Of a stretch of DNA of 64,000 nucleotides, positions 1-64,000 are shown in pieces (position 1 is the stretch's first letter; each line of letters begins with the position of its first letter). A program made the translations under genes and the position numbers. The DNA is from Amoeboaphelidium protococcarum X5 (Eukaryota > Fungi > Aphelidiomycota), in NCBI GenBank assembly GCA_023515725.1, contig JALDTO010000206.1, positions 516,189 through 580,188 on the forward strand. The letters run 5' to 3'. The notes beneath the pieces are model-generated. The model was not told the DNA's origin. It ran no database searches and saw only the letters and a list, made by a program, of their open reading frames with translations.

Positions 1-2
1 TG

Positions 3-365
3 ACAAAAAGTCAATGCAAAGCGACCACCAATGTAATGGAGGATGTGGGTGTAAGTAGAGCTTTAATTTAAAGGCTGTGTCGATTGAGCGCGTTGAAGAC
101 ACCAGAGCAAGGATCTTCAAATGAGTAAGAGCTATTACAAGCCTTTACATCGATGAAATAGTTTATGGAATATTCAAAGTAGCTAGACACTGACCAAGTT
201 GCGCCGTTGATTAACATAACGCATGAATTTGAAAAGATACACGACACGTTTCGTAAAGTTGGATTAGCGGATGAGTCTCCTGGTCGGCAGGCTGATGGCC
301 ATTCGAACCTGATATAGCTGGCATCGCGTTTGCAAGATGATCGCTACCATGTTGTAAATAAATGA
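3..365 (+). CDS. 5'-partial GatC/GatF-like subunit of mitochondrial Glu-tRNA(Gln) amidotransferase
   Basis: With TAR=Gln the frame is open to TGA 363-365. VSRALIQRLCRLSALK...MKQFMEYSKQLDTDQVAPLI...LIQLASRLQDDRYHVVNK follows the GatC pattern. Confidence 0.55.
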
Positions 366-545
366 TATCTTGTGATGATATACACTTATAGGTTGTAGAA
401 TTTCTTGCATATTCTTCAACCCGATCGCTTCAAAATTTTCATATTGACTCGACAGTGTGGCGCAAGAATAGCCGTGGGAACAAAATCTTCTGTTTCTCGC
501 TGGTTAACTTTCTTTCCAAGATTTAATGAGTGAGTAATTGCGATT

Positions 546-2189
546 ATGATTAGATCTGCTGTATTTTCTAGATGTCTACCCGCTAGCCGGGTTCTGAAGC
601 TATCCAAGAGGTCTCTTGCCACTCCGGTCAGTAGCAGTGATGAGCCTAACTTTATGGAGTCAGTGTCCATCTATTTTGACAAGGTAAGTTCTGTATTCTG
701 TGCATCAGTATCTTTAAAGCAATTGTTTATTATTGTAGGCTGCATCCATATCCAAGATTGATAGTGCAACGTTGGCGCACATGAAGGCGACCGATGCTGT
801 GTTGAGTATTACTTTCCCCATCTAGAGAGAAGATGGTTCGTTTGAAGTGATCGAAGCCTATCGCTGTCATGATAGTCGTCATAGACTTCCGGTCAAGGGT
901 GGTATCAGGTTTAGTACCGACGTCGACCTGCAAGAAGTTAAGGCACTGGCTGCGTTGATGACGTACAAGAATGCTATAGTTGATGTTCCTTACGGCGGTG
1001 GAAAGGGAGGTATTAAGGTAGGATTATTGAATTATGTTTGTTTTAGCTGACTTGTTTGCTAACTTACGTTCTGTGTATTGTTATATCAGCTTTGTAGATT
1101 GATCCCAGAAAGTACACGGTTCATGAGCTGGAGCGTATTACTCGTCGCTATACTATGGAGTTGATTTAGCGCAATTTTATCGGTCCTCATGTTGATATTC
1201 CAGCGCCTGATGTGGGAACAAGTGGGCGTGAAATGTCTTGGATCTGCGATACGTACAGACAGATTAGTTACACTGATGTTAATGCCCTGGCTTGTGTGAC
1301 TGGTAAACCAATCTCTCAGGGTGGTATACGTGGTAGACTGGAAGCGACTGGTTATGGAGTTTTCTGTGCCACTCAGGAGTTTCTTTCATATCCAGAGGTT
1401 TAGAAATTGACTGGTCTTGATGATAGCTTCAAGGATAAGCGTATCATTATCCAAGGTTTTGGTAATGTTGGTTACTGGAGCGCCAAGTTCTTTTCCCAAG
1501 CCGGAGCCAAGATTATCGGTGTTATTGAGAAGGATGTTGCACTCTTGAATGAAGATGGTATTAATGTCGCGGCATTAGAGGCTCACAAGTTAAAGACTGG
1601 TGGATTTAAGAATTTCTCTGGTGCGAAGAATATTGATTCCAACTTTAACTAATTACTGGAACATGACTGTGATATCCTAGTACCAGCAGCGATGGAGATG
1701 TAGATCACAAAGAACAACATGAAGCAAATTAGAGCCAAGATAATTGCAGAGGCTGCTAATGGACCTTTAACTCCTAAAGCTCACGAGTATTTAATCAGTA
1801 AGAACGTGGTGATTGTCCCTGATTTGTTGTGCAATGCTGGAGGTGTCACCACGAGCTATTTCGAAGTTTTGAAGAACCTCTCTCACGTTCGTATGGGCAG
1901 ATTAAATCGCCGCTTTGACCAGAAGGGAAAGACATCTATGGTTGCGCTGTACGAGTAGATTGCCGGCAAGCAGCTGGATGAACAGGAGCGTAAGGCTCTG
2001 ATTAGTGGAGCGGATGAGAGTCAGCTGGTGTATAGCGGTATTGAAGACACGATGATCACTAGTTGCGAAGAGACTAGATAAACTGCCGCCAAGTAGAAGA
2101 ATATTGATTTCCGTACTGCCGCTTATCTGAATGCTATCGACAAGATTGCCACCAGCTACCTTGGAAGCGGAATAATGTTTATGCGTTGA
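546..2189 (+). CDS. GDH: Mitochondrial glutamate dehydrogenase, animal/protist (GLUD1-like) type; exons 546-683, 739-1017, 1098-2189
   Basis: Motifs [50 protein letters not shown] and [11 protein letters not shown]. Two GT-AG introns; in-frame TAR read as Gln. Confidence 0.95.
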
Positions 2190-2359
2190 GGTAATTTGTG
2201 TTGAGTTGATCACAAGACGCCGAGGATATGTGTTTTGATAAAGTATGAAAGAAGTAATAGATGCGGAGTGACAGGAGATTTTCATATTTTTATTTCGCTA
2301 GTGTCAATACACACCTTGCCTTAATTGGTGAGCATACTGTAGATACGATAAGTGCAAGC

Positions 2360-3166
2360 TCACTTGGAAGTGTTCAGCGGCGGACCAAAGAACGTTACTC
2401 CAACAGGCTTACCGATGACATCGTTCAGCTTTTGCATGTAATCTTCCAACTTGAGCCAGCCTTCAGATGCGTGGAACTCTTCGACAAAGTCAGCACGTCT
2501 GATCAATAAAGTTGCTGGGAAATAGCCAGCTTCATACCATTCCATCATCTCCAGACCAGAGAACGGACCTTAAATGTCACCTTGAGGATCTTTGTACTAC
2601 CACAAAGTCTATGGCAGAGCATTGATAGGAATATCATGCGTTGGCAAGGCATTAACCATCTCGTTCATGGTGAAAGTACCATTAGCAAAAGTACCGCCCA
2701 TAGCCCCAACGTCCCACGCATTGTTATCCACATACTTGTTGTATTGTTGACGAGAATTACCGCGTCCACCACCTCTGCCACCACGGCCTCTACCCCCGCG
2801 TCCACCACGGCCGCGATTACCTCTTACTTGTTGGAATCCACCATTACGTGCCCCGGCAGCTTCTCTTCTCTCTGCCTGATTGGCGCGCTTAGTAGCCACA
2901 TCGCTATTCCACGAGCCGCTCTCACGGATAGCCTGCTCTTCTTCAGTCAGCTCAGTGCCATGTACAACATCCTAACTCTGCTCGGCCACCACCACCTTGT
3001 AGTCTACAGCCTTCTTTGCCAACACCTGATCAGTGACATTACCATCAGCATCGGTACCACTGTCTTCAGCCAACTTAAAGTAGTCTGGGCATTCCACCTT
3101 CTTGAAAAGAGAGTACATAAAATCTAGAGAGTAAAATTTAGTTTCGCTCTATTCTGCCATTGTCAT
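2360..3166 (-). CDS. GYF-domain protein with RGG tract (short GIGYF/Smy2-like), 268 aa
   Basis: [28 protein letters not shown] GYF domain; RGRGGRGG repeats; single frame from ATG 3166 to TGA 2360. Confidence 0.85.
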
Positions 3167-3339
3167 TACGCGTTATCAAGATTATATAAATTGATGACTG
3201 TTCAGTATTGTTGCGAGAGAAGAGAAGAACGGCGCTGACAGTCGAACAGCTTTACTGACGCGCGAATGAAGAAAAACTCGAAAAGTCCACTCAGCTGAAG
3301 GAGAACCAAGATAATGTAGATAGTGTATGAAAACGGTAT

Positions 3340-4250
3340 TTTATTTAATTTCAGACGGCGCATAGACGTAAAAGTCAGGTCCACCATCGGATTCTTCTTA
3401 CCAGAGTCACGCCATAAACCTGAGCACCTTCCATCCTTTCAGCGAGGTTCTTGGCGTCAGTGAGATAGACAGCACCATACAGCTTCCCAAACACGTCAGT
3501 TTTTCCGTTACTTTCCAGATCCCTCTTCACATTAGCGTATTGCCACGGCTTTTCCTTGACATTGACGGCAATAGAACAGCCGTATCCATCAGAAAGCAGC
3601 GTGACTTCGTCTACATCAACTGCAATCTTCCGAAGTCGGGTCTTCTTCAGGTTGATAATAGACTTGACAGAACACGCAGATAGAGATTAGATGCCAGAGT
3701 AGTGCAAGACTCTCTTGTCCACTTAAACATATCGTGGGACATCAGTACTCATAGGAAAGATGCTGAAGGTAGGCACATCTAGCCCTTATGTCTCACCACG
3801 CAGGTATTTCATGTATAGCAGAAGTGACTACTACCCCATCAGACTGTCGAAGGCAGGCCCAGCGCGAGACTTCATACTGAGCTGCTGACGACTTCGAGCT
3901 CTACCTTGTTTGTGGACACCAACTTTCTTTGCCAGATTTCGAGGACTCCTTCTCTGCATAACATATTCACGGCGAGGCTCTGGAGGCTCATACGAGGAGG
4001 TGACAATATCCAAGAGGAAACTACAGTGAACTTTCGTAAACCAGAACAGATCTTCATCCCAATCCATCTGATTATAGATCTGCGATACCAGTTTTGCATC
4101 AGCCACCTCCTAATGTTCCTGATCGTCAGCATCGTACTCCGCAGAAATGGAGACTTTAACCGAGCGGTCCAACAGCAGCAACTCTGGATGATCAAACTGA
4201 AATGCCTCACTTATTATTATTATTATTAAATCATTTATTTATACAGACAC
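3340..4250 (-). pseudogene. Truncated, frameshifted Fanzor1 (eukaryotic TnpB-family nuclease) remnant
   Basis: Frame 4250-3375 is open in table 6: LLLYMKYL...PTFSIFPMSTDVPRYVQVDKRVL...LLSDGYGCSI...AQVYGV. A 1-nt frameshift at about 3409 restores RuvC-I-like GV-D-SGKKNPMV. No RuvC-II/III or zinc finger follows. Confidence 0.75.
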
Positions 4251-5828
4251 TCAATGTGTACATCTGTTTATGCCTTTGAACTTTAGTTCAAGGTTTGAAT
4301 GCAACAATTGACCTCCACAACGGTTTTGTTTGTTTTTTCATTGTTTGTTCTCACGACTTTGATCTCGCACCCATTGAATGTAAGTATCGTCCATGCATTA
4401 CTCTTTAAATACCGCCACTGCTTTATATTAGCTCCTTTAGTGGTAGGTACAGACATACTTTCTCTGCGGATGTAGCGGGCCGTCTTCTATCTCTGAATGA
4501 TAAAACAATACTAAGAGGATAATAGATCGGCTGATTAATCGCAGTACGTAACATTCGTGAAAGTAGAAAATTTAAATACTTTAGTAATCTACACACGTTC
4601 ATTAATATCACCAGAACCAGCACTATCATTTACGAATGGTCATAGTGTTCGGCTTAACTATAGTTCGATGGAGACTAAAACTTATTGTCAGTGTAAGACG
4701 AATTCCCTGATCAGATTTTAATCACTTATACAATAGAGACATTGAACTCATCGTAGCATAAAGTATGAGATATATAGCGTCTCAATCGCGGCGTCTCTTA
4801 CCGTAGATATGAGTGAATGTGTAAAGGAACTACTATTTAGGGAGGATCACCCGCTTTGCTGAATGTTGTTTCATCTCTTTTGATCTCGACATACGATATG
4901 TGTACTGTATGTGACTGCGGTTACGCTTTTTTTTACATTAAAGATTATATTGCTAGCTTTCGCGAGGATGCTCATACAAGTCTGAGTTCGGAATCCCTCC
5001 CAATTACATGATTGTATAAATTGCCCAAGAAGATACTATGATATGCGCATCATTGTGCAAACGGGCAGATATCGCAGGAGTAATATGCAGGTACACATAG
5101 ACAAAAGATTACTTAAGGATGATGAATTACAACTCGGCAAGAATAGAATAGGTTAAACATCACCTTGCGATCAAAGTACTTTAAGACATGTTGAATAGAC
5201 GCGTTCTACTAAATGATATCGATATTAAAGGCCATTTAAGGTGAAGGCTGATGTCGGGTTGAAGCCGTTAGTTCCGAGTTGACTTGTATTAAGACTTAAG
5301 ATGAAACGCAAATGCAATAATGTGGATATTATGGCCAAATAACTTAATATGAAACGCTAATAGAATAGCCAACAAGTCAGCAAGAAGACTTAGACCCATC
5401 AAGTCTGCTTTAAGGATTGATATTATAACTGGACGTAGGTACGGTGTGTGAATGACATATGACGAAATACGCGCCAGGTTGGAGTTGGATAAGCAGCCTT
5501 TGATTTATGAAAACCAATTTACCGTTCATATTCAAGAAACTACCAATCCATAACCCTCAACATTATGCGTTTTACAGTACTACAGGTCGCCTTGAAAATG
5601 AAATCATTGCGCTTCGTTTAATAAATTCTGTCTTCTTGAAAGTGTGCTCCTTTACACATAGATTCAAATTAACTCAAATAATCAACAATGATTTAAAGTA
5701 ATTGCTATCGCGCTCATCTTCAATTATATTTGAATAGCTTTTGCATTTTTCGGTGAAAGTTCAAAGGCATGCGCGTACGGCCGTCAAATTGGCACGATTT
5801 GGCTGGCCAACTACGGCATTATTCACAA

Positions 5829-6506
5829 TCATCGAGAGAAAATCTCAAAAATCTGCCCTTCTCTCAGCTTCATTATCATCAGTTTTAATGTAGGAACATG
5901 CTACCTAGACTCTTTATAACGACTCTCAGTCCAATTAAAACCTTCAAACAGGAGACAATTGCAAAAGACGTGATAAATCGTTCTATGCTTTACTCCGCAC
6001 GGACATTAGTGACTTTTGGAGTTAAACCCCAGTTCCTCATTAAACATAAGTGGACTAAATCCACTAAGAACGTAGGTAATGAGCCTTCTGTCATCTCTAA
6101 TCTTGTCATACAGATGTAGAACATCCGCAGTATTCAGGATCTCTAAGCCACATCGTTCTCGTCTTCTCGCTCTCATTTGCATAAGCTCGTATGCAACTTT
6201 CTATTTATGCTGCTTAATACTTTCAGCAACATACCTCCTGTTACTCAGCTTTATTGCTACCGCATCCGCCTCTTCTTCAGAGTATTCGAAGGTAGGCAAT
6301 AACTTTGGAATGTCATTCTCCTCCGCTTATAGATCTGATAGTTTATGTAGAATATGGCTCTATGGCAGGCATCTCCACGCGTAGTCCGCAATAAGACGTC
6401 GTTATAGGATCGCTTCTTCTACAGACTAGAGATCATAAATGCAGTACAGTGGCTCTGCAGGACAGGAAATAAATGCTTTTAGACAACTCCTCAAAGCAAT
6501 AATGCC
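5829..6506 (-). mobile_element. 3' fragment of a non-LTR retrotransposon ORF2 (post-RT region plus CCHC zinc knuckle)
   Basis: 225-codon frame: IALRSCLKAFISCPAEPLY...LPQSHILHKL...QCPCGVKHRTIYHVFCNC. No RT core (YADD) is seen upstream. Confidence 0.7.
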
Positions 6507-6945
6507 TCATTTGGAATGTCAAAATTGAGAGCATTCAGTAGCGCAATATATAGAGCCAGCTTGCGCCCAATGATACCAAAAGGCTCCAACTAGGATGCGT
6601 TTCTAATATACAAACAGCGTAGTAGTCAGATGCCATCTTGCAGCATGCATAACGTGCCTAGCACCTAATTCATACAGGTTGGGGTTGGGACCATCCAAAT
6701 ACGCGTGACTTAATTATTGCATGACAGCAGGGCCTATCGCATCACCAAGTAACTGGGTGTGCAAACTTTAACGACCATGGGGAAACTATGAATTGCAGAG
6801 GAACTCAAGCATGGACGCAAAGTATTGCTGGTGAGACAGGTCAGGTAATTAAGTGCCTTCTTCATGCCAAACATTAAGGCAGATGTAAAGGAATCTTTAA
6901 GCAGAGGACAGAGAGGTGAAGCAGATTTTGATGTAGGCGATTGAA

Positions 6946-7090
6946 GCAGACTTATCGAAAACATCAAGCTCTATCGCATTGCAGAGCTTTTCATGCGTAT
7001 AGTGAATGCATGTTTATACCGACACACTGTTGATTGTGAGCCTGGTCAGACCCGTCCAGTATTCATGACGCCATTTGTACGAAAAGCCTA
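6946..7090 (+). mobile_element. Possible degenerate Ty3/gypsy pol fragment (pre-RT region)
   Basis: LIENIKLYRIAELF...YRHTVDCEPGQTRPVFMTPF resembles the H.I...G..PV...PY pre-RT motif; the frame has TGA stops upstream. Confidence 0.3.
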
Positions 7091-7729
7091 GTGTCCCATC
7101 TATTTAGTCGTTCAGAGGCAACTTGACGTAAATTTTAGATTGTCGTTACTTTTCAAACTTACTATCGACAATCTAAATACGTCTAAGTACTTGTTAAATC
7201 GCTGTTCATCATAGAAGATTCTTGATTTAAAAATAACATGGCACTATTCGCAAGTTTCAATCTAAACCGATTATCCGATGCCATGACAACAAGCAATGGC
7301 TGCAATTTGTACACATTTCAAAGTACCGCAAGCATGATAACAATAGCATTTTTAGGCAAGTTGCTTCGGCATCGACTTGCGACACAATTTTTTGGTTCCG
7401 AGATAATCGACAACTTTGAGCGGAGGATGTTAAAAACAACTAGCGTCTGATTTTACATTGATGTGAATTAGAGTTTAAAATCTAATGCTGATCGATTACG
7501 ATTTTTGTGAAGAACGCGACCATCTTGTCAGCCTTATCATCAAGCATATCGCTAAAGGTAGATGTCAAATAACGTGCATCGACGTGACATGTTAGCTTAG
7601 AATGGATATATATGCCTGCTACATTAAAGGTCGGGATGAGAGCGGCAAGAAGTTGTGAATGAAACGTGTGAGCGCGTTCTCCTATATTCCTTAAAACTTT
7701 TTAATCGAACATACTCTAATTTCAATACA

Positions 7730-8311
7730 ATGGCTCAAGTAGACGAATTAACCACCGATGAAAGATAGGACGAGACTTTGGAGATTATCAAGAAGCAGAA
7801 GCGGATATTTACACACTCAATGCGCAAGGCATGTTGGAAGAAGGTAATTTCATATGAGCGAATTCACTCCGCATATTTAATTCATGTAACATTACAGTAG
7901 GCTCAGACAGTGATGGGAAGAGATCCTTAACGTTGGCGCTATGACGCTGCAGGAAACCTGGTGTGCCGTGCATTGACCAACTGTCCCGGGGTACTTTGTC
8001 ATGAATATGACCACATTGTGCCGTACAGTAAAGGAGGCGACACATCCGTGGAAAATTGCCAGATTCTGCAGACGCGGGTGAATCGTCTCAAACGAGACTA
8101 TGTGGATCAAGACCGCGATCTTCTCACTCAGCACAGTATTAAACACTCATTCTCCAACTACGACATGGATATTATAGAGATCGCACTCTGGGGTGATGTC
8201 AAGCGATAACTTCAAGGATTCCCTGATATCATGCTTATGTGTGCCGTTAAGTCTGAAGACGTGAATACTGTGAAATGTGAAGACTATGTCAAGCAATAAA
8301 AGTAGCTTTGA
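7730..8311 (+). CDS. Small HNH endonuclease of the plant/algal/protist type; exons 7730-7843, 7901-8311
   Basis: CWKKAQTVMGRDPQRWRYDAAGNLVCRALTNCPGVLCHEYDHIVPYSKGGDTSVENCQILQTRVNRLK...MDIIEIALWGDV; 57-nt GT-AG intron. Confidence 0.9.
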
Positions 8312-8555
8312 TAGGTCGCTGTATTGTCTTTCTCTACTACTGAGGTAGACAGCCATTGATCCGTTGTTACCCGAAATAGATCGAGACATCCCTCAGCGTT
8401 GCCATGTTACAAAGTCGTTTTCCTCTATTGGAGCATACAAGGAAGCGAGTTGTTGTTGTTTCAAGTCTTTCGTTTGATCAATCAAATCAATCTTTTCGCT
8501 GCGACAACAACAACGGAAAACAATCTATTTAGATCTATCAAGCCGATATATTGCA

Positions 8556-9755
8556 ATGGTCTGCGCAACAACACCGTCACCTCAGTCAGAGACTAGAGTA
8601 ATTCGTCTGTCACACTAGACAACCTCCTCGAGTGGTCCTGTCCGTATAGCGAGAAGAATTGAAACAATTCATAATCCTCCTGCGAGTGGATTATCATCGG
8701 CTGTTGTTGGCGAGAGTAGAAATGCCGATAATAATACAACTACTGGTGGTTCCTCTTCTAGTCGAATAATGTCAAGAATTAATAATGGCGATATCAGTTG
8801 GCTCACTGGCAGATCTTTTGGCATTCGAAACTAAAATCGATAGGCATCGCTTGACGATTATGGGATTAGATCTAATGGCAGAAGTTAATCAAATGACTTC
8901 ATGAGACTCAGCGAGCGTTAAAAGAGGAGATTAAATGGACACGTGGTTCATACTCTGCTGCATCCGTAAGGCTCTTGTAAATCTTAATAAAGCTCGTTGG
9001 TACTTGATATGCAATTTAGTGCTTAGTAACATCCGCAAACTACCAGCAGATAAAATCCTCTGGTATCGCTTAATGAGGGAGAAGGCGAGGATCATTTCGA
9101 TGTCGAGCAAGAAGGCGATTATTATGATGATGTTTAGCTTGGTGATGATAATGATGACGATGATGAGGACGATGAGAGTGATCTAGTTGATGGAGTCAAT
9201 GATGGAATGGAAGACACTGTTGATATACCATTATTGCGTACACAGCAAAGTTCCGCCGCAAGATCTGGTGTCATTGATAACCGTTCGCGCTCTTCTGGCA
9301 CATCTATCCCTGTAAATATCATTAGAGATAACTCTGCTTAGAATGGTGGTCAGCAATAGTTATCTAATGAGTCTTACATTACAAGATTTCGCCGCATCAG
9401 AGATTTGCTGGATCAATCTCATGCTAATTAGTTCTCTGATAGAAATGGTGTTAATTTGAATCAAGATTCTGCGGTGGTGAATTCTTAAAGATCTGGTTAG
9501 TACGATATTCTAAACATGATGGAATAGGATGGCCTGAATCCTGATGGTTAGACGCGCGATGGTCAAGATCGAATGACTAGATTGTTGAGACGTATTTCAA
9601 GCATCAGGAATGCACGCTAGTAATAGCAGTCATCATCCTCTATAAGACAAACACCTGTCAATCAGCAGGAAGAGACAATGCTGACGCGTTCATACACTGT
9701 AAGAGGCGACTCTCAATCTACCGGGACATCCACCTCCGATAGACCTCAATGTTGA
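8556..9755 (+). CDS. Hypothetical disordered S/Q/N-rich protein with central acidic tract, 399 aa
   Basis: 1.2-kb TGA-free frame from ATG to TGA with many TAR codons; no recognisable domain. Confidence 0.65.
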
Positions 9756-9997
9756 TCACGATACTCGATGTATTTATATAAAAACTAGATCGTTTTCGTA
9801 ATTTAAATTGCTCATACTATTTTTTATAATTTCGTCCTATTGTTGACATACAGTAAAGCTATTATATACCGCCTATACTGCCTATTCCTTGCACTAGAAT
9901 CGCTAAGAGTTTTCCTGCGAGCGTCGCTGATCTCTTTTTCGCTTCGTTAGAACGGCGCTCTTTCCGCATAAATTCACTTGTTCATTCCACCACGGTA

Positions 9998-12502
9998 ATG
10001 CATAGAGAAGAGGAGTTGCAAATGGAAAGTGGCACTGTGGACACTAATGGTGATCATCATGAGTAAGGGATATTATTATCATTATTATCTCTATAAACGG
10101 CCCAATAAATATTTACTGATGAATTTATGCGGTGCTTTAATTTCTCACCAGATGAACGGAGTGCTATCTCGCAACGAATTCTCGTATCAGAAGAGTCGTG
10201 GAAAAATTTCGTATTGGCTGCAAAGTCAAAGTTACAATCTACTGCTCGGTAGCAACTCCAATAGTCATCATCATCATCAACATCATCACCTACAATGAGA
10301 AGGTCGAGTGGTAAATAGAGAAGCAAGACTCGTGTGGAAATTAATAATAATAATTATCAATAGATGGATGATCTGCAACTCAAGATTTTGAATGTGCTGT
10401 TTGAACTCGATACATATCAGTCTCTCCGTCTGGACAGCATATATTACACTTTTGAGGATTATTATGAGCTCTTTGGATCATAACAAGTTAATAATGATAA
10501 TTGTCAATTCAGATAGAATGGCGGTGCTACTTGCAAACGGAGTAGCAGTGATTAGAATGGACATTTTGATGATTAGAGTGTAGTATCGTAGAGTAATGGT
10601 GACAATCCGTATAATTTAGAAGTTGATTAAAAGAAGCGGCATTTAATTTAAAGGATACAGAATAGACACAGTTCTCTTAATATGGATAAAGTACAGTAAA
10701 TATTTGATAGTCTTAAGCCTAAAGAGAAAGAGTAGAAGCAGTAGACGTTTACTGAAGTTGCGCTTAAAGTTTTGGATGAACTCAAAGCATATAGAGAGCA
10801 CTCGTTCCCCTTCCTCACTAAAGTCAATAAGAGGGAGGCGCCTGATTATTATGACATTATCAAGTAGCCCATGGATCTAGGCACCATCACCAAGAAGGTT
10901 AAGTAGATGGTTTATATTAGTAAGGCTGAATTTATGGCGGATCTAGAGCTCATATGGTCCAACTGTTTGTACTACAATAGTGACCCTCGATCTATATACC
11001 GCGTTCATGCCACTAAAATGAAAGAGAAATGCGATATGTTATTGGTCAAGGTGCCAGAAATTAATTTAAAGCCTTTACTGTAACAGCAATAGTCTTTGTA
11101 GTATTAGTAATAGCAGTTTTAGTAGTCAATGTCATCAATGAATGGTGGAAAGATGGATGAATCTGCCTCAGTTACCAGTGCAAATAGAGGTACAGGTAGT
11201 GTGGCGGCCGAGAGTGACGATGAGGATGACGAAGATAATAATAATGGAGGTGGTGGTGGCGGTGGCGGTTCTGTCTCTGCGGGTAATGGCCAAGTTGCTA
11301 TAGCTAGTTCTCTAAGCAGGTATGCTCGATCAAGTGATTCCACCTCTTTGTAGCAGTATAATGTTATTGGTCTGGATTCTCATGATTAATTGAATTGCTC
11401 TGTGCCTTTAAAGTTGCTTTTCGCGTAAAAGTCTTTAATAACTCGTTCATAACGGGTGGATGAATAATATGGTAATTAATAATAATAATAATAAAGGTCT
11501 GCCAGTGGAATGATGGAATTTGCTCTCTAGGAGAAGCTCTATAAATGCCGTGATTTAATGTGTCCAAGCTCTGGATCTGCATACTGCCCTGAACTTTAAC
11601 ATTTTGCCAACTCTATGCCAGAGATTCCATTGTCTTAACATCATTAGGATTCTGCTTTCTCAGCAGCAGCAGCAGATGATACTATGCGATCATGGATGCT
11701 TTCTGAACGCACGGCGCGTCAGTATAGTTCTATTCTATCGTTGCGCAATGAATGTGGAGATTTGCAAGAGTAAATTATATCTAGAGTGAGTGAAGATACT
11801 CCTACTCCTACTACTATTACTACTACTCCTTGTCATTAGAACAGGCGGTATAATATTGTTCAGCAGCATTTCGATCTCTCTAAAAGCATTGCTCTGGTCA
11901 GTCTTTTGTGTGGATTCACTGGCATTCAATCCTCGTGTCAATAGGCACTTAAAGACTTGTATTGTCAATTTGTACGGTCCATTGCTAGAGTATTTAAAGA
12001 GTATAGCGATTCATATGGTAAATAGTTTGGTGCTTATGATTAATTAGCTCTCACAATCCGGTCATAAACAGGACAGACTGCTCGAGAACTTTTAGAATTT
12101 GTCTCTTTACCGGAATCGCTAATTAATCGGTATCAATATTCTAGGGAGGCTTTGCAGCATAAATTATAGAGTCTCACTCCTTCTTCTGCTTTGTAAGAAC
12201 ATGGTCGCGTAGATATAGTTGATGACTTGCGAAGGCGGTTGTATATTGGTGAGGATCAAGCAGAGGGATATAATTCTGTTGGCGCACCATCATCATAATA
12301 ATCCTATCCAGTGTCTTCACTAAATGTTCTCTCAACCACTGATTAGATCATTGGTCTTGCCCGGCCGTATTTTTAATAAAAACTTGCGTCCGCTGCCATG
12401 TCCACCTCAGGCACTCTTATAGACGATGAGACATTTGAGAAAAAGCGGAAGAAGAAGAGGTCCCCAGCACGTCCTAAATCGCGTCTCAAATAATAGTAGT
12501 GA
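9998..12502 (+). CDS. SPT7: SAGA subunit Spt7 (bromodomain plus histone fold), 834 aa
   Basis: [34 protein letters not shown]...[12 protein letters not shown]; histone-fold [20 protein letters not shown]; (TAA)6 poly-Gln run near 11478. Confidence 0.85.
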
Positions 12503-12835
12503 TGATGTCTCTTTTATAAACTGCTCCTCTGACATTAATTGAATCCATCATTATATATGTGAACTTTATACATTGATGTATATGTATACAACATTGCTGC
12601 TATATTCTCGAATGTATATATATTTTGTTCCTATTCCGTTATGGTTGTTTTGTTGTTGAAACATCGTATTGGGCGTTTCTCGCTTAATTCTCGATTTGTA
12701 AAAACTGCTTTCCTTCGACGTTCCTTTTAAAGCTTTTCTCTTCTTCTTCGTTGAATCTCTTTGTACGCGAACATTTAAAACTCCATTATTATTTGAAGAA
12801 CACTGCTAATTGCTATTGTTGAACATATTAACATT

Positions 12836-15800
12836 ATGCAAGTAGTACATCAGGAAGTATTTGGTCCAACTGGAGTTAATTTGTCCATTTCGGCTTAGTT
12901 CACTGGAGTTAGGAGATAGGATTTGATAGTGGTCAAGAGCAACGTTCTAACTATATATCATTTATGTAATAATACTAGTAGTGCCTCTACTGATAACAAT
13001 AATCTAGGTCATCGACTGGTACATTATTATTCTGAAAAGTTTCTTTAGAATATCAGTGATATTAAAGCAGTCAGGAACTAGATAACTTAATGTGATTTAT
13101 TACTAGTATGCTTTGCAGATGCTAAATTATCTATTCTGGCTTGGGATTCTAATCATTTCTAGACGGAAACTGTATCGCTGCACTTCTTTGAGGATGAGGT
13201 GATGCGCAGTGCTTACGGTATTAAAGTGGCTCCCAGTATACGCGTCGATTAGCATTAATATCCACGATGTGCTGTTATGCGAATGGCTGGCGATTTGTTG
13301 GCTTTTATACCTTTTAAAGATGGCAAATTATCAGCTACGTAATCTAATACTTTCAATAGTAACAATAGCAATAGTTTAAATAATAACATCATTAATAATC
13401 TTACGCATCCGTCCTTTGTGGTGCAGGGGAGAGATATAGATCATAGAATTGTGAATATTGTTGACTTTGTATTTATGCCCGGTTATCAGTAGCCTACTAT
13501 TGCCGTTCTCTGCCAGCCTGTACCTACATGGTCTGGCAGTTTAAATAAGGTGCGCGATAACTCTATAGTTATCCTGATATCGATTGATCTGCAGTAGAAA
13601 TCGTTCTCTGTCATTGGATCGTGTCAAGGTCTCCCATTTGATTTGTATAAAATATTAGACTGCGGAAATTAATCACTTGGAGGTGCTTTGTGTCTTGGTG
13701 TTAATGAATTGGTTTATATTGACAGTAATTTCAAGGCTGTAGGTGTGTCGTTGAATGGATTCAGTCGGATCACTTCGAAACTTTCAATGATTGATTACTC
13801 TCATTTAAAGTTGGATCTGGATTTTGCCTGTGCCGTGATGATATCTTCTTCTAACCGCGCCCTTATCTCCCTCAAAGATGGTAATCTGATTATGGTTACA
13901 TTTGTTAATGATGGAGGTATCAGAGGTGGCATTAGCAAGATCGAAGTGTAAAAGATTGGTCGCACAGTGGAGTTTGTTAATTCGATGACACTCTACCAGG
14001 ACAATTTTCTATTCATCGGCTCATGTAATACTAAATCATTATTGTTGCGTCTTTCTGGAAAGCTTGTTAGTGTTAAATCTGCTTAACGAGATGGCAATGT
14101 ATAATCTAGCTCTATTGTACAAGATTCTAATGCCGATATGGATTTGGATGATTTGGATGCCCTTCTTGGACTAGATCAAGATGATAATGATGATAATGCT
14201 AATTCAGTTACTGCCGTCCCATCTTAGTAGGATACTCAATAATAGAATGCTAGCGATCTGCAGTCTCTTTCTTCATCTTCGCTGCCAGATTTGCCCGATG
14301 ATTAATGGTATTAAATTGTGGATGAGATCCCTTGTCTATCTATGAGTAAGAAATATGCGATTGGTGAATCCTTGAATGGAGTTTACTTGAATGATTTGAA
14401 TCCAGGCGTTGATAAGCCTTTAGAATTCGTTGTGTGTAATGGAGTTGGGCGACACAGTTCTTTGTCCATCTTGAGGGAGAATCTTGTGCCTATCATAGGC
14501 AATTCTTATGATATTAAAATGTCCATGATGTAGATGTGGACTGTTAATGCTGCAGCTGTAGCAAAGAATAACGATTAGAAATGCTTGTTGTTTTCCTCTG
14601 TGTAAACTGCTGATGCTAATGATGACGTGAGGTATGGCACTATGATCTTGTAGTCATCTAGAGGTGAATTGAGAGAAGCCACGATGGAATTTAGTGCTTT
14701 CAAGACTTAAGATGCGCAAACTTTACATGTTGGCATTGTGAAAGCGAATAATAGTTCAAGGATGGCACTGGTTCAAGTCTGCAAATAAGCGATGTTGGCC
14801 TATTCACTTGATGGTCGCCAGGTGCTTGCCCAACTGGACGTGAGTGATATGAATGTTGATAGCCATTAGAGTGATTATTCCATCATTAACGCATTTACTT
14901 CCGATAGATTGTTATTTTGCTTGCTCAATACCGGTCATTTATTATGCTTTGAGATGGGCGGTGATGACAAGTTCCATTAACGATGGCAAGTTACCGATGT
15001 GGATACCGCATGTTTACACTCGTCTACTGACTAAACAAGATGTCAAATAGTGGCTATATGTGGTACAGCTATGGTTATTCTTGATAGCGAGTCTGGGTAG
15101 AATGTGAAGTCTTTTGCTGGAGTAGACTCTAGGATAATGCGTCCTATAGATAAATTGTCATCTGATTAGCGTCTATCTGAGGATGATAAGATCCAAGAAG
15201 TCATGTCCTTTGAGACGAGCCGCGGCTCTTAGATTGTCGTGTTATTAAATGGAAGGCATCACCTAATGGTATACCAATAGTTTAATATCCACAAGAATAC
15301 ATTTTGTGGATTCAAAAAAATCCAAACTATTCTATCACCTCCTTGTTATGATGATAGACCCGAATAGCGGCAACTATATGCCTTCTCCTAGATCCGAGGA
15401 TTATAATCATCGACTGGCGCGTTCTATCATGGCATATTTGTAGGTGGGAAGATGCCTCATTTCGTATATTACAACGACAGAGAAGAGCTTATCGCTCGAC
15501 CAATGGCTTTGGATGGTCCGGTTTTGAGTTTCTCATAGATATCAAATACAACTCAACTTGATGGATTCGTCTACTTTAATTCTCAAAATCAATTGAGAGT
15601 TTGTGATTGTGAAGATGGATTTGATCTATCGCTGCGGTGGCCATAGAAGGTTGTACCTCTTAATGATTCAATGTCCGATGATACTCCTCTGTAAGCGTCA
15701 GACCTCCTTTACTTGCGCCACTCATAAAAGTTTTGTCTGGTTGCGTATAAAGATGTAGAATTTAATGCGCCGAAAGAGGAAGTAGTTCCTCCTAGAGCGG

Positions 15801-16984
15801 ATAAAAAGGATCTCAATGATGTCGATGCGGTGTTTGACCAGAAAGAGGTGACCAACATCAAGGCTGAGCCCAAGTAGTTTCTGCCCACTTAGAAAAGCTT
15901 TAGCATCCGGCTCATGTCTCCAGTGACATGGCAGAGTGTTGATAGCTTTGATTTTGAAGAACATGAGCAGGTGACAGCTGCGTGCTATGCTGATCTTACT
16001 GTTAAAGTCAGTGGACTGGAGCAGTTAAGAACGTACCTCATCATAGGCACTATGTATGTACTGGGAGAAGATCATTATGCCAAAGGTAAGGTGCATATTT
16101 TTGAAATTGTTCAAGTCATCCCCGAGGCGAATCGTCCAGAGACTAATCACAAACTCAAGCATGTGATTAGCGAAGAGGTTAAAGGTGGTCCAGTCACGGC
16201 ACTCTGTGTGTTGGAAGGGAATCTATGTGTCGCCATTAGTTCTAAAGTCATGATGTTCTCATTTGAAAATATGCAAAATCTGCTTGGTATTGCCTTTTAT
16301 GAGACAACCACATACATTACCAGCATGAAGGCACTCAAAAGTTTCCTTATCGTCGGCGATGTGCAGAATAGTGTTTGGTTCTTTGTGTATTAGGAGGAGC
16401 CTTCTAAACTAGCAGTTCTAGGCAGAGATTATCACAAATTCGCGGTGGTAGATCTCCAGTTTATGGCAGACTAGAACCGTTTGGGATTCTTGTGTGGTGA
16501 CGATGCTGGAAACATGCAAGTGCTGACTTATGCGCCGTAAAACTTGGCATCCCTGGGTGGCATGAAGTTATTACGCGCTGCTGATTACAAAGGATGCATC
16601 TTGGCACAGTTGGAGCGTGTCGGCAAGCGATCATCTTAGTAAGAACATGGATGCCTCTATCTCACAGTGGATGGTCGTATTGGATACATCTGGCCGGTCA
16701 ATGAGTAGTCGTTCCGTAGAATGGCCAGTGTTGCAAATTAGATGCAGAACACTACGAAATTTCCGGGTGGATTAAATCCGAAATGGACTCATGCTTTCGA
16801 TCCGTGGGATAAGCAATTTGGACAGCCCGTGCGAAATGTATTAAATGTGACTGATCTTGTATTTGATCGCGTGCTGAACAGTTCACATCGCACTTAATAA
16901 AACTGGGCAAGAAATAGATCTGTAAACTTGGACAAACTATACAAGGATTTATTTAGATTGCAGAGCGATGCCAAATTGTCATGA
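12836..16984 (+). CDS. CFT1: Cleavage and polyadenylation factor CPSF160/Cft1, 1382 aa
   Basis: N-terminal EVFGPTGV, FADAKLSILAWD, TVSLHFFEDE; C-terminal LIVGDVQNSVWFFVYQEEPSKLAVLGRD, SLGGMKLLRAAD and GGLNPK. Confidence 0.93.
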
Positions 16985-17521
16985 ACTACGATCTTATGCT
17001 TCACGGCTTGTCTGAATAGAAAAGTAGTTTTCAATTTGCTTTTACTTTAGTTGACGTTCAGCCTCTTCCAGCGGGACTTTGAAGCCGTAATAGTCAACTT
17101 CATTCAAATTTACGCTTGCTGAATCCAAGATTAACATTTGCAGCTCTCTATTATCAACAACATACTCTTAACTTTGTGATTATGTATTCGCATTGGATTG
17201 TATGATGTGTTTATCTTTCAAGCTTTGTCCAAATCGCCATTTATACAGCACTAGTAGATCTTGACTTTCCAAAACTTTACAGTACTCGTCAGACTCCGTT
17301 TACTCAGAATCAGGTCGCACCACGAAACCAAACAATTCCTATAATGATAGACATAACGCGTTACATTTAATAAATTTGAAATTATGGTAACTTACCTGAA
17401 GTCGTGTATTAATCGATTATTCAAAAGACTAATGAATAGATTCCGGTAGATACAAAGTCAGACGCACTAATCGTTGTGTGCCATCCGTAAGATAGTGTAC
17501 ACTCGAATTCAATCTCTCCAT
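16979..17521 (-). CDS. Hypothetical protein, 161 aa; exons 17521-17396, 17338-16979
   Basis: ATG, canonical phase-0 intron (CAG|GTAAGT...TAG) and open frame to TGA. Confidence 0.7.
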
Positions 17522-17751
17522 TTACAGCGCGCGTTTTAATCAAGAGAGAACAATGCCTGCAGTAATCCTCGTTACAGCGTTATAAACGACGAGATTTGGT
17601 TTCATCTCTCGGAAAGTGTTGCCCCTGCCTGTTGAAAGCAATTGTTTTTCGATCGTCGTTGTAAATTGTTGTAATTGTTTCGCTTTCCATCTGTGTAAGG
17701 CTTTTTGCATCTAATTTCGAATCTTGACTACTGTTAGCATAAGAGTTATCA

Positions 17752-19413
17752 ATGACTGCGAAATTTAGGTATATTCTGGCATGGCGTCTGTTAAATGCTC
17801 TGATTATTTAAACTTATTTTAGTCCTGATGAGTATTATCAAGCTATAGAGCCTGCGTATCTCAAAGCCTTTTATCCCGAGTAGTTTCAGAATTTCATATC
17901 CAACAAGTCATTTCAATAAGGATTCACTGGCGTTACATGGGAATGGAGTTAGTGGATACGATCTCCAATAATGATTTACGTGCTTTCACTGTTATATCGA
18001 TTGCTGCAACTTGTAAATCTGGATAGTAGATGGATGATCATTCACTTGCCGAGACTACTCTCTGCCTTAATATCATCTGTTGGTGAATATTATTCGCTGC
18101 GATTTATCTCTAAATATTTCCCAAGTTTTGATAAAAATTCTGTTCTTATAGTTCATCTGTGCTGGTGGTACTAGATATTCACTAGTGGGCGCTACTTAAG
18201 TAACACTGTGGAGTAGTGCCTGACAACCATGGCACTGTACTATTGGCCTTGGAATGGAGATCATACGCGTATATATACATCTGTCACTATTGCACTGGTA
18301 TCATTCTGTATTCGACCGACATCACCCATCATATGGATATATCTATTTACAATGTTAATGATTCGTAATGTTCCATTTAAGATGTGGTTTCAAGTTGTCA
18401 CGCTATGCTCTATCCACGGCGTCATTGTGATCTCACTCTCTACCGTGTTGGATACGGTCTTCTACTCTGCGACAACTTCGTCACTCTACAACTTTATTCA
18501 GTTTAATCTCATACAGAACTTGTCGTCTTTTTATGGAATCCATTCTCCATGGTGGTATATGACATCTGGACTTCCAACCATATTGCTGACATTTTCTCCA
18601 TTTTCTTACCTCGCTGTTATTGTTAATATCTTTGGTGCTGGGTAAAGAGAAAGTTCTACATTGTCCTCATCTATGTAGTAACAGTAGTAAATACTTTTAG
18701 ATTGCTCGTGGTCTCTTATTTTGACTGTTGGAATGCTTTCATTGGTTCAGCATAAGGAATTCAGGTTTCTATCTTCTTTGTATTTACCTCTAATGCTGTT
18801 GTCAATACAAGGTGTTGATATGGTTCTCACGTTCATCATCAACAAAAAGGGTGCCAGAAGATTTGGCAAGGCTTTATTCTGGTTTACAGTATCAGTGTAA
18901 TTGATTGCCGGCCTGTACTTTGCCTTAGTGCATCAGCGAGGTGTCTTGGAACTTATGGATGTGTTGCACCAGGACAGAGAGATAATGCTGAAATAGCCTG
19001 AAGCGTAACAATTTAGTGTTCTGTTTGCAATGCCATGTCACTCTACTCCATGGTTCAGTATGTTTCATCGAAAGTCCCTAGTTGGTAATTCCTTTAATGA
19101 TAAGAGTGATAATCTCCCACAGATGCGTTACTTAACTTGTGTACCACCTCTTAATGTTGATGCCGCGCAAATGGATAATTATCAGGATGAGAGCGACATA
19201 TTTTATCAATATCCTGTTAAGTACTTAGATGCACTGTTATCTGAAGAATTTTACTCTCACGTTGTTTTATTCAAGGATTTGGAATCTGAAGCTATTCTGT
19301 CTATATTAATTGCTCATCACTATCAAATCTCCAAAAGTATCTTTAACAGTCATTTTCACGATGATAGGCGGCGACAAGGTGATATTTTGATATACAGGCG
19401 AACTCACGGATGA
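17752..19413 (+). CDS. GPI10: GPI mannosyltransferase 3 (PIG-B/Gpi10), 553 aa
   Basis: QTYFSPDEYYQAIEPA, TWEW..WIRSP, FCIRPT, HKEFRF, HQRG, MPCHSTPW; multiple hydrophobic segments. Confidence 0.93.
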
Positions 19414-19701
19414 GATTATAATTACTACGTCGTTCTCTACATGTTCAAAGAAACTCTTTATTATAATACGGTCTTAGTTAACGTCTGCATAAAATCAATA
19501 TGTACTTACTTCCTCTCTCTATAGCAAGTAAAGATTCATCGCACTATTTTAATTTCTGTGTGATCGTCGTGGCGATTGGCGATTTCTTCTTCTTTCTCTA
19601 GTTAACGTAAGTTGAATCTACCACGCTCTTCCCGATAAGTTCATTATATCTTCTATCTTGATCTTTATATTGTGTTAAATTTGGCTAGTTACTTACAGTA
19701 T

Positions 19702-22700
19702 ATGAGCGTCTTGGTAGAAAGTAAATCTTTTAATAAGGTTCTTTTGTATGCGGAAGTTCCAGTGTGGAGACACGTATATGCTCTGCCTTATGCCATGGTG
19801 GTATACCCTGGTCTGATCTACTTGTGGATGAATGCACCTGTGATGGAGTCTATATTCGGACACTTGGAATACTTTTACATCTTGGTTGGATTTGCTGTCA
19901 CTATAAATGTACTTTTGTATCTGTGCTGTCATTGGTCCGTCTATCTGAATAGCGTTCTATGTTATGCCAGATCCATGACGGTCCACTCTGCCAGTCACGT
20001 TTACATTTAGCCGCTAAAGACTTAGATGAAGACTGAACTTGTTAAGATTAAATCTCAGCGATTGTCTTCTAGTTAAAAAGAGTAGAGTCTGTATTTTGAG
20101 TATTAAAAGAAGAAGTTCATCTACAATTAGGACAAGAAGCGATTTGAATCTGTCCAGTATCCTGTTAGTGGTCCGCTGAGTAGTTATACTGATTACTCTG
20201 GATTAACTCAGCAGTAGGTGAAGTAATGTCGTGCAGAGTATGGCCTCAATGAGTTTGATATTCCGATGCCCACGTTCCAAGAGCTATTTAAGGAGCATGC
20301 AGTCGCACCATTCTTTGTATTCCAGGTGTTTTGTGTGGCTCTATGGTTCATGGATGAGTATTGGTACTATTCCCTGTTCACTCTGGCGATGCTATTTGTA
20401 TTTGAAAGTACGGTAGTATTTTAGCGTTTGCGTAATCTGAGAGAGTTGCGTTCAATGACACAGCCGCCAATTGATATTAATGTCTACCGGGATGGACAGT
20501 GGTCCATGATCAAGTCTAATTTCTTGATGCCTGGTGACCTGGTGTCTGTGGAAAGACCTGCTGATGATGACACTGCCCTGCCTTGTGATATGCTGCTATT
20601 GCGCGGTCGTGCTGTTGTAAATGAAGCACTTTTAACTGGGGAGTCGACACCTCTAGTTAAGGAGGCTGTTGATGTATCTTCTCACTAGCAGAGTGATGTG
20701 TATTTTAATATCAATGATGAACAGTTCAAGTCTTTTGTCCTATTTGGAGGAACTAAAGTTCTATAAACTCTTCATACTGAGCCATAGCTTAATGATTAAA
20801 GTAATGTCATTTCTGGCGGTTAGATCCCTTCCAGTAGTAAATAGGATCGTATATCTGCACCTCCAAGCAATAGTAATGGATGCTTGGCGTATGTTTTGAG
20901 AACTGGGTTTGCAACCACGTAAGGAAAGTTGGTGAGGACAATGATATTCTCCTCTGAGCGTGTGACTGCCAACAATAAGGAGTCCTTATTCTTTATCCTA
21001 TTTCTGCTGATATTTGCCATTGGTGCATCTTATCATGTTTGGACTACCGGACTCAAAGATGGAAGAAAGAAGTCTAAACTCATCCTGGATTGTATCATGA
21101 TTCTGACCAGTGTTGTGCCTCCAGAACTTCCGATGGAGTTATCACTTGCCGTTAATTAGAGCTTGATGGCACTGTCCAAGAAGGCCATCTTCTGTCTGGA
21201 ACCATTTCGCATTCCATTCGCCGGTAAGATTGATGTCTGCTGCTTTGACAAGACTGGTACCCTGACTGAGGAGGATTTGAAATTGGATGGTATTGCCGTG
21301 TTGGGTGATGGAGATTCTAAATAAATTTTGACGCCTGCTAATGCAATCCCGTTGTAGTCCCAGCTGGCTCTGGGAAGTTGTCACTCTTTGCTGTAGATTG
21401 ATGGCAAAGTTGTTGGCGACCCTCTGGAGTAGGCTGTGCTGTCTGCCATTGGATGGAATATAAGTAGAGATGACGATGAAAGTGTTGAAATCGTTTCTGT
21501 CCATGGGAAGACTAATAGCTCTAGTAGTGGTGGGAGTAAAGTTGATGTCATTGGCAGGATAAAGTCTGTTAAGAAGTTTCCATTCGCATCATCATTGAAA
21601 AGAATGGGAAATGTTAGTTAAATTGTTGGTCATCTTCCTGGAGTTGCTGTTAACAAGAATTAGCTTCTAGTTTCTGTAAAGGGCGCCCCTGAGGTTATGA
21701 AATCAATGTTCAAGGATATCAAGGCAGAGCAATATGACAAAGTGTACACTCGATATGCTCTCAGTGGATCTAGAGTGTTGGCAGTGGGATACAAATGGAT
21801 TTAATGTAACTTGAATGCAGCCAAGGATCTAAAGCGAGAAGATGTTGAATGTGATCTCTAGTTTGCCGGATTCCTCGTCTTTACTTCGCCATTGAAGAAG
21901 GATACCAGTGCCGCGATTAAAGAGTTGAGAGAGTCTATGCACAGAATCATCATGATCACGGGCGACAATCCTCTCACTGCGTGTTACATTGCTAAAAAGT
22001 TGAAGATTGTCCGCAAGGATGTAGTGATACTTGATTGTGCGGGTGATGATTCCTAATCTTTGCAGTATCGAACCAGTGATGGCAAAGTTGTCTAAGAGTT
22101 TTATACTTCGTAAGGTGGTAAGGATAAGAACTCTGCCAGTGTTAATGATCACACCAAATTGATTTTACAATATGATATCTGCTGCACGGGGCCTGCTTTA
22201 GAATAGATACATTCATTGCCCATCTACAAGGACATGTTGGTGCATAAAATTTGGGTATATGCTCGCACGTCACCTTCGTAGAAGGAAGTTATTCTACATC
22301 GTTTGAAGGAGTAGGATTATGTCACTCTTATGTGCGGTGATGGTACGAATGATGTGGGTGCTCTAAAGTCTGCAGATGTTGGAGTGGCCTTGCTGGATGG
22401 CACAGCTGAAGATTTGGAGAAGATTGCCAAGACTATGCAGTTGAGACGGATGCAAGAGATGTAGGCTAAGCAGGAAGAGTTGTTCAAGTCTTGGGGTCGT
22501 AATATTCCGGACAATGTTCGATCCTAGTAGCAGAGATAGGTGTAGAGTCTTATTTAATCCATAGATTCACCAGACGATGTACCAATACTGAAGTTTGGTG
22601 ATGCTTCTGTGGCTGCATCGTTCACTTCCAAGATTGGCTCCGTGATGTCTATCTGCGAAATTTTGCGTTAGGGAAGATGTACACTGGTCACTACGATTTA

Positions 22701-23364
22701 AATGTACAAGATTCTAGCGTTGAATTGTTTGATTACAGCGTTCACCTTGAGTGCTTTGTACCTAGATGGTATAAAGTATGGTGATACTCAGTTGACTCTG
22801 CAGGGATTTCTGTTGGCTGGTTGCTTTCTATTTCTGTCATGGGCTAAGCCGATCGAGCGTCTATCAAAGAAACGTCCCCTAGCCAATATCTTCAATTTGT
22901 ATATCATTGGTACAGTGCTGGGTCAATTTGCTGTCCATGCCGCGTCATTGTGGTATGTAGTACAATAGACAAAGCTACTGCTACCCGAGGATTGGAAGCC
23001 TGATGAGGAGGAGAAAGAATTTGCACCTAATCTTCTGAATACGTCAGTCTACTTGATCTCACTTTCAATGCAAGTCTCCACCTTCCTTGTGAATTATGAA
23101 GGCCGTCCGTTTAGAGAGAGTTTGCGTGAGAACAAACCGTTGTATTACTCACTACTATCGCTTTTGGGTATTGCGATATGCGGAGCTGCTCAGGTGAGTG
23201 TTGAATTGAATGAGTGGGTTCAGCTGGTCCCAATGGAGAAGAGTTTTAGCGAGAAATTGGTTTATGTTATCCTGATGGATGTAACATTGTGCTACGGCAT
23301 AAATTATGCCTTGGAGTATCTCTTCTCTGACAATAAGAGTAAGCGCAGTCTGGACTTGGAATGA
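19702..23364 (+). CDS. SPF1: P5A-type ATPase Spf1/ATP13A1, 1220 aa
   Basis: [75 protein letters not shown]. Confidence 0.96.
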
Positions 23365-23567
23365 TTTATCGTTGCTACTGGACTTTCTAATATTGACTTG
23401 AAATGAACGTGGAAATAGATTCATGCAATTACAATTACATTTTCTCATTCATTTAGTGTCCACTTGTCTGTCGCTGATTGTACACTTCTCGTAGAATGCT
23501 TTATCGTATGAAGATTTTAATATGAACTCAAAATTTAAAGCATCTGTATACAGTATAATCAACAAAA

Positions 23568-25248
23568 TCATTTAGTGTGCGGACTACGCCTAGCAGACTG
23601 CAATAGCTGAATTCGCTCTTCTTGCCTTTGAATTTCCAAATCCAACTAATCTTACAGTTCTTTAAGCTGAGATTTCTTACGTGCATCAGATGGAGAATAC
23701 TACGTGCTCATGACAGAAGTGTCAAACTGCTAATGATGCACATCATGTACACGCTGACGTTACGCCGATTGATAGGAATAGTCTGCCAAACTCTATCGCT
23801 GCAGATTCTCTTTTAAATCATCCATAACTGTAGTGCGCAACTTATTCTCAGCCTCAGATTGTAGGAGTTTAGACTTCATTGATTGTATGGCACTATCTTT
23901 CTACTTGATCCGAGATTTCAACTCATTTATCGTGCCAGTGGAACTGTAAGGCTACTCCCCCTTCCCATCTTCGATTGAGGCAAGTCGGTTCTGCAACTGA
24001 TAAATCAGAGCATCTTTAGCCTCTAATTAATCACTTAGATGTACCAAAAAGTCATCTTTGTCATTCTACTACATTACAAGACTCTAGCTAAGACGCCGAT
24101 TCTCCTCCAGCTGAAAATTCAACTTGATATCCATTTACTTGAGTTTCTTAGCGTATAAATTCTCATAATACACTTCCATTACTTTCTACTACTCATTCTT
24201 CTCTTTGATTATGTTCTTCTAGTTCTGGCACTAGTCTGAAAGTTGTGCAATCTTAGTCTATAGTTCAACAATTTTTTAGTTCATAGAAATTCGCTCACGC
24301 TCGAGCTAATCTTACAAATGCTGTTCAAACTCCTACTCAATTGCCGCAACTTCCTCTGCAATCTATTACTCCAAGTCTGCGCGATAACTATTAATTCTAT
24401 ACTAGGACTTCTCCTTCTCAAAATCATAATCACGTTTAACACTTTCCAGTTAAATTCTGTTTGATTCCTATAAAACACGAATCTCAGCTTGGTGAGTCTC
24501 CTAAATCGCCTTGTTATCTCTGTCTAGTTTCTCATTAGCCTCTTTTAGGGATTTTATTAAATTCTAGTACTTGGCCTTTTCCTATCTCCATTGACTCTCT
24601 TTACGATTCTCCATCTCTAAGAACTAACCACGCAATGTAGATTACATTTCACTTTGAAGGTGATTCTCTCTGTCAGCGTACATTTAGCATTTGGAAGTCA
24701 GTTCTGCAATAACTCCATCTTTATGATGAAGATCTTGCTGTAGTTGAACAACTTACATGTCTTGATCCTTCACTCTAAGATTAAGCTAATCAATGCGAGT
24801 CTTCAATTCATTCGCATTATCCTAATGGGCTGATGATAGTTCATGAAGAACCTTCTGCTACTCGGCCGCCAATTGTTTCAGCTCTTGAGAGGATTGTTCC
24901 TTTTCACACCGCCAGTGCTCACTGTCCTTCTACATGCACGCATATATGGAGGAGATAGAAGTTTTACACCGCTCATATTGCGATTTAATAATTTTACCTC
25001 CGCTTTGAGAAGAGACTGCTTGAGAACTTGTACTTCATCTTGTAAACTTTTAATGGTTGAATTGCGCTCGGCCAGTAGCAAGTCAGTCTATTCGCGCTCC
25101 TTGTCCCACAGCTCCATTTGCAATCTCAACTTTTCCTTTATGTGCTCAAGCTGAGTTTATCTACATTCAAACTTAGAAACTAATGTTTACTGTAATTTTC
25201 ATGAATTACAAGAGCTTACTTTTTAACATGATTATAACTAGTGCTCAT
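23568..25248 (-). CDS. Coiled-coil protein; exons 25248-25220, 25160-24998, 24929-23568
   Basis: E/K/Q/L heptad-rich frame; two frame-preserving GT-AG introns; TGA stop. Confidence 0.75.
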
Positions 25249-25754
25249 TGTCAATCTAAGGTAGACCCAATAAAGAGTACTGAGAAGTTTAAGAGTAAAA
25301 GGTTCTGTGTCTGAAACACGTAGCGGCGATCAAAAGGTTGAAACCAAAAGACGACCTTCTATGAGTAAAGAGAGAGCGTTGTAAATAGCGCGCGTAGAAA
25401 GTATTGCTAAGGTCGGAACGATGCTAGTGAAACCAACCGTTGGTACTATGACTTGATACTGGTCATATTTGAAATATTTAGGATGCTTAGTGAACACTTA
25501 GTAGAATGCGACCAACCACTGCCCGCAAGTTGGATGCGTATAAACAACATCAAAACTCATTCTGCGCACTTGCTGGCTGTACTGTATCAAAGAAATTAGT
25601 TTGCTTCATGCTTTGTCATCAAGTAGTTTTCAAGTAAGCTGAAGCAATCAGAAGTTTTTACTGATTGGAGTCACCAGTTTAGAATCGTTTGATCAATAAT
25701 ATCAGAGAAGCTGTTTAAGTTAGCTTTCACAATATAGCAACATTTATTGAGTGT

Positions 25755-27767
25755 TCACGTTTCATTTATCAGGTTAAGAAGTTGCTATTAGTAAGTTTCA
25801 GTTACTGCGCGCACAGAGGCTTTCAGAGACGACAATTACTCTTGACATGTTTTATAATCAGCAATGAGCTGAGTGTGAGCAGCCTCCATTTGGTTGAGTT
25901 TGTCATTTACACGACTTATTTCCTCTTCATGACCAGTTTTTAGCTGATCGGCGTATTGCTCCAGCTTTTAAATATTATCATCAGCCCAATTCGATAGATC
26001 GGTATTGTACTACTGCAAGGACGCGAAATTAGATTAGTACTCTACCAAGCGTTTTTCCATGGTCTTGATTTACGCCTTCAATGCCTCATTGTCCATTTCA
26101 TCAAGCTTATCCAGCGAAATGGTTCTACTCAGGGAAAGTTGATCAGAGGATTTTCTTGGATCAGATCGAATTGATTCGCGAGTAAGTCTCTTAATCTAAG
26201 CATTACTCAATGACTACGATCTGTATTCAGATGTACGATTTGCAGTAGAAGACTTGAGGGAATCATTCTCAATAATCAAGCTCTCCATTTCGGTGTTGAG
26301 CGTCTTCAGTTCCCTATTAAGCGACTGAATCATCTCATCTTTGGAATGTAGCAGACTATCGGACTTTTTGACAGCGTCAGACAACTTGTCCTTCAGCTCC
26401 TTCACCTACTACTCGTGCTCAACCTACACTTTGTCTTGCTCAGAGAGAATTTTCTGCAACTAAAGCCTGAACCGACGTGCTGCAGATAAATCTTCATTTT
26501 ACAGCTATTACTGATCAGCGTCAGTTTGAACCTCGGCATTATAACCTGCCACTGGATCAACTTCAGTGAAAGCATCGATCAGAGCAAGACCTTCGTATTA
26601 AACTTCCGCATCAACAGCTTTGGACTCAGAGGACTTGCTCTGTTAGGATGACGCCAACTCAGATTCCAATTGAACAATCTTTGCCTAAAGTTGCTTAATT
26701 TCATCATTATCATTAGAGATTAGGCGCTTGATATCATCAGGAGGCGAAGAATCTGATGGAGTCTGCAGCCGATCTAAGATCATTTCCAACTGATCAAGAC
26801 GCTACTTAAGCGCGTCGTTCTCATCAGTCAATGATTATATCTTGGATTTTGACTATTTCTGGCTTGATAGTAGATTATTGCGCTCTTCTGTCACCGCCTA
26901 GAGCTAAGGATCAACATTGTCCTTGGACACCATCTACTACTATAACTGGTATTAAGCCGCATACAGCTCTCGCTCTAAATTCTCAGCCAAAGCATTAGCA
27001 GTGAAAAACTTCACCTCCAAATCACGAATTTCCTTAAAGTAACTTTATGAAGAAGCGGATAGCTTGTCTCCATCTTCAGTGACTTACTTGAGTTCCAAAG
27101 TTAGCCGCTTAATTTCAGCATTCTTCTCCGAGGCTTCCTCAGTTAGCGCGTCCACTTTTCGTTACAACTCAAACACTTCTAAATTTGCGCTTTCCGTCTG
27201 CTTCTGATCGACAGACGACTGCTTCTCCAGCTACTAAAGCGCCATTTAATGCTTCTCTTACGCCAACTAGTCAAGCTATCGACTAAGCATTCTGCTGTTA
27301 TCAGCTTCCATTTTCAGCGCCTTTTCGCTCTCAAGCTTCTCTTAGATAACCGCGTTATTCATGTCATCTGATCGATTAGCAGAGTGGGTATCATCAACAG
27401 CATTACCATTTTAATGAGGAGGCGGTGTGAGTCGATTGATATCAGTAGAATAAGACTCAAGATTACCTATTACTTAATCAAGCTTCAGAGCACTGTTGGA
27501 TAACTTACGCGGACTCTATCTCGGCAAGGTATCCTCATAAAGATTAACGCCTCCATTTTCCAATGTATCTCCGGCGAATTACTTCTACAATAGAGCTTTA
27601 TTGCTTTAAGTAATAGGCGATGCCATTGTTTCAAAAGCCCAATCTTTTTTCGTGTGTCTGGCGGATTCGTCACCACCAGGAGATCGCAGAGGTGATAAAA
27701 GAATCTTACGCCTACGAGGTGGTGCGCTTGGTTTTTATTTCTGTTACTACTATTACTATAAAGTCAT
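25755..27767 (-). CDS. Coiled-coil protein with disordered N-terminus, 670 aa
   Basis: 2013-nt frame from ATG (MTLQQQQQQKQK, mostly TAR codons) to TGA; heptad-rich. Confidence 0.8.
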
Positions 27768-28095
27768 TTAGTGTTATAATTCAACGCGTTTTTTATTGAT
27801 CGAATGATAAAGACCAGCGGTTTGAGTGTACAAGAAGAAAATCAAGTGCTTTAGGATCACTGGACGCAGCCAGTGCTGACATTGTTGTAACACGGCAGTG
27901 CCATTGCTGATTGGTTATACCTAGTCACGCGTAAGATTTTGAAAGATCGGGATTTATATGTGCAACCAGTCATTTAATCGGGACAATAATGTTTAAAGGT
28001 AGCATCATATCGTTTTCCAAATCGCACTATGATTGTTTCCATTTCGATCCTTAATTTTTTAACCAACAAAACAATATAGAAGCCGATTAACTAAC

Positions 28096-28743
28096 ATGGA
28101 TCTAGATCATCACCATTGTTATCTGTGTTTTGTCACTTTGGAACATCATTTGGCGACCAAAAATTTAGGATCGAACCATAAGGAAGCGTCTGTATGTACA
28201 CAGCTGTTGGACAAATTGTCTGCAGTGTTACCAGCTAAAGACTAGCTTTATCCGCTGTTTGTAACTTGGAAAGTGACCGAGGATCATAGATTGCGCGGCT
28301 GTATCGGTACATTCCAAGCTACTGCTCCTCTATAGTAGCTTCTGCCAGAATATGCGCTTATTGCCGCAATGCAAGACTCTAGATTTTATCCAATTAGCAG
28401 AGGGGAGCTTAATGATCTACACGTCACTGTGTCGTTGTTGTATAATTTTGAAACGGTCGATCAGTGGGACGATTGGGAGGTGGGCACTCACGGTATACGA
28501 GTTAGGTTTAAGAAAAGATACTCTGCCACCTTCTTGCCTGAAGTTGCACATGAGCAAGGATGGACAAAGAGGTAGACTATTGAGAGAGCGATAGAGAAGG
28601 CTGGTTACAACGGTGCGATTCCGGAAGAAGTATTCACATCCGAATCTTCATTAGTACAAGTAGAGCGATACTAGAGCCGTACTAAAAGTGTGTCTTACCA
28701 AGAATATATGGCATGGAAATCTAACCATTAAATTGAAAATTGA
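28096..28743 (+). CDS. AMMECR1: AMMECR1-domain protein, 215 aa
   Basis: PLFVTWK, LRGCIGTF, DSRFYPI, WEVGTHGI, ATFLPEVAHEQGW. Confidence 0.93.
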
Positions 28744-28867
28744 TTTCGAAATACTATAATGATTTTACTGTTTCTTAAGGTTTTAAATTAGGAATTTCCC
28801 ATCTCTTTCTCCTCACTTACTGTATCTTATTCTATCAGAAATTTGCAAGTGCGTATAATATCGCGGT

Positions 28868-29333
28868 ATGATTTAATTATTAATTACCATTATATTCTTG
28901 CTGGTTGGCATAGCGCTAATCTTGCACTCTGGCTACTCTGCGGCTGAAAGTAAGTTGATTAATTGTTTTGATTACTCCGATTCATATAGTGTTTGATGTG
29001 TATATGTAGATGTCGCGTTTATGAAGGCTCATCCTGACAAAAACTGGAGCAATGGGAACGTCGATTACGGGGCATTAGCAATTCTTTTCAATGCTCTAGG
29101 TGTACAGCTTCCCGCTGATGTTTTGGTGGAACTTATGCTAGGCGCTTTATTCAGCTTGAGTGGAATCATGTCGTATGTTACTCTCAAATATCCTATTAAG
29201 ACCATAGCTTATGTAGATCATACATCCAAGAATGAAAAGTACGCTCATATTTTACATTTATCTATACGCAAGAATGTTTAATCTATTCTAATGTAGGTTA
29301 ATTCTTGCTGGACTCATGAAGTAATCAATTTGA
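28868..29333 (+). CDS. EMC5: ER membrane complex subunit 5 (EMC5/MMGT1); intron about 28950-29009; 3' end uncertain (29333 with a second intron, 29374 without)
   Basis: TM-LHSGYSAAE...LPADVLVELMLG matches the EMC5 pattern. Confidence 0.7.
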
Positions 29334-29434
29334 ATTCGAGTAAATTATAAATTGTTCAAATTCACTACAATTGATCTTCTTTATTTCCATTTTGATCGCC
29401 CTCTCTCTCTCTCTGTTGGTGTGTATCTTACAAT

Positions 29435-30670
29435 ATGAAAGCGAAATATTTCGTTGAATATCAGACCTAATCTAATTTTAAGCAGAAAAATGGCCTTAAA
29501 GTAATAGATAACGATTTAAAGTAGGATTAATTTATGAAAGAGCATGTACAGAAGCGTGTGCCTTGTGTGTTGAACAGCAGCGACGCGTCAAAGCTTACCA
29601 AGAGGGCGGCAAAGTTCATCACTGGAAATGACTGTGAGCTGAGGCGCGTCAAAGTAGCCATAGAGTCAAAGCAATGTAACTAAGGCACTTTTGGCACGTC
29701 GAGTCAGAAATAGATTATTGAGTTTGGTGATTTTATCTTGCTCATTCGGAAGAAGGACACTGAGACAGACTACTATATGAGTACGCAATATGGTATAGAT
29801 TAAAAGTGCGTAATTAGCTCTGTATTAATGCAGCGCGATGTTATCCCTAAAGTACCAGCACTAGTGGACGCGTCTCAATGTCAGATGTTTGATGTCAACT
29901 TGTGGATGGGGTCAGCGGAGGCTTCATCGCGTTTGCATTTTGATTATCATGATAACCTGTACTACCTGTGTGAAGGAGAGAAGCATTTTATTCTATTTCC
30001 GCCATCATGTGCGCCTAATCTCTATCTTAATACTGAAGAGCATGGAATTGATCAAGTTCTAGTTGATTGCGACGGATTCATCGAATTTAGCACAGAGTCG
30101 CAGAGGAAACGAAGTTATAGATCCAGCGATGAAGAGGATAATTATGGAAGTGGTAGTGATGATGAGTCTGATAGCATTATTGCAAGTGGTAAGCGATAGA
30201 GAGTGGATAGTGCGGAGGGATTCGACTCGGAAATTGATTCAATCGACTGGAATGGTCACGATGATTTTGATGAAGAGGATATGCTCTCTGGAAATTCTAA
30301 TTATGGAGATGATGGTGATAGTGAAGCTGCTTCTACTATTTTATCGGATAATGTAGAGAGTGATGCTCTTAATAGCAAATCGAAATCTGAAAAGGATCCT
30401 CCGTCTTTTAGTCGCATTCCGGTGGGCGTCTTGCATAGTTATGTACAATCTAAAGGTTTGAAACTTGATCTATAGGACAAGAGCAATAGTGGTGCCAGTC
30501 TGAATGATTTTCCTTAATTGCGCAAATGTGATCCCACAGTTGTCACTCTTAAAGCCGGTCAGTGTCTATTTCTACCTGCTGGATGGTTCCACGAAGTCTC
30601 TTCCCGAAGTATTTCCAAGACCAACTTTCATCTCGCTATCAATTATTGGTTTACCTTGAAAAAGAAATGA
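29435..30670 (+). CDS. JmjC/cupin-8 2OG oxygenase with acidic insertion, 411 aa
   Basis: VNLWMG, SRLHFDYHDNLY (HxD), LKAGQCLFLPAGWFHEV, AINYWF. Confidence 0.88.
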
Positions 30671-30851
30671 TAGTGTTATAAGTTTACACTTGATTTACTG
30701 TATTATTTACTTTAGCGTTATTTATATCATTTTCCGTGGCGTATATTGCGGTTCCATTTTATACGACCTTGAGGTAAAAGAATACCATGTTACTATTCGC
30801 TATTTCTCTAATAGTTTGACGCGCCATTACAATCAATTGGCTTTATCTCGC

Positions 30852-31412
30852 ATGGAAGCGTTCTTTAATAGGCGCGTTATACTGTAGTCATTGCTATGTT
30901 TCAAGAGCTAACACAGTTTGTCACATATAATGAGGCGAGTGCCTGGAACAAGTTCACGATTGGATTGGCTTTATGATTTCGAAGCTCAGCTACAATTATT
31001 GTTAGACGAATGTAATCAGTTCGAACAAGACTAAAAGACTGCCGCTAAAGAGCTGAACGCGAGCATTGAAAAGTCCCACTTGGCTGATAATCTTTTACTT
31101 AGTAAACTCGATAAAATATCCAATAAAGTGTGGCCAGGTGAAGTCTCCGCTCTGTTATTATAAATTGATGCATTTGCTCGATACTCCGATATTATAATGC
31201 GTTCTTTCACCCACTTAATATCTTGGCTATTTTCTGTATCATTTCCCCATATCATGGCGCTTACTGTTCTTCAGTGGTTCCGGAGAGCAAACTATCGGGC
31301 GCGTGTTTCTCTCTTCCCCTTCCGCTTGGGTTTTCTTTCTTTCAAACTGAATTCACTTTCCCTTAAATTGCCCATTGCAGGTACGTATACTAAAATTAAA
31401 TAATTGGCATGA
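30852..31412 (+). CDS. Possible hypothetical protein (186 aa) whose TGA overlaps the SEC7 ATG
   Basis: TGA-free frame only; no motif recognised. Confidence 0.3.
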
Positions 31413-34400
31413 AGAAGGTGTTTATTGTTTCAGCGTTAAATTAGATTCTTGCATAGAAGAAGGCTGTCTCTCAGTACTCTTAGAATGTGCAGTCTGTTTT
31501 GAAGGCGTTTGAGCCAAAGGATGCTGAGAACGATGTTAACATTTTGCATCAACTGGCGGAGGTGGTCATTGAGTTGGTTAGTAGTAAGAATCCTCAGTTG
31601 GTTTTGTACTCTTTGGATTTACTTAGTAAAATGCTGTAGTATGATGCAGAACACTATGAGAAGTTTAGTACCAAGTTTTTGGAGGTTATTGAATTGGCAT
31701 CCACCCTGAATGACGAGAAGATCCAACTGCAGATCTTTAAATGTATCCAATCTGGTGCTGCTTAGTGGCATGAGCATACATTGCTGAAAGCCGTTCGGAT
31801 CATTTATAATTTCTACTTGCTAACTGGAAGTAATTCTCATGCTGGTGGTGTGGCTCAGTCCACTATAAGTTAGATCATTCAGAATGTTTTTGGTAGGATT
31901 GAAATACCGGAGCAGTACAAGGGTGATTATACATCATTCTTGAAGAATTAGAATAGATCTGAATTTGAAGAGGTTATTAAAGGTGCAAAGTAAAAGTAAC
32001 AATAATAATAATAGTCTCCACCAGAGAACATTGATAATCCTGATAATGTCGATCAAGTTGCTATAAGTTAGAGCAATGGTGATCATGCCATTAATAATGG
32101 CAATGCTCCATCTAGTCATGTTGATGAATTGCAGCAGTCAAATGTTCATAGTCCATAGAGTGAAGGTAGTTAAGCCGAGCCAGCTACTGCCGATTCATTG
32201 TAATCTGTTCCTCTTGGTGATGATGGATCCAATTTAGACTAGAATGACGCTCGCGCTGTTGCATCTGGCCTAGTGAATGATATAGTGGACCGTACTGTCG
32301 ATCCTCCTAAAGATACTGAGGATGATAAGAAGCCGGTTTAGTTAGAAGAACAGTAAAAGAGTTTGGATCAGGATAATAAAGTAGCGAAAGTTTAGTAGCA
32401 GCCTGCTAAATTGTCTCCTAACAGTTCAATTGCAAATAAAGAGGACTAAATATAAGTGTTCATAGACGTGGAGGTTGAGGTTAGTTAGCAGATGATGGTT
32501 TATTTGGAGGATGCACTGTTGTTGTTTAGAGCGCTATGTCGCCTTTCTATGAAGACTTTGCCGGAGGAGAAGAATGACAGATAGTCAAAAGACAACTTTA
32601 TGATTGCTTTAAAGTCAAAGATTCTAGCTTTGGAATTGCTGAACGTTATCGTATCTGATCATTTTAATGTCATATCGTCCGTTATTCCTATTAAAGTTCT
32701 GGATGAAAGTGGCAAGGATGGTGAGATGGTAAACGACTCGACGGTTGCAACTGGCGCTGGTAAAGACACTGCGGCAAGTAGTACGTCATTCGTTGAGTCG
32801 GTAAGGCAGTTCCTATGCGTGAGCTTGATAAGAAATGCAACCAGTCTGGTATCGGATGTTCTTGATCGATCTCTGGATATCTTTGTATAAATAGTCAAGG
32901 GAATGCGCCATCATTTGAAGAAGGAGATTGAGCTGTTCATGTATGAAATTGTCATTGGCCTACTGGACAATAACTAGTCTCTTGCCGGTGTAAAGAGTGG
33001 GTCATTTACAATCACCTACCATCAGAAACTTGCATTGATCAAACATATCACTCTGCTGTTTTAAGATGCTAGAGTTCTCGTGGATATGTTTGTGAATTAT
33101 GATTGTGATCCTGATGCTCTGGATAACATTATCGAGCGTCTAGTCACCTATTTGAGTAAGCTGATCGGCAGAAGTGATTTGAAGCTGATTTTACCATAGA
33201 GTGGAACGGAGAAGGGAAATGGTGTATTGACCAAGGATACTATCAGTTCTCTCGTCGGAGTTGGGAATATCGATGTCGGTCGCTTCAGTGTCCGTCAATC
33301 CAGTAAGGGAAACATATTGCAGGGTCGAGCTAGAGCTGGTTCTAATGCTTCTGCAGTCAGTAGCTCCAATGTACCTTCTACTTATTAGTCAGCTTCTGCA
33401 TCGAACAATGCTCAGACATTATCTTCTGGGTTCAAGCAACAATAGTCTATTCTGACGTAACTTGGAGTTCTGGGATAGGAACGTGAGAATAGTATCAAGT
33501 TTAGAGCTTTGGAATGTCTGGCTACGATTCTGGACAGTTTATTGTTGTGGAGTAGAGGTGCCTTTGAGCAGTAGTCTGTGAATGCTTTGAATATGGCTGA
33601 TAATGTGGAGAATGCCGTAAGTCCAGTGACATCTACTAACCAAGGGAATGGATTCAACGTTGGAGAAAGTTAAGGAGCAGGTGGAGTTTAATTATAGCAG
33701 TAATAGTCAGTTAAGGGGGAGGATGATTTTAATAGATTTGAGGCTGCAAAGCACTAAAAATAAGCAATCAGGGAAGGTGTTTAGTTGTTTAATTGGAAAT
33801 ACAAGAAGGGTTTGCAGTTCTTGATTGCTAATAATGTCATTTAAAGTAATCCTCCGTCTATAGCTTAGTTCCTACTTAGAACTCCTGGTCTCAACAAGAA
33901 AGTTATTGGTGAGTATCTGGGTGAGGGTGAGGAGTTTAATATCTCAGTTATGCATGCGTTTGTGGATGAACTCCAGTTTGATAAGTTGTCCTTTGTGGAA
34001 GCTTTAAGACTGTTCTTGTAAAAGTTCCGTCTGCCTGGTGAAGCTCAAAAGATTGATAGATTTATGCTCAAGTTTGCGGAGAGATTTCACTTACAGAATC
34101 CGGGTGTATTTTTAAATGCAGACACAGCGTATGTACTGGCGTATAGTGTTGTAATGTTGAATACAGATTAGCATAATCCGCAAATTAAGAAGAGGATGAC
34201 CAGGGAAGAGTTCATTAAGAATAATAGGGGTATCAGTGACGGTAAGGATTTGGACCCACAATTCCTTAGTTCTATATTCGATGAGATATCCCAGAATGAG
34301 ATCAAGATGAAGGATGAAGAAGGACTAGCAACATTGAAGAAAGCTAGCTCGGCTGATTTTGAGAGCCTTAGCAGTAGGTAGAAGAGGGAGGCCATTATGA

Positions 34401-37400
34401 GAATCAGATAGGATATATCTAATAAATCTGATGCTGCTGTAAGAGGCTTTGTGGATAAAGCCAAGAAGACTGGTACTTCATCTCCTTTCTACAGTGCTCG
34501 ACATACGGAGCATGCCAAGGGAATGATGGAATCGTTCTGGATACCGATTTTGGCGGGAATATCAGCGTCACTTTAAGAATGTGATATGAACGATCTGTAA
34601 ACTAGTCAGCTGGCCCTGATCGCTTTCAAGTCTGCAATCTGTATCTGTTGCAATTTTAGCCCAGATTTGGCCCTGTCAAGAAATGCTTTTGTATCCACAC
34701 TGACAAAGTATGCGTACGTTAGTCATCCAACAGAGTTTCTGAGTAAAGCTAAGAGTGTGTTATGCATCAGTTGTCTCCTGGATTGTGGTTATATATGTGG
34801 CGATGGTTTAGGCGAGTCGTGGGGTGATGTGTTGAGATGTGCCAGTAATTTAGAGCGCGTCGTTGGTAGAGGAAATGATCCGGCTCATTCTATGATCTTG
34901 GGAGTGGGTGTTAACATTGTTAACTCTTCTTCAGATGGTAGTACTAGTTCGAAGCATACTGATATGCATCGGAAGTAGAGAGATGCACACAATGAGGAGA
35001 TGGACCGCCAGATGTCCGCACAGGATAAGATTATCATTGAGTCAACTGCGTAGGCTCTTCTAGTGCAAGTTGATCGTATCTATACATCGAGTGTGAGACT
35101 GAATGGTTCATCTATTGTGGAGTTTGTGCGATATTTGAGTCAAGTCTCTATGGAAGAGATTCAGTAATCCACATCATCATCTACTCTGACTACGGTGCCG
35201 AGAATGTATAGTCTTACCAAGTTGGTGGAGATTAGTTATTACAACATGAATCGTATCAGATTAGAGTGGTCCAATATCTGGACAATACTGGGTGACCACT
35301 TTAATGTAGTTGGATGTCATGCGAATCAACACGTTGCCTTCTTCAGTGTTGACTCTCTGCGCTAGTTGTCGATGAAGTTTCTGGAGAAGGATGAACTTGT
35401 CAATTTTAAGTTTTAAAAGGATTTCATGAAGCCCTTTGAGTATATTCTAATGAAGAATCAGAGTATGGTGATTAAAGATATGGTGCTTCGTTGTGTTCAT
35501 TAAATCATACAGGCAAAGGCGGTCAGTATCAAGTCTGGTTGGAAAACATTGCTATCTGTTCTTAAGACTGCGGCCAAGGAGCCTCAGGAAGCAATTGTGA
35601 ATTTGGCATTTGATTCGTGCAAGTTTATCTTTAATGGTAAATTTATGGAGTCGCTGGTGCAGAACAATGCTTTTGAGGATTTCGTCAGCTGTCTGGTTGA
35701 GTTTGGACGTAATGGAGTGAGTAATAAGATCAGCCTTCTCTCTGTGGACATGTTGAACCAAACAGTGAGCAAGGTGATGGTGGTTATTGAGCAAATTAAA
35801 AAGGGCAAAAAGACCTTGGACATTGTGGTCGCATAATCTGCCGCTTCAACAGAGGCCGATTCTGCCCAGCTATAGTAGCCAGCAACTTCATAATCAATTC
35901 AGAATGTGAATAAGTCAGCCACGACTAATGATGATCCAATTATGCGCTTGTGGTTCCCCATCTACTTTGGATTCTATGAGATGATTATGACTTGTGAGTT
36001 GGAGAGCAGGACTAAGGCATTAAAGTATTTATTTGACACTTTGAAGGAGCATTCTGCAGAGTATACACCGGAATTTTGGGATGTTCTATCCAGAGGCGTG
36101 TTGTTTCCCATTTTTGATGATCTTAAGCTGACCAGGAGTGAGAAGCGGAAGTTTGAGAATAGAGAGGACATGACCGTGTGGCTTAATACCACTCTGATCC
36201 AAGCGTTGAGGTAGTTTGTTGATCTGGTGTCATTCAGCTTTGCCAGTCTAGAAAGTATGATGTTGGACGGAGTATTGGATCTTATCAGAGTGTGTTTCGG
36301 TGTGCCGCAGGAGAATGAGACTCTGGCCAAGATTGGAAGTTCGTGTTTGCAGCAGCTGATCGAATCAAATGTAGACAAGTTGACAACAAAGCATTGGGAC
36401 AAGATTATTGACACTGTAGTGTTTTTGTTCGAATCCACCACGGCGTCAAAGTTATTTGAACCGGATTTCTAGTAGGAGGTATTCGCGCGCGCAGAGAAGA
36501 AATCTGGTGATTAGCAGTAGTCCTAACAGTAGTAATAGAAGCATTCAAGAACTGTGTCTGTTGTCTCTGAATAGAGTCTGGACTCTCCACATAGTGCGAA
36601 ATAGCAGTCAACGGAGTCTTAGTAATAGTAATAGTAGGACTAAGAGCAGTAGTCGTAACATCCAGAATAGAGTTCAAATGACGTGTAAGATTCAGACTAG
36701 GTGTCTCATAGAAAGAGTCGCCACATAAAGAAGGACTTTCAGCAGATCATTATAAAGAGTGTCCTGCAGCTGTTGGTTATACAGACTGTGAGTGATCTGC
36801 TATCTGTGTCTAATTCCGTTCCAGTGTATAAGTATCTAGATGGGCAACATCTCTCTCGTGTTCTAAAGTGTCTTCAGGAGAGCTATGAGTTTGCCAATAG
36901 ATTCAATGGCGAAATGTAGTTCCGCGTGGCTCTATATAAGATTGGCTTCATGAACTAGTTGCCTAACCTTTTGAAGTAGGAGACCACCGCCATCAGTTGT
37001 CTATTGACTAGTGTTTTCCGCATATATAATGGGGTTTATGGATTATCAGCTGATACCAGCTAGTCTTAAGGAGCTAATGGGGTAATTAAAGACCCTGAAA
37101 TGGTGCAGTACGCGGAAGATTCTATTTGCAAGTATTCGGTGGCAGTGTTGACACATTTCAATTCACTTGAGCCTCAAGTTAAGTAGAGAAATATCCAGAC
37201 TTGGACTCCAGTTGTTGTCAAGATTCTGGAAGGACATTGCGCCATGTCCGACGCAAAGTACAAGTCAAACATTCCCTTGATTTACAAGCTAGTGTTGGAA
37301 GTAATATCAAAGCATGATCTGGCACAAGACTTGAGACGGGCTGTGTTTGAATGTCTGGTCAGAGTGGATCAAGTATTTGGCATTTCCAGCTCTGTCACTT

Positions 37401-37432
37401 CTAGCCTCAATGGACTACCATAATAATAATGA
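31409..37432 (+). CDS. SEC7: ARF guanine-nucleotide exchange factor Sec7/BIG, 2007 aa
   Basis: [17 protein letters not shown], Sec7 domain [55 protein letters not shown]. Confidence 0.96.
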
Positions 37433-37548
37433 GTTGAAACTGAATGAATATGAATAAATTATCATAATAGGGAATTTACACTGTTTTTGGTCTTTCACAA
37501 TATCCCGGAATACACCAATAGATGTTGATATACAGTATAACCATAAAA

Positions 37549-39287
37549 TCAATCCAAAGATCTTTCAACGACATTTGAAGGAAACAGACCATAAGATTTC
37601 TTACTTCCAATTGAGAGCTCTCCATACAGCCAACTGGGCTCCGGTTGTCCCATTACGGTCACATATTAGCCAGCATCCAAATTTAATTCATCAGAATTAA
37701 CTGCATCATAGTTGTACAAAACTTTAGCTTTCCACGGCTGGCCACTGACCTTGCTGCGGTCCAATACATTCTACGCACCTTTCTTATCCACGCCATTACC
37801 ATTTACACTAGGCGTTAGGCTGGGAGCAGTAGGCTGTGGAACAAAATTAGAATCAAAAGGATTATAGGACATACCTGAAGCAGGACTGGCGACACTTGCC
37901 GGCTGCTACTTGACACTATCTATCACCACCGACGAAGAAGCAGCAGCAGTGGGAATAGATGGCGATTCCTCCTCCATAAATGGATTGAAAGCATGTGTCT
38001 GAGCTATTGATGAAGCATTGACAGCCACTTTGTTCACTGGGGACGCAGTATTACTCGCAGGTGTAAACTGCTGATTAAGAGACAGATCACTGAAATTTTA
38101 AACATCCTCCTTGAAGGGATTAAAAGAATTCTACTTGCTCATACCAAAAGTGTCCACCGCATTAACTTGCGACTGCGCTCCATTCACTTAACCTTGACTA
38201 AAATTACCGGAAGCCACTCTAGATTGTTATTGCGACTTTCCAACACCGGAAGATGGTTACAGCGATGATGCTGGAGTTCCAATTTTAGCCGGTGTGGTAT
38301 TTTAACCATAAGCGCGGAACTCTGGAGCAGGCGGAATAGTATCACCAGTTCTCTTGCTTTTAACATATAAAGCTATATCATAACTGATATTACACTTTTC
38401 CAATACTTTACGCATATTCTCACATGACGCATCATCGTTCACACTAACTTGAGAGTAGGCGTTAGAGTACGTCCACAGACATCCACGCAAGAAATCAACT
38501 CTCTACTCTTCCAGTTGTTGAAACTCTTCACACGCACCAAAGAAGTCTTTAATCCAGGTGGTATGTATATCACGCATCTTATCACAAGCCTGAGCGTACT
38601 CCTACTCTGCTTATCTCGCCGCAAGCTAAGCTTTACTAATCTTCTGATCCAACTTATCAGCCTCTTTCGCCGTTGCCGTATTCCTCTACTTTTACAAAGC
38701 TTCCAACTCGGCACTCCTCTATCTGTACTTTTCCTCGCACTTGCTCAGTATAGAATGCTATGAATTCTTAGCCTTCAGAGCCTTCTCCACCACAGCCTAC
38801 TGCTCCTTCCTAGCATCCCTCTACTGATCAGTGAACGCCTCCAGTGGTTTCAGACACTTTGCCTTCAGCTCGTCGGCCAGGCTCGTTCTGTTTCGCGCGT
38901 GAACTTCCATTTCGTTTTTGAACGATTCTAACGCATTGCTGAGCGACGAGATTCCGTACGGATTCGTGTCCTGATGGTCTTGCTTGATGAGGTCCGTCAT
39001 CACCTGTGACTTGGCAATCTTTCCCAACTTCTTTGAATACTCCTCCTCCAAATCTATTCTCTACGAAATCATAAACTAGAGTTCTTAACACACATGCTCT
39101 ACAAATTTTAATTTTGTTGTTATTATTCAAGTTTATGATGTAATAATAAACAGTTTTAGTAAACACACTTACTTGCCAGTTTCATCCGCTCCAGCAGAGT
39201 ATCGTAGCCTTTATTGTAGTCTTCTCCCCAAAAGGACTCATTGAACCTAGGTACATCCGCCTATGATACACTCTAATCAGATGGCAT
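37549..39287 (-). CDS. F-BAR (FCH) plus SH3 protein of the Cdc15/Imp2/Hof1/PSTPIP family; exons 39287-39173, 39098-37549
   Basis: FNESFWG...GYDTLLERMK...EEEYSKKL; TGDTIPPAPEF; C-terminal SH3 AKVLYNYDA..DEL...GLFPSNVV. Confidence 0.88.
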
Positions 39288-39504
39288 ATCTCTCCTTGAT
39301 TATCCTATCTATACAGTCTGTAATGAGTATCTGAGGAATGAAGGTGGTGATGATGATGATAAAAGTTCCAGGGCGGTTTGAAACAAAGAACAAATTCTGC
39401 GAAACATCAAACTTCGCTGAGAATGAACGATCGGCCAACAGCGCCTGATTGGGTAAAGTAGAAAATTGCATTAAAAAGATCATGGCGCTAAATGTGTAAG
39501 AACA

Positions 39505-40212
39505 TCATTTATTAGTGACAACTTAGGCTTCTAGTTTACTTAAAGACTATTCCTCACCTTGCTAATCAATTCCGCCATCCTAAAGAAATGTCGAGTTCTT
39601 ATCCCTATTCCTATGCTGATGATACTTGTACCATCCTCCGCCTTGATATCGCTCGTAAAGATGAGCAACCGCGAGAAGTGCCAGAGCTCCCGCCGAAATC
39701 AAATATCCAACCACACCAATTGCACCCAATGGCTCGCCGTGTTCTTCATATCCAGGACCGCTAAATTACTGCTATTGCTACTTTTAGGATGATCTTCGAC
39801 GCGATGTATTATCAGAACGATATTACGAGTTCCGGTTCAATGATGACGATAATGATGATGATGACTACTAGGAAGGCTGTGCATGTCCGCCATCTTGTCT
39901 TTGATCATCTATCGGGAAATCGCGCTCAAAATGAGAAGGGAAATACTTGGTCATCCAGCCGGGTGGGGGTAGTTTAGATTCAGGCGGAGGTCTGATTGCA
40001 ACCACAGCAGTACTGGGCATTGAGGGAGGTTTATGGAGGACAATGTTGGTGTACCGACTGACAGGACGCGCGGCATTCAGCACTTCAGCTTCCGCATTCT
40101 AAGAGTTAATCAGCGATATTGAATCATCCTTACTACTTTTAATAACACTAGAATACCGTCTCTAGTTCTTTCCAGCGCAATATACTTGAAGTCTTATTAT
40201 CCTATTGTACAT
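39505..40212 (-). CDS. Hypothetical single-pass membrane protein, possibly mitochondrial, 235 aa
   Basis: Arg-rich N-terminus; one TM segment (LGAIGVVGYLISAGALALLAVA); ATG-to-TGA frame. Confidence 0.7.
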
Positions 40213-40332
40213 TTTACGAGATTTATATCTTCTTTAGTGTGATTGAATTGAAGAACGGTAGAGAGGCGAGCCCTTTCTTGACAGAACGCGCAAGAAAATA
40301 TCATCATCATCATCATCTCGTAATATCATACA

Positions 40333-41868
40333 ATGACGGTGATAGGTAGTAGTAAACAAGGCATAAAGTATCAGCGAGTATTCTGGAGTACATTAGGAAT
40401 TGGGGTATTATGTGGAAGTAGCTATGCTATATATACTCGATCAGCTTAATAGTAAACAGGTAAAGTCAATGATTAAACAAAGACTTCTGACGTCGATGGT
40501 TTAGATACGAAATACAACTAAAGGTCTGGTAATTCTGTAACCACGAACGGTGAACCTGAAAATAATCAGAATAAGGTTATATATGGTGAAGATAAACTTG
40601 GTCACGGTCTTGAGGTTCTTGTTCAGGGTGTTAATGCTGGTAGATATAGACTCACTGGGTTTGATGATTAAATTATAAAGACTGGAGTTGACCATTTTGA
40701 AGTTAATCACCACGGCGGTATTATCACTGATAAACGCGGTGTTTTGTACAAGTGGCTATGGCATAATTCAGCTAAATTATAGTTCTTGAATAAATCATCA
40801 TCATCGGCAGTAGACGCTCCTTTAGAGAAGCTGAGCGAAGCATCATAGCGGCTTTGGTACAATCCCACAAGTTGGTCCTCCCGCAGTGGACGCGTTCAGT
40901 CATTATTTAAAGTTGGTGAGGATATATTTGCAATTAATTAGGATTAGTCAACCATAACAAAGTATGAAGCGGATAATTTAATTGAGATTGAAAAGTTTAA
41001 AGTTCCCTTCAAAGTTAAGAGTCTCTAGACAATGGGCAGTGGTGGAAACTAATGGCTATACATCCTGTCAGTTGATGGAAAGCTGTATCAGGTAAATTCC
41101 AAATTTGAGGTATTGAAGTAGTTACCAGCAAATTTCAAAATGTCATCTTTATCGTGTGGCTCCAAACATTGCATTGGTCTGACTGATGATCAGCAGCTGT
41201 ATGGCTTTGGCTCTAATGAACATGGTCAACTGGCAGAGTCACTTCATATTCAATCGATCGATATGCCTTCTATCCTGAGATCTTTCTGGTAGAATATGCC
41301 AAAGAATTACACCAGTTCAGAGGTTGTGAGTAAATGTGTAGACGCTCAAGCAATTGGAAATGTCTCTGTAATATCCCTATACACACATGGATGTAGCAAG
41401 CGCGATGATAAGTCTTTACAGAATACGTTCTCTGTGTGGTCCATTGGCGATGGCTAGTCTAGTTTACTTGGTCAATCTAATGCGTAGTCTAAGTAATTTG
41501 AACCGAAAAAGATTAGATAACTGTCGGATTAATTGTAATATGATGAAGGTAAGTAGCGCGTAGTTCCTATAAGAATAAGTGAATTCATGAAGTGCTCAAC
41601 TCATATGCTTGCCGTGATGGAGACTTGTCCATCATCATCAACCGTGTCCCCATAGTTTGGCAATGATGTCTATGGATGGGGAGATAATGCGCGTGGGCAA
41701 TTGAATTAGTCATCTCGTGGCAGTATACACGTCCCAACACTGCCTTAATCTCCAGTATACGAACCGAATGTTGATAGAATGCAAGTCCATTAAAGTGCAG
41801 ATCATAAGAGTATGAAGATAAGAAAGCTTGCAGTTTGCAATGGCATGGTGGCTGAACTGGTTTACTGA
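40333..41868 (+). CDS. Mitochondrial RCC1-repeat protein, Fmp25-like, 511 aa
   Basis: N-terminal TM; LSCGSKHCIGLT...YGFGSNEHGQL; KIRQLSDQLQYDE..VVPI; FGNDVYGWGDNARGQL. Confidence 0.75.
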
Positions 41869-41984
41869 TCTTGTCCAATTGCATTATTATATAACCGCGG
41901 ACATTATATTTATAGCAGAATGAAGTTATAATAAAGTTGAATATTATCAAACTAAAATATTCATTTTCACATTAAGCGATCAAA

Positions 41985-42677
41985 TCATAAAATTATACAT
42001 CCACCTGCACTACTGATAGCCTTCTTTTTAAAAGACTCTCTACGCTTACGCGGCTGTTATTACTCCTCTTCATCTGGCGTGGACGTTGATGTTGTTGATG
42101 ATGATTAACTTTCACCCAGAGAGGAAGAAGATACATTATTTTTATTATCAGTTTTCAGAACCTCTAGCTATTGAACCGCTGGGGTTGGCTCTACCTCGAC
42201 TACTGCTGGTGGAGTAACAGACTCTGAAGATGCTCCCAGGCCTTCATCTTCTGGCTATAATTTCGTAGTCTCCTACTTCTCCACTGGAACTACTAGAGGA
42301 GTATCCAATTGCTATGACTCTTCTGATACTGCTGGTGCACATGGAGCAGGGCGTTAAATGTACAATACATGGTTCACATTGCCCGCATCATCAGTCAGAG
42401 TCAATTTATCAGCATCAGCGTCATTTAGCACCCACTCACCATCCACAATGAATTTATATTGTACCTTGATAGGTTCCAATGCTTCCTTGGTATCACTTGG
42501 AAACTGCTTTATAGAATCCACCTTAATCGGGTACTCATAAACAGCAGCAGGTTCACTCGTCACCAAATCCATAACATGCTCCTCCTTCCATTCATCAAAA
42601 GAGCCTTTCACTCTAACTTCGCTTGGATTCTCACCGTCGCGGCAGACATATGTAATCACCTGCATCATTTCTGACAT
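41985..42677 (-). CDS. Stand-alone CBM48 (AMPK-beta glycogen-binding-like, Crp1/Mdg1-like) protein with C-terminal CaaX, 230 aa
   Basis: EVRVKGSFDEW...YKFIVDGEW...DDAGNVNHVL; ends RKRRESFKKKAISSAGGCIIL-TGA. Confidence 0.85.
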
Positions 42678-42911
42678 TTCTATAAAACTTGAATTTTTAC
42701 TACTACTTCTACTACTACTATAGTGATTGTCTATTTGTGATAAATAATTCACGCTCGAGTCGAAATAAAGTAAATAAAGTAAGCCGATTAACGCGCGAAG
42801 GCCAAGCGATCAACAGAAGACGCCAGCAGGACGTATCGCATCAACACTATAAAATTTAATGATTTAAAATAAATTGGGTAAGAAGATATTAGAGTGATAG
42901 TGTATATTAAC

Positions 42912-43908
42912 TCAAGCGGCGTGAACTTCCTCAGGCTTGTTCACTTCCTCACTCTTGATGATGACATCGTGACTAGAGTCGTCAGCCTTTGGCTCCAGAA
43001 TGGTTACAGCATCAGGCAGAGCATGCTTAGGACCAACCTTTCCAAGAGGATCCCAGTCCAACATGATCTTCACTTTGATACCCAGGACACCCTGTCTCAT
43101 CAACACGTGTCTTGTGGCACTATCGATAAAGTCTCTCTTTGGCTGACCAGAGTGGATCATGAAGCCATCGATAAACTTCATAGACTTGGCACGAGCGGCA
43201 CGCAATTTACCACTCACCACAACCTCAACACCCTTAGCACCGGATTCCATGACAAAGCGGACGACACCATAACATGCACGACGCAGCACCAGACCACCCA
43301 GGAGCTTGTAGCGCAAAGATTCACACTGAGCGGCAGCACACAGACCGCGATTGTTCACCTTCTCAGCGAACAACTCCACAGTACCATCAGCAAAGCGGAA
43401 ACGCTTCTGTACGAGCATGGTGAGCTCACGGATACGGCGACCCTTCTCACCCAGCACCTTCATGGTACGAGTGGCGCGGATAACGATCTCAGTACGTGCC
43501 GGAGTAACACGCACCTCGACACCAGCATAACCATCCTCAGCCAGCTCACGCTGCAGCAATTCATTCAACTCGGCGTAGAACACACCATCAGCGACAAACT
43601 ACACACGAAAATTTAGTTATATAAATCCGCTTCATTAATTGTTACCAAGGAGTGTATAATAATAAATCGAAGTATTGCATTCAATTAAACGTTGACGCGT
43701 CAGATCCCAGTATAAGTCGGGCGAACCACGATCATCACATCAGCCATAACACACTGAGGTATTATAACTGATGCTCAATCAAGAGGTGTCAGAAAATAGT
43801 TGTTATCATCGCTCGCTGCCAGCATAAATCCTCATTATTCATACACTCCCCTTCACAACACATATATAATCTTACTTTACGCTTCTTGCTCATCTACTAG
43901 GTAGCCAT
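42912..43908 (-). CDS. RPS3: 40S ribosomal protein S3; exons 43908-43876, 43598-42912
   Basis: MATQQMSKKRK|[13 protein letters not shown]...[11 protein letters not shown]...[15 protein letters not shown]. Confidence 0.98.
43696..43817 (-). ncRNA. Intronic box C/D snoRNA with an LSU rRNA antisense element
   Basis: C-like GCGATGA (43812-43806), guide TTTTCTGACACCTCT complementary to LSU AGAGGUGUCAGAAAA, D'-like TTGA, 15-bp G-U-containing hairpin, C' TGATGA and D box CTGA (43703-43700). Confidence 0.8.
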
Positions 43909-44169
43909 TTTATATATATTATTTACTTACTTGCTGTTAATTACAGTGTATTCTGTACGGATAGTGTTAAAGCTTTCGCCCAGATTGACGCGAAAACTAA
44001 TTCTTTCGATTCTTTGACGAACCGACCTTAGCGCGTCTCTCCCCGACCTGTGGCGCGTCGCGTTATGAGTGGCGATAAAATAGTGCGAGAAAGAGTAAAG
44101 TCACTGAAGCAGAGGTAGAGAGTATACATATATTAACACTGTTTTGTTTCATTATAGAGAGTTGGGGTA

Positions 44170-45200
44170 TCATAGAGACTTTTCATATTCATGCAGCTAA
44201 TAGACGAGATTGAGATTCGGACTGATAGAAGGAGATTTCCGCTTGACGTGATCATAGGCTTGATTGAAGGTCCACTTATTCTAGTGCATCATGTAGGCAA
44301 TCATCAATGCAGCACTTCGACTGAGGCCTTGCTTACAATGTATGAGCACACTTGATCCATCCCTTTTGGACTGATCAATGAACGCGAAAGCCTGCTTAAA
44401 ATATTACGCCACATCTTCTTGATTATGTGTCCACTTTAAATGCATGTAACTGATTGGAACATTGACTTTGGTGGATTTATCATCCGTTTGTATTGTGAGA
44501 TTATGTAAGTCGGAAGCAGTCTTTGTTATTGGACTTTGCATGCCCTCAGATAATTACTCTGGATCAGCATCACTTTATTTACCCTTCTTACCAGTGATCA
44601 CTGAAGCGCCACCTGCTTGATCAGTATGATTGTGTAAATTCATCACATTGTACATTGGGGAGGAGGGATAATCTTTATGACTACCTACACTTCTTTCAGT
44701 ACCAGAGGATGATTTCTACTGCTGTGGGATAAAGTGATTCTTGCACTCAATACCAACATTAATAATGTGCCTAATATTGTGACTCTCTAGGATATCAGCA
44801 TCGCGCGCATTCATCTCTGAACCCAGGTACACTCCATCAGTGATCTCGATAGGACCATCTTAATAAGGGACCTGAGTGGCAGCAAAATTGGCATCTGTCA
44901 CAGCAGCAGCAGATGAACCACCAGGAGAAGAGAAGGCACTCTTGGTATAATTATTATTATCGCCAGTAAACAGATAGTCTCTTAAGCTACTACCACATCG
45001 CGGACTTGACTGAGCAGACTGCATTGTTAGCGGAGTATTGCCACGATGCTCACTGACATCTCCATTCAACATCTCTATTCTATCTTTAATTTAGGACAAT
45101 TTTTAGATGGAGAAATCGGACTATTGCCAGCTGAGTGATTAACAGACGGCGCTTGTGATAGATTCAATCTCAAATTAGGTTTCTTCTTTGCAAGGCTCAT
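44170..45200 (-). CDS. Dual-specificity (MAP kinase) phosphatase; probable 47-nt intron 45121-45075
   Basis: GPIEITDGVYLGSE, HLKWTHN, VLIHCKQGLSRSA, ISPNLNLVYQL; N-terminal KKKPNLRLNL docking-like motif. Confidence 0.88.
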
Positions 45201-45531
45201 CTATTATTATTTTTATTATTGTACTTTTGATATAACTCTTAGATGGATTGTTAGAATCTAAATATTTATATATACAAATGCCGATAAGTATACACGCGTG
45301 ATATTAAGTAGAGATTGATATAGTAGTGATGATGAAGGTATTTCAATAAAAAGAGAGTTAATCTGGCGATACTTTGAACAGTTTCGATCAAGATTTTAAC
45401 GCTGATTGGCGCCGCTGTTACTATTTTGGAATGTTGTGATATCATCAACTGATTACAATTGGACTTGCCTAGTTAAGGCAAACGAAAGATGATTATAATA
45501 AGAAATAATAAAAAGGGAATGGTGACAATAT

Positions 45532-46791
45532 TCAAATCTATTCCATGATAGTCAACAGTTTTCGCATCTCTTCATTGATGATCTTCAACTTGTTGCTTAG
45601 ACCAGGGATAGAGGAGGATGTTAATGCCATTGGGTATCGACACGCAATGTGCTTCTTTATCAAACGCGCGCAATCACTCTGATCTAGTTAACTGGAGCAA
45701 GTAATCATTTTAACCATCAGTTAAAGCAGTATCACCATAGCATCCACAACTTCAATGTCATTCTTCTTCTTTTTACCAGTGCGCGGATCATCTACTCTAT
45801 GAACGCAATCATTCCATAACTCTAAAAGTATTTTGAACAGCTACGGCTCCATATAACACGGCTACTTGTTATTCACTAGTATATCAAGCCTTTACATGAC
45901 TCCAGGACTATACTTACATAACAACTAAACTGGGCGGATTATCTCATCAACGATGGTGGAGTCTGAAAATTACACTTCACATTCTGTATATCCAACATTG
46001 ACAGTTGACTTGTATTTCAATTCCAGCAGACTTTTAATTACATTCAACACTGTAAGTTTGGAACGTGACCAATTCAATTTACTACTAGGCACCATAGATA
46101 TGCTAGATTTCTAATCATAAAAAGTAGCATCTGTTCGCTGTGATAATAACTATAGAACACTCTATATCATACCATCCACCTCGCTGAGGAACATTTACTG
46201 ATAATTCTAGAGGTACAAATGCAGCATCTTGAGGGAATCCACGCGTACACCATCATCATTATGACTGAGTGCAGATTTCAAATGAACAATGATAACGTCT
46301 CTAAATGGCTGCAATTACTCGACAGTCACCAGATTCAATGCACAAATCATCTCTAAATATTTCATAAGAACCTAGCGAAGATCTTGGTCAGTATCAAGCA
46401 TAAATCTGAGCACTGGAACAATTAGCAAAGACACAATATCACTCTCTGCGCTCAGAATCGATTCATGCTACTCTTGTACCAGATCTTTCAAATTCTAAAT
46501 CGCGTCTTTCCGCACCTAAGAACTAGGATGCTTGAATTTAATCGTGATATCCTTCACAGTAAGACCTTTACTGCTTTACAAATCACAGATATCGTTCTAA
46601 TCTTCCGGGCGTCGTCGTTTCTTTGCCTAATCCAACACCATTTACTATTACACCGGCACATAGATCTGCTTACTCTTTACATCAGTCCGGGTATGTGACG
46701 CGTCGGTAGTCAATCGCTTTCCCAATTTCAGCTTGGTCTTTTAAAAGTCTGCATTCTTTTACTACTTCTTTTTCTTACTAGCCTTGGGCAT
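45532..46791 (-). CDS. IPI1: Pre-rRNA processing protein Ipi1 (TEX10-like), 419 aa
   Basis: MPKASKKKK..ADFQKTKLKLGK...HPSSQVRKDA; HLKSALSHNDDGVRVDSLKML. Confidence 0.85.
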
Positions 46792-47102
46792 ATTTTATGC
46801 TTAAAACTTTGTTATTAGTTTGATTATACTCTAAACAGATAGTGTTTCTCGCTAGGAATCAATTTAAGAATATTTTGACGATTTCTCATCCAACAACCGT
46901 TAAGCTATTAAGACGTCAAGAGATCACTCACTCTCTTTTGGTCTCTCTCCTCTTTGAAGCGTTTTTCTGTTCAGACGCGCGCGCTCTTTCTCTTCTTTGA
47001 TGAGCTTTGCTTTGTTACAGCGACATCTTTACTTACTTCTCTCAGTCGTCAGTACTAGTTACGTAGAGACGTTTATAAGAGTCTTGGGTAATAGACTATA
47101 CG

Positions 47103-49547
47103 ATGAGTGACAGTTATAAAAAGTTTTAATTGTCTCAGAACATACTGGCTCATGAAAGTGATGTAAGTTGTATTGGCTATAAAGTTCAAGTTATCATCAT
47201 ATATATTTGAATGATTCGAACTGTGTAGGTGAGAGCCGTGTGTGTGGTCAGTGACAGTATGATTGCGTCCGCCTCGAGAGACAAAACTGTGAAGCTGTGG
47301 GTTCTGAAGGACAAGCAGTTTGAAGTTAAGGCTACGTTTACTGGTCATTAGCATTTTGTGAATAGTCTAGCTTATATGAAAGATGCAGGTGAACATTATC
47401 CAAACGGTGTGATTCTTAGCGGTTCCATGGACAAGACTATATGCGTGTGGAATGTGGACGCTGAAGGCACAGTGTCTGAGCCTGACTACTAACTAGTTGG
47501 TCATTCCGACTGCGTGTGTACTCTTGATGTTCTGGACCAGGTTGTGGTCTCTGGCTCATGGGACAAGTCGGTGAAAGTGTGGAAGGATTGGACTTGTGTG
47601 GAGACACTGAAAGGTCACGAATAGGCTGTTTGGTGTGTAAAGTTTACATCTGATGGTAATATACTGACTGCTTGTGCCGATAAGTAGATTCGGCTATTCA
47701 AGTTGGGCAAGTGTATAAAGACATTCTCTGGCCATTCAGATGTTGTTCGATCTTTGACCATCCCTCGTAATCAGAAAGTGCTTCGTTATTTTTACTCTGC
47801 CAGCAATGATTGTTCATTGAAGAAATGGGATTTCGTAAGTGGAGTTGATGATAAGGAGTTACATGGTCATAACGCTTTCGTGTATGGAGTGGACTCTTTT
47901 GAAGATGGCACAGTGGTCAGCTGCGGTGAAGACAAGTCTGCCAGAGTTTGGTAGAATGACGCCAATGTGCAGACTATTATACATCCAACGCAGTCTGTGT
48001 GGTGTATTGCTACTCTGGCAAATGGCGATTTTATAACTGGTGGCAATGATGGCTTTTTGAGAATCTTTACCAGGAGTGAAGCAAGAGTTGCCGCTGCAGA
48101 TGTCTTGTAAGAGTATGATACTGCCGTGAGCAAGTCTACGGTACATTCCAATTAAGTAGGTGATGTGGACAAGAGTAAATTGCCTGGCCCTGAGCGATTA
48201 CATTAAGTCGGCAAGAAGGATGGAGAGGTGGTGATGGTCAAGTAGTCCAATGGCGCTGTTGAGGCTCACTAGTGGTCGAATGCTCAGAATCAATGGACTA
48301 AAATTGGTGATGTTGTAGATGCCGTAGGCAGTGGTGGCTCTGGGCGAAAGTAAATGTACAACGGCAAGGAGTATGACTTTGTGTTTGATGTTGATGTTGG
48401 AGCCGGAATGCCTACACTTAAATTGCCATATAACACTGTGGATAATCCGTACAATGCTGCTTAGTAGTTTATATCTGATAACGAACTCTCCCAGGACTTC
48501 TTGGAGCAAGTTGCGCAGTTCATCATGTAGAATGCCAAAACACAAGTTATTGGTCAAGAGTCATCTGCTCCTGTTTCCTCAGATCCTTATCATAGTGCTA
48601 GATATGTTCCTGGTGCTGCTAATTAGTAGCTGTAGGATTTGTCGGTAAATAAGAATTTAGATCCTTACACTGGCGCATAATCTGGGTAGAGTGTCCTATC
48701 GCCGGTGCATAAGATTTTACCGCTTGCATCTGATGGTTATTTAAAGTTTGAAGGTGGGAATTTGGCTGCTATTTAGAAAAAGATTGATGAATTTGACTCT
48801 GCGCTCAAGATTGCTACTCCCGCTGATAAAAAGGTTATCTAGAGGATTGCGATTTATTGTACTAATCCTCATGCGGCGTCGGCAGATATACAAGCATCTG
48901 ATATAAAAATATTGTCAGAATTGATTGAAAAGTTCCCGCAAGAGCAGAGATTTCCGCTGATCGATTTGCTGAGGCTTGTCATAAGTCATACTGATTTGCC
49001 ACTGACTCAGAGTGGAATCGACCTATTTGAGTATATGATTGTGAAAGGAGAACTGCAGAATGTCGCCAGTGGCAAAGATGCAAATTAGATTGTGGCATTG
49101 AGAGCGTTGAGTAATATGTTAGCAATTTCAGATGAGGCTCGTAGCTAACTTCTTCCGCGACGTGTCGAATACTTGTAATAACTCTCGAGTGGACTTTGCA
49201 TGAAAGGAAACAAGAATGTGGCCACAGCGTATGTGACTCTGCTTCTAAATTGGTCCATTGCGATGACTTATCATGTGAAAGATGCTGAATTTGCTCTTCA
49301 ATTACTTCAAATCCTGGTGTAATTTTTACAATATTGCAAGGATAATAAATCTGGCGTGGATAATGAGTCTGTCTATCGTGCGATCGTTGCAGTCGGTCAG
49401 ATCTTGTACAAATATGGGCGTGACTTGAAGGATGCATTATCCGCTCTGGCCGTTCATCAAGTGCTGAGTGCATTTGACTCTATCCCAGAATAGCGTATGC
49501 ACTCCATTATCAAGGAACTGCGTGATATTGAAAACAGAATAAAGTGA
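47103..49547 (+). CDS. DOA1: Doa1/Ufd3/PLAA (WD40-PFU-PUL); exons 47103-47162, 47229-49547
   Basis: AHESD|VRAV, SASRDKTVKLW, SGSWDKSVKVW; PFU YNGKEYDFVFDVDV...KLPYN..DNPY; PUL RFPLIDLLRL. Confidence 0.94.
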
Positions 49548-49667
49548 TTTGCGTTCATTTATCTTTTTGAAATGGTCTTTACATGTGAATTATCGGAGCT
49601 GTACATTGACCGGTAATCACCCCAGTCCCCCTTAAAAATATTTTCTATCCCGAAAGAGCTATAGCTG

Positions 49668-49692
49668 ACGAGAGAGTGAGAGAGAGAGAGAC
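49668..49692. repeat. (GA)n microsatellite in an intergenic/promoter region
   Basis: agagagtgagagagagagagaca read directly. Confidence 0.7.
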
Positions 49693-49931
49693 AAAGCGGG
49701 CGAGACTGCGAGAGAAATTCCTTCGCCCGCGTTCTGGTTTCATCGATTTCAAACAAATCGCATTCATCGTGCCTGGGCCGAGCCGGTTCCCTCCTTCTTC
49801 TACCTAATTTTTTATTTATTTTGAATTGGAAGAATTTCCTTTCGGTGCTCTTCTGCCTCCTGTTAGTGTAGTGTGTTCTAGATAAATTCTTCGTAGTCTC
49901 TGTTTTTTTTGGCGTTAATTGGCGGTTGGCT

Positions 49932-50457
49932 ATGAGTGTGCAAAAGGTGCCTGTATTGGTAGGATATATATTGAGTATTGGTGTCATTTCTAAATTTCGT
50001 AATCTTTAATTGTGTGATAAGCTGAGTGTAGTTTAATTGGAAGCATGGTGGCAATAATGTTGTATTGACGGGATCTTTTGATAATTGGAAGTAGTCTATT
50101 TAAATGGTGAAGACTCCTAAAGCTCAAGATGAATATTCTGCAGTGTTGAAGCTGAATCCGTATGAGAAGCACTCGTTCAAATTCGTAGTGGACGGTATTT
50201 GGAGATGCTCGATGGAATGTCCAACCGAGAGTGACTAGAACGGAAATGTTAATAACTGGAGAAGGCCTGTGGATGAGTAGGAGTATGCCTATTTGAAGAA
50301 CTCTTTGCAGTAGGAGAACAAGGGAAAGAGTGGTGGTGGAAGTGCTACTGATATTAAGATGCCTAATGGTCACAATAATGTTCCTCAGAGCCAGACACAT
50401 GTGAATGCGGCAAGTATGAAGAAGGCCAAGTCTAAGGAGTTGAAGGCTGTTTTTTGA
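49932..50457 (+). CDS. Second stand-alone CBM48 protein, 150 aa; exons 49932-49958, 50032-50457
   Basis: VPVL|FNWKHGGNNVVLTGSFDNW...FKFVVDGIWRC...DQNGNVNN; no AMPK-beta C-terminal ASC domain. Confidence 0.85.
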
Positions 50458-50869
50458 ACCCGTACTAGACTCGCATGTATTTCGTATAATTTTATTGTTA
50501 ATTTGCCCTCTTTTCTTTAGTATACAATATTATTCTACCTCTATGGTATCAGCGATTTTTAGCAGGCCCCTTTTAACTGTTGCATTATAAAATTTCACCA
50601 TACTAACTTGTTCGTGTTGACAGTGACATTTAAAAGTGCACACCAAGTGCAACTAAATATTTCACCATAAAAAATGAGCGAAAGAGTGCCATCAGTTCTA
50701 ATATCCGGAGTTTAACGCGATTTTCGGATCCTTTAGGGGGTAGCCATTTAGTCCGATCATTGTGATCGCGATCAATGTCCTCGGCACGTTTTCCCACGGA
50801 TATATACTTGAAGTAAAAAATTGAAAAAAAATATTGATTTTGATTTAGTGACTCAACTCAACAATCGAT

Positions 50870-51157
50870 ATGTTCATGTTCTGGTCTAGGTTGATATGTC
50901 TTGCTGTTGCTGTTTTAAGTTGGGCTAACCATTCGCTGTCGTCGCCTGTAATCTAATCTTCTGCTGAGCTTGATGTAAACTAGTAACATAATCGTCCTTT
51001 GCCATTATTTCGCTGTAGAAAGCAGCGACTTTACTCAGACGCGTTTCTTAATTATCATCAGCATTAGAGTCGGTAGACTCTTGACGTTGACGCCTAGACG
51101 GATGCGCGTTCTCAGCACGGGACGGACTACTATATCTCTTGGGATTTTAAATGTTGA
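50870..51157 (+). CDS. Small putative secreted protein, 95 aa
   Basis: MFMFWSRLICLAVAVLSWANHSLS-SPV looks like a signal peptide; frame open to TGA. Confidence 0.55.
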
Positions 51158-51424
51158 ATTGATGTTTTTCATACTTTCAAAGCTCTAGCATTAAGAGGTG
51201 TCTTTCGCAGAAAACTACTCTCTTGAGATATGTATTGCTTACTGTTGCATTAAATAGGAATGTTACCTCGAGGATGCCAATCACCCAATCACTGCGCAGT
51301 ACTCCTGTAAAACGTTAGATGATTTTGCGTGTTTTTTTTACTCTTTTACATCGTGGGACATTGTGGCGTTGCGTCCCTCTTTACCTCCACTCCATCGTAA
51401 TTTGATTTTGATAATTGGTTTAAA

Positions 51425-52453
51425 ATGAAGGTCTAATTCCTGATTGTGTGCGTCTATACTCTGGTACTTTTTTGCCATTTATTGAATGCTGGTTCATTCA
51501 CCAATGGTATTAATGATGTCACTCAGTAAATTGCGAATGGTGATCCTATTGAGCAAGATCTGGCTGAGTCGAAGCCTGGAGCGCTTCTTAATGACGACGC
51601 TGCTTCAGAGTCTAATTTGCAGGCTTTGGAATGCCCAATCTGCATGGAGATTTATGGCCAAGACTAAACGCGTGCGATGGAATGTTGTCGGCAGTAGGTA
51701 TGCGCCGATTGTGTAGATCAGTTCAAACGCGACTAGATGGAGACATGCGCGTTTTGTAGGCACCCTCTCTTTGACAATAGCGAGTAGAGCGTGGTGATCA
51801 ATGGTCTCCAGCTGATTAGTTTTAATTTAAAGTGGGTCGAAAATGTCTTGAAGCAATCACCAGCTATAAAGAGTATAGATATGACATGGCTGCGGTTGTA
51901 CCGATAGTCTTATGAATTTCTAAAAGAAAGTGCACTATAGATTGATAAAATGGCCATGTCTTAAATTGTCAATTTACCCAGGCACAATTTCGGTGAGGAG
52001 TTTAAAGATCTACCCTTTGAATCCAGTCAGTCTGGCATAGAGCTCAAGGGTGCTTTGAAGAAATTTCATATAGCTGTGCTCAACATCGAAGGCTCGTTGC
52101 ATCGTAACATGGGACCGCGCATACTTTTAGATTAACTTATTGATCGTGTCGCGGGAACGAATGATTATTAAGGACAACGACGCTTGATAAGAAACAGTGG
52201 TGCTAAGGTTCAGCTCATCAATTAGTCGTTGATTTCTCTTTACTATGATGTGGTGTAATTGCGCAAGAAATTTGAGAAAGTACTTTGGGATAGGAAGGCA
52301 GTTAGGAATGATCCTTTGCTACATTCTCACCGAATAGATTACTCCAGGTTTGAACCGTTATTTGATCCTGCAGACTATTGGCCACATTCGAAGCTAGCAT
52401 TGCGCCACTCAGTTACAACTGGTGAGAATACCGAATAGGAAGTTAAACCGTGA
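51425..52453 (+). CDS. Putative secreted RING-finger protein, 342 aa
   Basis: Signal-like MKVQFLIVCVYTLVLFCHLLNA; RING CPIC-x12-CCRQQVCADC-x11-CAFCR; no later TM segment. Confidence 0.8.
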
Positions 52454-52689
52454 TTTTAAGGCTTTAGTAGATATACAGTACAGTGGGTTTCGATTTGAGC
52501 TTGATTAATTCTCTTTAGAAAATTATAATCTAATCATGTGTTGAGGTTACAATTTGACTCCTGAATTTTACTCCAATTTAATGATCAACCTCACTCCGCG
52601 ATCACCGCCTTGTCCTTGAAAACTATTGAAAAGATCATTTGATCAAGAAATCAAAGCCCAATAATCCCTGGAATTAAACAACATTTAAT

Positions 52690-53055
52690 ATGGCAACAAA
52701 TAATAACGCTTAGTACGCCCCATTACCAGTGTATGATGATTTGGAGAAAGCTCCTCTGATGACCTCTTAACCACAGGGACAAGGCTATTATCCTACGCAG
52801 ATTGTGTACGTGCAGAAAGACTACAGTGAGGATGAATTCCCTACACAGTTGGTTTTGTTTTTGGTTGGATTCATTTTCCCTCTGTGCTGGTTCATTGGTA
52901 GCTGTGTCCCATCCTTCTCTCGCCTCAACATTGCATTTAGAATGGTAAACAGGGTCATCACTGCTCTGACTGTCATCTCGGCTATTATCTTGATTGTAAT
53001 GTTTGGCATCATTGGGTATCATATTGATTAGGACAACAGACTGGTTCTTGATTGA
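52690..53055 (+). CDS. Small two-TM membrane protein with P/Q/Y-rich N-terminus, 121 aa
   Basis: LVLFLVGFIFPLCWFIG motif and a second TM ITALTVISAIILIVMFGII. Confidence 0.75.
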
Positions 53056-53391
53056 TTGAGTTGAAAGATGGTATTCCGTTTATTTGAGAGAATTAAAAAT
53101 ATTATATTTTTATCTTGTTGATGTTTTCTAATAATTTCTGGGCTCATCGGTGTGTCTGGCTGTCAGATGGAATGGCGGGCGCATATTAAGCGCCATTGTG
53201 GCATGTCACATTCTTTACGTGCCCTCTTGATCGATATTGACGCTCTCTTTCTAGCTTTCATTGAAGTGAAGGCTTAACAGCGAGGGAAAAGACAAAATTC
53301 AGCAAGAGAGCGCACAACTCTCGCAGAAGGGCCTTGTGTTGGATTTTCATAGCAAAGAATGTAGTGCTGTTAAGCTTGGTATTTAACCTCA

Positions 53392-54857
53392 ATGAGAAAG
53401 AGAAGATTGATAATCAAGATCTGTGTCACTATCAGTGATCAGCCTATCATAAGAGGCTTCTCTAACTACATTGTTGCACGACTAATCAGATTGCGTAGAA
53501 TAACACAACTCAAATTCCAACACTTTGGAGGTATATCCGAAATACTAAACTTTGTAGCACGTGAGTTGGCAGGACACGAATCTAGCAGTTTGGCACAAAA
53601 GATTCGTAAAGACTCTCTTGGTTTGCCTCCCATAGTCCTATCTACTCCAGTTGCTGGGCGCGTTTAATTGGCTTCATCTCCCTTCTCATCTCAAGTCTAA
53701 GATAGCTTGATTGAATTGTCCTCTCTATTTGCGGCTCTATTCACCTCTAGTAAGTCTAATTTATATGTTTCTTTTGGATCTAAGAGTTATGCACTTACTG
53801 ACAATACTGATTAGTCATTAATTATTCAAAAGTAAAAGCCACTATCGCACATTAAAGCTCATCATCTGGAAGTTTTGGATTTGCTTGCTTCTAGTATGCA
53901 CAATTAATTAGATTTGAGTTTGTTCTATAATGAAGTAATAGCTCTTTTGAAGTTTTGGAGGAGGACACCTTGTAATTCATAATGAAGGCGGCGTACTAGA
54001 AACTGCAGACATGTATGATCGGAGTCGATTTTGAGGTCACCAAGCGAATGTAGTAGTATCCCTATGAAAAGTTCTCTTGCTGCTGGTCTGTGTCTCTGCG
54101 GAGCAAATTATATTCTTTGTTTGACCTTTTGCCTGAGTATGTTGCTTTTAGATGCTTGTTTGCTTCCAACCGCGTAGACAATACCTAGATGTTTGCGGGT
54201 ATCTGTGTATGTGTTACCGCTGTGATGTAAAAAACATATTAGTCACTGGTTGATTTATAATTGTTATCAAGACAAGATTTTGGAGATGCAGCGTAGTTGT
54301 ACGAATTGTTACTGGAACAAGATTTCTAGTGGATCCAATCTTTGCAATCTCGCAATTCCTCTTAGCTGGCTAGGCGTTTCTTGATATCGATTGTTGATAA
54401 CTGCCAAGGATATTTGTTTCGTATATGTATAAGAGATTAAGAAATATGAGACGTATGAATAATAAATGATGTTTTGATAAGAACCTCTATCCAACTCTTT
54501 ATGATTGAGCGCTTAAGCTAAACAAGACAGCGTGTCTGTGCACATTGTAAAAGGCCGCCTCTAGCCCTCCGCGATCCAGACGAAGCTTACATGGTTCAAC
54601 CTGGTCTGCGTAAGTTATCAGACAACAACATAAATCCAATTCAAACGTGTTATAAGTAATTGGAGAATCAACGTTGGGCAGAAGGAGAAATCGGTTAGAA
54701 TAAGATAGGATAGATGAGATAATATAAGATCTAATCTAATCCGAAACGCATAAAACAACTTTCACTAGATTTAGGACCGCCTGTTACTTTACCTTTTCAC
54801 TTCCAACATTAACCACGAATACGCTACAAACATGGTCAACATGTCCCGCCGATTTGA
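53392..54857 (+). pseudogene. Disrupted orphan gene (one frameshift near 53950, two TGA near 54450)
   Basis: Three consecutive long table-6 frames: 53392-53985, about 53950-54445 and 54501-54857. No family recognised. Confidence 0.45.
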
Positions 54858-54944
54858 ATTATCCCGTTAGAGAGTAGTTCAAATTGATCCTAAAGCGGCT
54901 ATTCAGTACCTTCTAAAGTATTTTTTTATACGTTAAAATGGAGC

Positions 54945-56136
54945 GCAATTTCAGCTAGACATACTCAATCTGATACTAGCTACTCAGTAAACTTAATTAT
55001 TTTCATGTCGCGGGTGAATTACTCTCAAGCGTTGACTTGTAATCTCTTGCTTGAGTATGATCCAAATCTGTCCATTTTGGACAAAACGGGATCATACAGA
55101 TTACTCCACTGCAACGGTCAACATGAATTGCAATTTGGGCTAGACATACCCATTCTGATACTAGCTACTCAGTAAACTTAATTATTATTTTGTCGCGGGT
55201 GAAATACTCTCAAGCGCTGATTAATAATCTCTCGCTTGAGTATGATCCAAATCTGTCCATTTTGGACAAAACGGGATCATACAGATTACTCCACTACAAC
55301 GGTCATTTGGAATTGCGATTTCGGCTAGATATACTCATTCTGATACTAGCTACTCAGTAAACGTAATAATTATTTTGTCGCGGTTGCTTAGCCGTCTTGC
55401 GCGGACTAGTAATCTCTCGCTTGAGTATGATCCAAATCTGTCCAAAATGGACAAAACGGGATGATACAGATTACTCCACTACAACGGTAATTTTGAATCG
55501 CAATTTTAGCTAGATATACTCATTCTGATACTAGCTACTCAGTAAACTTAATTATTATTTTGTCGCGGGTGAAATACTCTCAAGCGCGGACTAATAATCT
55601 CTCGCTTGAGTATGATCCAAATCTGTCCATTTTGGACAAAACGGGATCATACAGATTACTCCACTGCAACGGTCAACATGAATTGCAATTTGGGCTAGAC
55701 ATACCCATTCTGATACTAGCTACTCAGTAAACTTAATTATTTTCATGTCGCGGGTGAAATACTCTCAAGCGCTGATTAATAATCTCTCGCTTGAGTATGA
55801 TCCAAATCTGTCCATTTTGGACAAAACGGGATCATACAGATTACTCCACTACAACGGTCATTTTGAATTGCAATTTCAGCTAGATATACTCATTCTGATA
55901 GTAGTTACTCAGTAAACTTAATTATTATTTTGTCGCGGGTGAAATACTCTCAAGCGCGGACTAATAATCTCTCGCTTGAGTATGATCCAAATCTGTCCAT
56001 TTTGGACAAAACGGGATCATACAGATTACTCCACTACAACGGTCATTTTGAATTGCGATTTCAGCTAGATATACTCATTCTGATACTAGCTACTCAGTAA
56101 ACTTAATTATTTTTTTGTCGCGGGTGAAATACTCTC
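54945..56136. repeat. 185-bp tandem satellite, about 6.4 copies, with several internal inverted repeats
   Basis: CTGATAcTAGcTACTCAG recurs at 54970, 55155, 55340, 55525, 55710, 55895 and 56080, an exact 185-nt period. Confidence 0.97.
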
Positions 56137-56843
56137 TGGCCAACCCAGCCTGTGATATTTGCGTTAACTGCTGTAGGGGCTATTTGGATAAGGTTGGGGA
56201 GTTCTTGGCAAAGTTAATTATGCTTCTCCACAGTGGTATTCCCCTGCTTTATATTGGTTTCAACTTTAATCGAGTAATCGAATAAAATATGAGAGACTTT
56301 TACCCTTATCTGTGAAACATCGCCGCGTTTTAGTTCTTTTTGGAAAGATAATACTGTGTCTGTTTTTTTAAAGCTCCATTATTGTCATATATCTTGCCAT
56401 GATTATTTGGCATTTTAAGGCTTAGTACTGGCTCATTAATGTACTGTTTTGTGTTGATGCACACGAAGTTATCTTAAGCCGCCGCTTAATAAAAAAGTGA
56501 CCTCTTTGGATCGGCCGACTCTTTCTCATTCTCGTTCAACGCATTGAAGACCTAATTACAAGCACGTCAATCTGTTCGTTCCATCTGAAAGAATTTGATG
56601 TTGCCGTTTCTCTGTCGCTTTGTGTTACGCTTCTATTTACTTCACCACGTTTCTTCTTCTTTTCCTAGCCGTTTCCGCATTTTGGTCTTCTTCTCCTCGA
56701 CTGTTTACGGTAATATTTTCTTCTCTTCAGTCGTACGTTCAGATTTCGATTTCCTCTGTTATATTTGATAAAAAATATTGACAGTAAACGAGTATAAAGA
56801 AGCATATTGCTATTATTTATAGTCATACTTATTTTTAAAAAAA

Positions 56844-58673
56844 ATGAATGTTGAGTAATCTGATAATGGCTCAAACAGCAACTAGAATTTGAACAGTGAT
56901 GCCATGCAGACTGGGTAGAACGACGAGGCTCTGTACCCGATTGCAGTGTTGATTGATGAGTTGAAGCATGAGGAGGTCACCTACCGCCTCAATGCCATCC
57001 GTAGACTGGGGACTATAGCTCTAGCTTTGGGTGTCGATAGGGCCAGAGATGAGCTGGTTCCCTTCCTGGAAGAGTCTATTGATGATGAAGATGAAGTGTT
57101 GCAGGCTCTGGCTGAGGAGATTGCCAACTTGATAGACTATATTGGCGGTGCTCAGTTTGCCCATGTCCTCCTGTCGCCTCTTGAACACCTGGCCACCATC
57201 GAGGAGACTGTTGTGCGAGACAAGGCTGCAGAGTCCATCAATAAGGTGGCTGTTGTGCTCAGTGCTGACCAGGTTGAACGTTTCTACTTGCCAATGTTGA
57301 AGCGTCTGACATCTGGTGACTGGTTTACTAGCCGTACGTCTGCATGTGCAATTTACTCTTCCATATACCAGAAGGCTAATCCTGGATAGTAGGAGGAGTT
57401 GCGAGCTTTATTCAGTCAACTCTGTAAGGATGATACTCCAATGGTTCGTCGTGCTGCGGCTACCCATTTTGGCTCGTTTATGAAGGTTATCCAGAAGGCT
57501 AATCTTATCAAAGATTTTATTCCATTGTACGCCAATCTGTCTCAAGATGATTAGGACTCAGTTAGATTATTGACTGTGGAAGCAGGTGTCTGTATCGCTG
57601 AACTCCTGACTAATGATGAGACCAAGACTCATTTGGCCGGTACATTGCGCAGTCTGTATAATGACAAGAGCTGGCGTGTGAGATATATAATTGCAGAAAA
57701 GTTTGTCCGCTTGGCGAATGCAGTTGGAAAGCAGCTTACTGCTGAAGATTTGACTCCGGCTTTTGTGCGAATTCTGAAGGATCCTGAAGCTGAGGTGAGA
57801 ACCTCTGCCGCTAGTCAGCTTCCTGGATATTGTGCTCTAATAGAACCATCTGTGGTGCTGGAGAAGATTCTGCCATGTGTCAAGGAGTTGGTCACTGATG
57901 GTTCATAGCATGTAAGAGCTGCAATTGCACTGCAGATAAGTGGTCTGGCTCCGGTGTTGGGCAAGGAGAACACTTCTGAACATTTGCTGCCTCTATTTTT
58001 GCAAGCTTTGAAGGATGAGTTTCCGGATGTGCGTTTGAATATCATCAGCAAGTTGGAGAATGTGAACTCTGTAATTGGAATTGAGGCTCTGTCGCAGTCA
58101 TTGTTGCCAGCTATCGTTGAGTTGTCTGAAGATAAGCAGTGGCGTGTGCGTTTGGCCATCATTGAGTTTATCCCATTGCTGGCCAAGTAGTTGGGAATTC
58201 AGTTCTTTGATGACCAACTGTCTAGTATGTGTATGAGCTGGTTGAATGACCCCATTTGGTCTATTCGTGAGGCTGCCACTAATAACCTGAGACGTTTGGC
58301 TGAGGCATTTGGTTCAGACTGGGCCAGAAAGAATATCCTGCCAAAGATTCTGCCTAATGCATCACATCTTGTGTTCACCTACCGTCTGACCACTCTATTT
58401 GCACTGACCACTCTCTCCACGGCTATGAGTCCTGACGTGGTCAAGAGTGATATTTTGCCGACTCTGCTCACCCTGTGCAAGGACCCAGTGCCTAATATCC
58501 GCTTCAATTGTGCCAAGGCTTTAGAAACTGTTGTTCCAATATTGAAGAAGGATGCAAACGTGGCCAATAGTCTTGCAACTGAGGTAAAGCCGGTATTGGC
58601 AAAGATGAGCTCTGAGGATGGTGATGCTGATGTCAAGTTCTTTTCCAGCCGAGCATTGTCTTCTGTAGCTTGA
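56844..58673 (+). CDS. TPD3: PP2A scaffold (A) subunit, HEAT repeats, 609 aa
   Basis: [52 protein letters not shown]. Confidence 0.97.
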
Positions 58674-58838
58674 CTTGATTGAGATTGAGTTGTTTATCAG
58701 ACAGAGCTGAACATCAAGAAGATTATTGATTAGTTTCTGAAAAATGTAAAGTGTATCTATGTGTCTCTCTCTGCTTTTGTGAATTAATGAAAGTGTAAGC
58801 GTATTGTACGAGTGAATACTTCTAACGGGGTTTAATAT

Positions 58839-60017
58839 TCAAATCTTATGCTGCGACTTGCCCTCAACAGGCTTCTCATACAGTCGAGACTCCTTCAGCT
58901 TCTTCTTCTCCACACTAACCTCCTTACTCTTTTCAATCTTATCATCGGTGGACTTTCTCTTACGCTCCTACTTGGACAAGAAGAACTCGCCCGACTCTAT
59001 TTGAAGATCAATCTTGCGCGGCATCTGGTGATTAGCCGGAGGGAATGGTGTATACTCCTTCTTCTTTTTCTTCTTAATCTACTACCTCTTATTATGAGTA
59101 GATCTATTTGATTCGTCTCCGCCTTCAATATTGTCTCCTACTGCCGACGATGACTGACCACCATCATCACCTTTACTAGTACCACGACCGCCAATACCGC
59201 CACCGTTACGCAACTGCTCCTGCTCCAACTTCTTAGCTTTACGCTTAGCCGCGGCAGACTTTCGGAACTTGGGCAAAAACCTGTCCCAGTTCTCATTCTT
59301 CAATGTCTCATCCTTCTCCAGCTCTCTTCTAATCATCAATTCCTTGATCCAGTAGACCGGGTGGATATTGTTCATACAGTCTTCGATAATCTTACGCGTA
59401 GTCTTGATCATTTTATGGCCCTGCATATTCTCACCTAGCGGGTGTGTAGTAGGAGGTGAGATCACGGCCACAGTGTTGCCTTGTACCAGGACATAGCACC
59501 CAGTCAGAAGCTCTATTGCTTTCAACGTATTTCCCTGAGGACCAATCAGTCTGGCGCGTCTCTTCACAAATCGCTCCTTATTACGCACCATTCCCCCAAT
59601 CTTGACAATATCTGACCATACACCATCCTCAAGAACTCGCAATGCTTATTCATAAGGCACAGATCTTGCGAGTAATTTCATCATATCGCGCGCCTTCATG
59701 ATAATATACGGATCCTACGTCTTTCTAGTCGTGGACACGCTCATGGATCCCTCGATCAGATTCAAAATGCAGCTGACTCCATGCTTCTACAGCTCTTTTG
59801 TCACTCTAGACCAAACGCTCTTCAGGTATTACTCGCGATACTTGGGAAATAGAGTGGCGAATGTGGATTCCTCAGTCAGAGGCTAAGCATCTTCCGGTGG
59901 CTTCACAATTTCCCATTTATTGATATCCGGCGTGTCCCAAGGCTTATCCTTACGATGTCTCTTGTTCTTATTAATCATCACTGCATCTGCATTATTGCTA
60001 CTGTCTAATTCGCTCAT
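58839..60017 (-). CDS. KRR1: SSU processome KH protein Krr1, 392 aa
   Basis: [51 protein letters not shown]. Confidence 0.96.
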
Positions 60018-60403
60018 TCTTAATATTAATGACTCTTGACGCCACGTTAATTTAAGATCACTAAATGATACGGTAACAGTAAGTAAAGTGACTTGAATGA
60101 AAACGAATCAAAGAAGTTGCCCGAATGAGAAGATCTCTGATGATGATCAGTAAACTGTCTGAAATGTTCACCACTAGATCGAATATTATATTGAAACCAT
60201 TGATAATAAATGTAAATGAATATCTTGAACCAATTATCTTATAATGTCAAGATAAATTGCGATATTTTAAATGCAAGCTTATATCAAGTTTCTCTGCACG
60301 GTTAAAATGCAGATCGACATGCTATACTCTGTCGCGCACTTTAAGTGTTCCCTTTTCTAATCGTAATACCAATCAGTCAGGCAAAGAGTTGAAATATCAT
60401 AAA

Positions 60404-61318
60404 ATGCTGCGATCCGTTATCACACGCCGTTCTATGACGATTCACCCTCCTATTGCAGGAGTGCCGCTATCTAAAGCTGAAAAGAATGTGGAAAAGTTGT
60501 TCAGTCCAGCTTTCAAAGAGAATGCAGATTACGCGCTTGATAAGGATCGCCTGCCTTGGGTACCGGCGCGTCTGTAGAAGCGAATATAGGCATAGAAACA
60601 CGTCCGTGATCGTTAATTGAAATTATAGTAGATGGTGTAAGAGGCTGAATAGAATATTAGTGATGTTATAATCACAGCGAATGTCACTTAGAATTAGGAA
60701 CCTGTTGCTGGTGATATCGCTGGTAATGGAGATGATCAATTTACTCCTCTGATGAGCCCCACCGTTGTGGACGATTACAAATAACGCGTCGAATTGACAA
60801 GGCTAAAGTACAAGAACGAGATTTAGTAGATTCTTGATAAGCAGCAATAGCTTGAGCTTAATGCCTAAAAATAATTAAAGAGTTTGAGCGAGGAACGTTC
60901 GCGTACTTAGAAAGCTGAAGAGCAGTAGTAAAATGAGAACTTGTTGGCAGATGCAGAAATTCGTGCCGTGTCTCTAATCACTGATTATATGCATAGAGCT
61001 GTTAAGGCGCGTGCAGAGATGGATAAGCGATAGATGCGCGCTGAGATGAAAGTTAAGTAGGCGTTAAGTGGTCTTGCCAGCGTGAGCGGATCTTTCATTA
61101 CCAACATGGATCAACTGAATGAAGCCATTGATAAGTGCTTATCTACTGAACCGAAGCCATTGATGACGCCGCCATTGTCAAAGTTGACTGAGGCTGCCGA
61201 GAATTCCTCTGGGCGCCACTGGTGGATTGACTCTAGAACATTGAAGCGTGTCCATGAGAATCAGTTAACTACGCAGCGTTAGAAAGCTTTGGTCAATGCT
61301 ATAGAGAATGAACTTTGA
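60404..61318 (+). CDS. Mitochondrial coiled-coil protein, possibly mitoribosomal mS26-like, 304 aa
   Basis: Presequence-like MLRSVITRRSM; C-terminal SFITNMDQLNEAIDKCL resembles the MRPS26 FIT.ENL...IE.AL motif. Confidence 0.5.
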
Positions 61319-61430
61319 ATAATCAATCACGTTGGATATGTGTTACAGAAATCTTTTAATATTTTGTGCCGCTCTTTTAGGCTAATGTGAACCTTTTATT
61401 CTTCGTTTGATTAGCAAGGAAACTTACAAT

Positions 61431-63139
61431 ATGACCAGCAAGAGATCGCGAGATGTAGACGTTATAGACCTCACAGGGAGCGATGATAACGAATAGCCAG
61501 AGGTTTAAAGCTCTGGTGGCAGTAGTAGCGCGAAAAAGTTGAAGCAGTCTAGCTGTGGTAATGTCAACTCGTAATTCTACTTTACCAAAGTCGATCCTCT
61601 ACCTGCTAAATTCAATCAGCGAGCTGTGACAATGAGTCAACTCTTAAATCCTGTAGGTCTTTATTGCAATATAATCCTAGTCATCATCTTTAACATTTTC
61701 AGGATATGATGTAGAATGATGGTGTTACGTTATGCGAAATGTTTCAATTCAATTTCGAAGTTGATCTCGATTGGCTAATGATGCATCTACCTTCCGCCGT
61801 TCGTTCAAAGATCCCCGTCACGGTGTACCATGGCTGGCGAAGACCTGAGAGTATTGCTAGATACAAGGTATTTCTAGTTTATAATACGCTCATTTAATAA
61901 CGCAAATCGCTAGTCATGATCAATTTGTAGGAACAAGCTCAGAGGTATAAGAATGTTACAAGTCATAGTCCTCCGCTCCCAATCGCGTATGGAACTCATC
62001 ACACCAAAATGATGGTTCTTTTATTTAATGAGTATTAGTAATGCTAAATAGTTATATCCACTGCTAATTTACATGGCACTGATTACGGGTAAGATTTCCT
62101 TTGTCGATTGAATATTAACCGTTACGCATTGAGATCTCTGGGAAGTATGCAGTAGTGTAGATTGAAAACTTAGGCATTGTGGAGATCTCCTATGCTTCAA
62201 CTTAAGGCTAAATCTGGGGCATAACACGGTGATTAGTCAAGTAGATTTGAGCGCGATTTCTTGGACTATTTGGCAGCGTATGGGTAAATGACTTCTCGTC
62301 TGAGACAGCTAGTAGCTACGTATGATATGGTCCCTTGCGATGTCGTTCATCTTATCGCCTCGGTGCCAGGTCGACACACTGGACAGAGTTTACACAAGTA
62401 CGGTCATATGAAGTTGCGGGCCGTATTGAAAGCTCATTATGATTCTACGAAAGGTGCGACCTGTGCCAGCAAAGACTTTGTCATTTGCTAAATGTCCTCT
62501 ATCGGAAGTCTTGGTGCATCTGCTGACAGCTGGCTCACTGGTGAGTTCCTGACAAGTTTATCCTCTAGTCAAAGTAAATAGAAACCAACACTTACGTCTG
62601 CTCTAAGTAAATAAAATTTGCAGTGTGATATGAAATTGGTGTTTCCCACTGTAGATAATGTCAGAAATAGTCTGGAGGGATACGATGCTGGAGGTTCTAT
62701 TCCATTCGATGAAAAGAACTGGATCAAGTAGAGAGGATACATGTAGCCATTGTTGCACTCTTGGTAAGCGTCTATGAGTGGCCGTACTAGGTGTATGCCA
62801 CATATAAAGACATTTACGCGTATACGCGAAACAGATGGTGAAGTGGGAGATGGCGATTAGATATAAAAGTATCGACCGTAGTGGTTCTTATTAACTTCGG
62901 CAAATCTGAGTAAAGCCGCATGGGGATAACTTGAGAAGAATGGCGTTTAGTTGATGATACGAAGCTATGAATTGGGTGTTCTTATCGTGGCTGATTCAGC
63001 ACAAGGTTTATAGCTGGAGACCTTGGTTCTGCCGTACGACTTGCCTTTGACCAAGTACAAGCCTGGCGATAGAGTTTGGACGTGGAATGGCTCACATCCA
63101 GATCCAGACATTTTCGGAAGAAGGATTAATCATGGTTGA
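61431..63139 (+). CDS. TDP1: Tyrosyl-DNA phosphodiesterase 1; introns 61653-61702, 61868-61930, 62089-62160
   Basis: YGTHHTKMM...ISTANL, SSIGSLG, PHIKTF...[20 protein letters not shown]. Confidence 0.95.
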
Positions 63140-63201
63140 TGCTTATTAATAAATCGCTATTTTATTTAACACTTGGCTATAGATTCATCTTTATGATCCA
63201 C

Positions 63202-64000
63202 TCATTGCAATTCTTTAATGTTCTTGTACAGCACTAGACTCTCAGGATTAGCTAGAGTGGCTGAAGGTGTAACAGACTATCCATTCAATATTTTCTTCAC
63301 GGCCACCTCCACCTTCTTTCCATTCACAGTATATGGAATGTCGTCTATTGGCAGGATGAAGGCTGGAACGTGACGAGGACTTAATTGAGTTCTAATTTGT
63401 GCCTTGATCCGGTTACGCAAGTCATCTGTCAGTTATTGGCCTGGATTTAATTTCAAGAATAGTACCACCCGCTCATCCGTATCACCATGTCTTCTCTAAC
63501 CAATAGCCAGCGAGTCGGCAACTTCTACTTTGAATTGCTTCTCCACCACATTATACAGCTCAGCACTACCAAATCTAACACCAGCAGGTTTCAGAATGCC
63601 ATCAGAGCGGCCCAACATTATGACACCCTTCGTCACCGGGTTGATCCATACATAGTCTCCGTGGTACCAGACATTTTAATACTGACTGAAATACGCATCT
63701 CCGTACTTGGAATTCTGGGCATCATCTCCCCAAAATTTCACAGGCATGCAAGGAAACGGTTTAGTACACACAAGATCTCCAGAAAGTCCTTGCACACTGG
63801 ATACACTCCCATTAATAGGTAAACGGATGATTTGAGTATCGCTTGATTAATCGTTCTACTCATCATTACTATTATTATCAGTCCAAGACTCAACAGCCAT
63901 TCCAAGACATCGACATTAAATCTCTCCTCTGTACACTGGCAAAATACAACAGTTACCGGCAAAGAGACTTACAATATCAGTGCCTCCAGTAATACTGGCA
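63202..64000 (-). CDS. AACS: Acetoacetyl-CoA synthetase, C-terminal part (gene continues past the window end)
   Basis: [53 protein letters not shown]. Confidence 0.92.

Follow-up and report, generated by a model that had tools for sequence, protein, structure and literature searches.

Can a Fanzor1 RNA-guided nuclease lie concealed in a genome that reads UAR as glutamine, and is the copy at this locus a living gene or a dead one? The question is raised by a stretch of 64,000 nucleotides (the window) from Amoeboaphelidium protococcarum, an algal parasite belonging to the aphelids, a sister lineage of fungi. Reassignment of UAR to Gln has been reported for this species (PMC5304391), and the window uses TAR as sense, given that frames closed by TGA alone reach 2,087 codons in it versus 244 in the standard code. 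An original prediction, made from the letters of the window, placed a probably dead Fanzor1 copy at 3340-4250 and proposed that a Fanzor family adapted to TAR=Gln existed in this lineage, that intact copies could be found elsewhere in the genome and that standard-code surveys could have missed them. Here, we conclude that the locus is very probably the decayed remnant of a Tc1/mariner-pogo-type DNA transposon that carried a Fanzor1 gene, spanning 3259-7594 on the minus strand (probability about 0.93; Table 1). It is a real but ordinary and long-dead member of a known family.

Table 1. Coordinates of the relic and of its neighbours in the window
Feature	Position	Strand	Remarks
Glutamate dehydrogenase (ELFV_dehydrog)	984-2186	+	in-frame TAR codons
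Small GYF-domain protein	2363-3166	-	start at 3166 or 3160; in-frame TAR codons
Filler of unknown origin replacing the rest of the gene	3259-3381	-	123 bp; homology ends at 3381/3382 after KKNPMV
Fanzor1 pseudogene, middle block	3382-4212	-	L003 ORF nt 576-1407, codons ~192-469
1-nt deletion (one G)	3407-3408	-	RuvC-I Val/Asp codon boundary GTG/GAT; from alignment to L003
Nested insertion	4213-6500	-	2,288 bp; from junction sequences; splits N-terminal from middle block
Fanzor1 pseudogene, N-terminal block (~160 codons)	6501-6989	-	L003 ORF nt 68-587, 87% nucleotide identity
Decayed pogo/Tc5-type DDE transposase fragment	7194-7594	-	upstream of the Fanzor remnant, same orientation
Stand-alone HNH-domain protein	7730-8311	+	in-frame TAR codons

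Architecture of the relic

The predicted minus frame of roughly 290 codons is present together with its motifs: positions 3378-4250 translate on the minus strand as 291 codons with no TGA and seven in-frame TAR codons, reading LYMKYLRGET-q-GLDVPTFSIFPMSTDVPRYV-q-VDKRVL, then LLSDGYGCSIAV and then GAQVYGV, after which the next frame resumes with DSGKKNPMV. The middle block of the pseudogene covers REC/WED, where F-x-[LIF]-x-P...D lies, an SDG motif of the TDG type, and GV-D(S)G, the first strand of RuvC. Its nucleotide identity to L002, L003 and L004, all intact, is 92%, and its amino acid identity to two intact 759-aa paralogues is 87-89% over 277 residues (code-6 tblastn, E 1e-145). When aligned to L003 the block contains a single indel, the loss of one G between 3408 and 3407 (nt 1380 of the L003 ORF), which bears out the deletion claimed at the first RuvC Asp. 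Paralogue contigs in public runs have one base more at 3403/3407, and beside the deletion a Pro>Ser change turns the RuvC-I DPG into DSG.

The stop-free 103-aa piece at 3378-3686 has 23 further matches in the genome with E down to 1e-50, a similarity far beyond chance. By BLASTP it matches the GenBank-derived P0001 at E 1e-10, with SDG...GV falling on residues 391-456, a stretch of that protein that takes in the SDG strands together with the first strand of RuvC. An hhalign comparison with a 29-sequence alignment puts the piece in the right position as a weak match (probability 39%, E 3e-4); the placement rests on BLASTP and on tblastn to paralogues, not on hhalign. The WED motif reads LSDGYGCS in the window and STDGFGCS or TSDGFACS in paralogues, with TDGxxxS as the consensus of alignment A2.

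The extent of 3340-4250 proved too short, because the gene copy also has an N-terminal part at 6501-6989; the reader behind the original prediction missed this block as well as the nested insertion and the transposase fragment. By tblastn the N-terminal block has 81% amino acid identity over 133 residues and a further 80% over 30 residues in a second frame. Relative to L003 it carries indels of +1, -3 and -8 nt, and the start-codon region has been replaced.

The two blocks are separated by one repeat inside another. The outer repeat (~0.74 kb) consists of 4213-4267 and 5823-6500, has a (TAA)n tail on the minus (gene) strand and is flanked at 4201-4212 and 6501-6512 by a 12-bp target duplication, AATGCCTCAYTT, the two copies of which read AATGCCTCACTT and AATGCCTCATTT. 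The inner repeat (~4268-5822, 1.55 kb) has TG...CA ends and a 4-bp duplication. Both are dispersed, with many genome copies at 69-97% identity. The insertion is nested, and the outer repeat occurs elsewhere without the 1.55-kb inner one (on C154, C214 and C264). The outer repeat is like a non-LTR retroelement or SINE, and the inner repeat may be a solo LTR; no protein domains were found in the frames of either. Public runs show the contig joints 4210>6511 and 4267>5819, and run X1 has an exact contig over 6444-6752, across the 6500/6501 junction.

Downstream of the first RuvC strand the gene gives way to filler that shows no similarity to any intact copy and is present in the genome only here and, at 85% identity, at C211. 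We rejected the idea that the filler, read on one strand or the other, is the lost 3' end of the element, given that Smith-Waterman comparisons with L003, L007 and L013 stayed at noise level. Code-6 tblastn with seven family proteins finds no RuvC-II, zinc finger or RuvC-III in the whole 64-kb window and matches only 6501-6989 and 3382-4212, in agreement with the claim of a dead copy devoid of RuvC-II/III: there is no C-terminal piece anywhere in the window. What the window copy retains is the N-terminal 57% of the Fanzor, and the element survives as three pieces, namely ~400 bp of transposase, Fanzor codons ~23-195 and Fanzor codons ~192-469. A search of the window for the left end of the element found none; the relic has neither element end and no guide-RNA region. 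Lacking the RuvC-II Glu, the zinc finger, the RuvC-III Asp and the 3' end, the window copy can neither work as a nuclease nor supply a guide.

The relic occupies the 4.5-kb spacer between the GYF-domain gene (minus strand) and the HNH-domain gene (plus strand) and evolves as neutral intergenic DNA between them. Over the window, the contigs of public runs are short, with paralogues mixed among them, and they support only some of the junctions. In X5, a biofilm metagenome run from 2013, 53% of the sampled words of 3000-7700 are found, along with a 4.7-kb contig across 3258/3259, which indicates a near-identical strain in an environmental sample. For a second sample of this organism (X6-X8), the share of these words is 40-48%.

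Fanzor1 identity and intact paralogues

Intact copies elsewhere in the genome, which had been proposed, do exist, and they fall into three subfamilies. The piece at 3378-3686 has four close matches at 82-88% amino acid identity (one on C249, two on C207 and one at C211), and by the same piece two further subfamilies lie at ~42-45% (L007/L009 type) and ~34% (L010/L013 type). The L010/L013-type subfamily has about 12 copies (at least 12) and the two others have 2 each. TGA-only ORFs of 780-847 codons are found at L002, L003, L007, L009, L010 and most L013-type loci; the intact ORFs each carry 18-27 in-frame TAR codons and no TGA, and the aphelid Fanzor proteins have 759-771 aa. The code-6 search for full-length copies that had been suggested thus yields, for the window's own subfamily, the intact 759-aa genes L002 and L003. 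Code-6 translations of L013 and L011 are 100% identical to the A. protococcarum proteins KAI3631488.1 and KAI3640795.1, so that a Fanzor family adapted to TAR=Gln is confirmed.

Two L003-type genes are intact, one on C207 and one on C249; they have 98.8% DNA identity and differ from each other by 14 synonymous and 12 non-synonymous changes. The resulting pN/pS of 0.26 indicates that the subfamily has been under purifying selection. A pooled pN/pS of 0.99 for the L013 family was discarded as invalid, with two frameshifted copies among its sequences.

The proposal that standard-code surveys missed these genes stands in part. A C-terminal profile of the intact paralogues, run against 1.84 billion proteins, has hypothetical proteins of A. 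protococcarum as its top matches; the L013-type proteins are thus in GenBank, annotated as hypothetical and with the right code, and two proteins of A. occidentale appear in the supplementary table of the Fanzor survey by Saito et al. 2023. To that extent the proposal fails. However, the window's own L003 subfamily has no close match among the profile matches, the best being a 145-aa fragment at 68% identity, and it seems absent from the public protein library. In the literature searched, we found no paper that treats Fanzor together with Amoeboaphelidium or aphelids.

Two fingerprints of the known family have been described: DPG with an alternative Glu as the molecular fingerprint of Fanzor, and a TDG motif of the WED domain as a mark of Fanzor1 (PMC10711439). 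The RuvC-I motif is GVDPGK or GIDPGK in all intact paralogues, with D-S-G behind the 1-nt deletion in the window. An alternative RuvC-II Glu stands six residues before the first [C/H]xxC, as E-YHTTKL-CSCC in L003 and L002, E-FHTSKQ-HSLC in L013 and E-PNTSKL-HAPC in L007. A second CxxC (CSNC, CQNC or CPNC) is then followed in the intact paralogues by FVDRDVNA, in which RDxNA holds the RuvC-III Asp. The RuvC-II Glu and RuvC-III regions are known from the family only and are absent from the window copy. The consensus of 29 sequences runs FxLxP...IxxD...TDGxxxS...GxDPG...DEFxTSxxCxxC...CxxC...RDVNAxxNI, and D457, E654 and D740 are almost invariant in this alignment.

The A1 C-terminal profile returned 217 proteins and extends to distant homologues from fungi, protists and metagenomes (those of Amoeboradix and Radiomyces among them) at E 1e-15 to 1e-6, which pass PF07282. 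The C-terminal piece of L003 scores 20.7 bits against PF07282 (Cas12f1-like TNB; E 4.8e-4), below the cut-off of 26.3, and the other aphelid pieces give no score with this model; Pfam gives no matches on the stop-free pieces of the window. Among solved structures searched by sequence, phmmer with the 198-aa C-terminal piece of a paralogue found none, and the A1 profile returned only a chance match to a ribosomal protein (E 0.32).

The structure comparison with SpuFz1 that had been suggested was run on an AlphaFold2 model of P0001, a member of the L013 family that is 42% identical to the window's subfamily (pLDDT 76.6, pTM 0.76). Fanzor1 structures are the top Foldseek matches, led by the Spizellomyces Fanzor (9CEY/8GKH; E 4e-17) and followed by those of Parasitella (E 4e-14) and Guillardia (E 2e-9), with Cas12b at E ~2e-4 and the Mimivirus Fanzor2 (9b0l) at E 1.5e-2. 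The motifs of the intact paralogues, the alignment of the window to P0001 and the fold of P0001 together support the Fanzor1 reading, and on this point the original prediction holds.

Carrier transposon and proposed guide RNA

The transposase fragment upstream of the Fanzor remnant has 72-73% nucleotide identity (tblastx E 9e-24) to a transposase ORF that lies upstream of an intact L003-type Fanzor on C207. That ORF has 464 codons and is on the same strand as the Fanzor. One piece of it passes Pfam DDE_1 with 33.3 bits against a cut-off of 22, and HTH_Tnp_Tc5 and IS630 give weak matches; hence, the C207 frame is a pogo-type transposase. L003-type elements have short terminal inverted repeats, with a left end TTACTGTA... 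and a right end ...TACAGTAA. The two left ends on C207 start with TTACTGTAAA ~70 bp before the transposase ATG, both beside N joints, and comparison of C207 with C249 places the right end, ...AAAATACAGTAA, 40 nt past the Fanzor stop. The order of an L003-type element is left end, pogo-like DDE transposase, ~1 kb of spacer, 759-aa Fanzor1, 40-nt tail and right end, as read from one uninterrupted stretch, C207 293405-297390. The Fanzor1 carrier is expected to be a canonical eukaryotic transposon and not IS607, and here it has a DDE_1 transposase (C207) and TA-flanked ends.

In locus L034 (C207:296000-304000), Ns at 297391-297485, 300501 and 303163 join L003-type repeats, and chimeric frames occur, with a single N linking the N-terminal part of a Fanzor to the C-terminal part of a transposase. 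We rejected an apparent tandem array of Fanzor copies on C207 on the grounds of these N-run and single-N joints and chimeric frames; it probably arose when one or a few elements were misjoined in scaffolding.

The L013-type element is 2,852 bp long, carries only the Fanzor gene and occurs in at least 10 copies at 98-100% identity with ends TA/CAGT...ACTG/TA; it is young and non-autonomous. At L026:2388-5239 and nine other loci (L024-L033), AT directly precedes the left TA/CAGT in 10/10, and the bases after the right ACTG/TA vary across the ten loci. The constant AT could be either two more bases of the element or a target or TAM-like preference (ATTA).

The right ends of the intact elements carry a candidate guide-RNA region. 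In three subfamilies the stop codon lies 11-45 nt from the right end, and structure prediction gives a GCGCC-N4-GGCGC hairpin at the end of the ORF, formed by the same codons across subfamilies. Within the last 25 codons of L003, L007, L009, L010 and L013, the CGC-GCC...GG-CGC codons are identical despite ~40% protein identity, which hints at a constraint at the nucleotide (RNA) level. A second predicted hairpin joins the last 6-7 nt of the element to their complement close to the stop codon, and its arms covary among subfamilies (TACAGT/ACTGTA, TACTGT/ACAGTA and ATACAA/TTGTAT). In Fanzor1, the terminal repeat and the target duplication are part of the guide-RNA scaffold (PMC10711439), a view with which the predicted terminal hairpins agree at the level of sequence. 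By analogy with SpuFz1, intact members may act as omega-RNA-guided nucleases, with an RNA that would span the 3' end of the ORF and the right terminal repeat. That the L003 subfamily is alive as an autonomous pogo-like transposon, with a DDE transposase and a Fanzor1 that is translated only in the TAR=Gln code and a guide RNA ending in a hairpin of the terminal inverted repeat, is a tentative proposal to which we give somewhat less than even odds. If true, the relics in the window and at C211 would show an L003-type element to have been in the lineage since before the ~12% segment divergence.

Age, alternatives and known systems

The age of the relic can be read from a paralogous segment on C211, the left and right flanks of which are 92% and 88% identical to those of the window. 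This segment shares the 3381/3382 truncation, the 123-bp filler and the transposase-to-Fanzor deletion; it lacks the nested insertion of the window and has a 400-bp deletion and a 2.75-kb insertion of its own, and its remnant carries different indels and an in-frame TGA. Given that the truncation is common to the window and to a segment that has diverged by ~12%, insertion and truncation predate the divergence of the segments, and the copy has been dead for a long time. Identity between the remnants is 87-88%, like that of the non-coding flank beside them (87.9%), and their identity to L003 is 88-91%. When window, C211 and L003 are compared over one common set of alignment columns, their distances are nearly star-like (88.2, 90.8 and 90.1%), a pattern that fits two neutral branches and one constrained branch. 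Gene conversion of the middle block by an L003-type copy, suggested by 92% identity to L003 against an apparent 84% to C211, was dismissed, given that star-like distances need no conversion.

Within the 2.75-kb insertion at C211 (L022:3954-6710, C211:209953-212709) lies another Fanzor-type gene, short and of a different kind, in minus orientation (L022 ~4065-5334); its C-terminal part is 57-60% identical to the 442-aa KAI3635164.1. An inverted 166-bp fragment like the right end of L003 adjoins it (L022 6541-6703), so that two Fanzor-type elements are adjacent at the C211 locus.

The history that we propose would begin with a transposon carrying a pogo-type transposase and Fanzor1 that inserted into the ancestral segment. 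It would have been truncated after the first RuvC strand before the window and C211 diverged. The window copy would also have lost its start codon, gained four frame-changing or other indels and been split by the 2.3-kb nested retroelement insertion.

Instead of a relic, the 291-codon frame could be a truncated gene that is still alive and codes for a domesticated WED/REC protein, able to bind RNA or DNA but with no nuclease activity. It is free of TGA throughout, and the middle block differs from L003 by 29 synonymous and 29 non-synonymous codon changes, fewer of the latter than expected under pure neutrality. However, selection acting only on the L003 lineage is expected to produce such a synonymous excess. 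The frame has no in-frame start codon and starts inside the (TAA)n tail of the inserted repeat, and the N-terminal part is 2.3 kb off and frameshifted. The C211 counterpart, with its different indels, 400-bp deletion and in-frame TGA, speaks against a living gene, and the divergence between the two equals that of non-coding flank. No public RNA run, searched as assembled contigs, contains the stretch. We therefore regard a living gene as very unlikely.

Decay of a Fanzor1 transposon is also preferred over two further readings. Pfam names none of the window pieces and the sequence search of solved structures came back empty, as might be the case for a member of a different TnpB-derived group (Fanzor2 or IS607-type TnpB) or of an unrelated family that resembled Fanzor1 in its motifs by coincidence. 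Yet the full-length paralogue matches Fanzor1 structures at E 4e-17 to 2e-9 and Fanzor2 only at 1.5e-2; the proteins, of 759-771 aa, have large REC inserts and the [S/T]DG motif, the latter described as characteristic of Fanzor1 (PMC10711439); and the gene is carried by a DDE transposon of pogo type instead of an IS607 element with a serine recombinase. Such a reading is extremely improbable. The split and truncated structure might also be thought an assembly artefact of a repeat-rich region in which the real locus is intact, given the N runs and chimeric frames of the related C207 copies and the short public contigs over the window in which paralogues are mixed. However, the window itself has no N, the exact X1 contig crosses 6500/6501, the 4.7-kb metagenome contig crosses 3258/3259, and the same truncation and filler are found independently at C211, 12-15% diverged, which makes an artefact extremely improbable.

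The relic is functionless and leaves known Fanzor biology unchanged. It is evidence of a long residence of Fanzor1 in an aphelid, written in a reassigned code, and because of that code a standard-code six-frame screen would shatter an aphelid Fanzor1 into pieces of 10-100 residues. It also offers a dated example of how a Fanzor1 element decays, by internal deletions, a nested retroelement insertion and frameshifts, and it points to intact copies and a pogo-type carrier that are candidates for nuclease tests after recoding.

Among known systems, SpuFz1 of Spizellomyces punctatus (PDB 8GKH, 9CEU-9CEZ) is the best match of the aphelid paralogue model, with a target-normalised TM of ~0.6. The aphelid proteins have the motif order F-x-L-x-P...D, [S/T]DG, G-x-DPG, alternative Glu, CxxC and RDxNA in common with SpuFz1, PpFz (Parasitella) and GtFz (Guillardia), and, as with SpuFz1, a eukaryotic DNA transposon carries the gene at its 3' end, the aphelid stop being only ~40-45 nt from the right end. 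Unlike SpuFz1, to which their sequence identity is only 12-14%, they are longer (759-771 versus ~600-640 aa) with disordered inserts, have His instead of Cys as the first zinc ligand in two subfamilies and are encoded with 18-27 TAR=Gln codons. The L003-type element resembles the Fanzor1-carrying transposons of the Tc1/mariner superfamily in its short terminal inverted repeats and in the DDE_1 transposase of pogo/Tc5 type that lies upstream of its Fanzor1 gene. Fanzor2 and IS607 TnpB are compact (~400-500 aa) and are carried by an IS607-type element with a serine-recombinase TnpA, whereas the aphelid proteins of 759-771 aa have a DDE_1 transposase as partner and match Fanzor2 weakly. With bacterial TnpB (IS200/IS605 and IS607) and Cas12 they have in common the RuvC fold with a zinc-finger insertion, and Cas12b/f/g/h/i are weaker structural matches of the paralogue model. 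They differ from TnpB and Cas12 in having DPG in place of D-hydrophobic-G, the Glu in its alternative position, a eukaryotic DDE transposon as carrier and a much larger REC lobe.
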